This document shows, one piece after another, positions 1 to 64,000 of a stretch of 64,000 nt of DNA. The notes under the pieces are model-generated. The model did no database searches. It was not told the DNA's origin and worked only from the letters and a program-made list of their open reading frames with translations. The stretch comes from Thermoanaerobaculia bacterium (GTDB taxonomy: Bacteria; Acidobacteriota; Thermoanaerobaculia; Gp7-AA8). The stretch spans positions 14,161 to 78,160 of the forward strand of contig JADGNY010000004.1 of NCBI GenBank assembly GCA_017883235.1. Direction: 5' to 3'. Made by a program: the position numbers and the translations under genes. How positions within the stretch are numbered: the first letter of the stretch is position 1; the number at the start of each line of letters is the position of its first letter.

Positions 1-1583
1 AATTCGTATCCGAGGCGCAGCTCCTTCGGCATGTTCTGTTCAGCGATGTCGCGCCAGTCGGGACGATTGGCCGTCAGCGGATTGTCATTCGAAGCCTGCC
101 GTTTTGCGCCGCGCTTAACCGCCTCGGTGGCGTAGATGTCGTCGTACCGGGCGGAAGCCAGCTCGTGATACATCGCCGCCGCTTCGGCCTTTCTGCCGAG
201 CCTCTCGCCGCAGCGTGCGTACCAGTACATCGCCTGACGTTTTGTGTTCGGACTGCGGTATGAGTTGCGGACGAAGGCGAGCAGATCACGCGCGCCGTTC
301 AGGTCGCCGCGCGCGTACGCCGCCCAGGCCTTGTCCCAGAAGTGCTGGAGACCCGCTTCCTGCGACGGATCGAGCTTCGCCAGTTGGACGATGAGCTGTT
401 GTTCGTACCCATCCTGATTCCTGGCCTCAGCGAGACCGACTAGCGTGTTGAGTACACCGATCCGCACCTCATCGGCGAGCGGAAGGGGCAGGAGGTCCTT
501 CAACCGTTCCGCGGAGAGATGATCGTATTCGTCCTTCTTCGCTTTCTTCGCCAGGTCGATCAGCTGGACGTTCTTTTTGACGTTCGTGAATTTCTTCTTC
601 GCACCCTTTGCCTTGACCTGTTGTTTCACGACGATCGTTTTCGTGACCATCGGATTGATCGACGACGAAAGCGCGCGGTAGTTCTGCGATGCCGTGAAGA
701 TCGCCGGGATGGCGATGCGGTACGCACCGGAGGCGAGCGGCTCCAGGACCTTGTTCGATTCCTCGAAGCGATGAAGTTGATTCAGCGCCAGTCCGCGATT
801 GAGATCCAGGGGTAAGCGCAGGTCAACCGGAACGCCGCTCGCATCGAGCGCGGTCAGTTCATCGAGCGCGTTCTGCGGATCGCCGTCTCGAAGAAAGGAG
901 ACAGCACGCGTGAGCCGCTCGGCGTCGGATAGTTTGACCGGCGCATCCTTCGCCACGCCGGTGATGGCGCGAACGAGTGCGATGGCGTGCGGTGCCTGGG
1001 CGGCACGCGGATTCCTGATGGCGATGTTGCGCGCATCGTTGAGAACGGACGCGATGTCGCCACGAGCGAAGGAGGAGTCGATGGCGCTCCAGCGCGCGCT
1101 TGCCGCGATCGCGGAGTTGTCCGCCTGTACCGCGACGTCATCGAAGACCTGCGCGGCGTGGCGCCAATCGGCGATCGAGGCATAGAGTCCGCCGAGGTTC
1201 AGGCCGGTGTCGGTTTGGACGACGAACGCGGGATGACGCCGCCAGAGCTGCGCCAGCGTCGCACGTGCGCGTCCGCGCTGGCCGGCGAGCTGGCACGCGT
1301 TGGCGAGGTAGTAGAGACGGTACTGGTCAACCGCCCGCTTGCCGAAGGTGAAGGACGAGAACTGCGTTACCGCGCCGGCGCCGTCACCGCGGCGGAGAGC
1401 CTCGAGCCCCGCGTCGAAGGCAGGCCGCAACTTCTGCAGATCGGGCGGCGCTTCCGGCATGGCCGGTACGACGAACTCCCGGTTTAGCCAGCGATGCGAC
1501 CGCGTCAAAAGCACGGTTACGGCTGCCATCACCGGAACCAATACGGCCGCAACCACGACAACCCAACGACGACGAGCCCTCAT
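1..1583 (-). CDS. Soluble lytic murein transglycosylase (Slt family), N-terminal signal/TM plus superhelical repeat domain. The 3' end with the catalytic domain lies beyond the window start.
   Basis: Minus-strand frame open from the ATG at 1583 to position 1, with no stop inside the window, so it is absent from the ORF track. The N-terminal hydrophobic segment is followed by superhelical repeats. The segment AMYWYARCGERLGRKAEAAAMYHELAS..YDDIYATEA closely mirrors the E. coli Slt70 stretch WRYWQADLLLERGREAEAKEILHQLMQQRGFYPMVAA that precedes the lysozyme-like domain. Confidence 0.6.
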   Translation of the reverse strand, partial: MRARRRWVVVVAAVLVPVMAAVTVLLTRSHRWLNREFVVPAMPEAPPDLQKLRPAFDAGLEALRRGDGAGAVTQFSSFTFGKRAVDQYRLYYLANACQLAGQRGRARATLAQLWRRHPAFVVQTDTGLNLGGLYASIADWRHAAQVFDDVAVQADNSAIAASARWSAIDSSFARGDIASVLNDARNIAIRNPRAAQAPHAIALVRAITGVAKDAPVKLSDAERLTRAVSFLRDGDPQNALDELTALDASGVPVDLRLPLDLNRGLALNQLHRFEESNKVLEPLASGAYRIAIPAIFTASQNYRALSSSINPMVTKTIVVKQQVKAKGAKKKFTNVKKNVQLIDLAKKAKKDEYDHLSAERLKDLLPLPLADEVRIGVLNTLVGLAEARNQDGYEQQLIVQLAKLDPSQEAGLQHFWDKAWAAYARGDLNGARDLLAFVRNSYRSPNTKRQAMYWYARCGERLGRKAEAAAMYHELASARYDDIYATEAVKRGAKRQASNDNPLTANRPDWRDIAEQNMPKELRLGYE

Positions 1584-1762
1584 CCGGCTGCGTCCGGTGC
1601 GAAAAGTGGGCCGTGATGCTGCGCTGCGCGCGTTATCTGCGCCTGCGGCGCGTTGTCTGCCGGCCGACGCCGGCGTTGTCGGTTGGTTTGGGATGCCGTT
1701 CGCAGTGAACAGTTGGGAGGGACTCTAACTACAACCCCATGCGGAGTTAGAATGAGTTCTGA

Positions 1763-1987
1763 ATGTCGCACGAAGGAACAATTACGATCGAACCTGGAAA
1801 GCGCGGCGGGCAGCCGTGCATCCGAGGGATGCGTATCACGGTTTACGACGTGCTGTCGTACTTGGCCGCAGGAATGACGGAAGAGGAGATCCTGAAGGAC
1901 TTTCCGTATCTGACGCGCGACGACATCCTGGCCTGTCTCAGCTATGCAGCCGAGCGCGAGCACAGAATGTTGGTCACGAGCGAATGA
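1763..1987 (+). CDS. DUF433 family protein (antitoxin-like partner of the DUF5615/PIN-like protein).
   Basis: 74 aa. The GGQPCIRGMRITVYDVLSYLAAGMTEEEILKDFPYLTRDDILACLSYAA motif is typical of DUF433. Its stop overlaps the next start as ATGA. Confidence 0.75.
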   Translation: MSHEGTITIEPGKRGGQPCIRGMRITVYDVLSYLAAGMTEEEILKDFPYLTRDDILACLSYAAEREHRMLVTSE

Positions 1988-2334
1988 AACTCCTGTTCGA
2001 CCAGAATGTCTCACCGTCGCTGGTCGGTCATCTGAGCGATGTCTTTCCCGGCTCGGCGCACGTATTCGGGCTCAATCTAAGCAAAGCGTCCGACGTTACG
2101 ATCTGGTTGTACGCGCGAGATAACGATTTTCTTCTCGTTTCGAAGGACGCTGATTTTGTCGAGTTGACCATGCTTCGAGGCTTTCCGCCGAAGGTGCTCT
2201 GGCTGCGAATCGGAAACTGCGTCACGCACGATATCGAGCTGCTGATTCGCGCAAACTATGCCGCAATCGAGGACCTGTCCAACGATCCAGAGCGCGGCGT
2301 ACTCGCGTTGTTCAGAAAGGGACCGAGTAACTGA
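1984..2334 (+). CDS. DUF5615 (PIN-like fold) protein, putative toxin partner of the DUF433 gene.
   Basis: MKLLFDQNVSP...DNDFLLVSKDADF matches DUF5615. ATG at 1984 is in frame with the longer track ORF 1816..2334 and gives the classic 4-bp coupling with the upstream gene. Confidence 0.7.
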   Translation: MKLLFDQNVSPSLVGHLSDVFPGSAHVFGLNLSKASDVTIWLYARDNDFLLVSKDADFVELTMLRGFPPKVLWLRIGNCVTHDIELLIRANYAAIEDLSNDPERGVLALFRKGPSN

Positions 2335-2421
2335 AGCCCAATCAGCGCCCGGCTTAGGTTTATGGCTCCACGATTCTTTTCAACGCGCGAAGCGCAGACA
2401 ACGCGCGCGCAGCGCGCAGTT

Positions 2422-3852
2422 CTACAGCCCCAACGCGCCGGCGTCGCCGTCAGCAAGGATCCTTACCAGCTCGTCGTAGAAGTAATTCGACGACTTCCTT
2501 ACATCCTCGGCGATCCGCTCGTCGTACATCTGGCGGCTGCGATCGATGTCTTCCTTGAGGCGCTCGTAAAGATCCTTGTTCTTGCGCCCGGCGTCGACCT
2601 TCGGCTCGTTGTACAGTTTGATCTCGGACACCAGCAGGCGGGCGAAACGGCGGGCTTCGTCGTGTCTTTTCGCATCGTCGCCTACAGGCCCGGGTCCGGT
2701 GGTACCGCCGCGTGTGATGTTCGGTGGCGGGATGTACTGCGTGCTGGGCCGCTCGTCCCGTTCGCGAACCGCAGGTGGAGGTGGTGGCGGCGGAACAGGT
2801 CGCGGAGGCTCCAATGCGGGAATCGCCGTCGTCATGAACGATGCGGTAGCCTGCCTTCCGGATGACGGCGCCCCGAAATCGGTATCCGGCATTGAGAAAG
2901 CCGGTTTGGCGGCGGCCGGCGTAATCATCTCGCGCAACTGGCCCGCTGATACCGCGACCGTTTCGTCCTGCGATTTGTCGACGACCGGAGCCGGTGGGAC
3001 GGGCCGTTGAGACGGAGGTGCCTGCGTGGCAGGACGCGGCGGCGGAGCGGGCGCCGGTGGTGCCGCCATAGTCAGCTCCGGATCGTTGAGACTCGGCGAC
3101 GGCGTCTTTTTCCGAATCGACAGCGTGTCGATGAGCAGCCCGGTCGTGAAGACGAGCAGCTCGATCGAGGCGGGGTCGAGCTTCGACGCATCGAGCTCTG
3201 TAGCATCGACGTAGACCGCCGCGGCGACCTTGTCCTTGATCACCATCGGCACGAGGATCGCCCGGGCCGACGCGGAGACGCCAAGCCGCGTGGAGAGGTT
3301 TGCGCCATCCCAGATCACGACTTGTTCTTTGCGGAGGACGCGATCGAGCTCAGGAATCAGCCCGGGAGCAGCGTTGAAGCGCTTTACCATCTCATCGTTT
3401 CCGCCGGCAGCGGTGAAACCGACGCCCTTCCAGCCGCTGAATGTCTCGCCGCGCAGGATCAGCATGGCCGCACGCGAACCGAAGTCCAGGCACTGCTCCA
3501 GGAGGGCGTTGAGGATGTCCACCTGCGACTTGCCATGCTCGACGGTCTGCACCGCTTTCTTCACGCGCGAGGCACCGGAGCCCTCCGGAGCGCTGACCGC
3601 TGGGGGCGGCAGCGCGGCGGTGATACTCTCCTCCAGCTCACCGATCGACTTCTGAATGTGGGGCAAGAAGGAGACGGCGTTGACGTCGGCCTGAACGCTC
3701 TGGAGCGCCGCCTTGAGCTGCGAGTCGACGACCTCGCGGACGTCTTCGATGGAGGAGCGAATCTCGCCCACCAACTTCTCCATCGCATCGCGGACGTGCG
3801 CTTCAATCGAGCCCGCGACTTCGTCGCCCCTCACGGCCATAAGTCCTCCCAA
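2422..3852 (-). CDS. GAF-domain protein with N-terminal coiled coil, long proline-rich linker and a conserved basic/helical C-terminal module.
   Basis: 476-aa ORF. The central region (VDILNALLEQCLDFGSRAAMLILRGETFSGWKGVGF...VVIWDG...LVPMVIKDKVAAAVYVD) is GAF-like. It is followed by poly-Pro tracts (PPPPPPP) and a C-terminal helical segment (RFARLLVSEIKLYNE...YERLKEDIDRSRQMYDERI). Confidence 0.55.
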   Translation of the reverse strand: MGGLMAVRGDEVAGSIEAHVRDAMEKLVGEIRSSIEDVREVVDSQLKAALQSVQADVNAVSFLPHIQKSIGELEESITAALPPPAVSAPEGSGASRVKKAVQTVEHGKSQVDILNALLEQCLDFGSRAAMLILRGETFSGWKGVGFTAAGGNDEMVKRFNAAPGLIPELDRVLRKEQVVIWDGANLSTRLGVSASARAILVPMVIKDKVAAAVYVDATELDASKLDPASIELLVFTTGLLIDTLSIRKKTPSPSLNDPELTMAAPPAPAPPPRPATQAPPSQRPVPPAPVVDKSQDETVAVSAGQLREMITPAAAKPAFSMPDTDFGAPSSGRQATASFMTTAIPALEPPRPVPPPPPPPAVRERDERPSTQYIPPPNITRGGTTGPGPVGDDAKRHDEARRFARLLVSEIKLYNEPKVDAGRKNKDLYERLKEDIDRSRQMYDERIAEDVRKSSNYFYDELVRILADGDAGALGL

Positions 3853-3924
3853 TCCTGTAGGTTGTAAAAACCCGCAGATGGCGGCGGATTATAGCGCAGA
3901 GAACGTGTGCTACTTTGACAGCTG

Positions 3925-4530
3925 ATGCGCCGCTTCCTCATCCTGATCGTGCTCGCCGCGGTGTCGTGCAGCGGCGGCAGCCGCGATGCCGCTGACAACC
4001 AGTCGGAATGGCTTCATGTCCTTCGCCACAAACAGGCGGCGTCGGCGCCGAACGCCCCCCCTCAGGCGAAACAGGTCTACGCCGATACGCTCGGAGCATT
4101 CGTTCTGCGCCATCCGACGCACAGCCGGGCCCGCGAGGTCTACCAGCACATCCAGATCGACTTCGCCCGCGAGCTTGCCTCTCTCGGCCGTTATCAGGAT
4201 GCCGTTCGAATCTATCGCGCCGTGCTCGTGCACGATCCGGGAAATGTTGCAGCGCTCCGGGGATTGAGCAACGCCGTCGATCACCTGGCCGTATCGCACG
4301 AGAAGCTGATGGCTCTGGAGAAGGGGATGTCCCAACGCGACGTCGCCAACCTCCTCGGCAAGCCGATCCCGGGCTGGCAGGTTCGCAACGAACGTCCGGA
4401 CACGACGATCGAGTCGTGGTACTACCGCCGGACCGACGGCGGCGTGGCCGGCGTCTATTTCCGCGACGGCGTGCTCTTCGCGGCCGAAGAGAACTCGCAA
4501 GCGAAGTTGGCGCCGTTGATGAAGCAGTAG
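3925..4530 (+). CDS. Lipoprotein, hypothetical (TPR-like helices plus a BamE/SmpA_OmlA-like C-terminal fold).
   Basis: Signal peptide with lipobox LAAVSC. C-terminus DVANLLGKPIPGWQ...WYYRRTDGGVAGVYFRDGVLF resembles SmpA/OmlA. Confidence 0.6.
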   Translation: MRRFLILIVLAAVSCSGGSRDAADNQSEWLHVLRHKQAASAPNAPPQAKQVYADTLGAFVLRHPTHSRAREVYQHIQIDFARELASLGRYQDAVRIYRAVLVHDPGNVAALRGLSNAVDHLAVSHEKLMALEKGMSQRDVANLLGKPIPGWQVRNERPDTTIESWYYRRTDGGVAGVYFRDGVLFAAEENSQAKLAPLMKQ

Positions 4531-4667
4531 ATTAGATGAAACAGTAGATTAGCAGATCAGTAGATTCGTGCCGGATGTCAGCAACACCGAGACCGTTCTA
4601 ATCCACGAATCGACGAATCCACCGCCTTTCGGAATCGCGCTGTCAGCCTCTTCGTTCAAGCTCCCGC

Positions 4668-5027
4668 ATGCCTATCTACGAATACCAGTGCACGAAGTGC
4701 AATGACCGGACGGAGGTCATTCAGAAATTTACCGATCCTCCATACGCGGCGTGCCCGAAGTGTGGCGGCGAGGTGAGAAAGTTGGCCTCCGCCCCCGCCA
4801 TCCAGTTCAAGGGGTCGGGGTTCTACAAGACCGATTACGCCAGCGCGTCGTCAAAGGCCGACGCGAAATCGGAGGGCAAAAGCGAGTCCTCGGGAGACAG
4901 CAAGCCGTCCGAAACGAAGAGCGAGACGAAGACGGAATCGAAGGCTGAAACCAAGAGCGAAACAAAAGCCGAAACGAAATCCGAAGCAAAGTCATCACCG
5001 AAAACGGAGTCGAAGAGCTCCGACTAG
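4668..5027 (+). CDS. FmdB family zinc-ribbon protein with a low-complexity Ser/Glu/Thr/Lys-rich tail.
   Basis: MPIYEYQCTKC...ACPKCGG is the CxxC..CxxC FmdB signature. The tail is SETK/AETK repeats. Confidence 0.8.
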   Translation: MPIYEYQCTKCNDRTEVIQKFTDPPYAACPKCGGEVRKLASAPAIQFKGSGFYKTDYASASSKADAKSEGKSESSGDSKPSETKSETKTESKAETKSETKAETKSEAKSSPKTESKSSD

Positions 5028-5105
5028 GAGTGTGCGCGGCAGAACGATGGAGCGAAGACGGTGGCCGAGCCTTGGGCAACCAGCGCAGCCGGCCGTGCCG
5101 GCCTA
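5027..5105. repeat. REP-like intergenic repeat, copy 1 (full length, about 78 bp).
   Basis: GGAGTGTGCGCGGCAGAACGATGGAGCGAAGACGGTGGCCGAGCCTTGGGCAACCAGCGCAGCCGGCCGTGCCGGCCT. Its core recurs at about 6138, 50812 (reverse complement), 56979, 57761 and 61819. It contains the palindrome GCCGGC-CGT-GCCGGC. Confidence 0.8.
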
Positions 5106-5121
5106 GGCAACGTCAGACGAT

Positions 5122-5760
5122 ATGGGAAAAGCCCGGGAACTGAAGAAGCGAGCTGACTCGATGCTCGAGGAGGTTTTCCGGTCTCTGTTCGAAGAGATCG
5201 ACACGGAGAAGATCCGCCGCGATGTGGCCGCGCTCAAAGGGAGCGAGCCCGACTTCCATTCCCGTGACCATGCCCGTCTGCTCGTGCGCCGCACCGCTCT
5301 CCGTTGCGCAGCCGCCGGAGCACTCTCCGGACTCCCCGGCGGAATGATTGCCATCGGGGCGTTGGGAGCGGAGCTGGCCTTTCTCGTTTTTCAGCAGTTC
5401 CGTCTGATCCTCGGCATCGCCACGGTATACGGACACGAGCCTTCGCAGCGGGTGCGTTTCGCGGAAGCGATGTCGTGTCTTGCCTACGCCTCGGGAGTCG
5501 GCATCGGGAAGCAGGGCCTCGCCACGATGCTCGAATCGGCGACGATCGAGGGCGGTGTCATCGCCGAGAAACTCGGCGCGAACTTTTTCCGCGAGCGGCT
5601 GGCCAAGGCCATTCCGTTTGTCGGAATCGTGTCCGGCGGCGCGCTCAACTATGTTTCCGTCCGGGCGGTCGGCCGCGCCGCGATCAAGTTTTACGAGTCA
5701 CAGATCGACACCGTCATCGCCGATGAGATCTGGGCCGAAGGTGATCGGGAGCACGCATGA
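5122..5760 (+). CDS. EcsC-like family protein (hypothetical).
   Basis: 212 aa. The central hydrophobic/glycine-rich region (RCAAAGALSGLPGGMIAIGALGAELAFLVFQQFRLILGIATVYGHEP) resembles EcsC-family proteins. Confidence 0.5.
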   Translation: MGKARELKKRADSMLEEVFRSLFEEIDTEKIRRDVAALKGSEPDFHSRDHARLLVRRTALRCAAAGALSGLPGGMIAIGALGAELAFLVFQQFRLILGIATVYGHEPSQRVRFAEAMSCLAYASGVGIGKQGLATMLESATIEGGVIAEKLGANFFRERLAKAIPFVGIVSGGALNYVSVRAVGRAAIKFYESQIDTVIADEIWAEGDREHA

Positions 5761-5835
5761 CTTAGCCGGCTTCGGCCGGGTCCGCGACACTGGAATGTGT
5801 TGCGGAACATCACCGTTTGAGCGCGGTAACTGAGC

Positions 5836-6138
5836 ATGAGCAAGTACGCCATGGATTCGACGATGGAAGTCCGCTCGCCGTTTTTCGAGCGGCGGCGCCT
5901 CCGCCGTATCCGGATGATCGTCGAGCTCACGCTCAATCTCGTCGGAAGTGACATGACCGTGTCGCACCGTGAAGCACGATGCCTCGTCCGCTGTGCGCGC
6001 AAAGCGATCCTCGAGCTTCATCCCGAGTTCGAGCAGCGCTACGAGCGTATCGTCCGGCCGTACTTTGAGCGCGTTCTGGCCAGCCGCTGGCCGCATGAAC
6101 AAGCGCTCGACGACGATTGCTGCGACGTCGTGAACTAG
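5836..6138 (+). CDS. Hypothetical protein.
   Basis: 100-aa ORF between two same-orientation copies of the REP-like repeat; no recognisable domain. Confidence 0.4.
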   Translation: MSKYAMDSTMEVRSPFFERRRLRRIRMIVELTLNLVGSDMTVSHREARCLVRCARKAILELHPEFEQRYERIVRPYFERVLASRWPHEQALDDDCCDVVN

Positions 6139-6215
6139 GAGTCTGCGCGGCAGAACGATCGAGCGGAGATGGTGGCCGAGCCTTGGGCAACCAGCGCCGC
6201 CGGCCGTGCCGGCCT
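6138..6215. repeat. REP-like intergenic repeat, copy 2 (full length).
   Basis: Near-identical to copy 1. It sits between convergent genes, and both flanking stop codons lie in the CTAG ends of the repeat. Confidence 0.8.
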
Positions 6216-7761
6216 AGTTCCCAGCCGCTCCCTTTTCCAACTCCCGCACAACGCTGATGTCGCCGAACTGTGCCCTGGCGCGGGCGATCTCCGTGCGCGC
6301 CGCGTCGCGGATCTGAACGCTCGTGTATCCGACCGACGGATCGTCAGGAACGAGAAAGCGGAACTCGATCGGAGCGAGTTGAGCGGGCGGAAACGCGTCC
6401 CGCCGTGCGAAAACCATCGCCGCCTCGTCAAAAGCGATAAGCGCCCACTGCTTCCGGCGGTAGCGAACGAGAGAGGCCGGCAAGGCCCGCCGTTGCCCAC
6501 TGGCTACGTCGATGACTTCGATTCTCTTTTGATATTCGTCGACCGCCAGCGCGGCACCGTACTTCGCGATGAGCGCGTGCCAAGCGCGGCTGTCGCGGTG
6601 AGCTGCACCATCCTCCGCGATGTATTCGGAAAAAAGCTCGTTGCGGCCGTCGGTCAGCGCTCGCCGCGCGGGATAGAACGTCCATTCCAGCAATCCGCCG
6701 AACTGATCAGCGTTGTAGATGTTCCCGTCGAGTCGATAGGACCGCAGCGCCGCAACTGCGCGCGTCGGAAACCGCTCGTCGTCGATGCCGACGCGGTGGA
6801 TGTCGTGCTGGAAGACCCAGACCAGCGGCAACAATGCGCATGCGGCGAGCGCGATTGACCCGCGCCTGGGCATTTTGCCGAGCGGCGGCAGGAGCAGCGG
6901 CAGCGCCGCGAAATAGAGGCCCTGGTTGCGCACATAGCGGTAGGCGATCGCCGACAGGATCGCGAACACCGCGAAGCGCCAGGCGTTGGTACGTTTGCCG
7001 GGTGCGATGAGAAACAGCAGCAACACGGCGCCCATCGTCACGTACAGCAGCGGGAAAATCGCGAACGGTGACGGCAGCCATTCGGCATTGATGAAACCGC
7101 CGCTTCGGAGGTCCGACGTCAGCCGCAGCGGCGCCACGATGGCGTTCCAGCCGAACGGATTGACGAGTAGCGCCCCGGCGCTGGCAACGGCCACAGTCCA
7201 ACGTCGCACGTCGATCAGCATCGTGATCAATGCCAGCACCGGCGCGAGAAGCGCCGACGGATGGACGTTGATCCAGACGATCGTCACACACACATAGGCA
7301 ATCGTCAGCGGTGTCAGCCGCAGGCGCGACCCGAGGAGGCCGAGAGCGATGACGATGAGAAGCGCTGCCGCCGCGGCAGGGCGGACACCGAGACGATCGG
7401 ACGCGCCGGCAAAGGCAATCGCGGCGATGAGCAGCGCAACGCCGGTCTCCTGTTCGCGCGACGCGAAAGCGAATCCAACCGTAAAGATCGCCGCCGCCAG
7501 GAGAGCGCTGGCGATCGAGATGCCGCCGTCCCCGCCGAGCCCATGCAGGGCGTAGAGCACGATCTCGTACAGCCACTCACCGTTGATCCACGGCACATGC
7601 GCGCTCGCGACCGCCAGTGGATCGAAAACCGGGAGGGCATGATGCTCGACGATCCAGCGGCCCGTGGCGAGATGCCAGAAGTAGTCGTAGCTGCGGATGG
7701 GTGCGACGGCAGCGATGGCGACAAGCACGAACAACCCCGCCGACGCAACGCGTTTCGTCAT
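6214..7761 (-). CDS. Polytopic integral membrane protein, putative GT-C-type glycosyltransferase/membrane-bound mannosyltransferase-like.
   Basis: 515 aa with more than 10 predicted TM helices. An N-terminal loop has the YDYFWHLATGRWIVEHH motif. The C-terminus is a soluble domain of about 170 aa. Confidence 0.6.
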   Translation of the reverse strand: MTKRVASAGLFVLVAIAAVAPIRSYDYFWHLATGRWIVEHHALPVFDPLAVASAHVPWINGEWLYEIVLYALHGLGGDGGISIASALLAAAIFTVGFAFASREQETGVALLIAAIAFAGASDRLGVRPAAAAALLIVIALGLLGSRLRLTPLTIAYVCVTIVWINVHPSALLAPVLALITMLIDVRRWTVAVASAGALLVNPFGWNAIVAPLRLTSDLRSGGFINAEWLPSPFAIFPLLYVTMGAVLLLFLIAPGKRTNAWRFAVFAILSAIAYRYVRNQGLYFAALPLLLPPLGKMPRRGSIALAACALLPLVWVFQHDIHRVGIDDERFPTRAVAALRSYRLDGNIYNADQFGGLLEWTFYPARRALTDGRNELFSEYIAEDGAAHRDSRAWHALIAKYGAALAVDEYQKRIEVIDVASGQRRALPASLVRYRRKQWALIAFDEAAMVFARRDAFPPAQLAPIEFRFLVPDDPSVGYTSVQIRDAARTEIARARAQFGDISVVRELEKGAAGN

Positions 7762-7817
7762 TGGACGCAGTCTATCCCGTTGGTAAGCACGGACAGGAGT
7801 GCCCGTGCTGCGTCACG

Positions 7818-8669
7818 TCAGGACGAGCTGGAAGGTGTCGCCGGCGGCGGTGGCACAGCGGTAGGTGCCGGTGGCGCTGGCGGCGCAAGCGGGGCAGGCG
7901 GCGTAGCCGTGTCGATCTTGATATCCCCGTTTACCGTCGTGATGCGCAACTCGTAGCGGCCGCCATTCACCTCGCCGGAAACGCGGCGGCTGCCCGGGTG
8001 CGAATGAATATTCAGTGGAAACGCTGCCTCGATGTCGCCGTTAACCTGCGAGAAATCGCCGGTGAACGAAGCAGTCAGCGGCAGCACCGCGGTAACGCCT
8101 CCGTTGACCGTCTTCAGCGTCGCGCCCTGGAACGACTTGGCGAAGCGGGCCTCGATGCGGCCGTTCACCGTGTGCGCTTCCACTTCGCTCGACCCGGGCG
8201 TATCGATGTTCACCCTGCCGTTCACGGTCACGGCCTTCATCTCGCCGTCGACGCCATGGGTGGCGATGCGGCCATTGACTGTACGGAGATCGAGCGCTAC
8301 GGACGCCGGCACGCGAAGGTCATAGTCGACGCGCGTCTCATTCCCGAAGCTGAAGAAACGGAAATGACGCTCGCTTTTCCGGCCGATCACCAGCGTGTCG
8401 CCCGAGAGCTCGGTGGTGAAGTAGCCAAGGTTCTCTTGATCATTCCTGGGAGCGCGGCGGCTGCGGACGGAAGCGTCCATCGAGATCTCGCTCTCCGAGC
8501 CGGCCTCGACGTTGATCGCGCCGTCGATCTCCCGCACCTCGATGTGATGAATCGCCCCGGCAGGCCAGTGCCTCTCGATGTGGGCCGTCCGGCGCTCCAT
8601 CACGGCACCGCAGCCCGCGACGAGAAGCATCGCGGAGAGTGAATAGAAGATGCGATTCCGGCTGTTCAT
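7818..8669 (-). CDS. DUF4097 (putative adhesin, beta-helix/propeller) lipoprotein with a proline-rich C-terminal tail.
   Basis: Lipobox LLVAGCG. Repeated TVNGRI/TVNGGV/TVNGDI motifs are characteristic of DUF4097. The tail is PPAPLAPPAPPAPTAVPPPPA. Confidence 0.7.
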   Translation of the reverse strand: MNSRNRIFYSLSAMLLVAGCGAVMERRTAHIERHWPAGAIHHIEVREIDGAINVEAGSESEISMDASVRSRRAPRNDQENLGYFTTELSGDTLVIGRKSERHFRFFSFGNETRVDYDLRVPASVALDLRTVNGRIATHGVDGEMKAVTVNGRVNIDTPGSSEVEAHTVNGRIEARFAKSFQGATLKTVNGGVTAVLPLTASFTGDFSQVNGDIEAAFPLNIHSHPGSRRVSGEVNGGRYELRITTVNGDIKIDTATPPAPLAPPAPPAPTAVPPPPATPSSSS

Positions 8670-8734
8670 AGGAGACCTTGCAGCAGGAAGGTACGAGAAC
8701 GGGAGAAAAGAGTTTCGGGTACCCAGTTTATCCT

Positions 8735-8832
8735 GAGGCTCTGAGCGCAGCGAGGACGCCGAAGGATCTGGCGCATGCCGCGCGGACAGGCCGCAGATCC
8801 TTCGTCGCTCTGCTCCTCAGGATAAGGTGAAC
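8735..8832 (+). promoter_or_regulatory. Structured 5' leader/hairpin upstream of the RDD-family gene.
   Basis: Inverted arms (ttatcctgagg...gaaggatctg and cagatccttc...cctcaggataa) end 3 bp before the ATG at 8835. Confidence 0.35.
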
Positions 8833-8834
8833 GC

Positions 8835-9228
8835 ATGACCACGGACGGATCTCAAACGACGTTATTGCGCATCGCCGCCTTCCTGGTCGACGCCCTCTCC
8901 ATCTCGCTGCTCCTGGTGCTTCCCGCCGCCCTCGTGAGCTATACCCTGGCCTGGATCGGCGGCGAGATCAAAGCGATCCAGATCGTCTGGTACGTAGCGC
9001 TCAGCATCGTCATGGTGGGGATGCTCCTCCGCGACGGCTGGCGCGGCCGTTCCCTCGGCAAGCAGATCCTGGGCCTGCGCCTGATCACCCCGAACGAGCG
9101 TCCCTGCGGCTACCTGCGGAGCGTGGCCCGCAATGCCGGGCTGCTCGTGCCAGGGGTGAACTTTATCGAAGTCATCCTCGTCGTCGCCGGCAAGCGCCGC
9201 ATCGGCGACAAAATAGCCAGGACGACGG

Positions 9229-9242
<14 letters not shown>
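8835..9242 (+). CDS. RDD family membrane protein.
   Basis: 135 aa with 3 TM segments and a conserved R..D..D arrangement (LLRDGWRGRSLGKQILGLRLI). Confidence 0.75.
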
Positions 9243-13024
<3,782 letters not shown>

Positions 13025-13028
<4 letters not shown>

Positions 13029-13342
13029 TGCCCGTATCCGGTGTAGATACCGACGCCGCTGTCGCCGTCATCGTCATCGCCGCGCTGCTGCCGCGCCATC
13101 TCCTCGCGGCGCGCACGGATATCGCGGAGGGCTTGGAAGACCTGCGCCTCCTCCACCTTGAACTCCTCGTCGCTGATGTCGCCGACTTCCAGCATCATCT
13201 GCAGCTCGATGAGCCGTTCTTTCCACGGCTGATCGTTCAACAACTCCTCGTTCGCCATCGTCTGGATCTGTTTCATGATCCAGTTGAACCCCGCGATCGG
13301 GAGTTTGATAGGGATCATGAGGATGTCGTCGAGAAGGAACAT
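13025..13342 (-). CDS. Gas vesicle protein G (GvpG)-like protein.
   Basis: 105 aa. N-terminal MFLLDDILMIPIKLP and central GDISDEEFKVEEAQVFQALRDIRARREE fit the GvpG family pattern. Confidence 0.65.
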
Positions 13343-13376
13343 GGTGGTGCGGGTTACTGGGTTACTGGGTTACTGA

Positions 13377-13432
13377 GTTGCAGGGTTGCTGGGTGGGACC
13401 AAGCAACCCTGCAACTTAGCAACCCTGCAACT
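13377..13432 (-). promoter_or_regulatory. Intercistronic hairpin/repeat element between the gvpF/L-like and gvpG-like genes.
   Basis: Perfect 14-17 bp inverted repeat GTTGCAGGGTTGCT(GG)...AGCAACCCTGCAAC, with a second copy of the right arm immediately after it and three tandem GGGTTACTG units upstream. A related motif lies at 15943..15976. Confidence 0.6.
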
Positions 13433-14225
13433 ATCTCTCCGCTCTCTCCAGCTTCAGCCGGATATTCACGAAGTTATACGGCGGCCACGGGCCGGTGTAT
13501 AGAAACGACAGCTTGTTCTCGTATTTTTTCGCGATGTCGGTGATCTGATCGTCGAATGTCTTCGTCTTCTCGCGATCGACGAGGAATGCCGCGTTCAGGA
13601 TCATCTTGTCGCCGATGGGTTTGTTCGATCGTGAGGCGATCGCTGCGTCGCGCAGCGCTTCATAGATCTCGCTGACGTACGCATCCGCTTTTGCTTGTAA
13701 TGCAGACTCGACTACGCGGCCAAGCTGCATGCGCGAGAAGTAGGTGGAGGTCGAAGTATTCGACTGAATCTCTTCCTTCAGCCGTCGGATCTCCTCGTTC
13801 TCATTCTCGATTTCGCGGACGACCTGGTCCTTGTCCCAGTTCACCTTCAGGCCGAACTCGATTTTTCCGTCCATCTTCTGCAGCACGTCGGAGAGCGCGT
13901 CATAGGTTCCCTTGAGAAACTCCTTGATGTCGTTCTCGGTGCGGAAGACCGTGCCGAAGCTCATCGGCAGCACGGTGAAGTCCTTCATCACCAGCTCGTT
14001 CACGTGCTCGTGGGCGAGGGCGTTTTCACGCGTCGGATCGAAGACGATCAACGGGCAGTTGGACACGACGGCCGCGAATTCCTTGTAAGGAACGGTGTAA
14101 ACCTTGTCGCCCCGTCCACCGATACCGACAGGCCCGAAGTCGCGCGGGATGTCCGTTTTGATGATGCAGTAAACGTACTTGCCCTGCTCCGTTTCAGGCT
14201 GCTTTGCCTGTGCTTGATCTTCCAT
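13431..14225 (-). CDS. GvpL/GvpF family gas-vesicle-associated protein.
   Basis: Motifs KYVYCII, TVLPMSFGTVF and the C-terminal LYTGPWPPYNFV signature. Start set at the internal Met (MEDQAQ...) to avoid overlapping the divergent mutY start; the track ORF extends to 14267. Confidence 0.8.
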   Translation of the reverse strand: MEDQAQAKQPETEQGKYVYCIIKTDIPRDFGPVGIGGRGDKVYTVPYKEFAAVVSNCPLIVFDPTRENALAHEHVNELVMKDFTVLPMSFGTVFRTENDIKEFLKGTYDALSDVLQKMDGKIEFGLKVNWDKDQVVREIENENEEIRRLKEEIQSNTSTSTYFSRMQLGRVVESALQAKADAYVSEIYEALRDAAIASRSNKPIGDKMILNAAFLVDREKTKTFDDQITDIAKKYENKLSFLYTGPWPPYNFVNIRLKLERAER

Positions 14226-14272
14226 GTTCGGGGGCCTCGCGAGGATGGAGCAAAGCATACAATACAAGCGAA

Positions 14273-15295
<1,023 letters not shown>

Positions 15296-15317
15296 TCGCT
15301 TGTTGTTCGCGGACAGC

Positions 15318-15884
15318 ATGAGACTTCCGATCGCCGTCGTACTGCTGGCCGCGGCCACCACTCTGCACGCCCAATCCCACAACTACACCATCACCAAAGG
15401 CGGCAACAACATCGCCTCGTTTCACGCCGAAGATACCTACGACTCGTTCGACGGAAAGACGAGCGATCTTTCCGGCACGATCGTAGCCGACCCGGCCAAC
15501 CCCGCCGCCGCGAGCGTGCAGGTAACCATCAACGTCGACGCCCTCGACACCGGAGTCGGACTGCGCAACAAAGAGATGCGCGAGCGCTATCTCGAGACCA
15601 ACAAATTCGGCACCGCCACGTTCAAGTCGGTCAGCGTTACCGGTCCGACGCCGATAGCCCCCAACCAGCCTGCCGACATCAACGTTACCGGTGACATGAC
15701 CCTTCACGGAGTGACGAAGCGGATGACCATCCCGGTCCACGTCGTCCTGAGTGCTGACGGCCGCATCCACGCCACGACGACATTCAAGATCCACATGCCC
15801 GACTTCGGCATCCGCGTCCCGCACAACATCCTGGTCACGGTGAACGACGAGGTTCCGGTGAAATTGGATGTGTGGGCGAAGTAG
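15318..15884 (+). CDS. YceI family periplasmic protein.
   Basis: Signal peptide MRLPIAVVLLAAATTLHAQ, then a YceI-like lipocalin fold (..FKSVSVTG...DMTLHGVTKRMTIPVHV...). The track ORF from 15102 overlaps mutY, so an internal ATG was chosen. Confidence 0.85.
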   Translation: MRLPIAVVLLAAATTLHAQSHNYTITKGGNNIASFHAEDTYDSFDGKTSDLSGTIVADPANPAAASVQVTINVDALDTGVGLRNKEMRERYLETNKFGTATFKSVSVTGPTPIAPNQPADINVTGDMTLHGVTKRMTIPVHVVLSADGRIHATTTFKIHMPDFGIRVPHNILVTVNDEVPVKLDVWAK

Positions 15885-15942
15885 GTTGCTGTGTTGCAAC
15901 GTTGCTTGGCTCGTTCTCGGTAAGCTCAGGCGACTGTTTCCC

Positions 15943-15976
15943 CAGCAACTCTGCAACCCAGTAACCCAGCAACTCG
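15943..15976 (+). promoter_or_regulatory. Conserved 5'-UTR motif shared with the gvp intercistronic element.
   Basis: CAGCAACTCTGCAACCCAGTAACCCAGCAACTCG ends about 15 nt before the ATG at 15991. The transcript-sense version upstream of gvpG is AGCAACCCTGCAACTCAGTAACCCAGTAACCC. Confidence 0.45.
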
Positions 15977-15990
15977 TTACAATCTCCCCC

Positions 15991-18723
15991 ATGCTCGGGC
16001 GTGTGGCGGTCGCGATCTCACTCTTTCTCCTCTTTCCTGCCGCCGCTTTCCCTCAATGCAATCTCACCCAGGTCGCCAGCATCCCCTTCCGTGCCTCCTA
16101 TCTCGACATCGCCCTTGACGGCAACGACCTCTGGGCGGCCACCTCGTATGGCCTCTCGCTTTACGACCGCAGCGTCGATCCTCCGGCGTTCGTGGCGTCG
16201 CTTCCGCTGCCGGGGAGCACGCGCGTCGTGCGAGCGACGAACGGGCTTGCCTATTCCGGCAGCGGGACGACGCTGTACGTCGTCAGAAAGAACGGGCGCG
16301 CGCTGCAGCTCGTGCGCGGCATCGACGCCGGCGCGACCATCAACGACCTTCTCCTGACGACGCTCGATCTCTACGTCGCCACCGCCAATGGACTGACGCA
16401 GTGGGACCTGCTCGATCCGACGACGCCATCGAAGACGCCGTCCGCGTTCACGACCAGCCGCGCCAACGTGCAGTCGCTCACGCTGAACGGTTCCACACTC
16501 TTTGCCGCGGACGGCGACTCATCGATCGAGGCGTTCAACATCAGCATCCCGTCGATTCCGAACGGTGTCGGTGTGATCGCATCGCTGCCGGGCTCGATCG
16601 CCGTCAATGCCGCCGGCGGCCGGCTCTACGTCTCCGACGGTCAGCAGACGGACATCTTCGTGAACATCGACGGCGGTGGCGGAACGGCGGTGAAAGCGGC
16701 CAGCGACTCTTTCGGCGCCGTGTCGATCGCACCGATCACTTCCACGGCGATCTTCGCCGCCGGTGCCGATCGCCAGGTCCGTGCCTTCGACCTCAGTTCG
16801 GCGGCCGCTCCGGTCGAGCTGTCGCGCGCGCAACTCCAACCGAGCGGCGGCAATGTGAATCGCATCGGCCGCATCGCCGCGGCGCCGAATCGTCTTTACG
16901 TCGCCGGCGGCGATCTCGGCCTTCTGACCTATGACACGACGGCGTTCCAACCATCGTTCCCTCTGCACAGCTACGCCACAGGAGCCGCCACTTCGGTCGT
17001 CTCCCTCGGCACCGCTGTCTATGTTTCCCGGGCCTCAGGCGGCATCACCGAATTCGGCCAATCGGCGAGCGGTACGCTTACGCAGCTTCGCTCGTGGGAC
17101 AACAGCATCGACATCGTCCGCGATGGAGGCAACGGCTTTCTCCTGACCACGTCCGGCGCGATTGCATCGTTGTGGGCGCTCAGCTCTGCCACTCCCACGC
17201 TCGTTTCGTCATTAACCCTGCGCGCACCGATCGCGTCAGCCGTCCTGGTCGGGACGACCGGCTACTTCATTCTGAGCGAAACCAGCGGCAACACGCTCTG
17301 GTCGGCCGATCTGGCGCCGGTCAAGCCGGCCGCACAGCAGATCGCTCTGACCGCGGCGAGTCCTTCGTTCGTGGCCCGGGCCGGTTCGGCGCTCGCACTC
17401 GCCGAGCTACGCGCCGACGGGACGACCTCGATTTCGTACTACGTATCGGGAGACTTCACGAAAACGCCCTTGACCGCGAGCGTGACCGGGCTGTCAACCG
17501 GCGGCGTTGCTCTTTCCGGCTCTCTTGCGGCTGTATCGACGTTCAGCGGCGTAAGCGTCGTCGATTTTGCCGGCGGCACGACCACTCTCCTCCCGCAGTC
17601 AAGCGGCGCCATCGCCCGCAGCCTTGCCTTCGCCGGAACGACGCTGGTCGAATCGACCGATTCATCTCTGCTGATCTGGAACACACAGACTCGGATCTTG
17701 ACGAAACAGTTCGCGCTCCCGGCCGCGCCGGTAGCCGTGCACGTCGGTTCCGACAACACCGTGGCCGACGTCGCCACGGAAGACGGCATCACGACCGCGC
17801 AGCTCGGCGGCACGACGCGGATGCCTTCCCTGCTCTACACCGCCAACGGGAACGCCTACTACAAGAAGCTCGTCGCCGGCAGTCAGCGGCTCTACTTCTT
17901 CGACGGCCGCAACGTCGACGTCTTCACGAACACGATGCAGTCGACCGGCTCGATCCGGACGCCGCTGATCATCGACATCGCGGCCAGCGACAGCGGCGCC
18001 TTCACCATCCATAACAACCTGAACGTAATGTCCTATGGCCGCGAGGGAAACACGCTGGCAACATCCGTGATCAGTGAAGGCTCGGATGCGCAGGCGCAAT
18101 CGATCGCCGCTGCCGGCGGCGCGGCGTGGGCGTCGATCTTCGTTCATTGCCAGAGCAGTGGTTGCGAGGGAAAGACGATCGTCTTCGATCCCAAGAGCGC
18201 CTTCGCCCAGACGTCGACCATGACCGGCGCGGTGCGCGACCTCGTGACCAACGGCACGCTCGCGTACGTCCTGACCGAGCTCCCCAACGAGGTGCGCGTG
18301 GTCGACATCAGCGATCCCGCCCACCCTGCGGTTCTCGTCACCCGTGCCAGCGAAGGCTCGCAAACGCCGCGCGCGATCGCCTTTGCCAACGGTACGGTCT
18401 ACGTTCTCGGCGAAAAGCTTTACAGCTATTCGTCCACTGATCTCTCAAAGACCGGAGAGCAGCTCGACTCGTACGTCACCGATCCGGCAAGCGGAGTGAC
18501 CTACATCGATCAGCATCTCCGCGGCGATGGCACCTGTGTCGCCCTCACCGGCCGCCAGTTTTCACCGCAGTTCCTCACGGGCACCCCGGCCATCGCTGCG
18601 CCGGCGGCCGGCCGTTTCGTTGCCACACAGCCGGGAACGTTCTATTTCCTGACCGACTACTCGCTCGAGATCTGGTCGACAAAACCATTGACGCTGCCGC
18701 CGCGGCACCACGCGACGCGGTAG
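15991..18723 (+). CDS. Large secreted beta-propeller repeat protein (LVIVD-like repeats).
   Basis: Signal peptide, then many about 45-aa units of the type LYVATANGLTQWDL / LYVSDGQQ / LYVAGGDLGLLTYD. The internal ATG carrying the signal peptide was chosen; the track ORF starts at 15868. Confidence 0.7.
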   Translation: MLGRVAVAISLFLLFPAAAFPQCNLTQVASIPFRASYLDIALDGNDLWAATSYGLSLYDRSVDPPAFVASLPLPGSTRVVRATNGLAYSGSGTTLYVVRKNGRALQLVRGIDAGATINDLLLTTLDLYVATANGLTQWDLLDPTTPSKTPSAFTTSRANVQSLTLNGSTLFAADGDSSIEAFNISIPSIPNGVGVIASLPGSIAVNAAGGRLYVSDGQQTDIFVNIDGGGGTAVKAASDSFGAVSIAPITSTAIFAAGADRQVRAFDLSSAAAPVELSRAQLQPSGGNVNRIGRIAAAPNRLYVAGGDLGLLTYDTTAFQPSFPLHSYATGAATSVVSLGTAVYVSRASGGITEFGQSASGTLTQLRSWDNSIDIVRDGGNGFLLTTSGAIASLWALSSATPTLVSSLTLRAPIASAVLVGTTGYFILSETSGNTLWSADLAPVKPAAQQIALTAASPSFVARAGSALALAELRADGTTSISYYVSGDFTKTPLTASVTGLSTGGVALSGSLAAVSTFSGVSVVDFAGGTTTLLPQSSGAIARSLAFAGTTLVESTDSSLLIWNTQTRILTKQFALPAAPVAVHVGSDNTVADVATEDGITTAQLGGTTRMPSLLYTANGNAYYKKLVAGSQRLYFFDGRNVDVFTNTMQSTGSIRTPLIIDIAASDSGAFTIHNNLNVMSYGREGNTLATSVISEGSDAQAQSIAAAGGAAWASIFVHCQSSGCEGKTIVFDPKSAFAQTSTMTGAVRDLVTNGTLAYVLTELPNEVRVVDISDPAHPAVLVTRASEGSQTPRAIAFANGTVYVLGEKLYSYSSTDLSKTGEQLDSYVTDPASGVTYIDQHLRGDGTCVALTGRQFSPQFLTGTPAIAAPAAGRFVATQPGTFYFLTDYSLEIWSTKPLTLPPRHHATR

Positions 18724-18733
18724 CATTCCCGCC

Positions 18734-19492
18734 ATGCCGAAGATCACCTTCTCCTCCGACGCGAACGCGTACCGGATCACGCTTTCCGATCCGCCGCTGA
18801 ACATTCTCGATGTAGCCATGCTCGACGAGCTGCGTGACGCCATCGCCCACGTCGCGCACGACCGGCACGCTCTGATCATTGACGCGCAGGGAGAGAAGGC
18901 GTTCTCCGCCGGCGCGAGCGTGCAGGATCACCTCGGCGATCGCGTGGCCACGATGCTCGGCCACTTCCACGACTGCTTCCGGATGCTGGCGAAACTCGAC
19001 GTCGTGACCATCGCCTTCGTACGCGGCGCGGCGCTCGGCGGCGGCTGCGAGCTGGCTCTCGGATGCGACTTCGTCCTGGCCTCGGATCGCGCGAAGTTCA
19101 GCCAGCCCGAAATCAACCTCGGCGTCTTTCCGCCGGTGGCCGCCTACCAACTCTCACGCCAGCTCGCTCCGCGAAAAGGCCTCGAGCTCCTACTGACCGG
19201 CGACGTCATCGACGCTGCCGCCGCGGAACGCCTTGGGCTCGTCAACGCCGTCTTTCCGTTCGCCGAATTCGATGCAAAAGCCGAGGAGTGGGTGGGGCGG
19301 CTGTATCGCCAGAGCGCATCGTCGCTGAGGCTTGCAAAACGCGCGTTTCGTCTCGCACAGAGCGCCGATTTCAACGAGCGGCTTGGAGACGTGGAGCGTC
19401 TCTACCTCGACGAACTGATGCAAACCAGCGACGCCAACGAGGGCCTGAACGCCTTCATCGAGAAGCGGAAACCGGTGTGGAGCGGGCGCTGA
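18734..19492 (+). CDS. Enoyl-CoA hydratase/isomerase (crotonase) family protein.
   Basis: FSAGASVQDH...AFVRGAALGGGCELALGCDFVLAS is the crotonase fold signature. Confidence 0.85.
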   Translation: MPKITFSSDANAYRITLSDPPLNILDVAMLDELRDAIAHVAHDRHALIIDAQGEKAFSAGASVQDHLGDRVATMLGHFHDCFRMLAKLDVVTIAFVRGAALGGGCELALGCDFVLASDRAKFSQPEINLGVFPPVAAYQLSRQLAPRKGLELLLTGDVIDAAAAERLGLVNAVFPFAEFDAKAEEWVGRLYRQSASSLRLAKRAFRLAQSADFNERLGDVERLYLDELMQTSDANEGLNAFIEKRKPVWSGR

Positions 19493-19528
19493 ACGACTGA
19501 CGCCTTTGCGATGAGGCGGCGGTAAGAA

Positions 19529-20860
19529 TCAGTTAACGCCCGCCATCCACCGCTTGATGATCGGGATCATGACGGCGAGGATCAGCGTGGCGATTGCGGC
19601 TGTGACGGCCGCGATCATGAACACCTCGGAATAGCTGCGTTGGCCGACCAGGCCCGCGACCCAACCGGCCACGTAATTGCCCATGGCCGTAGCAAAGAAC
19701 CAGACTCCCATCATCAAACCGACGACCCTGGGCGGCGACAGCTTCGTCACCATGCTGAGGCCCACGGGGCTCAGACAGAGCTCGCCTGCCATCTGAAGAA
19801 AATACAGACCCACGAGCCACATCGGGCTGACGCGCAAGCCATGCGACTGAAAGAAACGTGCGGCTGGAACCATCATCAGAAACGAGAAGCTGAGGAAAAA
19901 GAGACCGAGCGTGAACTTGGCGGGGCTCGATGGCTCGCGCCGGCGCGCTGCCATCGAGAACCAGACCCAGGCGAAGATGGGTGAGAAAATGATGACAAAC
20001 AATGGTTCCACCGATTGGAACCAGCTCGACGGGTACGTAAAGCCGAGAATCGTCAGGCGCGTTGCCCGGTCCGCGAACAGCGTGAGGCTCGAGCCGGCCT
20101 GTTCGAAACCGGCCCAGAAGATCAGAGCAAAAAGGGTCAGGATGGATGCAGCGGCGATTCGACCCCATTCCTCCCTCGTGAATGCTTTCTCCGGCAGAGC
20201 GGCGGTGGGCTCGGCCGTGCCCGTGACCCGCTTCTCCGGTCCTGAAACGGCGATGAGGTATTTGCGGCCGTAGACGTACTGAATCAGTCCAAAAACCATC
20301 CCGACGCCGGCGGCGGCAAACCCGATGTGCCAGTTGATCTTCTGGCCAAGCCAGCCGGTGACGAGCGGTGCGATGAAGGCACCGAGGTTGATTCCCATGT
20401 AGAACAAGGAGAAACCAGCATCGCGGCGTGGATCATCGCGTGTGTAGAGTGTTCCGACGATCGTGCTGACATTGGGCTTGAGCAAACCGGTTCCAAGAAT
20501 GATCAATCCGAGCCCGGTGTAGAAGAACGGGATTCCGGGAACCGCCATCGTGAAATGACCGCACGCGATGATGATCCCGCCGAGAAGGACCGCCCGGTAG
20601 TGGCCGAGGAACCGGTCGGCGATGAAGCCGCCCGGAATGCCCATCAGATAGACCGACATCGTGTAGAGGCCGTAGATCTGCGTCGCCTTCTTGTCCAGAA
20701 AGCCGAGACCCGGCTGCATGACGGAACCGGTCATGTACAGCACGAGCAGCGCACGCATACCGTAGTAGCTGAATCGTTCCCACATCTCGGTGAAGAAGAG
20801 CGTTGCCAGTCCCCGAGGATGGCCGAACCACTGCTTTTCCGCGACGGCGATGTTTGACAT
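19529..20860 (-). CDS. Proton-dependent oligopeptide transporter (POT/PTR2 family, MFS).
   Basis: ERFSYYGMRALLVLYM and FYMGINLGAFIAPLVTG POT signatures; 12-14 TM helices. Confidence 0.85.
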   Translation of the reverse strand: MSNIAVAEKQWFGHPRGLATLFFTEMWERFSYYGMRALLVLYMTGSVMQPGLGFLDKKATQIYGLYTMSVYLMGIPGGFIADRFLGHYRAVLLGGIIIACGHFTMAVPGIPFFYTGLGLIILGTGLLKPNVSTIVGTLYTRDDPRRDAGFSLFYMGINLGAFIAPLVTGWLGQKINWHIGFAAAGVGMVFGLIQYVYGRKYLIAVSGPEKRVTGTAEPTAALPEKAFTREEWGRIAAASILTLFALIFWAGFEQAGSSLTLFADRATRLTILGFTYPSSWFQSVEPLFVIIFSPIFAWVWFSMAARRREPSSPAKFTLGLFFLSFSFLMMVPAARFFQSHGLRVSPMWLVGLYFLQMAGELCLSPVGLSMVTKLSPPRVVGLMMGVWFFATAMGNYVAGWVAGLVGQRSYSEVFMIAAVTAAIATLILAVMIPIIKRWMAGVN

Positions 20861-20902
20861 GCGAGGCATTCTCAGGCAGCGATGATGCACAATGCAACGG
20901 CG

Positions 20903-21970
20903 ATGACGGAGTCGTTGCAGAGTGTTGCGCCCTCCGGGCTGCAGCGGAATGTCCCCCTCGCCCCCCTGACCACGCTCGGAATCGGCGGTTCCGCGAAGTT
21001 ATTCGCGCGCGCGGAGAGCGTCGACGAGATCCGCGAAGTCATCGCCTGGGCCGAGGCCCAGCGTGAGCCGCTCTTCATCCTCGGCGGCGGCAGCAACGTC
21101 CTGATCGCCGACGAGGGCTTCGATGGAGTCGTCCTGCAGATCGACCTGCGCGGAATGACCGTTCTCACCGAGGATCCCGACGCGGTGACCGTCTACGTCG
21201 CATCCGGCGAGCGGTGGGACGACGTCGTGGCCTTTGCCGTCGACCGCGGTTGGGCGGGTATCGAATGCCTTTCCGGCATCCCCGGGCTCACCGGCGCGAC
21301 GCCGATCCAGAACGTCGGCGCCTATGGACAGGAAGTTAGCGAAACGATCGTCGGCGTGGAGGCCGTCGAGCGCGACACCGGCCGCGTGGTGACGCTGACG
21401 AACCGGGAGTGCGGTTTTGGTTACCGCCAGAGTGTGTTCAAGAACGCGGCGAAGGACTGCTACGTCGTCGCCGGCGTCACGTTCCGCCTCAAGCCGCGCG
21501 GTTCCGCGGCGATCCGCTATCCCGAGCTGCAGAAGTATCTCGACGAGCACGAGATCAACGCGAACGATCTCCAGCAGGTGCGCGGCGCCGTCATCGCCAT
21601 CCGCAAACGCAAAGGAATGGTTCTCGATCCATCCGATCCCGATACGCGTAGCGATGGATCGTTCTTCATGAACCCGGTCGTGACGCCGGCGCGGTTCGAC
21701 CAGATTCGCCGGGACGCGGAGAACGTCCCCCACTTCCCATCCGGCGATCAGATCAAGCTCTCCGCCGCGTGGCTCATCGAGCAGGCCGGTTTCCACAAAG
21801 GCTTCGTGCACGGCAATGCCGGCCTCTCGACGAAGCACACCCTGGCTGTGATCAACCGCGGCGGCGGAACGGCGAGGGAAGTGCTTGAGCTGGTCCGGAT
21901 GATTCAGGATGGAGTGCGCGAGAGGTTCGGCGTCGAGATCCAGCCGGAGCCGAACTTCATCGGGTTCTGA
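20903..21970 (+). CDS. murB: UDP-N-acetylenolpyruvoylglucosamine reductase MurB.
   Basis: FAD-binding LGIGGSAKLFA...LFILGGGSNVLIAD and the C-terminal MurB domain. Confidence 0.9.
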   Translation: MTESLQSVAPSGLQRNVPLAPLTTLGIGGSAKLFARAESVDEIREVIAWAEAQREPLFILGGGSNVLIADEGFDGVVLQIDLRGMTVLTEDPDAVTVYVASGERWDDVVAFAVDRGWAGIECLSGIPGLTGATPIQNVGAYGQEVSETIVGVEAVERDTGRVVTLTNRECGFGYRQSVFKNAAKDCYVVAGVTFRLKPRGSAAIRYPELQKYLDEHEINANDLQQVRGAVIAIRKRKGMVLDPSDPDTRSDGSFFMNPVVTPARFDQIRRDAENVPHFPSGDQIKLSAAWLIEQAGFHKGFVHGNAGLSTKHTLAVINRGGGTAREVLELVRMIQDGVRERFGVEIQPEPNFIGF

Positions 21971-21980
21971 GGCCGATAGT

Positions 21981-22532
21981 TTAATCTGGCGTTGAGTCCC
22001 GCGCGGTCTCTTGTGCGGCTGCGAATTCCTTCTGAGCCTCGGCTAACACTCTCTCGGATTCGGCTAGTTCCTTTTCGAGACGAGCCTTCTCAGTTTCGAG
22101 GCGAGCTTTGTCGATCTCTACAAAGTTGACGGTCGGAAGTACAAATTGACCGTGTTTGGACGCGCCAGTTGCTTGGCCAGCGATTCCGCGAGCAATACCG
22201 AACAAGATCGCCGGGCCGTTGATGTAGATCATCTTTCGCGATACTTCATCATTGGTACCCTCGGCGAACGTGAAGTAGCCGAGAATCTTCATGTCGACGG
22301 TGTACGGAGCGTTCTCTTCCGCGGTGTAACCGCTCGTCGCAAGTTGTATGCGCATGGTGATGCGATAGTCTCGCGTTAGGACTTCGTCCTGCTGGACGGC
22401 GAAGTCCACGTCGATCGCGCCAGACGTCTTGCGGCTAGCGTCGTACTCGGGAAGAGCGCGAAAAACTAGCTCCTCCACGTGGTACCGCTGGATATCAAGC
22501 GGCGGCGGCTGCGATGTCGTTGTTGTCGTCAT
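21981..22532 (-). CDS. SecB-like chaperone of a toxin-antitoxin-chaperone (TAC) module.
   Basis: LDIQRYHVEELVFR aligns with SecB FQIQRIYTKDISFE, and NGPAILFGIARGIAGQATGASKHGQFVLPTVNF with SecB [32 protein letters not shown]. Local GC is lower than the flanks. Confidence 0.7.
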   Translation of the reverse strand: MTTTTTSQPPPLDIQRYHVEELVFRALPEYDASRKTSGAIDVDFAVQQDEVLTRDYRITMRIQLATSGYTAEENAPYTVDMKILGYFTFAEGTNDEVSRKMIYINGPAILFGIARGIAGQATGASKHGQFVLPTVNFVEIDKARLETEKARLEKELAESERVLAEAQKEFAAAQETARDSTPD

Positions 22533-22914
22533 TTTGGGTTACGTTGCTCATCTGAGGGGCGGGCACGGAACGTGGAGTGAAAGGACGCTCCGACTTCGGG
22601 AAACGTTCGAAGAGAACCACTTGGCCAGTCGCCACCTCTTTCTCGTTCGGAAGGAGTAGCGGCGGTTCGATGCGGCATTCAAGAGCACGAGCGAGCTTCA
22701 CGAGTGTCTCTAGCGTGAAGTTGTTTTTGCCCTTGAGTAGCTTGGAGACGTACGCTTCGCTGAAACCCATGCGCTCGGCGAGAACCTTGCCGGACATGTC
22801 ACCCAACTGTTCCATTCGCAGCAGAACCGACTCCGTAAAGGCCAGCGAGAGTTCCTCGGTTTGGTACTCCAGCGTCTCCTTCATCGATTCGTAGATTTCC
22901 GCGAATGTCTTCAT
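22495..22914 (-). CDS. HigA-like XRE-family HTH antitoxin with a C-terminal chaperone-addiction extension.
   Basis: HTH (LAERMGFSEAYVSKLLKGKNNFTLETLVKLARAL) followed by an extra tail of about 45 aa absent from 2-gene HigA. The gene overlaps both neighbours. Confidence 0.75.
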   Translation of the reverse strand: MKTFAEIYESMKETLEYQTEELSLAFTESVLLRMEQLGDMSGKVLAERMGFSEAYVSKLLKGKNNFTLETLVKLARALECRIEPPLLLPNEKEVATGQVVLFERFPKSERPFTPRSVPAPQMSNVTQNDDNNDIAAAAA

Positions 22915-23333
22915 TTCAGCTTTCCTTCCTTAAGTTGTAGGTACTCGATTCGAAGTTGTTCGGCGCGGGCAATGTCGTTGTTGAACTTGCTCTCCTTCAC
23001 CTTGTCTGACGCATGGACGAAGATGAATCTCTTCGGGCCATCTTGAAAGTATAGAAACCGGGCTCCTCCGTCCGTCGTGAGCTGCCAAAGGTGATTCGAT
23101 TGCATGACTTTGTGGCAGCGTTTTTTTGACACCTCCCATGCCTTTTTTGCCGCCCGCATCTTGATGATGCCCGTGACTTGCGGATTGTTTGCTGCCTCGA
23201 TATATGCAAGCACTCCGGCAGGCTTATATCCGTAAAGAGCGTATTCCTGCCCTTGTTCGAGCAGATCCAGATGCGCTTGTCGGAACTCTTCAAATGTCAA
23301 GGGTGGAGTCAACCTATAAGTTAATCTCCCCAT
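22911..23333 (-). CDS. HigB/Gp49-like (RelE/ParE superfamily) toxin.
   Basis: C-terminal HLWQLTTDGGARFLYFQDGPKRFIFVHASDKVKE matches the RelE/Gp49 motif WELR..g..RifY...v.llhgf.KK. It is the first gene of the 3-gene operon. Confidence 0.6.
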   Translation of the reverse strand: MGRLTYRLTPPLTFEEFRQAHLDLLEQGQEYALYGYKPAGVLAYIEAANNPQVTGIIKMRAAKKAWEVSKKRCHKVMQSNHLWQLTTDGGARFLYFQDGPKRFIFVHASDKVKESKFNNDIARAEQLRIEYLQLKEGKLK

Positions 23334-23423
23334 TCCGTATACGCAAGCCCCGAGCCCAAGGTTTCTTTAGGGGAGAACCAAGAATCTTGCGCGCCTTGCG
23401 CATGTACGTCGAGGATATGGACG

Positions 23424-23444
23424 ATAACTAACGTGTTTAGTTAT
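23424..23444. promoter_or_regulatory. Palindromic operator candidate upstream of the TAC operon.
   Basis: ATAACTAA-cgtgt-TTAGTTAT (8-bp arms) lies about 90 bp upstream of the toxin start, in the AT-rich divergent promoter region shared with the YVTN gene. Confidence 0.5.
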
Positions 23445-23576
23445 AGTTACTTGCCGCTTCTCGATCTCTTCCAGCAGTTCCCGCAAGCGAGATCCGCTTG
23501 AGGCGGAGCTTGTTCAGCGCGATCGCTTTCGAGCAGCTCTCGCGAAAGACATCTGGCACTGGCATACTCACGCGTC

Positions 23577-24539
23577 ATGAAACGCCTCGCCTTCGCCCTT
23601 CTCTTCGCCGCCCTCACCGCCCGCGCTGATACGCTCCTCATCCTTAACAAATCCGATGCGACCTTGATGTTCGTCGATCCGGTGACGTTGAAGACGCTCG
23701 GTACGATACCGACGGGCGATGGGCCGCACGAGGTTGCGGTGTCGGATGATGGAAAGATCGCCGTCGTCGCGAACTATGGAACCGCGCCCAATCCGGGGAC
23801 CACGCTTTCGGTCGTCGACGTTCCGAACCGGAAGGAACTGCGGCGTGTCGCGCTTCCCGGCCTTTTGCGGCCGCATGGGATCACCGCGGTCGGATCGCGA
23901 TTCTGGTTCACGGCCGAGGGGAGCCGGGTCATCGCGCGGTACGACGCGGCGGCCGACCGCATCGACTTCGTCAGCGGAAGCGGCGCGGACACCACGCACA
24001 TGATCATCGTTCCGCGCGGTGAGAAGACGGTCTACACGGCCAATATCGGCTCGAACAGCGTCACTGTCTTCGATCTGAGCCGCGCGCCGCGCGACATTTT
24101 CATCAAGCAGATTCCGGTCGTCAAAGGGCCTGAAGGGATGGATCTCGCGCCGGACGCGTCGGAGCTGTGGGTTGCCTCGCGCGTCGCGAACGGGGGGATC
24201 GCCATCATCGATCCCAAGTCCGGGACGGTCACGCAAACCCTTCCGACGACGACGAAGGTGGCCAACCGGGTGAAGTTCACGAACGACGGCAAGTGGGTGC
24301 TCGTCTCCGATACGGACGCGAACGTGGTGCTCGTTTTCGACGCGGCAACGAAAGAGATGATCAAGTCGGTCGAGATGGCCGAGGGCCCTTCGGGGATTCT
24401 CATGGCGCCGGACGGCCAGCGCGCCTTCGTCGCCTGTGCGAACGCGAAAAAGGTGCAGATCATGGAGCTCAAATCGTTCTCGATCACGCACGAGATCGAG
24501 ACAGGGAACGTGCCGGACGGATTGGCGTACGCGCGGTGA
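23577..24539 (+). CDS. YVTN family beta-propeller repeat protein, secreted.
   Basis: Signal peptide. Repeated about 40-aa units (VYTANIGSNSVTVFD, LWVASRVANGGIAIID, VLVSDTDANVVLVFD) are typical of YVTN/40-residue repeats. Confidence 0.75.
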   Translation: MKRLAFALLFAALTARADTLLILNKSDATLMFVDPVTLKTLGTIPTGDGPHEVAVSDDGKIAVVANYGTAPNPGTTLSVVDVPNRKELRRVALPGLLRPHGITAVGSRFWFTAEGSRVIARYDAAADRIDFVSGSGADTTHMIIVPRGEKTVYTANIGSNSVTVFDLSRAPRDIFIKQIPVVKGPEGMDLAPDASELWVASRVANGGIAIIDPKSGTVTQTLPTTTKVANRVKFTNDGKWVLVSDTDANVVLVFDAATKEMIKSVEMAEGPSGILMAPDGQRAFVACANAKKVQIMELKSFSITHEIETGNVPDGLAYAR

Positions 24540-24540
24540 C

Positions 24541-24632
24541 CCCCCTGGGACCGCGCGCGTCTCGCGCGCGCGGTTGAGCAGGATGCTGCCAAGAACGCGC
24601 GGGCGGGACGCCCGCGGTCCCAGGGGGGGGTT
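24541..24632. terminator. Long GC-rich inverted repeat between convergent genes (bidirectional terminator-like).
   Basis: CCCCCTGGGACCGCGCG......CGCCCGCGGTCCCAGGGGGGGG: 14-17 bp arms flanking an internally structured 60-nt spacer. Confidence 0.5.
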
Positions 24633-25047
24633 ACGACTCCACGTACGGCGCGAGCTTTTCGCGCACGAGATCCGGCACGGCGGTCGGCTTGAATTCGCCG
24701 CGTTTCACGGCCACGAGGATGTACTTCCCGGTGGCTACGACGATGTCCGGCGCGTCGGTGCGACGCACCTCGAAGTTGAGGTGGATCGAGCTGGCGCCGA
24801 TCTTTCCGAAGTAGGCATCGACGATGAGCAGCTCATCAAGCGTTACGGGATGGAAGAAGTCGCACTCCACGTGAACGCGGGGAAGCCACAGGCCGAGGTC
24901 GTCGAAAAGCGTTCGATACGAGAGACCGCAGGAGCGGAAGAGCTCGACCTCGGCCAGACCGAAGAAGCGCAGGTAGGCCTGGTAGTTGATGATGCCGGCG
25001 GCATCGATGTCTTCCCAGCGAACGTATTCAGACACGGAAAAGCGCAT
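24631..25047 (-). CDS. Acyl-CoA thioesterase (hotdog fold, YbgC/4HBT family).
   Basis: VRWEDIDAAGIINYQAYLRFFGLAEVELFRSCG...YILVAVKRGEFKP are 4HBT-like motifs. Confidence 0.85.
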   Translation of the reverse strand: MRFSVSEYVRWEDIDAAGIINYQAYLRFFGLAEVELFRSCGLSYRTLFDDLGLWLPRVHVECDFFHPVTLDELLIVDAYFGKIGASSIHLNFEVRRTDAPDIVVATGKYILVAVKRGEFKPTAVPDLVREKLAPYVES

Positions 25048-25067
25048 GGCCTTAGAATTCGCGACTT

Positions 25068-26354
25068 ATGAAAGAAACGCTGACAAAACTTATCACGGCT
25101 CTTGCCTTCTCTCTTTTCGCCTTCGCTGCTTTCGCCGCTGACGCACCGCCGAAGGTTGTCGTTCTCCGCGCGGCGCGCCTCATCGACGGCCGCGGCGGCA
25201 ACGTCGTCTCTCCAGGCGTGATCGTCGTGCGCGGCAACAGGATCGAATCGATCGGCGGTGCCGTTCCCGCGGGCGCGCAGGTGATCGACCTCGGCGACAT
25301 GACCTTGTTGCCCGGCCTGATCGACGCGCATGTCCACACGCTGTTGCAGGGCGACATCACCTCCGAGGATTACGACGTGCAGCTCTTCAAGGAATCGCTT
25401 CCGTATCGCGCGCTGCGCGCGACGAAAGCCCTGAAGATCGCGCTCGGCAATGGATTCACGACCGTGCGGGATGTCGAGACCGAGGGGGCGATGTACACGG
25501 ACGTCGATCTCAAACACGCCATCAACAACGGCATCATCGACGGGCCGCGCATGGTGGTCTCGACGCGGGCGATGTCGGTTACCGGCGGCTATGGTCCCAG
25601 CGGCTACGCACCGGACGTCACGTATCCGATGGGCGTGCAGATCGTCGACGGGGTGGAGCAGGCGCGCAAGGCCGTCCGCGAGCAGATCGCCCACGGCGCC
25701 GACTGGATCAAGGTGTACGCGGACCGCTCGTACTTCGTGACGAAGGACGGGACCCTATCATCGACGCCGACCTTCAACGCCGAGGAGATGAAGGCCATCG
25801 TCGAAGAAGCGCACAGGCTGCGTCACAAAGTGGCCGCCCACGCCATGGCCCGGCCGGGAATCGAGAACGCGCTCAACGCCGGTGTCGACTCGATCGAGCA
25901 CGGCATCGCCATTCCTGACGATCTGCTCGATGTCATGGTGGCCAAAGGGACGTATCTCTGCCCGACCTTGATCGTCACCGAGTACGTGGCGCCGGGCCGG
26001 GGCGGCATCTGGACGAAGATTCCCGCGTTTCATCGCGACAGTTTTTCGCGCGCGTTGAAGCGCGGCGTGAAGATCGCCTTCGGTACCGATGCCGGCGGCT
26101 TCGCCTGGGACGCGATCAACGAGGCGAAGGAGTTCGAGTACGAGACCCGCTACGGCATGACGCCGATGCAGGCCATCCAGACAGCGACGCGCAATGCCGC
26201 CGATCTGCTCGACATGTCCGACCGCATCGGCACGATCGAAGCGGGCAAGTTCGCCGACATCGTGGCCGTGCCGGGCAATCCTCTGAGCGATATCACGGCG
26301 ATGGAGCGGGTGGCCTTCGTGATGAAGGATGGGAACGTTTATAAACGGCCGTGA
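25068..26354 (+). CDS. Amidohydrolase family metallo-hydrolase, secreted.
   Basis: Signal peptide; LPGLIDAHVH metal-binding motif, later HG..D...HG and D motifs of the amidohydrolase superfamily. Confidence 0.85.
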   Translation: MKETLTKLITALAFSLFAFAAFAADAPPKVVVLRAARLIDGRGGNVVSPGVIVVRGNRIESIGGAVPAGAQVIDLGDMTLLPGLIDAHVHTLLQGDITSEDYDVQLFKESLPYRALRATKALKIALGNGFTTVRDVETEGAMYTDVDLKHAINNGIIDGPRMVVSTRAMSVTGGYGPSGYAPDVTYPMGVQIVDGVEQARKAVREQIAHGADWIKVYADRSYFVTKDGTLSSTPTFNAEEMKAIVEEAHRLRHKVAAHAMARPGIENALNAGVDSIEHGIAIPDDLLDVMVAKGTYLCPTLIVTEYVAPGRGGIWTKIPAFHRDSFSRALKRGVKIAFGTDAGGFAWDAINEAKEFEYETRYGMTPMQAIQTATRNAADLLDMSDRIGTIEAGKFADIVAVPGNPLSDITAMERVAFVMKDGNVYKRP

Positions 26355-26418
26355 GACCTTATCCGCAGATGACGCAGATGGACACAGATGAGATGAGCTA
26401 AGCGTTACTCTTACCGCC

Positions 26419-27204
26419 GTGTCCAATCTTCTCGTCGTCGACGTCGGCAACACGAACATCGTTCTTGGCGTCTTTCGCGGCGATGCACTCGTCAGCTCCT
26501 GGCGGCTGGCCACGGCGCGCGAGCGAACTTCGGATGAGTACGGGATTCTGGCGCGGCAACTCATCGGCGAGGCGTTCTCCGATGCATTCGAGGGAGCGAT
26601 CGTGTCGTCGGTCGTGCCGCCGCTCAATCACGCGATCGCCTCGATGGTTCGCAAGTTTTTCGGGCTCGATCCGCTCTTCGTCGAGCCGGGAGTGAAGACC
26701 GGCATCGCCATCCACACCGACAACCCGCAGGAAGTCGGCGCCGACCGCATCGTCAATTGCGTGGCCGCGCACGCGGAGTACGGCGGGCCGGCCATCATCG
26801 TCGACTTCGGCACGGCCACGACCTTCGATGTGGTGACGCACGATGCGCGCTACATCGGCGGCGTGATCGCGCCAGGCCTGACCATTTCCGCCGAGGCGCT
26901 TTTCGCCAGAGCCGCGCGGCTGCCGCGCGTCGACATCCGCCGGCCGGAGACTGTGATTGGTACGAACACGATCGTGAACATGCAGTCGGGCATCTATTTC
27001 GGTTATCTCGGCCTGGTGGACGGCATCCTCGGACGGATGAAGCGCGAAGTTCCCGACGTGCGGACAGTGGTGGCCACGGGCGGCCTGGCGTCGCTCCTCG
27101 CCCCCGACTCCGAGTACATCGAGCATGTCGACGACGACTTGACGCTGAAAGGGCTGAAGATCGTCTACGAACGGAACAGAGCGCCGAGGCGAGGGCGGAA
27201 GTGA
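26419..27204 (+). CDS. coaX: Type III pantothenate kinase CoaX.
   Basis: MSNLLVVDVGNTNIVLGVF..., GADRIVN, IIVDFGTATTFD and TGGLA motifs. Confidence 0.92.
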   Translation: MSNLLVVDVGNTNIVLGVFRGDALVSSWRLATARERTSDEYGILARQLIGEAFSDAFEGAIVSSVVPPLNHAIASMVRKFFGLDPLFVEPGVKTGIAIHTDNPQEVGADRIVNCVAAHAEYGGPAIIVDFGTATTFDVVTHDARYIGGVIAPGLTISAEALFARAARLPRVDIRRPETVIGTNTIVNMQSGIYFGYLGLVDGILGRMKREVPDVRTVVATGGLASLLAPDSEYIEHVDDDLTLKGLKIVYERNRAPRRGRK

Positions 27205-27206
27205 GG

Positions 27207-28823
27207 GTGGCAGCCCGGAGCGCTGGCGTCTCGCCGGCTGGCCGGGCGGAGCCTGCCCTGAGCGAAGCCGAAGGGTCTCGCCGCCCGTGGGCAAGACCCA
27301 ATACATTCGCTGGTAACGGTAACCCCGGCGGCGAGACGCCGCCGGGCCAGCCGGCGAGACGCCAGCGCTCCGGTGCCGTAGCAGCGGCACTGCTCCTCCT
27401 GGCCGCCAACGCATTCGCCGGCTCCCAGGTCACGGCCACCCACGCCGCCCTGGCGACATCCTCCCCCGCGGCGACGCAGATCGGCCTGCGTATCCTCAAG
27501 AGCGGCGGCAATGCCATCGACGCAGCCGTCGCAGTCTCGTTTGCGCTCGGCGTGCTCGAGCCGAAAGCGACAGGCATCGGCGGCGGCGGATTTCTCATCT
27601 ACTACGAGGCCGAGACCGGCGGCGTCTGGACGCTCGACTTTCGCGAGGCCGCGCCGGCAGCGGCGAAACGGCCGCCAGGTACCGCGGCTTTCATCGGTGC
27701 GACGGCGGCGGCCATTCCTGGATTCGTGGCTGGACTCGAGGCGATGCACGGCCGCTTCGGCTCCCTTCCATGGCGCGAGCTTCTCGCGCCCGCCAACCGT
27801 CTGGCGAAGGACGATCTGGCCAAAACTCTGCAGCGCCTCGGCGAACAGGGAGCACGCGATTTCTACGCCGGGGAGCTGGCCAACAAGGTGGTCGAAGCGG
27901 TGCGCGCGGCCGGCGGCACGTTCTCGCTGCGCGATCTGCGCGACTACAAGCCGGTCTGGCGCGCGCCGGTGCGCATCGCCTTTCGGGGCGCCGACATCTA
28001 TACCGTCGCACCGCCGGCGGCCGGCGGTCTGATGCTCGGATCGATTCTGAAGATCGTGAGTGGACTCGCTCTGGGCAAGCCGAACTACATTCACCTGCTC
28101 GCTGAGGCCGAGCGGCGCGCGGCGATCGACCGCGACAAGTTTCTGGCCGACCCTGCCGGGGAACGCGTGCCGATGAGCGATCTCCTCTCCGATGAGCGGG
28201 CCGCCCTCTGGCGCGCCTCGATCGATCCGAACCGCGTGACGCCGACAAGTGGATTGACAGAGCCCGGCGCGGTCACAACGCAATCGGCCCACACGACGCA
28301 CATCTCCATCGTCGATGCGCACGGCAACGTCGTTTCGCTGACGACCTCCGTCGGCGACGAGAGCGGAGGCGGCTTTCCCGTGCCCGGAACCGGCGTCGTG
28401 CTGAACACCGCGATGAACGATTTCGGCGGCGCGCCGAACTCCGTGGCCGGCGGCAACCGCCCGGCGTCACCCCTTTCGCCGGTGATCGTGCTGCGCGGGG
28501 GAAAGCCGGTCCTCGCCATCGGCACGCCAGGCGGCCCGACCATCCCGACGACGATCGCGCAGATTCTGCTCGACATCCTCGCCTTCAACCGCCCGCTCGG
28601 AGAGGCGATCGCGGCACCCCGTTTTTCCCAACAGGCAACGCCGGAAGAAGTTACCTACGAGCAGGGCCGCACGCCGCAATCGGCGGTCGATGCTCTGCTT
28701 GCCATGGGGCACGGCGTTCGCGCACGCGAGCCGTTCGGCGACGTGCAGGCGGTGTCGATCGACGGTAGAAGGCTGCTGGCGATCTCCGATCCGCGTGGCG
28801 GGGGGGCGGCGGGGGGGTATTAG
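27207..28823 (+). CDS. ggt: Gamma-glutamyltranspeptidase.
   Basis: TTHISIVDAHGNVVSLTTSVGDESGGGFPVPGTGVVLNTAMNDF and GTPGGPTI are GGT motifs. The signal-like segment AVAAALLLLAANAFAG begins right after the repeat. The only in-frame canonical start upstream of the signal peptide is a GTG at 27201/27207 before the MITE, so the start is uncertain. The track ORF 26757.. overlaps coaX and was rejected. Confidence 0.8.
   Translation: MAARSAGVSPAGRAEPALSEAEGSRRPWARPNTFAGNGNPGGETPPGQPARRQRSGAVAAALLLLAANAFAGSQVTATHAALATSSPAATQIGLRILKSGGNAIDAAVAVSFALGVLEPKATGIGGGGFLIYYEAETGGVWTLDFREAAPAAAKRPPGTAAFIGATAAAIPGFVAGLEAMHGRFGSLPWRELLAPANRLAKDDLAKTLQRLGEQGARDFYAGELANKVVEAVRAAGGTFSLRDLRDYKPVWRAPVRIAFRGADIYTVAPPAAGGLMLGSILKIVSGLALGKPNYIHLLAEAERRAAIDRDKFLADPAGERVPMSDLLSDERAALWRASIDPNRVTPTSGLTEPGAVTTQSAHTTHISIVDAHGNVVSLTTSVGDESGGGFPVPGTGVVLNTAMNDFGGAPNSVAGGNRPASPLSPVIVLRGGKPVLAIGTPGGPTIPTTIAQILLDILAFNRPLGEAIAAPRFSQQATPEEVTYEQGRTPQSAVDALLAMGHGVRAREPFGDVQAVSIDGRRLLAISDPRGGGAAGGY
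27217..27371. mobile_element. MITE-like palindromic repeat element, copy B, between coaX and ggt and in frame with ggt.
   Basis: GGAGCGCTGGCGTCTCGCCGGCTGGCC...GGCCAGCCGGCGAGACGCCAGCGCTCC. It has the same terminal inverted repeats and internal GAGCCTGCCCTGAGCGAAGCCGAAGGGTCTCGCCGC as copy A. Confidence 0.8.
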
Positions 28824-28824
28824 G

Positions 28825-29245
28825 CGCATCGCTCCAATTTGATGCGATATCGGTCCGATTTGGAGCGGCATCGATCCAATCTGATGCGGTATCGGTCCAA
28901 TCTGATGCGGCATCGGTCCAATCTGATGCGGCATCGATCCAATCTGATGCGGCATCGATCCAATCTGATGCGGCATCGATCCAATCTGATGCGGCATCGA
29001 TCCAATCTGATGCGGCATCGATCCAATTTGGAGCGGTATCGATCCAATTTGGAGCGAATTCGATCCAATTTGGAGCGGCATCGATCCAATTTGGAGCGAA
29101 TTCGATCCGTCTGGAGCGGCATCGATCCAATTTGGAGCGAATTCGATCCGTCTGGAGCGGCATCGGTCCAATTTGGTGCGATTTCGGACCAATTTGAACC
29201 GGTACCGGAACGCTCCGATGCGACATCGGAACGGCAGATATCGAT
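28825..29245. repeat. Tandem array of about 20 units of 21 bp (consensus CGGCATCGATCCAATCTGATG) with higher-order 41-42 bp periodicity.
   Basis: Units are readable directly. Subfamilies end in ...AATCTGATG (units 3-9) or ...AATTTGGAG (units 10-16), alternating CGGCATCGAT/CGAATTCGAT. Unit junctions create GATGC-G-GCATC palindromes. The stretch is GC-poor relative to the genome. Confidence 0.9.
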
Positions 29246-29442
29246 ATCAGCAACCTATAGGTTCCTGTTTCCGCAACGACGTGGTTACGGAACCTTTTGC
29301 CGGGCTGATACGTCTTACCTGAGTCGAATCGATTCAGACCACGTCACAGCGCATCGCTGCGGCGTGAAATGGCAGGCCAGGCATGGCCAAACGGTAGTCC
29401 CAAAACTCACGGAAACACGTAGTTGATGAAAGGAGAAACAAC

Positions 29443-30084
29443 ATGACAGTCACCCCGAGCCCTACACCCAGTCCCGACAGTCCGGCGGTCCTCGCCGCCA
29501 CAACAGCCGACGCGATCGCTGCGCAGCTTCGCACCATCGCCAGTACCTTGCAGTCAGCCGTGCCCGGTCTTCTGAAGTTCGACGCACGCCAAGTCAGGCG
29601 CATCGTGGCCAGCGCAAAATTCGGCAGCGAGTCCCTCGTGCCGACGATCAACGTTGTCTCTTCGGTACCCAAGGCGAAGGACCGCGACATGTTCGACGTC
29701 CACGCCGGTCAGCTCGCACTGCAGTACCGCGATCAGGTCCTTCCGCTGGCGAAACAGATCGGTGAGTTTGCCGCGGACCTCGAGTTCACGATCGACAACA
29801 TGCTGGCCGCTGCCGCCGTTCAAGCTCTCCAGACATACAGGTGGGCGCAGCACGTGGTCCGGCAGCCGGACGGCGCCGAGTTGCAGAGCTACGTCGATCA
29901 GATGTCGAGCGCGGTGAAGAAAACGATGAACCACCGCAAACCGGCCGCCTCGGCCCCGGCACCAACCCCAACACCCGCCGGCGCTCACGGCTTTCTGGCG
30001 CCGAACATCATTCCAGTCAAAAGCAACGAGCCCGAGGACGTTGCGGACCGCTTCGAACAGGCCCTGCGAGACGTAACCGAATGA
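29443..30084 (+). CDS. Hypothetical protein (Ala/Pro-rich ends).
   Basis: 213-aa ORF followed by a canonical terminator; no recognised domain. Confidence 0.5.
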   Translation: MTVTPSPTPSPDSPAVLAATTADAIAAQLRTIASTLQSAVPGLLKFDARQVRRIVASAKFGSESLVPTINVVSSVPKAKDRDMFDVHAGQLALQYRDQVLPLAKQIGEFAADLEFTIDNMLAAAAVQALQTYRWAQHVVRQPDGAELQSYVDQMSSAVKKTMNHRKPAASAPAPTPTPAGAHGFLAPNIIPVKSNEPEDVADRFEQALRDVTE

Positions 30085-30090
30085 TCAGGG

Positions 30091-30128
30091 ACAGGCGTAG
30101 CGCCGCCGGGCGCTACGCCTGTTTTTTC
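30091..30128 (+). terminator. Rho-independent terminator.
   Basis: ACAGGCGTAGCGCC-GCCG-GGCGCTACGCCTGT followed by TTTTTTCTC. Confidence 0.8.
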
Positions 30129-30815
30129 TCAAGCGCCGCGCGTCATCCTGCGCACCCCTTCGCCCGTGGCAATCAGCGCCTCGGTGGCCTCGACCGGGAA
30201 GAAGCCCGTTTCGACGACGCCGGCAAGTTTCCGAATATCGGCCACGACATCCGCGATGTCACTCTGCCCCGGAACGCGGACGTCGAGGATGAGGTGCCCT
30301 TCATCGGTAATGCGCGGCTGCCCATCGCGAAGGCGAAGCACCGGCGTGAGGCCCATCGCCGCGAATCGCTTCTCGAGAACGTCGCGCGCGAACGGCGTCA
30401 CTTCCACCGGCAGCACGCCAACCCCGAGCCGTTCGACGATCTTCGACTCATCGGCGATGACGATGAACCGCTTGGCTTGCTGCTCGACGATCTTCTCGCG
30501 CAACAGCGCGCCGCCGCGGCCTTTGATCAGCCGCAGTTGGGCGTCGATCTCGTCCGCCCCGTCGACAGCGAGATCGAGCGGCGAGATCTCCGCGAGGGCG
30601 AAGAGGGAAATGCCGAGCGGCCGCGCCTGATCCTCGGTCTGCTTCGAGGTGCACGTGCAGCGGATGTCGCGCAGATCGCCGCGCGCAAGCACTTCGCCGA
30701 GGAGGGTGACGAACTCTTTTGCCGTGCTGCCTGTGCCGAGGCCGAGCGACATACCGGATCGAACGGAACGGAGCGCTTCACGCGCCGCTTCAATCTTCTG
30801 TCGCTCGGCCTTCAC
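30129..30815 (-). CDS. rpiA: Ribose-5-phosphate isomerase A.
   Basis: GMSLGLGTGSTAKEFV (RpiA GxGTGST), FIVIADESK and DGADEID motifs. GTG start proposed at 30815. The 548-aa track ORF is a read-through from the upstream pseudogene fragment. Confidence 0.88.
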   Translation of the reverse strand: MKAERQKIEAAREALRSVRSGMSLGLGTGSTAKEFVTLLGEVLARGDLRDIRCTCTSKQTEDQARPLGISLFALAEISPLDLAVDGADEIDAQLRLIKGRGGALLREKIVEQQAKRFIVIADESKIVERLGVGVLPVEVTPFARDVLEKRFAAMGLTPVLRLRDGQPRITDEGHLILDVRVPGQSDIADVVADIRKLAGVVETGFFPVEATEALIATGEGVRRMTRGA

Positions 30816-30837
30816 AGGGTCGAGTGTAATCGAGAGA

Positions 30838-31640
30838 CTACGTTCTACGCGCCAGCGCCACGAAGCCGAGAGCGGCTGCGAGCAGTCCGAGCATCCAGGT
30901 GCTGAGCGCCGGGATCTGGCCGGCCGGGAAGATCGGAACGGTCTTCGGGCGGTGCGTTGAATGATCGACAGATCGGTCGAGGTGGCGAAGTTGACGATCT
31001 GGCCGAGCTCCGTGGCCGACAGACACTGGGTAGCGTTTGGAGACAGAAGATCGAGCGCGGCAGCTTGCGCGTTCGCCGCGGCCTTCGTTCCCTGGCCGGT
31101 GGCAAAGTTCAGGATTGCCTTCGTCTGTCCGGGAGCCAGCGTAATCGAGTACACCCAGAACGGATTGTCGTCTCCGTCTACGAAATTGATGTTGGAGACG
31201 GGAGTTGGTGCACCAGGTCCCCAGAACACGTGGCCGATGCGCGGATCGCTCGAAGTATTGCCGGAGAAGTTCTGAAACGACGTAGCCCAGGTGTCGGCGG
31301 TCGTGACGACGTTATCCCCGCTCGATGAGCTGACGATTCGCGTATTGCTGTCAGACCCGAGATTGTTGCTGGTGATCATCGTGAATGTGATTGGCGCACC
31401 GGTTGTGTTGGTGAAGTAGTTCATCCAGCGAATGAAGCGGTCGTTCGTCGGGACGAAAACCTTTCTGGTGACCGAGAGCCCGCCGATCGCCTTCGCGGGG
31501 TATTGGACCTGACGATTCGTGCACGCCGGGCCCGCGGGGCACCGTAGCGTCGAAAGCCGCGGGGCCGTTCTGGTTGAAGAACGAGAAATTCGCGTTGCCG
31601 GTCTGGCACGGGCCACCGCCAGCCGAGCGCGCCCCGAGGG
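30838..31640 (-). pseudogene. Truncated/frameshifted paralog of the IPTL-CTERM protein at 33674..35368.
   Basis: About 75 % DNA identity to 34150..34790 of the full paralog. The segment NRQVQYPAKAIGGLSVTRKVFVPTNDRFIRWMNYFTN... is in one frame; the sorting tail VPIFPAGQIPALSTWMLGLLAAALGFVALARRT* is in another frame. The DUF11 domain is missing. Confidence 0.6.
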
Positions 31641-32046
31641 GCCAGCTTTGCGATACAAGCTCAGTTGAACGCAGGTGACGCTCAGGCTGAAAAAACGCTT
31701 GATGCGTAAGCGGCGTCTGTCAATTGCGATTCCCACCCAGCATGCTGCGTAAGAGCTCTCGCCCGAACGCCTCACGCATTCTCGTTTCTTCTTTCGGCGC
31801 GGAAAGCACGGTGCGCACGTGCTCGTGAATGAGTGTCGGATCGGGAACGTAAGCGCGGACGAGGTACCAGACCGAGGCGGTGCGAATCGCCTCAGATGAT
31901 GAATCGAAAAACGCCTGACAGAGAGTGCGTTATGTCAATCCGAGCATGACGCCGAGGGGGCAAGCATTAGCCGCGTCGCCGTGGCCGGAAGGAGGTCGAG
32001 ATCTACCGCTCTCTGCTGTAGCGGTTGATCGGGCCTTCTTCTTGCT

Positions 32047-33555
32047 GTGGCCAACCGCATGAAACCTGGATCGATTGCGATTGTTCTTCTGCTGGCCGCA
32101 CTGCCTTTGGTCGCTGCGCCCGGTGCGTTTACGCTCAGCGGCTCCGCATTCTGTTCCAGCCCCAATTCGGGCCAGCCTGGAGTTCATCTGACGTGGACTA
32201 CCTCTGCGAATGCGACGCAATACGATGTGTACATGGCCAGCCAGGAGGCTCCTATCGGCTCGGTACCGGCGGGCGGGTCGAACACGTTCGATACCACCTA
32301 CTTTGCGGCGATCTTCCAGACGCGCACCTATCACCTCATCGCGAAGGATAATTCGGGCGGCACATCTACCTCGAACTCAGTCGATGTCTTCATCCCACCG
32401 GACGTCTGTCCGCCGGGACCGTTCACCGTCTCCGGGAATGCCAGTTGCGACAGCGCAGCGCCGGCAGTCCATCTGAGTTGGGGCAGCTCGACCCAACAAC
32501 CGACGTTTCGCGTCTTCCGCGAAGGCTCCCAGATCAGCGGCGCTCTCAACTGGACGAACCAAAGCTTTACCGACGGAGGCGCTGTTGCTGGGCGCTCATA
32601 CACCTACACCGTGACCGCCTCGAATGCCAGCAAAAGCACAACCACGCCTCCGCTGAACATCACGATCTCGAGCACGATTTGCAGTGGCGGAACTCCACCG
32701 CCAGGAGCGTTTTCCGCATCAGCGAGCCCGTTCTGCACGAACGGCACGCCGGGCGCGCGCGTGAACTGGACAGCTTCCTCCGGCGCAACGTCCTATGTCG
32801 TCAATCGCAATGGCGCGCCGGTGAGCGGGACGCTGCCTTCGGGAGCCACATCCTACGATGACACTGCCGCCCCTGCCGGCCAGAGCAGCAGCTATGTCGT
32901 CGTGGCCTCGAATTCCGCCGGCAGCGCGACGGCAACGGCCGGTAACGTCGTCCCCTCCTGTCCACCATCCGCGTTCTCGCTGACGGCGACCGCTGCGTGC
33001 AGTGCGATCGCCTCGCCACCGTTACCGGTGGTCACGCTCGACTGGTCGGCGGCGGCGGCGACAACGACCAGCTATCTAATCATTCGCGACGGGATACAGA
33101 CCGGCCTCGTCAATGGGAACACCATGACCTTCACCGACACCGAAGCGGTCGCGGGTCAGACCTACCAATACGTTGTTCGCGCTGTCGGTCCCGGAGGCAA
33201 CACCGATTCCAATTCCGTATTCCTGGCAATCGATCCAGCGATTTGTGGAGCGCCGCCCTCCTGCGAGCTCTCGTGCGCCGCGAATGTCCCGGCAACCGGA
33301 GTTACGGGCGGCGCCATTTCGTTCGCGCTGCTCCAAGCGCCCTCGTGCAGCCAGTTTTACGTGGTGTGGACCTTTGGCGACTCGACAAACGCGAGCGAGC
33401 TCGCGCAAACCCACGTCTACACCAGCCCGGGAATCTATCAATGGAACGTGACGATCGTCGGTTCGGGTGGGCACAGCTGTACAAATAGTGGAACCATCAC
33501 GATCACATCGCCAGCGCCACAAATCCCCCCGAAACGGCGCGTCGCGCGACACTGA
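32047..33555 (+). CDS. Secreted protein with four tandem fibronectin-III-like modules and a C-terminal PKD domain.
   Basis: Signal peptide; four about 90-aa repeats (C..PG.FT.S..A.C......V.L.W..S.GATSY.V.R.G....G.L.....S..DT.A.AGQSY.Y.V.A.N). C-terminus WTFGDSTNASELAQTHVYTSPGIYQWNVTIVGSGG is PKD-like. Confidence 0.75.
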   Translation: MANRMKPGSIAIVLLLAALPLVAAPGAFTLSGSAFCSSPNSGQPGVHLTWTTSANATQYDVYMASQEAPIGSVPAGGSNTFDTTYFAAIFQTRTYHLIAKDNSGGTSTSNSVDVFIPPDVCPPGPFTVSGNASCDSAAPAVHLSWGSSTQQPTFRVFREGSQISGALNWTNQSFTDGGAVAGRSYTYTVTASNASKSTTTPPLNITISSTICSGGTPPPGAFSASASPFCTNGTPGARVNWTASSGATSYVVNRNGAPVSGTLPSGATSYDDTAAPAGQSSSYVVVASNSAGSATATAGNVVPSCPPSAFSLTATAACSAIASPPLPVVTLDWSAAAATTTSYLIIRDGIQTGLVNGNTMTFTDTEAVAGQTYQYVVRAVGPGGNTDSNSVFLAIDPAICGAPPSCELSCAANVPATGVTGGAISFALLQAPSCSQFYVVWTFGDSTNASELAQTHVYTSPGIYQWNVTIVGSGGHSCTNSGTITITSPAPQIPPKRRVARH

Positions 33556-33673
33556 TCTACCCGACCTCTCCACGCTCGAACTCGGCGGGCGGGTCGTCGC
33601 GAAACTCGTCAAACGCTGAAGACATCAAGGTCGCTGGCAGGGACGAGCCCGGCCAGCGACCTAAGAGAATCCG

Positions 33674-35368
33674 TTATGTCCTACGCGCGATGGCGATCAG
33701 TCCGAGCATGGCGCCGAGGGCGCAGAGCATCCATCCGCTCAGGGCGGGGATCGCCGATTGGGGCAGAAGCGGTACCGTGTACGAGGAGGTGTTATTGGCA
33801 GGATTGGTATCGGTCGTGGCGCTCGATACCGTGGCAGTGTCTCCAAATGTCCCAGGCGAAGCAACGTTGGGCGGAGTCATTGTTAGCGTGATCGGGTTCG
33901 CGGGGCCGACGTTCAGCGTGGGAAGGGTGCAGGTGACCGTTCCAGCGACGTTGTTGCAGGTCCAGCCAGTTCCCGAAGCGCTGCCAAAGGTTGCTCCGGC
34001 AGGGACTACGTCGACGACCGATACACTTGCCGCCGGAGAAGGTCCGTTATTCGTCACGGTGATTGTGTAGGTCATCGGCGTGTTGCCGAATGCCATGGTC
34101 GCGGACGAAGTGACGTTGATTGCGAGATCGGTCGCGGTCAGGAAGTTGACGATCTGGCCGAGCTCCGTGCCCGAGAGGCATTGCGTCGACGTCGCAGGAA
34201 GAAGGGCCAGCGCCGCAGCCTGCGCGTTCGCGGCGGCCTTCGACGGCTGGCCGGTGACGAAGTTCAGGATGGCCTTGGTCTGTCCGGGGGCCAGCGTGAT
34301 CGAGTAGACCCAGAACGGGTTGTCGTCTCCGTTCGCGAAGAAGATATTGGAGACGGGAGTCGGCGCCCCGGTCCCTTGCAGCACGTGACCGATGCGAACG
34401 TCAGACGAGGTGTTGCCCGAGTAGTTCTGAAAGGAGGAAATCCAGGTGTCGGTCGTCTGAGCCACGGCATCACCGTTCGAGGAATTGACGATGACGGTGT
34501 TGGAATCGGAGCCAAGATTGTTCGCGGTGAGCATCGTGAACGTCACCGGCGAGCCGGAGGTGTTCGTGAAGAAGTTCATCCAGCGGGCGTAGGTATCGTT
34601 CGGCGGAACGTAGACCTTTCTGCTGACCGAGAGCGCGCCGATCGTTTGCACCGGGAATGCGATCTGCCTGTTCGTGCAGTTCGCACCGGCAGGGACGGTT
34701 GCGTCGAAGACCGCCGGTCCGTTCTTGTTGTAGATCGTGAAGTTGGCGTTGCCGGTTTGGCACTGAGTGGTGGCATTCGTCAGGCTCACGCACAGCGTCT
34801 GGTAGCCGTCGAACATGTCGTTCAGAGTCGACATGGTGGTGCCGCCGCCGCTCGTCGTGGCGGCCACGGAGTGCGTGTACGAGGCTTCCGACGCGGCGCC
34901 GGATGCGGACGAGGTGGTGCTGAAGGTGATGTTGGTGTTGATGAAGTACTTCAGACCGCTGGCGTCGATCAATCCGATCGATCCGGTCGCTGTGGCTCGG
35001 GGATGGAAGGCTTGCGTCAGCGGCGTCAGGCCGTGATGCCGTTTGGCCAATTTGGCAGCCTTCTTCGCCAGGTTCTGAGCGACAGCGGCCGCATGTCTTG
35101 CCGCCCGGTCCGAGGCAACATCCGTGCCCTTGGGCGTCAGGTCGTGAAGCCGTTTGGCCAATTTGGCAGCCTTCTTCGCCTGGTCCTCAGCGACGGCGGC
35201 CGCGTGTCTTGCCGCCTGGTCCGACGCAGCATCGGTAGCCTGCGGCCGCAGGGCCGCCTGATCGGCCAGCGCACGGACCACCGAGGATCGATCGGTAACC
35301 GCGACATCAGCGTAGAGAATCGTTGACGAAAGGAGGAGAAACACCACCACCGCAATTGCTTTTTTCAC
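33674..35368 (-). CDS. Secreted DUF11-domain protein with an IPTL-CTERM-type C-terminal sorting signal.
   Basis: GTG start after GGAAAGAGAAAGAGG; signal peptide; a duplicated 38-aa ASDQAARHAAAVA..AKKAAKLAKR unit; DUF11 (ITVTNNGPSPAASVSVVDVVPAGATF). C-terminus IPALSGWMLCALGAMLGLIAIARRT resembles the IPTLSEWG-TM-RRR sorting domain. Confidence 0.75.
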   Translation of the reverse strand: MKKAIAVVVFLLLSSTILYADVAVTDRSSVVRALADQAALRPQATDAASDQAARHAAAVAEDQAKKAAKLAKRLHDLTPKGTDVASDRAARHAAAVAQNLAKKAAKLAKRHHGLTPLTQAFHPRATATGSIGLIDASGLKYFINTNITFSTTSSASGAASEASYTHSVAATTSGGGTTMSTLNDMFDGYQTLCVSLTNATTQCQTGNANFTIYNKNGPAVFDATVPAGANCTNRQIAFPVQTIGALSVSRKVYVPPNDTYARWMNFFTNTSGSPVTFTMLTANNLGSDSNTVIVNSSNGDAVAQTTDTWISSFQNYSGNTSSDVRIGHVLQGTGAPTPVSNIFFANGDDNPFWVYSITLAPGQTKAILNFVTGQPSKAAANAQAAALALLPATSTQCLSGTELGQIVNFLTATDLAINVTSSATMAFGNTPMTYTITVTNNGPSPAASVSVVDVVPAGATFGSASGTGWTCNNVAGTVTCTLPTLNVGPANPITLTMTPPNVASPGTFGDTATVSSATTDTNPANNTSSYTVPLLPQSAIPALSGWMLCALGAMLGLIAIARRT

Positions 35369-35462
35369 GACTACCTCTTTCTCTTTCCACGGAATCCGAA
35401 CGCAGCGGAGTTCTCTGGTTTGGAGTAGACCGCCGTGGAGTTTAACGGATGAACGCTCCGGA

Positions 35463-37652
35463 TTGCTCATAAAATTGAAGCCAATGACCTACCAGCGGCC
35501 CGCAAAAACAATAATCCCCGTCTTTCTCTCCCTAATTGTCGCACTTTCGGCGATCTCTTGCAAAAAAACTGAACGTCCGAACGTCCTGGTCATCACTATC
35601 GACACCCTTCGCGTCGATCACCTCGGCTGCTACGGTTTCACGCTGGCCCACACGCCCGCGATCGACAAGCTGGCCGGCGAGAGCGTGCGCTTTACCGATG
35701 CCATCGCAGCCGCGCCGATCACGATGCCGGCGCATTCTTCGATCTTCACCGGCCTCTTTCCCCCGGCTCACGGAGTTCGCGACAACGGCGCATACGCTCT
35801 CGGAGAGAACGCGGTCACGCTCGCCGATCGCCTCCACGCAGCCGGTTACACCACACATGCATTCGTCTCCGCGCTGGTGCTGAACCGCCGCTACAACCTC
35901 AGTAAAGGCTTCGAGACTTACGACGACGACCTCTGGGCCGAGGACGACCCGAAGCTGTTCATGATCCGCGAGCGCCAGGCGCCGAAGACCGCCGATCGCT
36001 TTCTGCAGTGGTTCGGCGACTGGAACAAGTCCCGCACGAAGCCGTTCTTCACCTGGATTCACTTCTTCGACCCACATCAACCATACCGGCCCTCGCTCGC
36101 CGACATAGCCGTCTCGGTCTCTCCGTACGACGCCGAGATCGCCGGTGTCGACCGGCAGATCGGAAGGATCGTCGATACTCTCCGCAAGACCGGCCAGCTC
36201 GACAACACGCTCTTGATCCTGATGGCCGATCACGGCGAAAGCCTCGGCGAGCACGGCGAGCAGACGCACGCCATTTTCGTCTACGACGCCACCGTGCACA
36301 TCCCTCTGATGATTCGCTATCGGCCGGCGTTCACCCCATCCGTCTACTCCGCCCCGGTGCGCTCGGTCGACGTCGTTCCCACGGTGCTGGGCATCCTCGG
36401 CCTGCCGGGAGGCGAATCGACCGATGGGCACGACCTCGGTGCCGCGATTCGGGGGAAAGAGCCCGCGCCTCAGCTTCCCCAGTACTCGGAATCGCTCCTT
36501 TCAGAAGTCGGCTTCGGCATGGCGCCTCTGTTCGCGGTCCGCGACGATGGCTACAAATACATCCGTGCTCCCCGCCCCGAGTTGTACGACCTCCGCAACG
36601 ATCCGCACGAGCTGAACAACATTCTGGCGAAGTTCCCGCGCATCGGCGCGAAGCTCGACGCGGAGCTGACGAAGCTGATGGCAGACAGCAGCCGCCACGC
36701 GGTGAAGGCGGCGGCCAGCCCGATGACCCGTGAGACCGAGGAGTCGCTGCAGGCGCTCGGCTATCTCGCGTCGCACGCGGAACGTTCCGGCATGCAGGGA
36801 ATGGATCCGAAGGACGGACTGCCGATTCACAACAAGCTCGAAGAGGCTCGACATTTTGCGCAGCAGAAGAAGTGGGATAAGGCTGAGGCCAAGTGCCTGG
36901 AAGTCGTGGCGCTGACGCCGCGGAACGTTTCCGCGATCAATGTCCTCGGCCTCATCGGCGTCAAGACCGGCGACCACGTGAAAGCGGTGAAGTACTACCA
37001 GCAGTCGCTGGCCATCGATCCGAAGCAGTTCCGCGTGTTCGGAGTTCTCGGCGGAATCGCACTCACCGAGGGCGACCTCGATAGCGCCCGGAAGAATTTT
37101 CAGACCGCGCTTGCCATCAATCCCCACTTCGCGGAGGCCATGGCCAATCTGGGATTCATCGAAGCGCTGCGTGGACGCGATCTCGCGGCCGAGCAGTGGT
37201 ATCGAAGGGGAATGGCGGCCGACCCGACCTTTCCCCGCGTCTACCGGAGGCTCGGCGATCTTTACTACGACCGGAAAGACTTCGCCCACGCCTACGCCAA
37301 CTACACGAAAGTCATCCAGATCGAGCCGTCGGACGTTCGCGCGATCGTGCAGGCCGGAAACTGCGCGCGCCGCCTCAACCACAACGACGAAGCCGACAAA
37401 TTCTTCCGCCGCGCTGAAGTCCTGCGTCCCAACGGATGGATTCCGACCTACAACCGGGCCTGTCTCATGGCCGCGGCCGGAAAGCCGCAGGAAGCATTGA
37501 CGACGCTCGAAGCCCTGGCCCAGCGCCACACCGTTCCCATCGCCCTCATCGAGCGAGACACAGACCTGGCCTCGATGCGGTCGCTGCCGGGCTACGCCGC
37601 GCTGAAGCGAAAACTGACGGATACCGGCGACGACGACATCGAAGACAACTGA
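35463..37652 (+). CDS. Sulfatase-like hydrolase/transferase (alkaline phosphatase superfamily) fused to C-terminal TPR repeats; lipoprotein.
   Basis: NVLVITIDTLRVDHLGCYGF and MPAHSSIFTG N-terminal motifs; lipobox AISC. C-terminal 300 aa are TPR repeats (AINVLGLIGVKTGDHVKAVKYYQQSLAIDP...). Confidence 0.8.
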   Translation: MLIKLKPMTYQRPAKTIIPVFLSLIVALSAISCKKTERPNVLVITIDTLRVDHLGCYGFTLAHTPAIDKLAGESVRFTDAIAAAPITMPAHSSIFTGLFPPAHGVRDNGAYALGENAVTLADRLHAAGYTTHAFVSALVLNRRYNLSKGFETYDDDLWAEDDPKLFMIRERQAPKTADRFLQWFGDWNKSRTKPFFTWIHFFDPHQPYRPSLADIAVSVSPYDAEIAGVDRQIGRIVDTLRKTGQLDNTLLILMADHGESLGEHGEQTHAIFVYDATVHIPLMIRYRPAFTPSVYSAPVRSVDVVPTVLGILGLPGGESTDGHDLGAAIRGKEPAPQLPQYSESLLSEVGFGMAPLFAVRDDGYKYIRAPRPELYDLRNDPHELNNILAKFPRIGAKLDAELTKLMADSSRHAVKAAASPMTRETEESLQALGYLASHAERSGMQGMDPKDGLPIHNKLEEARHFAQQKKWDKAEAKCLEVVALTPRNVSAINVLGLIGVKTGDHVKAVKYYQQSLAIDPKQFRVFGVLGGIALTEGDLDSARKNFQTALAINPHFAEAMANLGFIEALRGRDLAAEQWYRRGMAADPTFPRVYRRLGDLYYDRKDFAHAYANYTKVIQIEPSDVRAIVQAGNCARRLNHNDEADKFFRRAEVLRPNGWIPTYNRACLMAAAGKPQEALTTLEALAQRHTVPIALIERDTDLASMRSLPGYAALKRKLTDTGDDDIEDN

Positions 37653-37707
37653 CGCGCACCGTCGCGCCTTTGGACGTTTTGGAGTCGCTGGTGAAGCCGG
37701 CGCAAAG

Positions 37708-38536
37708 CCGCGGAGCGGCGCTATCTACGTAGCCCACAGCGTGAGCTGTGGGACTCAGATACGAACCGTTTTCAAGCCGCGGAGCGGCGACATCTCGGAG
37801 TGATCACTCCTACATATACCGCTCGTCGCACGCCAACATCATGGGCGACGTTCGAGATGTCGCCGCTCCGCGGCTGGAGATTAGCCCGCATTTCTCACAG
37901 CCTTCTTGAAGCACTTGCGACTCCCTTAATCGAGAGTCCTTCTCCCCCCGCGGTTTCTTGCGGGGGGAGAAGGGGGTTCTGACCGGGGACTTCGAGGACA
38001 TAAACCGGAGACATCGAGGACGGCTCGAACATGATGGATCCGGGGGTATTTGGATGCCTTGGAGGAACCCGATGAGCGCGAAGGAAGCATTGATGTGGGA
38101 TGTAAACAACGGGATGAGCGTGACCATGGCCGCGGAGGTTCACGGCGTGAAGCGCTCGTGCGCATACAAGTGGGTAGATCGATATCGGCGGCTTGGCTTG
38201 GCCGGACTGGAGGAGATGTCGCGAGCACCGGAGGGTTCTGACCGGGTGCCGAAGGCGGATGAGGGGGCGGTTCTCGCGCTGAAGTTGAGTGTTTTCATGA
38301 GTTTCCCACGCCCGTTCCTGAAAATAGTTCACTGCTCGGCAAGAGCCAACGCCCCCTCATCCGCCTGTCGGCACCTTCTCCCCCAGCTGAAAAGCGCTGG
38401 GGGAGAAGGCTCTCGACGAGTAACAGGGTGGCGACGATTCCATGTGAGAGTGTGAGAAATGCGGGTTAGCCCGGGTTAGCCCGATCACAACCCCACAGCT
38501 CACGCTGTGGGCTACGTAGATTGCGCCGCTCCGCGG
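37708..38536. mobile_element. Degenerate IS-derived element with 44-46 bp terminal inverted repeats and a remnant HTH ORF.
   Basis: Left end CCGCGGAGCGGCGCTATCTACGTAGCCCACAGCGTGAGCTGTGGG and right end CCCCACAGCTCACGCTGTGGGCTACGTAGATTGCGCCGCTCCGCGG are near-perfect reverse complements. Internal ORF 37958..38455 carries MSAKEALMWDVNNGMSVTMAAEVHGVKRSCAYKWVDRYRRLGLAGLEE, an IS481/IS3-like transposase N-terminal HTH. Two internal CCTTCTCCCC...GGGGAGAAGG hairpins. Confidence 0.55.
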
Positions 38537-38561
38537 CGAACAACGCGCGCCGAAGGCGCGT

Positions 38562-39824
38562 TCACGCCGTTACCGACTCCGAGACCTCCGCCCCCTTCGG
38601 CACGACCACGATTCCGGTATCGGTCACGGTGAAGCGCTGGCGATCGGCTTCGAGGTCGTAACCGATGGTCGTGTTCGGCGGGATCTTCACCCCTTTGTCG
38701 ATGATCGTCCGTTTGATCTTCGAGTGGCGGCCGATCTCCACACCGTCCATCAGAATCGACTCGTCGACGTCGGTGTACGAATGGATGCGGACGCGCGGAT
38801 GGAGCACGCTCCGGTTGATCGTGCCGCCGGAGATGATCACGCCGGCGGAGACGAGTGAGTCGGTGGCGATTCCGATGCGCTGCGACTTGGAGTCGGCGAA
38901 CACGAACTTCGCCGGCGGCAGGTTCAGCGGCGACGAGACCATCGGCCACTGCGCGTTGTAGAGGTTGAACAGGGGAGTGACGGCGACGAGATCGAGCGAC
39001 GCCGCGAAGTACGAATCGATCGTCCCGACGTCGCGCCAGTATCCGCGGTTGATCTCGGCCTCGCCCGGCACGTAGTTCTGCCCGAAGTCGTAGGCGAAGA
39101 CCTTCATCCGCGGGTACATGGCCGGGATGATCTCTTTGCCAAAGTCGTGCGCCGCGTCACGCAGCGCGTTGCGCTGCAATACGTCGATCATCACGTTGGC
39201 CTTGAAGATGTAGTTGCCCATCGAGGCCAGGACCATGTCCGGCCGCCCCGGAATCGTCTTCGCCCCCTCTTTCGGTTTCTCCACGAAGCCGGTCACTCGC
39301 CAGTCGCTGTCGACTTCGACGATGCCGAAGTGATGGGCTTCCTCCACCGGAACCGGGATCGTGGCGATGGTCAGGTCGGCGTCATTGGTCAGGTGCTCTT
39401 GCAGCATCTGGTTCACATCCATCTTGTAGATGTGATCGCCGCCGAACACGCAGACGAACTCCGGCTGCTCATCAAAGATCAGCTCGAGGTTCTGGAAGAC
39501 CGCGTCGGCAGTGCCGCGGAACCAGAACGGTCCCTTGCGCATCTGCGCCGGCACGATGTCGACGTACTGGCCGATCTCGGGCACCAGCCGCCACGTGCGC
39601 GTGATGTGCTCGATGAGCGAGTTCGACTTGAACTGCGTCATCACCTTGATTTTGAAGAAGCCGGAGTTGATGAAGTTGTTGATGACGAAGTCGATGATGC
39701 GATAGCGGCCGCCGAACGGCACGGCCGGCTTGGCGCGGTCGCGCGTCAGCGGGTAGAGCCGCTCGCCCATGCCGCCGGCGAGGATCATCGTCAGAATGTT
39801 GCGGCGTGCCAGTGATCCGTACAT
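38562..39824 (-). CDS. glgC: Glucose-1-phosphate adenylyltransferase.
   Basis: [42 protein letters not shown] is the GlgC signature; the C-terminal left-handed beta-helix is present. Confidence 0.93.
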
Positions 39825-39902
39825 GTGAGGTTGATTCTTTCTCCAACCGGCCCCCGAAGCAATTCATGTGCTAAAACGCTTTGTCGGAACGGTTCTCGGA
39901 TC

Positions 39903-40862
39903 ATGGCGGAAAAGGACTACTACGACATCCTCGGCGTGAAGAAGGCCGCCGGCGCGGATGAGATCAAGAAGGCCTACCGCGGCCTGGCGAAGAAGTTCCA
40001 CCCCGACAAGAACAAGGGAAACAAGGACGCGGAGAACAAGTTCAAGGAGATCTCCGAGGCTTACGCGGTCCTCTCCGACAAAGAAAAACGCGAGCAGTAC
40101 GACCGGCTTGGGAAAGAAGCGTTCCACTTCGGTGGGCAGGGCGGAGCCAATCCCTTTCAGGGCGGCGGCAGCCCATTCGGCGGATTCGATTTCTCGCAGT
40201 TCAGCGGTGGCGGCGCGCGCGCACGCGGCGGCCGTCGCTCGACGGCGGGAGGCGGAGCCGGAGGGTTCACCGACATCTTCTCCGACCTTTTCGGCGGTGG
40301 CGCCAGTTTCCAGCAAGGGCCGGAGCGAGGAGCCGATCTCGAGGCCGAGCTGACGATCGATTTTCGCGACGCCATCCTGGGCACGACCATGGACCTGGTC
40401 ATCGGCGGCAAGGGCGTCAAAGTGAAAATCCCCGAGGGCGTGTCGGACGGACAGCGAATCCGCCTGCGCGGCAAGGGCTCTCCCGGCGGAAACGGCGGTC
40501 AGGCCGGCGATCTGAACGTGCTCATTCATGTCCGCCCGCATCCTCTGTTCGAGCGGCGTGGGGACGACGTCTACATCGACCTGCCGATCAAAGTCGGCGA
40601 AGCGATCCGTGGAGGCGAAGTGGAAGTGCCGACCATCCACGGCCCGGTGCGTGCCCGCATTCCCGCAGGAACGCAGGGGGGCCAGACCTTTCGCCTGCGC
40701 GGAAAAGGGGTGAAGAAGAAGGCCGGCGCATTCGGTGATCACTACTATCGAATCGAGATCACGGTGCCGAAGAGCACCGCACCCGAGGTCCTCGAAGCGG
40801 CGGATGCGATCGATGCTGCGTATGGCGAGGATCCGCGGGCGAAGCTGAATACGGGGCTGTGA
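39903..40862 (+). CDS. cbpA: DnaJ-class co-chaperone lacking the zinc finger (CbpA-like).
   Basis: J domain [33 protein letters not shown]; Gly-rich linker; two C-terminal beta domains; no CxxCxGxG repeats. Confidence 0.85.
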
Positions 40863-40945
40863 GCGCCGCATTCCAAGCAGCAGGTGCTACCCTTCTGCGC
40901 GCTCCCATGTTCACCGTCTTCGTTGAAGCCGCACTGATTGGTGAC

Positions 40946-40976
40946 GAGAAGGCCCGGAGCGCGCTCCGGGCCTTCC
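40946..40976. terminator. Perfect palindromic hairpin between convergent genes.
   Basis: AAGGCCCGGAGCGCGCTCCGGGCCTT (13-bp arms) with no U tract. Confidence 0.5.
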
Positions 40977-41004
40977 ATGACTAAAGAAACGCTGTCAAGG
41001 GTAG

Positions 41005-41802
41005 TCAGCGGTCCTGCTGCAGCCGTTTCTGGACCGCTTCGCTGCCGCGGAGCGCAACTTCGCGGAGTGAAGCATCCGGGCTATGCGTCCAAGTTCGCAG
41101 CGCGCTGACAACCTCCGGTTCATCGGAGTGCGCCAGAGCCTTAAGGAGCACACTGGCCGTGGTGTACGGCTGTCCGACCAAGGGCGCTGCCGAGCCGTAG
41201 TCCCCCAGCCGCGCGAGTAGAACGCTCGTCATTTCGCGCTTCTCGGATGCGGAAAAACGGCTGTCGCGTGGATCGATCCAATAGCCAAGTGTGGCGAGCG
41301 CCTGGCGCTGTGGCGAGTGGCGACTGTAGCCGACGACATGCTCTTGCTCCCGAGCCATGCGAAGCACGTCGTCCTTCACCGCAACCCCCAGCGCGCCGAT
41401 CGCCTCGGCGTTGCCGTAGGTCAGGATCGCCGACTTCGACGGCAGGTCGCGTTCCGTTGTGATGCTGGTCATGTACCGCTGTAGATCATGTTGAAACTGG
41501 GTGACCGATTCGCTTTCGCCTTCCTGCGACGGCGTGTACTCGTACGTGAACTCCTTCGCAACGAGTTGGAAGAAGATCGCACGCGAGCGGCTGTCGACCG
41601 GACCGGCCGGGCACGCGGCCATCAGGTGCTCGATGGACGTGCGAGAGGCCCGCCATTCGGCGCGCGTCGCTGCGCCGCCGTGGTTATAGGGTAGAAGCAC
41701 CGAGCGCGAAAGCGAGCAATCGCTGGCGTTGCTGACGCCCGCCATCAGAAGCAGAAGGAGCAACCACACTGCGGAAACCATCTTTTTCATTTTGGTCCTC
41801 AT
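41005..41802 (-). CDS. Secreted hypothetical protein.
   Basis: 265-aa ORF with signal peptide MKKMVSAVWLLLLLLMAGVSNA; no recognised domain. Confidence 0.55.
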   Translation of the reverse strand: MRTKMKKMVSAVWLLLLLLMAGVSNASDCSLSRSVLLPYNHGGAATRAEWRASRTSIEHLMAACPAGPVDSRSRAIFFQLVAKEFTYEYTPSQEGESESVTQFQHDLQRYMTSITTERDLPSKSAILTYGNAEAIGALGVAVKDDVLRMAREQEHVVGYSRHSPQRQALATLGYWIDPRDSRFSASEKREMTSVLLARLGDYGSAAPLVGQPYTTASVLLKALAHSDEPEVVSALRTWTHSPDASLREVALRGSEAVQKRLQQDR

Positions 41803-41808
41803 TTCGTG

Positions 41809-43236
41809 TTAGTTGGTGCAGGCGTCGCCGTAGTTAGTGTTCGTGCGCCCATCAAATGCGATGTGGAAGTGGTTCGGAACGCCGCCGTTCGGGGCGATCG
41901 ACGATGCCGGTTCGACCCATCCGCCGGCCGCATTTCCCGCTACCGCGAGAGCATTCCAGATATTACAGTCATGCGTGCCCGAACTGTTCCGCACGCTCAG
42001 ATCAACCGCCGTCCCGTACGTGTGGTCGCCGCATGGCGTCGCGCTGTTCGCGCCCGGTATGCGGTAGCCGGCGCCGTTGCCTGGGTCGGACAACCCCGGA
42101 ATTGTCACGGTCCGTGCCATGGCGCCGAGGCCCGACACGAGAGCGGAATCGACGAGCACGTAGCTGGCCGACGGGGACTGGAAATCGGCGAACGAGAAGT
42201 AGTTCTGCAGACCGCTGCTGCCATATCCCGTACTATCGAGGAACTGGCTCGCGTCGGGAACGGGCGAGCAGGGTTGGTTGGCGTACAGATCGCGCTGTTG
42301 CTGCTGTGGCGTTTTCGGCGGCGGTGGGGTCGTCCCGCCAGTCCCGCCACCCGGCGGGGTCGTGGTACCACCGCCGCTATCGCAGTACGTCAGATACACG
42401 TCCGCGTTGCAGACGCTTCCGCCGGCGTAGTCCCAACAACTATCGAATTCGGTATAGCCGCACACCACCATCATCTCCGCATGCGGACCGACGCTCGTGC
42501 TCCGCACGGTCGCGTCGGCTCGGAGGATTCCAAATGAAGCGTGGCTGCCGGAGGCATCGTTGGTCCAGATGCTTTCGATGCCGTCAATGAAGGGGATGTC
42601 CGCTGCGAGCTGCACCGCTCCGGTGGACGTGACAATGAGGCGTGATGGGACGAGCTGGGCGAGCCGGCCGCTGGCACCGAGTGGCAGGTCGATGTCCCAC
42701 AGGACCGGCGTGCCGTCCGCCTCGGCGACACGAACGCCGTCACCGATGGCGTGGTAGCGGAGGCTGATGCTCTTTCCGTGTGCGGGCAGCCGCACCTCGT
42801 TGGCCGATACCGTCTCCAAACCGGCCTGCCACCCGGGACTCAGGCCCAAATCGGTGGCATACGCATCAAGTACCACCGCCGGGTGCGCGAGCTGGCGGCC
42901 GTGCGCGAGAATAGTGCTGGAGGCTCGCTGCGCGCCGTGGGAGTCCATGACTTGTTGGGAAGCCGAGCCGTCCGGCAAGACGCTCGTCACGACTGTCCAG
43001 CGATTGAAGAATCGCATCGGCACGGCGTAGGGCGCCGCTGTCCAGTCGTAGGAGATGATGGGCTTCCCGGCCATGGTCACCTCGGTCACCTGACCGTCGC
43101 TATCACTCACGTAGGTAATGGTTGGCAACCCCGCGTACGCGAGTTGTCGCCTGACCCCGCTTCCGGGTTTACCGGCGAACGCCGCTGCCGCGAGGAACGC
43201 GGCGAGACACCCTGTTAGAACGCGCTTCTTCATCAA
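41809..43236 (-). CDS. Secreted protein with a C-terminal peptidase-M15/hedgehog-type zinc-binding domain (putative peptidoglycan DD/LD-peptidase-like).
   Basis: Signal peptide; Gly/Thr/Pro linker. C-terminus CGDHTYGTAVDL (H-x6-D) ... VPNHFHIAFD matches the H-x6-D / H zinc ligands of VanY/M15-like domains. Confidence 0.55.
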   Translation of the reverse strand: MMKKRVLTGCLAAFLAAAAFAGKPGSGVRRQLAYAGLPTITYVSDSDGQVTEVTMAGKPIISYDWTAAPYAVPMRFFNRWTVVTSVLPDGSASQQVMDSHGAQRASSTILAHGRQLAHPAVVLDAYATDLGLSPGWQAGLETVSANEVRLPAHGKSISLRYHAIGDGVRVAEADGTPVLWDIDLPLGASGRLAQLVPSRLIVTSTGAVQLAADIPFIDGIESIWTNDASGSHASFGILRADATVRSTSVGPHAEMMVVCGYTEFDSCWDYAGGSVCNADVYLTYCDSGGGTTTPPGGGTGGTTPPPPKTPQQQQRDLYANQPCSPVPDASQFLDSTGYGSSGLQNYFSFADFQSPSASYVLVDSALVSGLGAMARTVTIPGLSDPGNGAGYRIPGANSATPCGDHTYGTAVDLSVRNSSGTHDCNIWNALAVAGNAAGGWVEPASSIAPNGGVPNHFHIAFDGRTNTNYGDACTN

Positions 43237-44119
43237 GAGTCCTCCTTCAAGATCTTTTGAAAGGCGGTTTTTGCCTTCCCAATCTAAGGAGTGACGTAGG
43301 GCATGAACTCTACACCCAAAATGTTACTGAAATTTGCACCAATGTTACTAAAATCTTCGGCTGACTGCGCTTCCGTGGACAATTCCGAAGAGTTCCGATT
43401 CAGCGACCGGTCGCCGCATCAACGCAGAACACGCCGCGAGAAGCTTCTCTCGCGTTCTCACCGACCCGAGGCCGCCTCTTCGCATCCGGAGGATGGTCGG
43501 CCGGCTGAGATCCGCCTTCCGCGACAGTCGGAGCGGTCGGATGCCGTGCGCGCGCATCCAGCGATCAAAGGGAGTTGTCGAATTCTGTTCCCATTACTTA
43601 CGCCGACGCTTTGGGGGCAGAGGATCGCGATGTGGAGCGTTCTCATCGGCATCCCCCCTCGACGCTCACAGCAGATGCTCCGGAGACTCCCGCACCGGGG
43701 CCATCGTGATACGGATCGTGGGCACGACGACCGTGTGCAGGGAGCGATCACCAGCCGGCCATCCCCATGCCAAGCGACAGCGCTTGCACCCGCGACCCAT
43801 GCCGCGGCGGCGCGAAGTGCTCCATGCGCAGGCTGATCCGCTCCGCTGGCGTCCACAACCAAATCGGCGGCGCAGGCGCAGCACCGGACGCCGCGGCGCT
43901 CACGAGAAATGCCGCTCCAAGCAATAAGTAGCGCATCGGTACCCGTCACCATCAATGGAGTGACGTCTCGTCTCGTTTTCCCACCCCACCCCAAAGGTTT
44001 CAAGCAAAGAGGCTAAAGTGGAAACTGCGTGTTTACTGCCGCCAGTTCGCGAGCGGGCGTGTGCGCACGCTGCCCAGAGGATCGGGAAATCCAAGGCACC
44101 GGCATCACACCAACCACCC

Positions 44120-44443
44120 TCAGCCCGTTTTCAACGGTCGGCACGCGTGCGCTGCCTCTTCGTGTTCTTCCTTCGTCCAGTCGCCCGGATATGGGATCAC
44201 GGACATGGCATCTTGTTCGCGGTACCCAAGCGCGACGCAACGATCGAGCGCTTCCTCAAGCGGCCTGGTGACACCCTCATGCGTGTTCCGTTGAACAAGG
44301 CGCTTCGCGGTCGTGAATACCTCGTACGCGTCGCGCCATTGCTTCGCGCGACAGAGGATCTCCGCGATGCACGACAGCACTTGGACAGCGTGCGGGTAGT
44401 TCGTGTTCGCAACGAAGGTTCGGGCGCAGGTGTTGAGCATCAC
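44120..44443 (-). CDS. Hypothetical protein, possibly a frameshifted gene fragment.
   Basis: 107-aa ORF. A second minus ORF (44277..44636) overlaps it in another frame, which suggests a decayed gene. No clear homolog. Confidence 0.25.
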   Translation of the reverse strand: MMLNTCARTFVANTNYPHAVQVLSCIAEILCRAKQWRDAYEVFTTAKRLVQRNTHEGVTRPLEEALDRCVALGYREQDAMSVIPYPGDWTKEEHEEAAHACRPLKTG

Positions 44444-44732
44444 GAGCGCGTCCGAGGCGCGCCCTGCCGATGCCCATATCCGTGCGCGGAGGAGTCGCGC
44501 TTCGGCGCGATCGACTTGGAGAATCGAGCTCTTCTAGCGTCTCTTCGAGCCCCTCTTCTCCACGCGAGAGGGGGGCAGTGGGTATCGAGGGCGTCTGGAT
44601 GCGATTGAGCTGCGAGAGGCTGCCCTGATTATTCATCTCCTAGGGGGTCGCGCGCTCGTACACCTCCGAGGTTCCGGTGGTCTCGTTCGCTTCAAACTGT
44701 CCTTCGGGGCGCGCCAGTGATGCTGACGAGCG

Positions 44733-45548
44733 ATGTCAGGCCCTTATACGGCCCTTCCTTACCTCTCACTCCGAAACGCGCGCTGTAGCAGCACTCAGAG
44801 CAGCACCAATAGCGGCGAAGAAAACAAGCCGCCAGATATGGCCGAGCAGCCCGATTCTCCAGGCGTTTTCAAGCGCCCACGCTATGGAAAGCCGATCGCC
44901 GCCGGTGTTCACGGCGAAAATTACGTCGTTGTCGACTACAGCGGCCACACCACCGCGAAACCGGTGCTGCACACGATCAGCGATGCCGGTGCCGTGGCGG
45001 ACACGCCCCTTCCGCAGATCGCCACGACGCGGGCCTCGGTAGATTCGGGCGATCAACTCAGCTTTCCCGCGGTCGTGGCATTCTCACCGGATAGAGTCCT
45101 CCTGGCCTGGCACTCGGAAGCTGACGCGCTCGAGTTCTTGCAGACCGGATACGACGGACATCCCGTTCAGGGTCAGACGGTCATTGATCCGAAAGTGGTG
45201 CAATCTTCCGGGCCATCTCGGGCGTACTGGAATGGCAGCGAATTTGAGATCGCCTACAGTCGTGGCCCATCGGACCTTTCCATCGCCCGCATCACTGCTG
45301 ACGGGACAGCCGTCAGCACGACACCATTCGTCCTGACGTCGCACGGCTACGATCCTGAATTCGCCACTGCGAGCGGCGCACAGATTATCGTCTGGCGTGA
45401 TGAAAGCGCGCGCGGCGGCCTCGTGAACAGCCCTGTCCCTCTCCCTGGCTTCGACATCATGGCCCGAACATTCGCGGGTTTTGATTCCCTGCTCGCGGCG
45501 CCCGATTCAGGGGAGTCTGATCTCGTGGTCCGGAATCGCGCAGACTGA
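44733..45548 (+). CDS. Repeat-containing secreted protein, N-terminal part (gene apparently split by a frameshift near 45480-45545).
   Basis: Repeated about 45-aa units of the type IIVWRDESARGG. The downstream ORF continues the same repeat pattern in another frame. Confidence 0.4.
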   Translation: MSGPYTALPYLSLRNARCSSTQSSTNSGEENKPPDMAEQPDSPGVFKRPRYGKPIAAGVHGENYVVVDYSGHTTAKPVLHTISDAGAVADTPLPQIATTRASVDSGDQLSFPAVVAFSPDRVLLAWHSEADALEFLQTGYDGHPVQGQTVIDPKVVQSSGPSRAYWNGSEFEIAYSRGPSDLSIARITADGTAVSTTPFVLTSHGYDPEFATASGAQIIVWRDESARGGLVNSPVPLPGFDIMARTFAGFDSLLAAPDSGESDLVVRNRAD

Positions 45549-46776
45549 TGTGAAGGTAGCACGCACCGGTGATCATGAAGTCGCGGTCTGGAGCGATCGA
45601 ACGGATCGGATCTTTGCGTACGTCGACGGGGTGCCGGTTTCAATCAACGGCGTACCCGTTTTGATCGCGCCTCGGCAAGCGGGAGGCTATGTCGAGCTAC
45701 CAGCCGTCGGATCGTCAAACCGCAACTTCCTCATCGTCTGGCACGACGGAGCGGGCCCGATGCTGGCGGAGCGGGTGGCATTTGACGGCCGGATACTCGA
45801 CAACCCACCGATCGTTCTCTCAGCCAACGCCGGTCCCCTCTATGTTTCAAACTCTATTTTCCCAATCACGCCAACCTCGATCGCCTCTGATGGGTCGACG
45901 TACCTTGTGAGCTGGTCGGAGTTTCCTTCATTTGGCGGGATCATCACCGCTCGCGTGGAAAATGACGGCACGATGCGCGGCTTAGTGGCTCTCAGCGAGG
46001 TAAAAGACGTTTACTATCGGGTGCTTAGACCGTACGCGCCACAGGTTTCGTGGACGGGAAACAACTTCTTTGTCGGCTACTCGCTTGCGTACCTCAACTG
46101 CACCCAGTTTTGCAAGCCGTGGTCGGCAATCGGAGGCACGGCTCTGGCCATGGACGGCCAGTTCTCACCAGCAAAACCGCCATCCGCGCTGTTCTATGAT
46201 TCGCCGGATCACGCGCCCCAAGCCCTCGCCTTCGGCGCTGGCAAGGTGACATTTGTCTGGTCGGCAACGTATTCACCCACAACGCAGTTTGTCATTGCCC
46301 AAACCACCGCTGACGGAACTCGAATTGCTGATCCGCGAGTGATTCTCTCTTTTTCATCGCTTTCGAGGTGCGCGGGCACGCCCACAATCGGATGGGATGG
46401 GACAGAGTTCGTCGTGGCGTGGATCGACCAGTGCGACGATGCCGTGCGAGCAGTTCGGCTCAATCAATTCGGGGACCCGATCGAGGCGCCATTCAACGTT
46501 GCCGCGGATGTCTATCCAGGGTTATTCGATCCCAGCGGCCCCAAACCCCCATTGATCGTCCCGACAGCCGACGGCGTCGTCATCGTCTACAGCCGCAACG
46601 ACGCCGCGAGCGGCGATGTGCCGCGAGCATTCGAGCGCTCGCTCGCCTCCCCCCCGCGCCGCCGCGGCGACGGCGCGCCGTCCAATGACCAGCGCGCGGA
46701 CGCTGCTCACCATGTTCAGAACGCTGCTCGCCACGTCCCTGCTCTTCGCTCTCCTCGATTCAGCGTTGGCCGCTGA
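45481..46776 (+). CDS. Repeat-containing protein, C-terminal part (continuation of the preceding ORF in a different frame).
   Basis: Units VAVWSDRTDRIF, LIVWHDGAGPM, LVSWSEFPSFGG, FVWSATYSPTTQF, VVAWIDQCDDA and VIVYSRNDAASGD. Its 3' 160 bp is tandemly duplicated at 46790..46948. Confidence 0.45.
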   Translation: MIPCSRRPIQGSLISWSGIAQTDVKVARTGDHEVAVWSDRTDRIFAYVDGVPVSINGVPVLIAPRQAGGYVELPAVGSSNRNFLIVWHDGAGPMLAERVAFDGRILDNPPIVLSANAGPLYVSNSIFPITPTSIASDGSTYLVSWSEFPSFGGIITARVENDGTMRGLVALSEVKDVYYRVLRPYAPQVSWTGNNFFVGYSLAYLNCTQFCKPWSAIGGTALAMDGQFSPAKPPSALFYDSPDHAPQALAFGAGKVTFVWSATYSPTTQFVIAQTTADGTRIADPRVILSFSSLSRCAGTPTIGWDGTEFVVAWIDQCDDAVRAVRLNQFGDPIEAPFNVAADVYPGLFDPSGPKPPLIVPTADGVVIVYSRNDAASGDVPRAFERSLASPPRRRGDGAPSNDQRADAAHHVQNAARHVPALRSPRFSVGR

Positions 46777-46967
46777 TCTTATCTACCGTCCCGTCGATTG
46801 TACCGACAGCTGATGGCGTGGTCATCATCTACAGCAGGAGCGATCCTGCCCACGGTGATGCGCTCCGGGCATTCGAGCGATCGTTGGCGCGCCTGCCGCC
46901 ATCGGTCCCACGGCGACGCCCGTCAAGTCACTGACCAGCACGCGGGAGGATACACTCACGCCCCCAC

Positions 46968-47411
46968 ATGAACATCGAGCTCCTTCGCGCCGACGTTTCC
47001 TCTCTCAAGGTCGACGCCATCATCAACCCGGCCTCGGCGAGCAAGCCGGTGGCGGATTTCGGGCCGGTGCCGGTCGGGCATGCGGTCGTCACCAGCGGCG
47101 GCAACGTCCTCTGCAAGTTCGTCATCCACGCCATCGTTCCGCGCAACGGTGACGGCGATGAAGACGCGAAGCTGCGCAACGCCATGTGGGCGGCCCTCAA
47201 ACGCGCCGAGGAGCTGGCCATTGCCTCGGTGGCCATGCCGCCGGTGCCGGGATCCTTCGGATTTGAACGGGGACGCTGCTCGCGCGTGCTGATATCGACC
47301 ACGCTAGACTTCCGGCCGCACGCACGTTCGTTGCAGCGCGTCGTCTTCTGCGCGTTCAGCGAGGAAGCCTACGGCGAGCTCAGGCTCGCGCTCGAGGAGC
47401 ACAAGGATTGA
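46968..47411 (+). CDS. Macro domain (ADP-ribose-binding/O-acetyl-ADP-ribose deacetylase-like) protein.
   Basis: DAIINPASAS...GHAVVTSGGNVLCKFVIHAIVP...AMPPVPGSFGF are macro-domain motifs. Confidence 0.8.
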   Translation: MNIELLRADVSSLKVDAIINPASASKPVADFGPVPVGHAVVTSGGNVLCKFVIHAIVPRNGDGDEDAKLRNAMWAALKRAEELAIASVAMPPVPGSFGFERGRCSRVLISTTLDFRPHARSLQRVVFCAFSEEAYGELRLALEEHKD

Positions 47412-48127
47412 TTCCTCCCGGACAGATCTTCGTCATCGGCGATTCACACATCGGACTGTCGGAAGGAAGCGAAACGCCGATTCTGACGTGGCTCGATCGC
47501 CTGGCCGCTTTGCGGCCGCGCGCGCTTTACCTCAACGGCGATCTCTTTCACTACCTCATCGCCCATCCGAAGTTCTATACGCAATCGGTGGCAAACGTCT
47601 TTGCCCGCTTCCGCGAGCTGCGCGACGGCGGCATGCCGATTCACTATGTCGAAGGGAACCGTGACTTCTTCATCCGGGGCTCGTTTGCCGAACAGTCAGT
47701 CACGAACGTGGCGACGGAGTACGCCGTCGATGCAGGCGAGCGGAAATACCTGATCATCCACGGCGACATGATCAACGATCGCGATCTGCCCTATCGCTTC
47801 TGGCGATTTGCTTCGAAGAATGCGGCCTCACGATTCGCGCTGCGGTTCATCCCGAAGAAAACCGCTCGGAAGTTCGTCGACAGCATCGAGGGCCGGCTGT
47901 CCGATTCAAACTTCAAACACAAAGCGCAGCTCCCCGTCAACCAGATGGCGGCCTACGCGCAGTCACGCGGGGTGGAAGGCTTCACCCACGTCGTCTTCGG
48001 CCATTTCCACGAGAAGTTCGTGCTGCCCGGCCAGACCACGGTCATGGTATTGCCGGCCTGGTACGAAACGGGGGAGGCGATGGCCATCGATCCTGAGTCT
48101 GGGGAGTTTTCATGGCTGAAAGTTTGA
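47408..48127 (+). CDS. lpxH: UDP-2,3-diacylglucosamine diphosphatase LpxH-like calcineurin-type metallophosphoesterase.
   Basis: IFVIGDSHIG, NGDLFHY, GNRDFF, IHGDMIND and FGHFHE are collinear with E. coli LpxH motifs. ATGA overlap with the upstream macro gene. Confidence 0.72.
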   Translation: MIPPGQIFVIGDSHIGLSEGSETPILTWLDRLAALRPRALYLNGDLFHYLIAHPKFYTQSVANVFARFRELRDGGMPIHYVEGNRDFFIRGSFAEQSVTNVATEYAVDAGERKYLIIHGDMINDRDLPYRFWRFASKNAASRFALRFIPKKTARKFVDSIEGRLSDSNFKHKAQLPVNQMAAYAQSRGVEGFTHVVFGHFHEKFVLPGQTTVMVLPAWYETGEAMAIDPESGEFSWLKV

Positions 48128-48139
48128 GAATCGGAAAAT

Positions 48140-48240
48140 CGGAATGTTGAATGCTGAATGTTAAGTGTTGAATGTTGAATGAAACGAATCACGAGCAGGC
48201 ATTCAACACTCAACATTGAACATTCAACATTCAACATTCG
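48140..48240. repeat. Long imperfect palindrome built from tandem TGTTGAATG 9-mers (AT-rich stem-loop).
   Basis: Left arm AATGTTGAATGCTGAATGTTAAGTGTTGAATGTTGAATG, 18-nt loop, right arm CATTCAACACTCAACATTGAACATTCAACATTCAACATT. About 85 % complementary arms of 39 bp. Confidence 0.7.
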
Positions 48241-48257
48241 CTTTTGACTCTCCAGAA

Positions 48258-49019
48258 ATGCGAGTCACCTTCCTCGGATCTGGCACCTCCACCGGCGTTC
48301 CCGTCGTCGGTTGCTCCTGTCACGTCTGCACGTCAGCCGATCCGCGGAACAAACGGCTGCGGCAGTCGGTGAAGATCGAGATGGCAGGGAAGTATTTTCT
48401 GATCGATACGTCGCCCGATCTGCGCCTGCAGCTTCTGAAGTTCCCGATCCCGCGGCTCGATTTCGTGCTCTTCACGCACTCGCATTCCGATCACATCATG
48501 GGCCTCGACGACATTCGCCCCTTCAACTTCCGGCAGCGCGAAGCCATCCAGGCATTTGCCAATCCGATGACGGCGGCGGCGATCCGGCGGGCGTTCAGCT
48601 ATATCTGGTCCGACTCGCAGATCGGCGGCGGCAAACCGCAGCTCGACCTGATCGAGATCGGCGGCCCGTTCGTACATGAGGGCATCGCCATCACCCCGTT
48701 GCCCGTCGAGCACGGCGACTGGACCATTCTGGGGTTTCGTATCGGCAACTTCGCCTACATCACCGATACGAACGGCATCCCGGACGCGACGATGCGGCTG
48801 CTGGAAGGCGTCGAGATTCTTGCCCTCGACGGCCTGCGCATCTCGCCGCGCCATCCGACACATTTCGTAATCGACGAAGCCGTCGCCGCCGCAAAGCAGA
48901 TCAACGCACGCGAGACATGGCTGATCCATCTGACACACGAGGTCGATCATGCGGCCGTCGAGGCGACGCTGCCTGCCGGGATACGGCTGGCGTATGACGG
49001 CCTGGTCCTGGAACTCTGA
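48258..49019 (+). CDS. MBL-fold metallo-hydrolase, PhnP-like (phosphodiesterase).
   Basis: MRVTFLGSGTSTGVPVVGCSCHVC...LFTHSHSDHIMGLDD is the PhnP/MBL signature. Confidence 0.8.
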   Translation: MRVTFLGSGTSTGVPVVGCSCHVCTSADPRNKRLRQSVKIEMAGKYFLIDTSPDLRLQLLKFPIPRLDFVLFTHSHSDHIMGLDDIRPFNFRQREAIQAFANPMTAAAIRRAFSYIWSDSQIGGGKPQLDLIEIGGPFVHEGIAITPLPVEHGDWTILGFRIGNFAYITDTNGIPDATMRLLEGVEILALDGLRISPRHPTHFVIDEAVAAAKQINARETWLIHLTHEVDHAAVEATLPAGIRLAYDGLVLEL

Positions 49020-49022
49020 ACG

Positions 49023-50306
49023 ATGAAATCGATCCCAAAACGCGACCACCTCAACGCCACGGTAACGGCCCCACCCTCCAAGTCCTACTCCGTTCGGGCG
49101 CTCCTCCTCGGCGCAATGTCCGAGGGAACGACCACGATTACAAATTGCCTCGATGCGGACGACACCCGCTACGCGCTCGAAGCGTTGAGGACGGTCGGAT
49201 TCCGCATCGACGGCGCATTCAAAACCGGCGTCGCCATCGGGCCGCGCGTCAGCATGTCGGCCAACGAGGTGCCGGTCTTCATCGGCAACGCCGGGACAGC
49301 GATGCGCTTTCTGACCGGATGGCTGGCCTTTACGCCGGGACGCTTCATTCTGCAAGGCGAGGCACGGATGCACGAGCGGCCGATCGGCGACTTGGTCGAG
49401 GTCCTGCGATCGATCGGCGCGGAGGTCGAGTATGTCGATCGCGAGGGATACCCGCCGCTGCGCATCCGAGGAAAAAAGATGCGGGGCGGTTTCGACGTCG
49501 CCATCGCAGCCGATACGTCGAGCCAGTTCGCCTCGTCGCTGATGATGGCCGGCGCTACGCTGCCGGACGGAATGACGCTGCGCCTGACATCGCTGGCCTC
49601 GGCGTCCTACCTCGACATCACCGCGTCGATCCTGACCGCATTCGGCGCCGACGTGCAGCGGCGCGGCAACATCGTCCACGTGAGCGCGGCGACGCTGCGG
49701 CGCGATGAGTACCATGTCGAAGGCGATTACTCGTCGGCCTCGTACTGGTTCGCTGCCGCGGCGGCAACGCGCGGCACGATCCGCGTTCGCGGCCTGGTGC
49801 ATCCCAGCGCGCAGGGCGACGCTTCCTTTCTCGACATCCTCGCGGCAATGGGCTGCACGGTGAATATTGCGGACGAGATCACCGTCACCGGAACGGAAGA
49901 GCTACGCGGTGGCCGCTTTGACTGCAACTCCTCCCCCGATCTCGTACCGACACTTGCCGCGATCGCGCCGCTCGCGTCGTCGCCGGTCGAGATCGTCAAC
50001 GTGGCCAACCTCCGCGTCAAAGAGTCGGACCGCCTGGCCACCGTGACGTCAGAGCTCCGCCGCCTCGGCGCGACGGTCGAAGAACGTCCCGACTCGCTGC
50101 TCATTCAGCCCGGCTGGTCGTCCGATCCGGCAAGCGATCCGGCAAGCGATCCGGCGATCATCGAGACGCATAACGATCACCGCATCGCCATGGCCTTCGC
50201 CATCGCCGGACTGGCGCGGGGCAACGTCACCATCGCCGACGAGCAGGTGGTATCGAAGTCGTACCCGCGGTTCTGGAAGACGTTGGATGAGCTCTTGTCG
50301 TCCTGA
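49023..50306 (+). CDS. aroA: 3-phosphoshikimate 1-carboxyvinyltransferase (EPSP synthase).
   Basis: KSYSVRALLLGAMSEGTTTI...GNAGTAMRFLTG...ESDRLA motifs. It contains an in-frame SDPASDPASDPA micro-repeat near the C-terminus. Confidence 0.93.
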   Translation: MKSIPKRDHLNATVTAPPSKSYSVRALLLGAMSEGTTTITNCLDADDTRYALEALRTVGFRIDGAFKTGVAIGPRVSMSANEVPVFIGNAGTAMRFLTGWLAFTPGRFILQGEARMHERPIGDLVEVLRSIGAEVEYVDREGYPPLRIRGKKMRGGFDVAIAADTSSQFASSLMMAGATLPDGMTLRLTSLASASYLDITASILTAFGADVQRRGNIVHVSAATLRRDEYHVEGDYSSASYWFAAAAATRGTIRVRGLVHPSAQGDASFLDILAAMGCTVNIADEITVTGTEELRGGRFDCNSSPDLVPTLAAIAPLASSPVEIVNVANLRVKESDRLATVTSELRRLGATVEERPDSLLIQPGWSSDPASDPASDPAIIETHNDHRIAMAFAIAGLARGNVTIADEQVVSKSYPRFWKTLDELLSS

Positions 50307-50363
50307 CCCTACTTCGGCAGGGGCATATCCGATGCATCCATTGCGCTTGCCGAAGGCGAACGG

Positions 50364-50813
50364 ATGGCTAGAATAGGCGCCATGCGCCCCCAACGTCCGG
50401 CAGTCGCGATCGCAATCGTGTTCCTGTTCCTGGTCACTGCTTCGATCCTGGCCTGCCACAGCCCGACGTCGCCAAGCGACTCGGCAACGGTCACCGAGCA
50501 CGGACGCCTCTCCGGTATCGTCACGATCGGCCCGAACTGTCCCGGGCCGGAGACGACCAATCCCTGTCCAACGCCGCCCTCGGCGTACGCCGCGCGCAAG
50601 ATCCTCATCTACAACGAGGCGAAGACCAATCTCCTCTTCACGGTCGACATCGATTCGCAGGGCGCCTACCTCATCGATCTCACGCCAGCGAGGTACACGG
50701 TCGATCTCAAGCCGAACGGCATCGATCACACGTCCGACCTGCCGCAGGTCGTCGAGATCAAGGCGAATATCGTCACGCGCATCGACGTGAACATCGATAC
50801 CGGCATCCGGTAG
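50364..50813 (+). CDS. Lipoprotein, hypothetical.
   Basis: 149-aa ORF with lipobox ASILAC; its stop is embedded in a reverse-oriented copy of the REP-like repeat. Confidence 0.5.
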   Translation: MARIGAMRPQRPAVAIAIVFLFLVTASILACHSPTSPSDSATVTEHGRLSGIVTIGPNCPGPETTNPCPTPPSAYAARKILIYNEAKTNLLFTVDIDSQGAYLIDLTPARYTVDLKPNGIDHTSDLPQVVEIKANIVTRIDVNIDTGIR

Positions 50814-50856
50814 GCCGGCACGGCCGGCGGCGTTGGTTGCCCAAGGCTCCGCCGCC
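50812..50856. repeat. REP-like repeat, core copy 3 (reverse orientation).
   Basis: AGGCCGGCACGGCCGGCGGCGTTGGTTGCCCAAGGCTCCGCC is the reverse complement of the repeat core. Confidence 0.7.
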
Positions 50857-50943
50857 ATTTCGTCAAAGGACAACCATGCCGCGCGCAGGACAACAAAAAG
50901 GCCGGCAGATACGCCGGCCTTGTTCGCCGTGGTCGCGTGAGAG

Positions 50944-51216
50944 CTAGGCTTTCAGGTGCTTGCTGACGAGAGCAGTCATCTCGAACATCGAGACCTGCTT
51001 CTTGCCGTTGAAGATCTTCAGCAGCTTGTCGTCTGCGTTGATCATCCGCTTGTTCGTCTTGTCCTGAAGGCCTTTGGCCTTGATGTAATCCCACACGCGC
51101 TTGGTGACTTCGCTGCGGGGAATCGGCTTGTCGCCGACGATTGCGGCCAGATCGCTGCTCGGGGTGACTTCGGCGGCCAGCCCTTTGCCGCCGCTTTTCT
51201 TGCTCGTTGTCGCCAT
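50944..51216 (-). CDS. SWIB/MDM2 domain protein.
   Basis: LAAIVGDKPIPRSEVTKRVWDYIKAKGLQDKTNKRMINADDKLLKIFNGKKQVSMFEMTALVSKHL matches the SWIB domain. Confidence 0.8.
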   Translation of the reverse strand: MATTSKKSGGKGLAAEVTPSSDLAAIVGDKPIPRSEVTKRVWDYIKAKGLQDKTNKRMINADDKLLKIFNGKKQVSMFEMTALVSKHLKA

Positions 51217-51378
51217 CAGTATTTCCTCTCCTACTACGTTTTCGCGCGATTGTGCGCTACTGCACTCTGCGCGTCAAACGGCGATTTTCGGTTGGTGTGC
51301 CGAAAGTCATGGTTGGCAGGCCGTCTTCCGGCACATGTGCATCTCCTGACCGCCGCCTAGATTGGGGGTGCAAAGGAG

Positions 51379-52092
51379 ATGCAAATGCACCAACAACCAC
51401 TCGTCCGGCTGACCGATGTGGCCCGAACTTACCGCCTGGGACGCGTCCACGTCCGCGCACTCACCGGCGTCTCGCTGGAGGTGAGCCGCGGTGACTTTCT
51501 GGCACTTGCCGGCCCTTCCGGCAGCGGCAAAACGACACTGCTCAACCTCATCGGCTGCATCGACAAGCCCGACAGCGGACGCATCGTCATCGACGGGGTC
51601 GACGTCACGCCCGTGCCGCTGCACCGCCTGGCCGCCACCCGCCTCGACACGCTCGGATTCATCTTCCAGACCTTCAACCTCATTCCGGTCCTGACGGCGT
51701 ATGAGAACGTCGAGTACCCGCTCCTGCTGCAGCACGTGCCGGCGGCGAAGCGGCGCGATCGCGTCCGCTACTGGCTCGAGCAGGTCGGTCTGAGCGATCA
51801 GGCCCGCCAGCGGCCCGACCAGCTCTCCGGCGGTCAGCGGCAGCGCGTGGCCATCGCCAGAGCGATGGCCGGCGAGCCGAAACTCGTCCTCGCCGACGAG
51901 CCGACCGCGAACCTCGACTCCGTCACCGCCGGAAGAATCCTCGATCTCGTCGAAGAGCTCAACGACAGAACGCACTGCACTTTCATCTTCGCAACACACG
52001 ACCCCGCCCTCATGGCCCGCGCGCGCCGCTGCGTGCGCATGCACGACGGCGACATCGTCACCGAACCGCGGCTCGAAGCCCGCGCCTCCTGA
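51379..52092 (+). CDS. ABC transporter ATP-binding protein (LolD/MacB-type).
   Basis: Walker A GPSGSGKTT, signature LSGGQRQRVAIARA, Walker B LVLADEPT. Confidence 0.9.
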   Translation: MQMHQQPLVRLTDVARTYRLGRVHVRALTGVSLEVSRGDFLALAGPSGSGKTTLLNLIGCIDKPDSGRIVIDGVDVTPVPLHRLAATRLDTLGFIFQTFNLIPVLTAYENVEYPLLLQHVPAAKRRDRVRYWLEQVGLSDQARQRPDQLSGGQRQRVAIARAMAGEPKLVLADEPTANLDSVTAGRILDLVEELNDRTHCTFIFATHDPALMARARRCVRMHDGDIVTEPRLEARAS

Positions 52093-52105
52093 AGGAACGA
52101 ATCCG

Positions 52106-53320
52106 ATGCTGACCAAACTCGCGCTTCGCAACGTCTTCCGCAACCGCCGCCGCTCGGCCATTACGCTTCTCGTTATCGTCTTCGGTGCCGTTGGCCTGAT
52201 CCTCTTCGGCGGCTACAAGGCCATCACTTTCCGCGGCCTTCGCGAGAGCACCATCCGCGACCGCCTGGGACATCTGCAGATCTACAAGCGCGGCTTCGAG
52301 AGCGCGGAGGCAAAGAAGCCTCTGGAGTACGGTCTCGACGACGTTGCACAGCTACGGCGTGCCATCGAAAGCGATCGGCGCGTCCGTATGACCACCGCCC
52401 AGATCACGCTCATGGGCCTCATCAGCAACGGCGACAAGTCGGAGACCTTCATGGCCACGGCTGTCGAACCGAAGGAGGACCGGGCCATGAACGCCCAACG
52501 CCTCGTCGCCGGCACAAATCTCCCCGATGCGGAACCGGACGCCGTCATCGTAGGGAAGGGCCTCGCCGCCTCGATGCACGCCAAGCCGGGCGACTACCTG
52601 ACGCTGATGTCGACCACGACCTCCGGTTCCCTCAACGCCATCGATGTGCGCGTCGCCGGCATCTTCACCAGCGGCGTCAAGGAGTACGACGATCGCGCCA
52701 TCAAGATGCCGCTGACCGGCGCGCAGCAGCTCCTGCAAACCGCGAAGGTCGAGCGTCTGCTCGTCCTGCTCAATGAAACCGACGATACCGACGCCGTTCG
52801 AGCGGATCTGGATCGCCTATTCGCGCGGAAGCACTGGTCGCTCGAGATGAAGGACTGGTCGCAGCTCGCGACCTTCTATCACCAGGTCGTCTTGCTCTAC
52901 AACGGCATCTTCGGCTTCATCGGGATGGTCGTCTTCGGCATCGTCATCTTCAGCGTCGCCAACACGATCGTGATGTCGATCTTCGAGCGGACCCGCGAGA
53001 TCGGCACGATGATGGCCATCGGAACGACCCGATCGAAAGTCTGGCGGCTCTTCCTGCTCGAAGGGCTGTTCATCGGCATCATCGGCGGCGTGGCAGGATT
53101 GCTGGCCGGCGCCGGCGCGTCGGGCATCATCAACAACGCCCACTTCATGCTTCCACCGCCGCCCGGCTACACGCAGGGCTACCCGCTGCGCGTCCTGATG
53201 CAGCCGGGCATTCTCATCACCGCCTTCCTCATCGCCGTCATCACCTCGACGTTCTCATCGATCCTCCCAGCGCTGAAGGCGTCGCGGCTGAAGATCGTGG
53301 ATGCGTTGGGGCATATCTGA
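52106..53320 (+). CDS. ABC transporter permease, FtsX/LolC/LolE-type (MacB-like periplasmic domain).
   Basis: N-terminal TM, large periplasmic domain, and C-terminal FtsX 3-TM bundle (FERTREIGTMMAIGT). Confidence 0.88.
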   Translation: MLTKLALRNVFRNRRRSAITLLVIVFGAVGLILFGGYKAITFRGLRESTIRDRLGHLQIYKRGFESAEAKKPLEYGLDDVAQLRRAIESDRRVRMTTAQITLMGLISNGDKSETFMATAVEPKEDRAMNAQRLVAGTNLPDAEPDAVIVGKGLAASMHAKPGDYLTLMSTTTSGSLNAIDVRVAGIFTSGVKEYDDRAIKMPLTGAQQLLQTAKVERLLVLLNETDDTDAVRADLDRLFARKHWSLEMKDWSQLATFYHQVVLLYNGIFGFIGMVVFGIVIFSVANTIVMSIFERTREIGTMMAIGTTRSKVWRLFLLEGLFIGIIGGVAGLLAGAGASGIINNAHFMLPPPPGYTQGYPLRVLMQPGILITAFLIAVITSTFSSILPALKASRLKIVDALGHI

Positions 53321-53324
53321 TCCG

Positions 53325-53395
53325 GGGGGTCGGGGGTCGGGGGTCGGAGAACGAACGTCGTGTTCTCCGACTCCCGACACCCGACACCCGAGGAG
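53325..53395. terminator. Imperfect GC-rich palindrome with tandem GGGGGTCG units.
   Basis: GGGGGGTCGGGGGTCGGGGGTCGGAGAACGAACGTCGTGTTCTCCGACTCCCGACACCCGACACCC, lying between the permease and LolA-like genes. Confidence 0.45.
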
Positions 53396-53401
53396 CCATC
53401 A

Positions 53402-54130
53402 ATGAAATCGATCATCGCCATCGCAGTTTTCTGCGCAATGCTGCCAGGTACCGGTCGGACTGGAGAGTCTGACCCACGTGCGGCCTCGATGCTTGCCCGC
53501 GCCGACGTCTTTCGCAATCCGATCGAGAGTTTTTCGGTCGACGTGGAGCTCACTTCGTTCGCGCCGGGCGGCAGGACAGACATCTCGCGCTTCCGCGTGT
53601 TTGGAAAAGGGAGTGATCGCAGCATCGTCGAGTTCACCTTCCCGCAGACGGAGAAGGGGAAATACCTGCTGATGCTGCGCGACGCCATGTGGATCTACAT
53701 GCCGACCGCCAGCCGGCCGATCCGCATCTCGCCGCTGCAGCGGCTCATGGGCCAGGCATCGAACGGCGATGTGGCGCGGACGAACTTCTCGATCGACTAC
53801 GACGCGAAGTCGGTCGCCGAGGATGGCGACGCGTTCGTCGTCGACCTCCTGGCGAAAGACCCTGCCGTCGCCTACAACCGCGTCCGGCTCTGGATCGACA
53901 AACAGTCGTACGAGCCACGGCGCGCCGATTTCTACGTCGTCTCCGGAAAACTGATCAAGCGCGCCACCTACCGCCAGTACGGCACGATGGCAGGCCGCCG
54001 TGTCGTCACCGAGGTGGTGATCGATGACCTGCTGAGACCCGGCAATCAGACCGTGATGCGCTACGCCAACCTCACTCCGAAAGAGAACGCCGAGAAGATG
54101 TTCACGAAAGACGCGTTGGGCAAATGGTGA
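53402..54130 (+). CDS. LolA-like outer-membrane lipoprotein-sorting/carrier-fold protein.
   Basis: Signal peptide, then a beta-rich domain of about 220 aa resembling the LolA/LolB-like outer-membrane lipoprotein-sorting family (..MWIYMPTASRPIRIS.. / VRLWIDKQSYEPRRADFY). Confidence 0.65.
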   Translation: MKSIIAIAVFCAMLPGTGRTGESDPRAASMLARADVFRNPIESFSVDVELTSFAPGGRTDISRFRVFGKGSDRSIVEFTFPQTEKGKYLLMLRDAMWIYMPTASRPIRISPLQRLMGQASNGDVARTNFSIDYDAKSVAEDGDAFVVDLLAKDPAVAYNRVRLWIDKQSYEPRRADFYVVSGKLIKRATYRQYGTMAGRRVVTEVVIDDLLRPGNQTVMRYANLTPKENAEKMFTKDALGKW

Positions 54131-55197
54131 AGACGGTCCTTGTCGCGATGGCGTTGTTCGCAACGACTGTCTATGCCGAGACCTTCAAGTTCTTCGGCTC
54201 CGCCGGTGCCGAGTGGCAATTCACCCCAGCAAACTCGGCCTCGGCATTGAATCCCGGCAACGTCGCGCGGCTGCCCTACCGCACCGGCTCCGGCGACGCC
54301 GTCACATTCCTTGACGCCGCACCGGAAAGCCATGCCTGGAAACTCCACCTCAAGCTGCGCGGTGATGCCGCCGAGGGAGGCAGTCAGAAGGCGGAGATCG
54401 GCGAAGCGTCCCTGCAGCTCAATCCGCGGCCATGGCTCGACATCACGATCGGGCGGATCATCGAAAAGTGGGGCACCGGCTACGCCTGGAATCCGACGGC
54501 GTTCGTCAGTCCGAAAAAGAACCCGGCCGATCCCTCCGACCGCCTCTCCGCCAATCGCGGCATAGGCATGATTCGTACCGACCTCTTCGTCCGGGGCACG
54601 AACGTTTCGCTCTACGCGCTCGATCACGGCGCGATTGCCGCGCGCGTCTACCGGCTCGTCGGCGGGACCGATGTTTCGCTTCACTTCCTGCGCGACGGCA
54701 GCGGCACCCGGCAGGGCATCAGTGCCGCGCGCGTCTTCGGCGATGCATTGGAGCTGCACGGCGAGGTGGCGCGCCGCCATGCGCTCGCCGGAGGTCAGTA
54801 CACGTTCAAGAGCAACGTCAACGTGGTCGTCGAGCTCTATCGAGGCGGCGATGGTCTCGATGCCAGCGCATTTCGCGCCTTCCGCACCGCAGCCGATTCT
54901 GCTCACGACGAAGCGGCCATCCGCGCCGCGAATACCGCGTACGCGCCGCTGCACATGGCCCGCAACTACGCCTTCTTCCGCCTCGACTGGCCGCACGACA
55001 AGCTCGATGTAGAGTTGATCGCCATCACGAATCTCCGCGACGGATCGCTGCTCGCGCGTGCCACGCTCACCCGGCGGTTGCTGGCGAATGTGAGCCTCTA
55101 CCTAATCGACACGGAGTTCGCCGGCGCGCGTGCCAGTGAGCTCTCGTACATGCAGGTGCGGCGCGTCACCACCGCCGGCGCGCGCTACTACTTCTAG
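54124..55197 (+). CDS. Putative outer-membrane beta-barrel protein.
   Basis: Signal peptide, alternating amphipathic beta strands and C-terminal ARYYF (terminal Phe). Confidence 0.5.
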   Translation: MVKTVLVAMALFATTVYAETFKFFGSAGAEWQFTPANSASALNPGNVARLPYRTGSGDAVTFLDAAPESHAWKLHLKLRGDAAEGGSQKAEIGEASLQLNPRPWLDITIGRIIEKWGTGYAWNPTAFVSPKKNPADPSDRLSANRGIGMIRTDLFVRGTNVSLYALDHGAIAARVYRLVGGTDVSLHFLRDGSGTRQGISAARVFGDALELHGEVARRHALAGGQYTFKSNVNVVVELYRGGDGLDASAFRAFRTAADSAHDEAAIRAANTAYAPLHMARNYAFFRLDWPHDKLDVELIAITNLRDGSLLARATLTRRLLANVSLYLIDTEFAGARASELSYMQVRRVTTAGARYYF

Positions 55198-55203
55198 AAT
55201 GAC

Positions 55204-56331
55204 ATGTACGTGAACGAACGAAAGATGAAGCTGGTCGGGGTTCTGACATGGATCCTCGTCGGGATTCCGAGCGTGTTATGGGAGGCGGAGTTCCGCTCCC
55301 TCTACACGGCACGCGCGGCGATGCTCTTCGGCGCCTTCATCGTGTTCATTGTCGCCTTCCTCATCGGCACACGGCCCGGCTGCACCGCGGGCACGCGGAT
55401 TCCGACGCTCATCGTCGAGACGCTGGCGGCCTACGCCTGCGTGAACCTGCAGCCAACCGGCTTTCAACCGGTTCTGCTGGTCATCATCGCCGCGCAACTC
55501 GGCAGGTATCCGCCTCGCTATGCCGTCGGCGGCATCGCCATCAACTCGATCGTCCTCGGCTTGATCATGGGCAGGAACGGCGACTCGGCGGTGATCTATG
55601 CGATGGTCTACTTCGCGTTCTCACTCTTCGCGCTCTTCTCGATGCACGTCGCCCATTCCGAGATGGAAGCGCGCAAGTCGCTGGCCGAGGCCAATGCCGA
55701 GTTGCGCATGACCACCGAGCTTCTCGAGATCAGCAGCCGCACCTCGGAGCGGCTTCGCATCGCCCGCGATCTGCACGATCTGCTCGGCCACCACCTGACT
55801 GCGCTCAGCCTGAACCTGGAAGTGGCCAGCCACGTGGCCACCGGCGAGGCGAAGGAGCACATCGAGAAGAGCAAGGCGATCGCGAAGCATCTCCTCGCCG
55901 ACGTTCGCGATGTCGTCAGCCGCCTTCGCACTGACGAGCCGGTCGATTTGACAACGTCTCTGGAGTCGCTGCGCGACGTGATCGTGGCGCCCTCACTCCA
56001 TCTCGACTTCCCGCACGAGCTGGCCGTGGCCGATGCGAATATCGCCCAGGTCGCGCTGCGAACGGTGCAGGAGATCGTGACGAACGCGGTGCGCCACTCC
56101 GGTGCCCGCAATCTCTGGCTGAACCTGAGTCTGAACAAGGCCACAGCCGGCCGCACACTCTCGATCGATGCCCGCGACGACGGCGTCGGCTCCGACAACG
56201 TCCGCTTCGGCAACGGCCTGCTCGGCCTTCGCGAGCGTGTGCAGCAGGCGCAGGGCACGTTTGAAGTGACGTCGACCCGCGGCCGCGGGTTCTCCGTCCA
56301 CGTGACGCTCCCCCTCGGAGCGTTGGCGTGA
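55204..56331 (+). CDS. Sensor histidine kinase (HisKA_3/NarL-partner type) with an N-terminal 5-TM domain.
   Basis: ERLRIARDLHDLLGHHLTALSLNLE (HisKA_3 H-box) and the HATPase_c motifs DDGVG and GNGLLGLRERV. Confidence 0.85.
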   Translation: MYVNERKMKLVGVLTWILVGIPSVLWEAEFRSLYTARAAMLFGAFIVFIVAFLIGTRPGCTAGTRIPTLIVETLAAYACVNLQPTGFQPVLLVIIAAQLGRYPPRYAVGGIAINSIVLGLIMGRNGDSAVIYAMVYFAFSLFALFSMHVAHSEMEARKSLAEANAELRMTTELLEISSRTSERLRIARDLHDLLGHHLTALSLNLEVASHVATGEAKEHIEKSKAIAKHLLADVRDVVSRLRTDEPVDLTTSLESLRDVIVAPSLHLDFPHELAVADANIAQVALRTVQEIVTNAVRHSGARNLWLNLSLNKATAGRTLSIDARDDGVGSDNVRFGNGLLGLRERVQQAQGTFEVTSTRGRGFSVHVTLPLGALA

Positions 56332-56969
56332 TCCGCGTCTGCATCGTCGAAGATCAGACCATCGTCCGACAGGGCCTGCGAAGCCTCCTTGCTCTCGTAC
56401 CGGACATCGAGGTCGCCGCCGAGGCCAGCGACGGCGAGGAAGCGGTCGAGGTCATCGAGCGCGAGAAGCCGGACGTTGTCCTGCTCGATCTGCGCATGCC
56501 GAAGCTCGACGGCGTCGGCGTCCTGCGCACCCTTCGCGAACGTAACGCCGCACGCCCGACACTGATCCTGACGACGTTCGACGATGATGCCATCCTGTTC
56601 GAAGCAGTCCGCGCCGGCGCGAAGGGCTGGCTGCTGAAGGACGTCTCCCTGGAACGCCTGGCCGGCGCTATCCGGACGCTGGCCGAGGGGGGAACATGTA
56701 TCGAACCGGTCATCACGGAGCGGATCATGCGCGCGCTCGAAAAGAGCGACTCCTCGTTCGAGTCCGCCGACCTCCCCGAGCCGCTCACCGACCGCGAGCG
56801 AACGATTCTCCGCCTTCTCGCCGGCGGCTACAGCAACAAGGAGATCGGAGAGCTGCTGAGCATCACCGACGGTACGGTGAAGAACCACATCTCGAACCTG
56901 CTGGCCAAGCTCGGCGTGCGTGACCGCACGCGGGCAGTGCTACGGGCGATCGACCTCGGCGTGATCTGA
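56328..56969 (+). CDS. Response regulator, NarL/FixJ family (REC plus LuxR HTH).
   Basis: DVVLLDLRMPKLDG receiver domain and LTDRERTILRLLAGGYSNKEIGELLSITDGTVKNHISNLLAKLGV HTH. ATGA-type coupling with the kinase. Confidence 0.92.
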   Translation: MIRVCIVEDQTIVRQGLRSLLALVPDIEVAAEASDGEEAVEVIEREKPDVVLLDLRMPKLDGVGVLRTLRERNAARPTLILTTFDDDAILFEAVRAGAKGWLLKDVSLERLAGAIRTLAEGGTCIEPVITERIMRALEKSDSSFESADLPEPLTDRERTILRLLAGGYSNKEIGELLSITDGTVKNHISNLLAKLGVRDRTRAVLRAIDLGVI

Positions 56970-56978
56970 GCCCTCCCA

Positions 56979-57056
56979 GGAGTCTGCGCGGCAGAACGGT
57001 CGAGCGGAGATGGTGGCCGAGCCTTGGGCAACCAGCGCCGCCGGCCGTGCCGGCCT
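56979..57056. repeat. REP-like repeat, copy 4 (full length).
   Basis: GGAGTCTGCGCGGCAGAACGGTCGAGCGGAGATGGTGGCCGAGCCTTGGGCAACCAGCGCCGCCGGCCGTGCCGGCCT, between convergent genes. Confidence 0.8.
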
Positions 57057-57642
57057 ACTCCTTCAGTTCGACGTTCCAGTACGCCTCATCGAGGAAGTTC
57101 TTCCAGATGTCCGGGAAGTTCCGGCCCTGGAGGCGATGGAGCGGGTGCCACTTCGGGCGCACAGGCTGACGCTTGAGCTGCAGGCCGGTCTCGGTCAGGA
57201 GCTTGTTCCCCTTCTTAACATTGCAGGGGAGGCAGGCGCAGACGACGTTCTCCCACGTCGACTTCCCGCCGCGCGAGATGGGGACGACATGGTCGAGCGA
57301 CAGCTCGGACGACGAAAACTTCCTGCCGCAGTACTGGCAGCGGTTCCCGTCGCGCAGATAGATGTTGCCGCGCGAGAACTTGACCTCCTGCCGCGGCAGC
57401 CGGTCGAACACCAGTAGCTGAACGACGTGCGGAATCAGGATGTTACGGCTGGGCGTGCGGACGAAATGCTCGTCATCGCCTGGCACGGGGATATCAGCCC
57501 AGTTCTCGAAGTCATAGGTCCGGTACTCGGAGTCGACGGCCTTGACCTGCCCTTTGTACAACAGGGTCAGCGCACGCCGGGCAGAGGTTATCTGCACAGC
57601 CTGGAAGACCCTGTTGAGGACGAGCACGTGACCGTCGAGCAT
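57055..57642 (-). CDS. HNH endonuclease.
   Basis: RCQYCGRKFSSSELSLDHVVPISRGGKSTWENVVCACLPCNVKKGN is the HNH motif. Confidence 0.85.
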   Translation of the reverse strand: MLDGHVLVLNRVFQAVQITSARRALTLLYKGQVKAVDSEYRTYDFENWADIPVPGDDEHFVRTPSRNILIPHVVQLLVFDRLPRQEVKFSRGNIYLRDGNRCQYCGRKFSSSELSLDHVVPISRGGKSTWENVVCACLPCNVKKGNKLLTETGLQLKRQPVRPKWHPLHRLQGRNFPDIWKNFLDEAYWNVELKE

Positions 57643-57760
57643 AGTTCCCCACTCGTAACGCCGCGTACAGCCGTGGTTGTTTCCATCTCCTGACCGTCAG
57701 GAGATGGTTCGGAGACATGATACACGCGCCGGCATGAGGGTCCTGTACTTCCATCTCCAG

Positions 57761-57805
57761 TGGTGGCCGAGCCTTGGGCAACCAATGCTGCCGGCCGTGC
57801 CGGCT
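57761..57805. repeat. REP-like repeat, core copy 5 (slightly diverged).
   Basis: GGTGGCCGAGCCTTGGGCAACCAATGCTGCCGGCCGTGCCGGC. Confidence 0.7.
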
Positions 57806-57905
57806 TGAAAAAAGTGCCCATTTGATAGATAGTTAGCGCCTGAGTCGCTTCTGAATCCAGCTCTGCGGAGCGCATTCCGGGTGTGGTTGTTTGTGGGAGG
57901 CATGC

Positions 57906-59414
57906 ATGCGCGTTTTGTCACGGCTCGCTTTCGTAGTCCTTGCTGTCGCCGTCCTTTCCGCTCCGGCGGCGCTCGCCGACCAGTACCAGGCAACCTGTCC
58001 CCTTACGCTGGTAGCGACCAATGCGCCACCGACCGCGTTCTACCAGTCGCCGCACGGCGTCTTCCGATTCGGAGCGCAAGTCTTCGCACTTCGCGGCCAG
58101 ACGCTGACGACCTACACGGTTACCGATCTCGGCGACATGCAGGTCGCCCGGGAGGACTTCATCGGGGCTCTGGCCGCCCGTGAGACCAAGGGGGGCGTCG
58201 CCTTCGGAAGCGGCTTCCTCTACCTCAGCAGCGAAGCCGGACTGGAGATCTTCGACCTCCGGAATGTCCGCGCCGGCGGCACCGCGCCGATCCTCGTTTC
58301 GCGGACGCCGGGCCTGCGCTACCACCGCCTGGCCGTCAGCGGCACCACACTGGCCGCGGTCTATCCCGCCACCGACCTGCCGTGCTCCGCGAATGGGGCC
58401 ATCGGACCGATCCAGACCTGCTTCAACACCATCGACATCTACAGCGTCGTTAACCCGGCGGCGCCGGTCCGCGTCAGTTCCATCTCGACGTACCTTAGCC
58501 CGCTCGGTGGATTCAATGACGTCGCCTTCAACTTCGGCTTCCTCATCGGCACCGCGAACGGCGGCACAGTCGCTTGGGACGTCACCAATCCCGCCGGTCC
58601 GGTTTTCGCCGGCGGCAGCGCGACGTCGGGCAAATTCCTGATCAGCAACGGCTCGAACCTGCTCGCCATCGGCAATGACAGTGCGATCCTCACGTTCATC
58701 ATCAATGCCAGTCCGGGTGCCCCGGCCTTCTTCAACCCCTTCACCTTCCACACCACGGCAAACCTGCAGGTGGAGCGGTCGAACCCGATCATCTTCCATC
58801 CCCAGGGAACATTCGATGAGGCGAACGGACGCCTCATCACGTTGATCGACGAGCTCGACTACCAGACGCTCCAGCCGGCGCGCACGATCGCCTTCGACGT
58901 CTTCGACTACGCCACGGCCATGCTGCAAGGGCGCGATCCCCGGCAGTACGAACAGGTCTCCTACACGCAGGGCGACGAAGTGAAATGGAACCCGCTCGCG
59001 GTGGGCTCGCTCGTTTACGTCGTCGGTGAGATCACCGGAACGCAGACCTACGGCGCCTGCGGATTGATGACCGGCCGGATCGAGTTCGACTCGATCGCCG
59101 GCACGGTCTGCGGCGGCGCCGAGATTCATGGATGGGTCACGGGAACGTTGAAGATCACGAACGTCGAGCTATTCCTCGACGGTGGATCGCTCGGCTCCGC
59201 CTCGCTCTCCGGACCGCCGCGCATCGACATTCCGTCGACTACGCCGGTCTCGACGTGGCGCGTATTCGCGAACCTCGACGCCATCACCAAAGGGGTGCAC
59301 GTGCTTCGCGCGGTCGGGACCGACGCGGCCGGCAACCGGCGTCAGTTTTCGAGCCAGACCATCCTGTTTCCGGGTCCGGGGTCGAACTGCGTGGCGCGCC
59401 GACGCGCGGTTTGA
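57906..59414 (+). CDS. Secreted hypothetical protein (beta-rich).
   Basis: Signal peptide MRVLSRLAFVVLAVAVLSAPAALA. About 500 aa with no recognised catalytic motif. Confidence 0.55.
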   Translation: MRVLSRLAFVVLAVAVLSAPAALADQYQATCPLTLVATNAPPTAFYQSPHGVFRFGAQVFALRGQTLTTYTVTDLGDMQVAREDFIGALAARETKGGVAFGSGFLYLSSEAGLEIFDLRNVRAGGTAPILVSRTPGLRYHRLAVSGTTLAAVYPATDLPCSANGAIGPIQTCFNTIDIYSVVNPAAPVRVSSISTYLSPLGGFNDVAFNFGFLIGTANGGTVAWDVTNPAGPVFAGGSATSGKFLISNGSNLLAIGNDSAILTFIINASPGAPAFFNPFTFHTTANLQVERSNPIIFHPQGTFDEANGRLITLIDELDYQTLQPARTIAFDVFDYATAMLQGRDPRQYEQVSYTQGDEVKWNPLAVGSLVYVVGEITGTQTYGACGLMTGRIEFDSIAGTVCGGAEIHGWVTGTLKITNVELFLDGGSLGSASLSGPPRIDIPSTTPVSTWRVFANLDAITKGVHVLRAVGTDAAGNRRQFSSQTILFPGPGSNCVARRRAV

Positions 59415-60125
59415 TCACCGCAACGTATCGACGAGCGCGAGTGCCGCGGACCGCGGATCGCTCGCGCCCGTGATCGGCCGTCCGACGACGATGTAGTCCG
59501 CGCCCGCCGCAAGCGCCGCGGCGGGCGTCATCGTTCTGCGCTGGTCTCCCGCCTCGCTCCCTTCGGGACGAATCCCGGGAACGACGATGCACATCTCACT
59601 GCCACAAGCCTCCCGGATGGCTGCAACTTCATGCGACGAAGCAACGACGCCGCGCAGCCCCGCATCCTGCGCCAGCCTGGCCAGCCGCACGCCGGTTTCG
59701 CGCAGCGTTCCTGCGAAACCGATTCTCTGCAGCTCCGAGTCGTTCAGACTCGTCAGGACCGTAACGCCGAGGACGAGTGTTGAATCGCCAGTCGAATCGC
59801 CAGTCGAAACGACTGCGCAGGCGCGGAGCATCGTTGGACCGCCCGACGCGTGTACCGTCACCATCGCCGCACCCAGCGATGCCGCCTCGGCCACCGCGTG
59901 TCTGGCGGTGTTCGGGATGTCGTGGACCTTGAGGTCGAGAAAAACCTTCGCTCCGCGCGCGATTACCTCGCGCACGATCGACGGCCCGTTGGCGACGAAT
60001 GCCTGCAATCCAAGCTTGAAGACGCCGGCTACTCCGTGCAACGCATCGGCGAGACGGAGGATGTCGTCGCGCGAGGAGCGGTCGATGGCAACAATCAATC
60101 GGTCAGTTGCTTGCATAGTCGGCAT
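59415..60125 (-). CDS. pyrF: Orotidine 5'-phosphate decarboxylase.
   Basis: LIVAIDRSSRDD, KLGLQAF, FLDLKVHDIPNT and the C-terminal VVGRPI are PyrF motifs. It contains an in-frame STGDSTGDST micro-duplication. Confidence 0.88.
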   Translation of the reverse strand: MPTMQATDRLIVAIDRSSRDDILRLADALHGVAGVFKLGLQAFVANGPSIVREVIARGAKVFLDLKVHDIPNTARHAVAEAASLGAAMVTVHASGGPTMLRACAVVSTGDSTGDSTLVLGVTVLTSLNDSELQRIGFAGTLRETGVRLARLAQDAGLRGVVASSHEVAAIREACGSEMCIVVPGIRPEGSEAGDQRRTMTPAAALAAGADYIVVGRPITGASDPRSAALALVDTLR

Positions 60126-60137
60126 GATAGCGACCGC

Positions 60138-61811
60138 ATGAACAAATTCGACATCGCACGCGCACTCGACGAGATCTCGACCTACATCGAGCTGCGCGAG
60201 AACAACCGGTTTCGAGCCCTGGCGTTCGAGCGCGCAGCACAGAGCATCCGCGCGATCGACGCCGAGCCCGCCGACCTCATTGCCAGCGGCGAGTTGATTA
60301 AGCTCGCGGGCATCGGCAAAGGCACCGCCGCCGTCATCGACGAGTTGGTGCGCACGGGGCAATCGAAGTACCTCGAAGATCTGCGCAAGCTATATCCGCC
60401 CGGGATTCTCGAACTGCTCCGCGTACCGAAGCTGGGACTGAAAAAGATCGGCATCCTCCACCAGAAACTAGGCATCGGCAGCCTTGACGATCTGGAGGAA
60501 GCGGCGCGAGCCGGACGCCTGGCGTCGTTGCCGGGCTTCGGAACCAAAACCGAACAATTCATCCTCGGCAGCGTCGAGAAGGCTCGCCGCCGCGAGTCAC
60601 ACTTCCTGCTGCCGATCGGCGTCGAGGTCGGCGAACAGATTCGCGGGCACCTCTCAGCCATCGAGGAAATCGACGACGCCGAGGTTTCCGGCAGCGTGCG
60701 GCGGCGGCTCGAGGTCATCCGGAACGTCAACATCGTCATCGCCACGCGCGCGCAGGAGCGCGTCGTCGAGGCGCTTGCCGGATTCGTCGAGCGGATCGAA
60801 CGGATCGACGACGACACGGTGAAGGCATTCGCGCGCAATGAGATCGCCGTCTGGTTCCATTTCACCAAACCGGAGGCCTTCGGCGCGACGCTGCTGGCCA
60901 CCACCGGTACTCCCGAGTTCGTGGCGGCGTTCCTCGCGCGCGGTGGGAAACTTCGCCGTGCACGCACGGAAAAAGAGCTATTCGACAAAGCCGGTCTGGC
61001 GTACGTCGATCCCGAAAGACGGGAGAACGGCGACGATCTCAAACACAGACGCCACCGCCGCCTGATCGAAGTGTCGGATCTTCGCGGGACGTTTCACGTA
61101 CACACGACCTTCTCCGACGGCCGGAACACCGTGCACGAGATGCTGTCCGCCGCCCATGAGCGTGGCTTCGAATACGTCGGTATCTCCGATCACTCGCCCG
61201 CGGCGTTTTACGCCGGCGGTCTGAGCGTGGAGAAGCTCCGGCAGCAACAGAAAGAAATCGCCGCGAACGAGCGCGGCGTCGCACCGATGCGCGTCTTCCG
61301 CGGTACCGAGGCCGACATCCTCCCGGACGGCACCATCGACTACGACGCAACGACGCTGGAGAAATTCGACTTCGTCATCGCTTCGATCCATTCGCGTTTC
61401 CAGATGACGAAGGATGAGATGACCGAGCGCATGCTTCGCGCGCTTGACAACCCCTGCGTGACCTTCCTCGGCCATCTGACCGGCCGCAAGCTCCTCTCTC
61501 GAGACGGATACACGATCGATTACGAGCGCATTTTCGAGAAGGCCGCCGCCCGCGGCGTGATGATCGAGATCAACGGCAACCCAACCCGCCTCGACATCGA
61601 CTGGCGCCACGTCCGCCGCGCCCTCGACCTCGGCGTCGGCTTCGCGATCAACCCCGACGCCCACTCCGTCCACGAGTACGCCGCGCTCATCAGCGGCACC
61701 TGGGTGGCGCGCAAAGCGGGGCTGTCGGCAAAGGAGATTTTCAACACGAAGCCGGTTGAGGAGGTATCCGAGTACCTGAGGAAACGCCGAAAACGGCCGG
61801 CTGGACACTAG
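60138..61811 (+). CDS. polX: DNA polymerase X family protein with C-terminal PHP phosphoesterase domain.
   Basis: N-terminal HhH (KLAGIGKGTAAVIDEL), Pol-beta-like palm, and PHP motifs (HVHTTFSDGRNT, GISDHSP). The internal ATG at 60138 avoids overlap with pyrF. Confidence 0.9.
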   Translation: MNKFDIARALDEISTYIELRENNRFRALAFERAAQSIRAIDAEPADLIASGELIKLAGIGKGTAAVIDELVRTGQSKYLEDLRKLYPPGILELLRVPKLGLKKIGILHQKLGIGSLDDLEEAARAGRLASLPGFGTKTEQFILGSVEKARRRESHFLLPIGVEVGEQIRGHLSAIEEIDDAEVSGSVRRRLEVIRNVNIVIATRAQERVVEALAGFVERIERIDDDTVKAFARNEIAVWFHFTKPEAFGATLLATTGTPEFVAAFLARGGKLRRARTEKELFDKAGLAYVDPERRENGDDLKHRRHRRLIEVSDLRGTFHVHTTFSDGRNTVHEMLSAAHERGFEYVGISDHSPAAFYAGGLSVEKLRQQQKEIAANERGVAPMRVFRGTEADILPDGTIDYDATTLEKFDFVIASIHSRFQMTKDEMTERMLRALDNPCVTFLGHLTGRKLLSRDGYTIDYERIFEKAAARGVMIEINGNPTRLDIDWRHVRRALDLGVGFAINPDAHSVHEYAALISGTWVARKAGLSAKEIFNTKPVEEVSEYLRKRRKRPAGH

Positions 61812-61818
61812 CGGAGAA

Positions 61819-61863
61819 GGTGGCCGAGCCTTGGGCAACCAGCGCCGCCGGCCGTGCCGGCCT
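61819..61863. repeat. REP-like repeat, core copy 6.
   Basis: GGTGGCCGAGCCTTGGGCAACCAGCGCCGCCGGCCGTGCCGGCCT, directly after the polX stop. Confidence 0.75.
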
Positions 61864-62029
61864 GGCACGGATGTTCCATTCTTGTGGATATGCTCTTTGT
61901 GACCATCCCTTGACCTGGGGCGGAGAATACCTGCACAATCTTCGTCGTTAACCTCCCAAACCGCTCGCAAGTACCTCTTCGCAGCACCTCTGCTTTGCAT
62001 TTCCCTGGCTTCCCTAAGCAAGACATCAA

Positions 62030-62608
62030 TTGGACATCCGAACAGTCGAGTTCCACCGCGCGGCGTACAAGCCCGACGACTTTCCGACTGACCGCAGACC
62101 GCAATTCGCAATGGTCGGTCGCTCCAACGTCGGTAAGTCGAGCCTCATCAACGCCGTTCTGAAACGCAAAGCAGTCGCGCGTGTGAGTCAGACGCCCGGA
62201 AAAACACAGGCCATTCAGTTCTATCTGATCAACGATCGCTTCTACATCGTCGACTTCCCCGGTTACGGCTACGCGAAAGTTCCGAAGGACATCGCCCGCT
62301 CCTGGGGGCAGCTCGTCCGCGGTTACCTCGAGAGCGCCGATGCTCTCCGGCTGATCTTCATCCTTCTCGACGCGCGGAGAACTCCCAGCCCGGAAGATCG
62401 TCAAATGCATGACTGGACCACCGCATCCGGAATCGACGAACGGATCCTTCTGACCAAAAGCGACAAGCTGTCCAGCAATCAGCTCACGAAGAGCCGGACG
62501 GCGATCGCGAAAGAGCTCGAGATCACCGAAGACAGGCTCATCGCCTGTTCCACCATCACAAAGACAGGAATCGAAGCCGTGCGGCGCGAGATCGCATCGC
62601 GTCTTTGA
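62030..62608 (+). CDS. engB: Ribosome biogenesis GTP-binding protein YsxC/EngB.
   Basis: [18 protein letters not shown] (G1), [14 protein letters not shown] (G4). Confidence 0.9.
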
Positions 62609-62640
62609 CTCGGGGCCACAATCTAACGAGGTTCAATCCA

Positions 62641-64000
<1,360 letters not shown>

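Follow-up and report, generated by a model that had tools for sequence, protein, structure and literature searches.

A putative horizontally acquired HigBAC-type toxin-antitoxin-chaperone module in Thermoanaerobaculia

We analysed a 64-kb stretch of DNA (hereafter the window) from the genome of a member of the Thermoanaerobaculia (Acidobacteriota), a soil lineage, and find on its minus strand a three-gene cassette that is very probably a HigBAC-type tripartite toxin-antitoxin-chaperone (TAC) module gained by horizontal transfer. TACs form a small and well-characterised class, studied in Mycobacterium tuberculosis and Escherichia coli, and have recently been shown to act as anti-phage sensors. 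Judged from its sequence, the cassette is a new example of a kind of system already known and involves no new mechanism. It extends the range of TACs to a poorly studied lineage and provides a compact natural case in which a candidate chaperone-addiction (ChAD) segment, an ssrA-like degron, the start of the chaperone and a conserved putative operator can all be read from the sequence. The cassette is thus a convenient case for comparison and leaves the current understanding of TACs unchallenged.

An earlier note on this DNA had proposed an operon of toxin, HTH antitoxin and SecB-like chaperone with overlapping genes, and the reading frames bear this out. Three open reading frames lie on the minus strand at 22911-23333 (140 aa, as called in the note), 22495-22914 (139 aa) and 21981-22532 (183 aa). 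The toxin stop codon overlaps the antitoxin start codon by 4 nt (ATGA), and the antitoxin and chaperone genes overlap by 38 nt. The families of toxin, antitoxin and chaperone co-occur on contigs, and their order is kept in nine distinct loci with unrelated neighbourhoods (the same three-gene order is seen in L001/L006, L003, L005, L007, L008, L009, L010 and L012). The arrangement is therefore that of three co-directional, tightly linked genes, as in a TAC. dN/dS ranges from 0.12 to 0.29 over all three genes, with values of 0.16-0.26 against the near-identical locus L008 and 0.12-0.29 against more distant loci. On these comparisons the three genes are one tightly overlapping unit that is inherited together, with purifying selection acting on each of them.

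The module occupies a low-GC inserted islet (21971-23556) between murB, with its stop at 21970, and a gene for a YVTN/YncE-like beta-propeller protein that starts at 23577. Alignment by blastn with three relatives (L014, L015 and L016) showed that similarity ends at 21953-21971 and restarts at 23557-23560. In L014 and L015 the gap between murB and the YVTN gene is only 47-100 nt and holds no TAC, so the same site is empty in close relatives. The region from intergenic to intergenic (21971-23576) has a GC content of 0.538 against a window mean of 0.626 (the standard deviation for 1.6-kb windows within the 64 kb is 0.02), and the islet is the lowest-GC 1.6-kb segment of the whole window. Third codon positions agree: GC3 of the module genes is 0.57-0.69, the lowest of the window, compared with 0.77-0.84 in five flanking genes. 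The lower GC and the horizontal acquisition suggested in the earlier note are both upheld by these data, and by this sequence evidence 21971-23556 is a true insertion of about 1.6 kb of foreign DNA. We date the acquisition as recent because of the relatives with an empty site. No tRNA gene and no Rfam family was detected in or near the islet, which rules out integration at a tRNA gene as well as known RNA elements. The 7-nt sequence ATCTGGC is repeated directly near both ends (21984-21990 and 23551-23557); we rejected it as a target-site duplication, since one of the copies falls within the coding sequence of the chaperone and such a match is likely to arise by chance (about 0.1). Elsewhere, the neighbours of the module include transposases, DnaB, LexA-like genes and repressor-like HTH genes. 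A related SecB-like TAC was found on an IMG/VR viral contig; the toxin family itself was absent from the IMG/VR viral contigs searched.

The chaperone gene (21981-22532, minus strand) encodes a 183-aa SecB-like protein in which residues 7-143 make up the SecB domain, after which comes a charged and variable C-terminal helix. The Pfam SecB profile (PF02556) scored 39.2 bits, where the cut-off is 26, over positions 3-136 of its 141 positions. As had been supposed from the sequence, the match takes in the N-terminal strands as well as the C-terminal helix; it covers 133 of the 141 positions. PF02556 was detected in all 19 chaperone homologues, each of which lies on a contig shared with the toxin family. 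JGI labels these homologues 'preprotein translocase subunit SecB'. The label and the nearly full-length Pfam match would suit a simpler arrangement, in which an ordinary two-gene HigBA pair happens to sit beside a housekeeping SecB export chaperone and the antitoxin tail is an unrelated linker. We consider this the least credible of the alternatives, at the edge of what we would entertain. The SecB-like gene and the antitoxin gene share 29-44 nt across loci. The SecB-like gene accompanies the toxin-antitoxin pair in unrelated neighbourhoods and, at the same site in close relatives, is missing along with it. It does not behave as a stable core gene independent of the pair, being absent from L014 and L015 and always adjoining the toxin-antitoxin genes. 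It also shares the low GC3 of the islet. At the level of sequence, NCBIfam SecB equivalogs gave at best 40.2 bits against cut-offs of 143-181, whereas the defence-system model PD-T4-9_C of PADLOC matched the protein (E=3e-8). Housekeeping SecB of E. coli and Haemophilus influenzae belongs to the same fold family, and the H. influenzae protein (1fx3) aligned over residues 4-160, but with E values of only 3e-3 to 4e-3; it was the only match in a PDB search with the chaperone or its profile, which did not recover Rv1957, the chaperone of the M. tuberculosis TAC. Unlike housekeeping SecB, the protein is always linked to a toxin-antitoxin pair, here on an insertion, and carries a variable charged C-terminal extension. 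These differences argue for a TAC chaperone (SecB^TA).

The first gene of the cassette is predicted to encode a HigB/Gp49-type toxin, and its start had to be revised. A TTG codon at 23300 is common in position to all nine loci, while the upstream ATG (23333) is missing or out of frame in L012, L003, L009, L010 and L007. We therefore replaced the 140-aa frame of the earlier note, whose ATG is not conserved, with a 129-aa product (22911-23300, minus strand); the 11 extra codons are probably untranslated. Among the Pfam profiles, SecB and HTH_3 scored above their cut-offs and Gp49 alone fell below: PF05973, of the RelE/ParE superfamily, gave 19.5 bits for the toxin of the window, against a cut-off of 23.9. 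For this reason we term the protein a divergent relative of Gp49/HigB and not a Pfam-defined member, which qualifies the assignment made in the earlier note. Its homology to bona fide Gp49/HigB members is nonetheless recovered by profile methods. Gp49 matches at E<=0.1 were obtained for 15 of 19 members of the toxin family (best E=1.3e-4), and ten distant matches of the family profile that we scanned all scored above the Gp49 cut-off. Comparison by hhalign of the toxin family with Gp49 members gave 99.7% and E=4e-26 over 118 columns (residues 21-138). The predicted structure points the same way at moderate confidence. An AF2 model (mean pLDDT 61) has the order strand, two helices, four strands and a long C-terminal helix, the last being the hallmark of Gp49-like toxins (PMC9098466). 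The top PDB matches found by Foldseek were HigB (6af4, TM 0.60-0.73), HigB2 (5mje), YoeB and M. tuberculosis HigB1 (7awk/7nbu), with TM overall of 0.5-0.7 and E of 5e-3 or higher for a query model of pLDDT 61. R92, K111, K113 and Y131, invariant in the toxin, line up with R, K and Y residues that do not vary among the Gp49 members; a glutamate invariant in the compared Gp49 members is a glutamine in most of the toxin family (LWQL). Profile-profile comparison and fold matches together support the reading as a divergent Gp49/HigB relative. When the PDB was searched by sequence with the toxin or with the profile of its family, only chance matches came up, and no model in NCBIfam, PADLOC or PHROGs matched it; the family has about 20 members among 5.8 billion proteins.

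The antitoxin (22495-22914, minus strand; 139 aa) consists of conserved N-terminal helices with an XRE-type HTH (residues 1-85) and a disordered tail (residues 86-139). HTH_3 (PF01381) matched with 39.7 bits against a cut-off of 23, and HTH_26 with 37.2 bits. AF2 placed helices at residues 4-12, 15-36, 42-49, 53-61 and 68-77 and no secondary structure at residues 78-139, where pLDDT is low (below 50 at residues 122-139). The protein had been described as HigA-like: it is an antitoxin of the XRE family that partners a HigB-type toxin, but the HigA equivalog TIGR02607 gave 21.7 bits against a cut-off of 47.7, and fold searches returned generic XRE domains (C-proteins, DdrO and HipB). The proposed C-terminal extension is present as a disordered tail, of about 55-60 residues and not the 45 or so first estimated; in 33 of the 34 homologues aligned it is 52-76 residues long. 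Within it, F102, R104, P106 and F112 are kept in at least 90% of these homologues while the rest of the tail varies, and we propose residues 97-115 (GQVVLFERFPKSERPFTPR, 22570-22626, minus strand) as the candidate ChAD core. Aromatic residues are the determinants of ChADs (bioRxiv 10.1101/2024.02.24.581848; PMC5105189), and a disordered C-terminal extension with aromatics is what is found here. The tail had no demonstrable sequence similarity to known ChADs, which cannot be aligned between TAC systems and reportedly lack significant similarity to one another (PMC5105189). The antitoxin ends in Ala-Ala-Ala-Ala-Ala (22498-22512, minus strand) after an acidic, Asp/Asn-rich stretch, a candidate ssrA-like ClpX degron. 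C-termini of the homologues are Ala-Ala in 31 of 34, Ala-Ala-Ala in 30 and Val-Ala in one; the antitoxin of the window carries an aliphatic dipeptide of the kind seen in ClpX degrons. Such degrons have been shown experimentally as Val-Ala in M. tuberculosis HigA1 and Ala-Ala in CmdA, and are not found in all TACs. With a SecB match above cut-off, an XRE antitoxin with a disordered tail, a Gp49/HigB relative and a gene order kept in nine loci, the TAC reading is sustained.

The 38-nt overlap of antitoxin 3' end and chaperone 5' end (22495-22532, minus strand) is out of frame and dual-coding, and across eight loci its length ranges from 29 to 44 nt. Its stretch GCCGCCGCTTGA does not vary; it is read as AAA-stop for the antitoxin and as PPLD for the chaperone. 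As far as the chaperone is concerned, the third position of each Pro codon (G) could change, yet it is invariant, as the antitoxin-frame Ala requires, and the converse holds for antitoxin third positions. Both frames of the overlap therefore appear to be selected, as far as codon positions can tell, since third positions free in one frame stay invariant. The shared nucleotides also mean that conservation of AAA-stop or of PPLD could drive that of the other, and they leave room for the same parts working by a different logic, with the SecB-like protein mainly a sensor, an activator or a holdase for the toxin and the Ala-rich end a by-product of the Pro-Pro-Leu-Asp codons. The ClpXP independence of the E. 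coli NT1F31 HigBAC is in line with that reading. We judge it very improbable: the invariant third positions point to selection of both frames, and a degron at this end fits two proven TACs. A bolder extension of the TAC reading, possible but in our view unlikely, is that the overlap is itself a selected device, with twelve invariant nucleotides coding both Ala-Ala-Ala-stop and Pro-Pro-Leu-Asp, in a cassette that would act as an Acidobacteriota anti-phage sensor triggered by a phage protein. Degron and protector would then lie on the same invariant nucleotides and would therefore be inseparable by recombination and barred from mutating independently, and translation of the chaperone would be coupled to the end of antitoxin translation.

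Upstream of the toxin, a conserved imperfect palindrome, TTAACTTATAGGTT (23311-23324, minus strand), is a candidate operator. Each of the nine distinct loci has it 20-25 nt ahead of the TTG start, whatever the reading frame, and it overlaps a -10-like TAACTT (23318-23323); the L008 version is the perfect AACTTATAAGTT. The motif occurs once in the window where 0.03 occurrences are expected by chance. A -35-like TTGCGT (23341-23346, minus strand) is found 17 nt upstream of the -10-like element, and CTTGC[GT]T is kept in 8 of the 9 loci at a spacing of 16-17 nt. A possible second promoter further upstream, TCGACG-17-CAAGAT (23384-23412, minus strand), reads TTGACA-17-CAAGAT in relatives and is conserved in L008, L001 and L012, and partly in L005. 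A scan with the strict sigma-70 consensus gave no minus-strand promoter, and we infer these minus-strand candidates from conservation only. The perfect palindrome pointed out in the earlier note, ATAACTAA-cgtgt-TTAGTTAT, does exist at 23424-23444, within the inserted DNA. It occurs once in the window, and its exact pattern had no match in 100 shuffles. When the 243-nt intergenic region was shuffled, 5.4% of the shuffles held some perfect palindrome whose arms were 8 bp or longer and whose loop was 12 nt or shorter, and the window holds about 33 distinct palindromes of that kind. Arms of 7 bp are kept in L008, but the palindrome is absent from 7 of the 9 loci, and we rejected it as a general operator on that ground: it belongs to the lineage of the window and is not conserved with the module. 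It may serve as a lineage-specific second site, and 6 of the 8 positions of its half-site ATAACTAA agree with TTAACTTA in the conserved motif. A plus-strand promoter-like sequence, TGGACG-18-TATAGT (23418-23447), overlaps it. On conservation, TTAACTTATAGGTT is the better operator candidate.

The promoter region bears on whether the module, once acquired as a TAC, might now be a decaying or domesticated relic with a silent promoter or an inactive toxin. The upstream -35-like element is degenerate in the window (TCGACG), differing at two positions from the TTGACA of L008 and other loci, and the module lacks the upstream HTH gene and small ORFs present at most other loci. The glutamine that most toxin family members carry in place of the invariant Gp49 glutamate could also be taken as a sign of inactivity. 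Against this, all three ORFs are intact and show the low dN/dS values given above, whether compared with L008 or with loci further removed. The conserved proximal promoter-like and operator motifs are intact too, and the change from E to Q is family-wide and no lesion of the copy in the window. A relic is thus improbable, if less so than the two alternatives discussed above.

If the cassette works as characterised TACs do, the toxin would be a Gp49/HigB-type RNase with a RelE fold that cuts mRNA on the ribosome, and the antitoxin would neutralise it through its folded N-terminal/HTH part. A dimer of the antitoxin probably represses the operon at the TTAACTTATAGGTT palindrome overlapping the -10 region. 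The disordered tail of about 55 residues, with its aromatic patch (the candidate ChAD) and an Ala-Ala-Ala end that would act as an ssrA-like ClpXP tag, would destabilise the antitoxin, and the SecB-like chaperone would bind and shield this tail. For the trigger, which we purely infer, structural proteins of a phage or a burden of unfolded clients may draw the chaperone away. Withdrawal of the chaperone would then lead to degradation of the antitoxin, release of the toxin, a stop of translation, and growth arrest or abortive infection.

Among known systems, the cassette shares its layout with the M. tuberculosis TAC, HigB1 (Rv1955), HigA1 (Rv1956) and SecB^TA (Rv1957). The likeness had been noticed before, and it is borne out by an identical gene order and by HigB1 among the fold matches (7awk and 7nbu). 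Both toxins are Gp49-like, the one described here with a RelE-type fold and long C-terminal helix predicted at moderate confidence, and in both systems the antitoxin has a disordered aromatic extension with acidic residues before an aliphatic terminal dipeptide. The terminus is Ala-Ala-Ala here, as opposed to Val-Ala in HigA1, and pairwise comparison with the HigB1 and Rv1957 chains in the PDB detected no sequence similarity. The Thermoanaerobaculia module further differs in its out-of-frame overlap of 29-44 nt between antitoxin and chaperone, its acidobacterial host and its recent insertion.

The prophage-borne, anti-phage HigBAC of E. coli NT1F31 has the same parts, a HigB-type toxin, an HTH antitoxin with an aromatic ChAD and a SecB^TA, and is triggered by lambda gpV (bioRxiv 10.1101/2024.02.24.581848). 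It resides on mobile DNA, and the present module, too, is found elsewhere beside repressor-like HTH, LexA-like, DnaB and transposase genes. The ChAD of E. coli HigA spans about 100 residues with four spaced aromatics, compared with a tail of about 55 residues here, and the E. coli protein ends in Leu-Pro and is independent of ClpXP, whereas the antitoxin of the window has a ClpX-type Ala-Ala ending. That ending is shared with CmdA, where it is a proven ClpX tag. CmdA belongs to the E. coli anti-phage system CmdTAC / PD-T4-9, whose component C is the model matched by our chaperone (E=3e-8). The PADLOC models for the other two components matched neither toxin nor antitoxin, short of the three matches that the system calls for, and the CmdTAC toxin is an ADP-ribosyltransferase while that of the window is a predicted HigB/Gp49 RNase relative. 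Among environmental Gram-negative bacteria, the Geobacter lovleyi Glov-TAC, of the HigBA family, has a short ChAD in Glov-HigA (residues 86-115; PMC5105189), similar in its position after the HTH to the tail described here, which starts at residue 86.

Sequence analysis confirmed the observation of a three-gene islet between murB (20882-21970, plus strand) and a YVTN/YncE-type beta-propeller gene (23577-24539, plus strand), and supported its interpretation as a toxin-antitoxin-chaperone (TAC) module, with three corrections to the first reading: the toxin start, the length of the antitoxin tail and the role of a palindrome. The kind of system is already known; what is new here is a lineage-restricted example. 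Three minus-strand ORFs encode a toxin (22911-23333 as first called), an antitoxin (22495-22914) and a chaperone (21981-22532). Toxin and antitoxin share an ATGA overlap, and antitoxin and chaperone overlap by 38 nt in differing frames, so the overlapping arrangement described in the earlier note holds. The same contigs carry all three families, whose order and overlaps are kept in nine distinct loci (two of them in Thermoanaerobaculia MAGs) with otherwise varying neighbours. When the window was compared with six of the nine, dN/dS was 0.12-0.29 per gene for all three genes. Conserved linkage and low dN/dS argue against both a chance neighbour and decay. The nucleotides shared by antitoxin and chaperone encode the final codons of the former and the initial codons of the latter. 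Within them GCCGCCGCTTGA, whose two readings are Ala-Ala-Ala-stop (antitoxin frame) and Pro-Pro-Leu-Asp (chaperone frame), is invariant across eight loci, some at only about 50% protein identity. Because the synonymous positions of either frame are the constrained positions of the other, this invariance implies, at the sequence level, selection in both frames.

Horizontal acquisition, proposed earlier from low GC, is supported by composition and by relatives. GC of the TAC segment is 0.538 versus 0.626 (sd 0.02), the minimum among 1.6-kb windows in the 64 kb, and GC3 is 0.57-0.69 against 0.77-0.84 in the neighbours. A metagenome scan with murB located close relatives at this site. In two of their contigs, L014 (identity to the window 91% in murB, 95% in YVTN and 97% in the next genes) and L015 (86% in murB, 83% in YVTN), murB and the YVTN gene are separated by 47-100 nt and there is no TAC. 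Homology to the relatives stops at 21953-21971 and restarts at 23557-23560, which delimits an inserted segment of 21971-23556. A different 3.6-kb insert occupies the site in a third relative, L016, which suggests that insertions recur in the spacer between murB and YVTN. At L016:6135-9503 this insert, of lower GC, holds a single 1122-aa ORF, in which no Pfam domain was found. Close to each end of the insert the window has one copy of a 7-nt direct repeat, ATCTGGC (21984-21990 and 23551-23557); as a target-site duplication it was discounted as probably chance, since one copy is within the chaperone coding sequence.

The chaperone passed the profile check for the SecB family (Pfam SecB, 39.2 bits versus a cut-off of 26, residues 7-143) and matched the PD-T4-9 defence-system chaperone model (E=3e-8). 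It scored far under the NCBIfam housekeeping-SecB models (40 versus 143-181 bits), and its sole match in a PDB sequence search was H. influenzae SecB (E about 4e-3). The toxin, described earlier as HigB/Gp49-like, fell under the Pfam Gp49 cut-off (19.5 bits versus 23.9) and had no match in PDB (by sequence), NCBIfam, PADLOC or PHROGs. Its family is tiny, with 18 relatives among 5.8 billion proteins and, in a second search, 17 representatives among 1.84 billion. Yet all 10 distant matches to the family profile that were scanned exceed the Gp49 cut-off by themselves, and profile-profile comparison with Gp49 members gave 99.7% probability over residues 21-138. The best PDB matches of its AF2 model, which is of moderate confidence (pLDDT 61), were S. 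pneumoniae HigB, V. cholerae HigB2, YoeB, Cami1 and M. tuberculosis HigB1. The model predicts a long C-terminal helix; such a helix is a hallmark of Gp49-like toxins (PMC9098466). On this evidence we class the toxin as a divergent relative of HigB/Gp49 rather than as a member in the Pfam sense.

The toxin start was first placed at ATG 23333. In most homologues it lies 11 codons downstream of that ATG, at a conserved TTG/ATG (M/L-T-F-D-E-F). Among other loci with the trio, the upstream ATG is frameshifted in L012 and missing in L003, L009, L010 and L007, while the nucleotides TTAAC[T/G]TATAGGTT are conserved across all trio loci, whatever the frame. We therefore place the putative start at TTG 23300, giving 129 aa, and read the motif (23311-23324) as probably non-coding.

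The antitoxin exceeds the HTH_3 and HTH_26 cut-offs, fails the NCBIfam HigA equivalog model and resembles generic XRE domains in a fold search with its predicted model; the HTH assignment stands, and 'HigA-like' applies only in that an XRE antitoxin is paired with a HigB-type toxin. A C-terminal tail is present as claimed, with its length corrected from about 45 to about 55 residues: in the AF2 model the last helix ends at residue 77 with no secondary structure beyond, and pLDDT is <50 at residues 122-139. Among 34 homologues the tail is variable in both length and sequence, and it retains the patch Q-V-V-x-F-x-R-x-P ... F-x-P-R, in which F102, R104, P106 and F112 are each at least 90% conserved. 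Conserved too are an alanine run at the very end and, before it, an acidic stretch rich in Asp/Asn; the C-terminus is Ala-Ala in 31 of the 34 and Val-Ala in one. In chaperone-addiction segments (ChADs), chaperone binding is determined by aromatic residues (bioRxiv 10.1101/2024.02.24.581848; PMC5105189), and ClpX recognition tags of TAC antitoxins are Val-Ala in M. tuberculosis HigA1 and Ala-Ala in CmdA (PMC8165232; bioRxiv 10.1101/2024.02.24.581848); the window antitoxin shares its Ala-Ala end with CmdA and differs there from HigA1. All the parts expected of a chaperone-addiction element are thus present in the tail, which is a candidate ChAD. As ChADs from different TACs cannot be aligned (PMC5105189), it agrees with known ones in design, not in sequence. 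The mechanism we infer would follow those described for the M. tuberculosis and E. coli systems, on which it is modelled.

Upstream of the toxin, the conserved motif at 23311-23324 is an imperfect palindrome, perfect (AACTTATAAGTT) in the near-identical relative L008. It overlaps a -10-like TAACTT, and a conserved -35-like TTGCGT lies 17 nt away. This layout is classical for an autorepressed toxin-antitoxin operator, making the motif a candidate operator. A strict consensus scan reported no minus-strand promoter. The palindrome originally assigned to the promoter region exists (23424-23444) within the inserted DNA, and it persists in L008 with arms of 7 bp; it was not found in the other trio loci, so it is not conserved with the module and its role had to be revised. 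One of such quality is expected by chance in about 5% of comparable regions. Its half-site equals the conserved motif at 6/8 positions, which suggests that it may be an extra lineage-specific site. A promoter-like site on the plus strand, pointing toward the YVTN gene, overlaps this palindrome. An upstream promoter-like element at 23384-23412 reads TCGACG-17-CAAGAT in the window and TTGACA-17-CAAGAT in L008, L001 and L012, leaving two changes in the window -35 hexamer relative to L008.

Elsewhere the TAC adjoins transposases, a DnaB helicase and a LexA-like repressor, and a small HTH gene accompanied by small ORFs recurs beside it. Such neighbours indicate that larger mobile elements carry the module and that the window retains the core alone. 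In most other loci an XRE HTH gene of 75-95 aa precedes the TAC, often with one or two 79-91-aa ORFs ending K-A-A-A-A-R-W-x-K and, further upstream, divergent small genes. This HTH/small-ORF region (L001:5377-5892, L005:5184-5678, L009:4681-5507, L012:5177-5416 and L003:5640-5927) resembles a portion of some larger element of mobile or prophage-like type, which is missing from the window. An IMG/VR viral contig (L094:5002-6384) has three overlapping genes in the order 118-aa ORF, 184-aa HTH protein ending Ser-Ile-Ala-Ala, and SecB-like gene (30% identical to that of the window), with an antitoxin-chaperone overlap of 26 nt. Read by eye, the first two are MqsR/MqsA-like, and the trio is probably an MqsRA-type TAC, likewise with an Ala-Ala terminus. 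In L008 a YefM/YoeB toxin-antitoxin pair (8578-9133) lies between a YceI-like gene and a large 917-aa gene; the corresponding window interval (15296-15867) holds the YceI-like ORF alone. Close relatives may thus differ in the presence of a second toxin-antitoxin system as well.

The stretch 11142-14267, second lowest in GC within the window, contains the gas-vesicle genes GvpL/GvpF (13431-14267, E=3e-77) and GvpG (13025-13342), with a perfect palindrome of 15-bp arms between them (13376-13416), and an adjoining 628-aa ORF that by eye reads as a double ArsA-like ATPase. At 37958-38455 a partial ORF with HTH domains of transposase type (HTH_28, HTH_23 and a weak IS481 leucine zipper) is flanked by two nested inverted-repeat pairs, the outer at 37733-37752 with 38492-38511 and the inner at 37938-37973 with 38374-38409; together (37733-38511) they probably represent a degraded insertion sequence or MITE.
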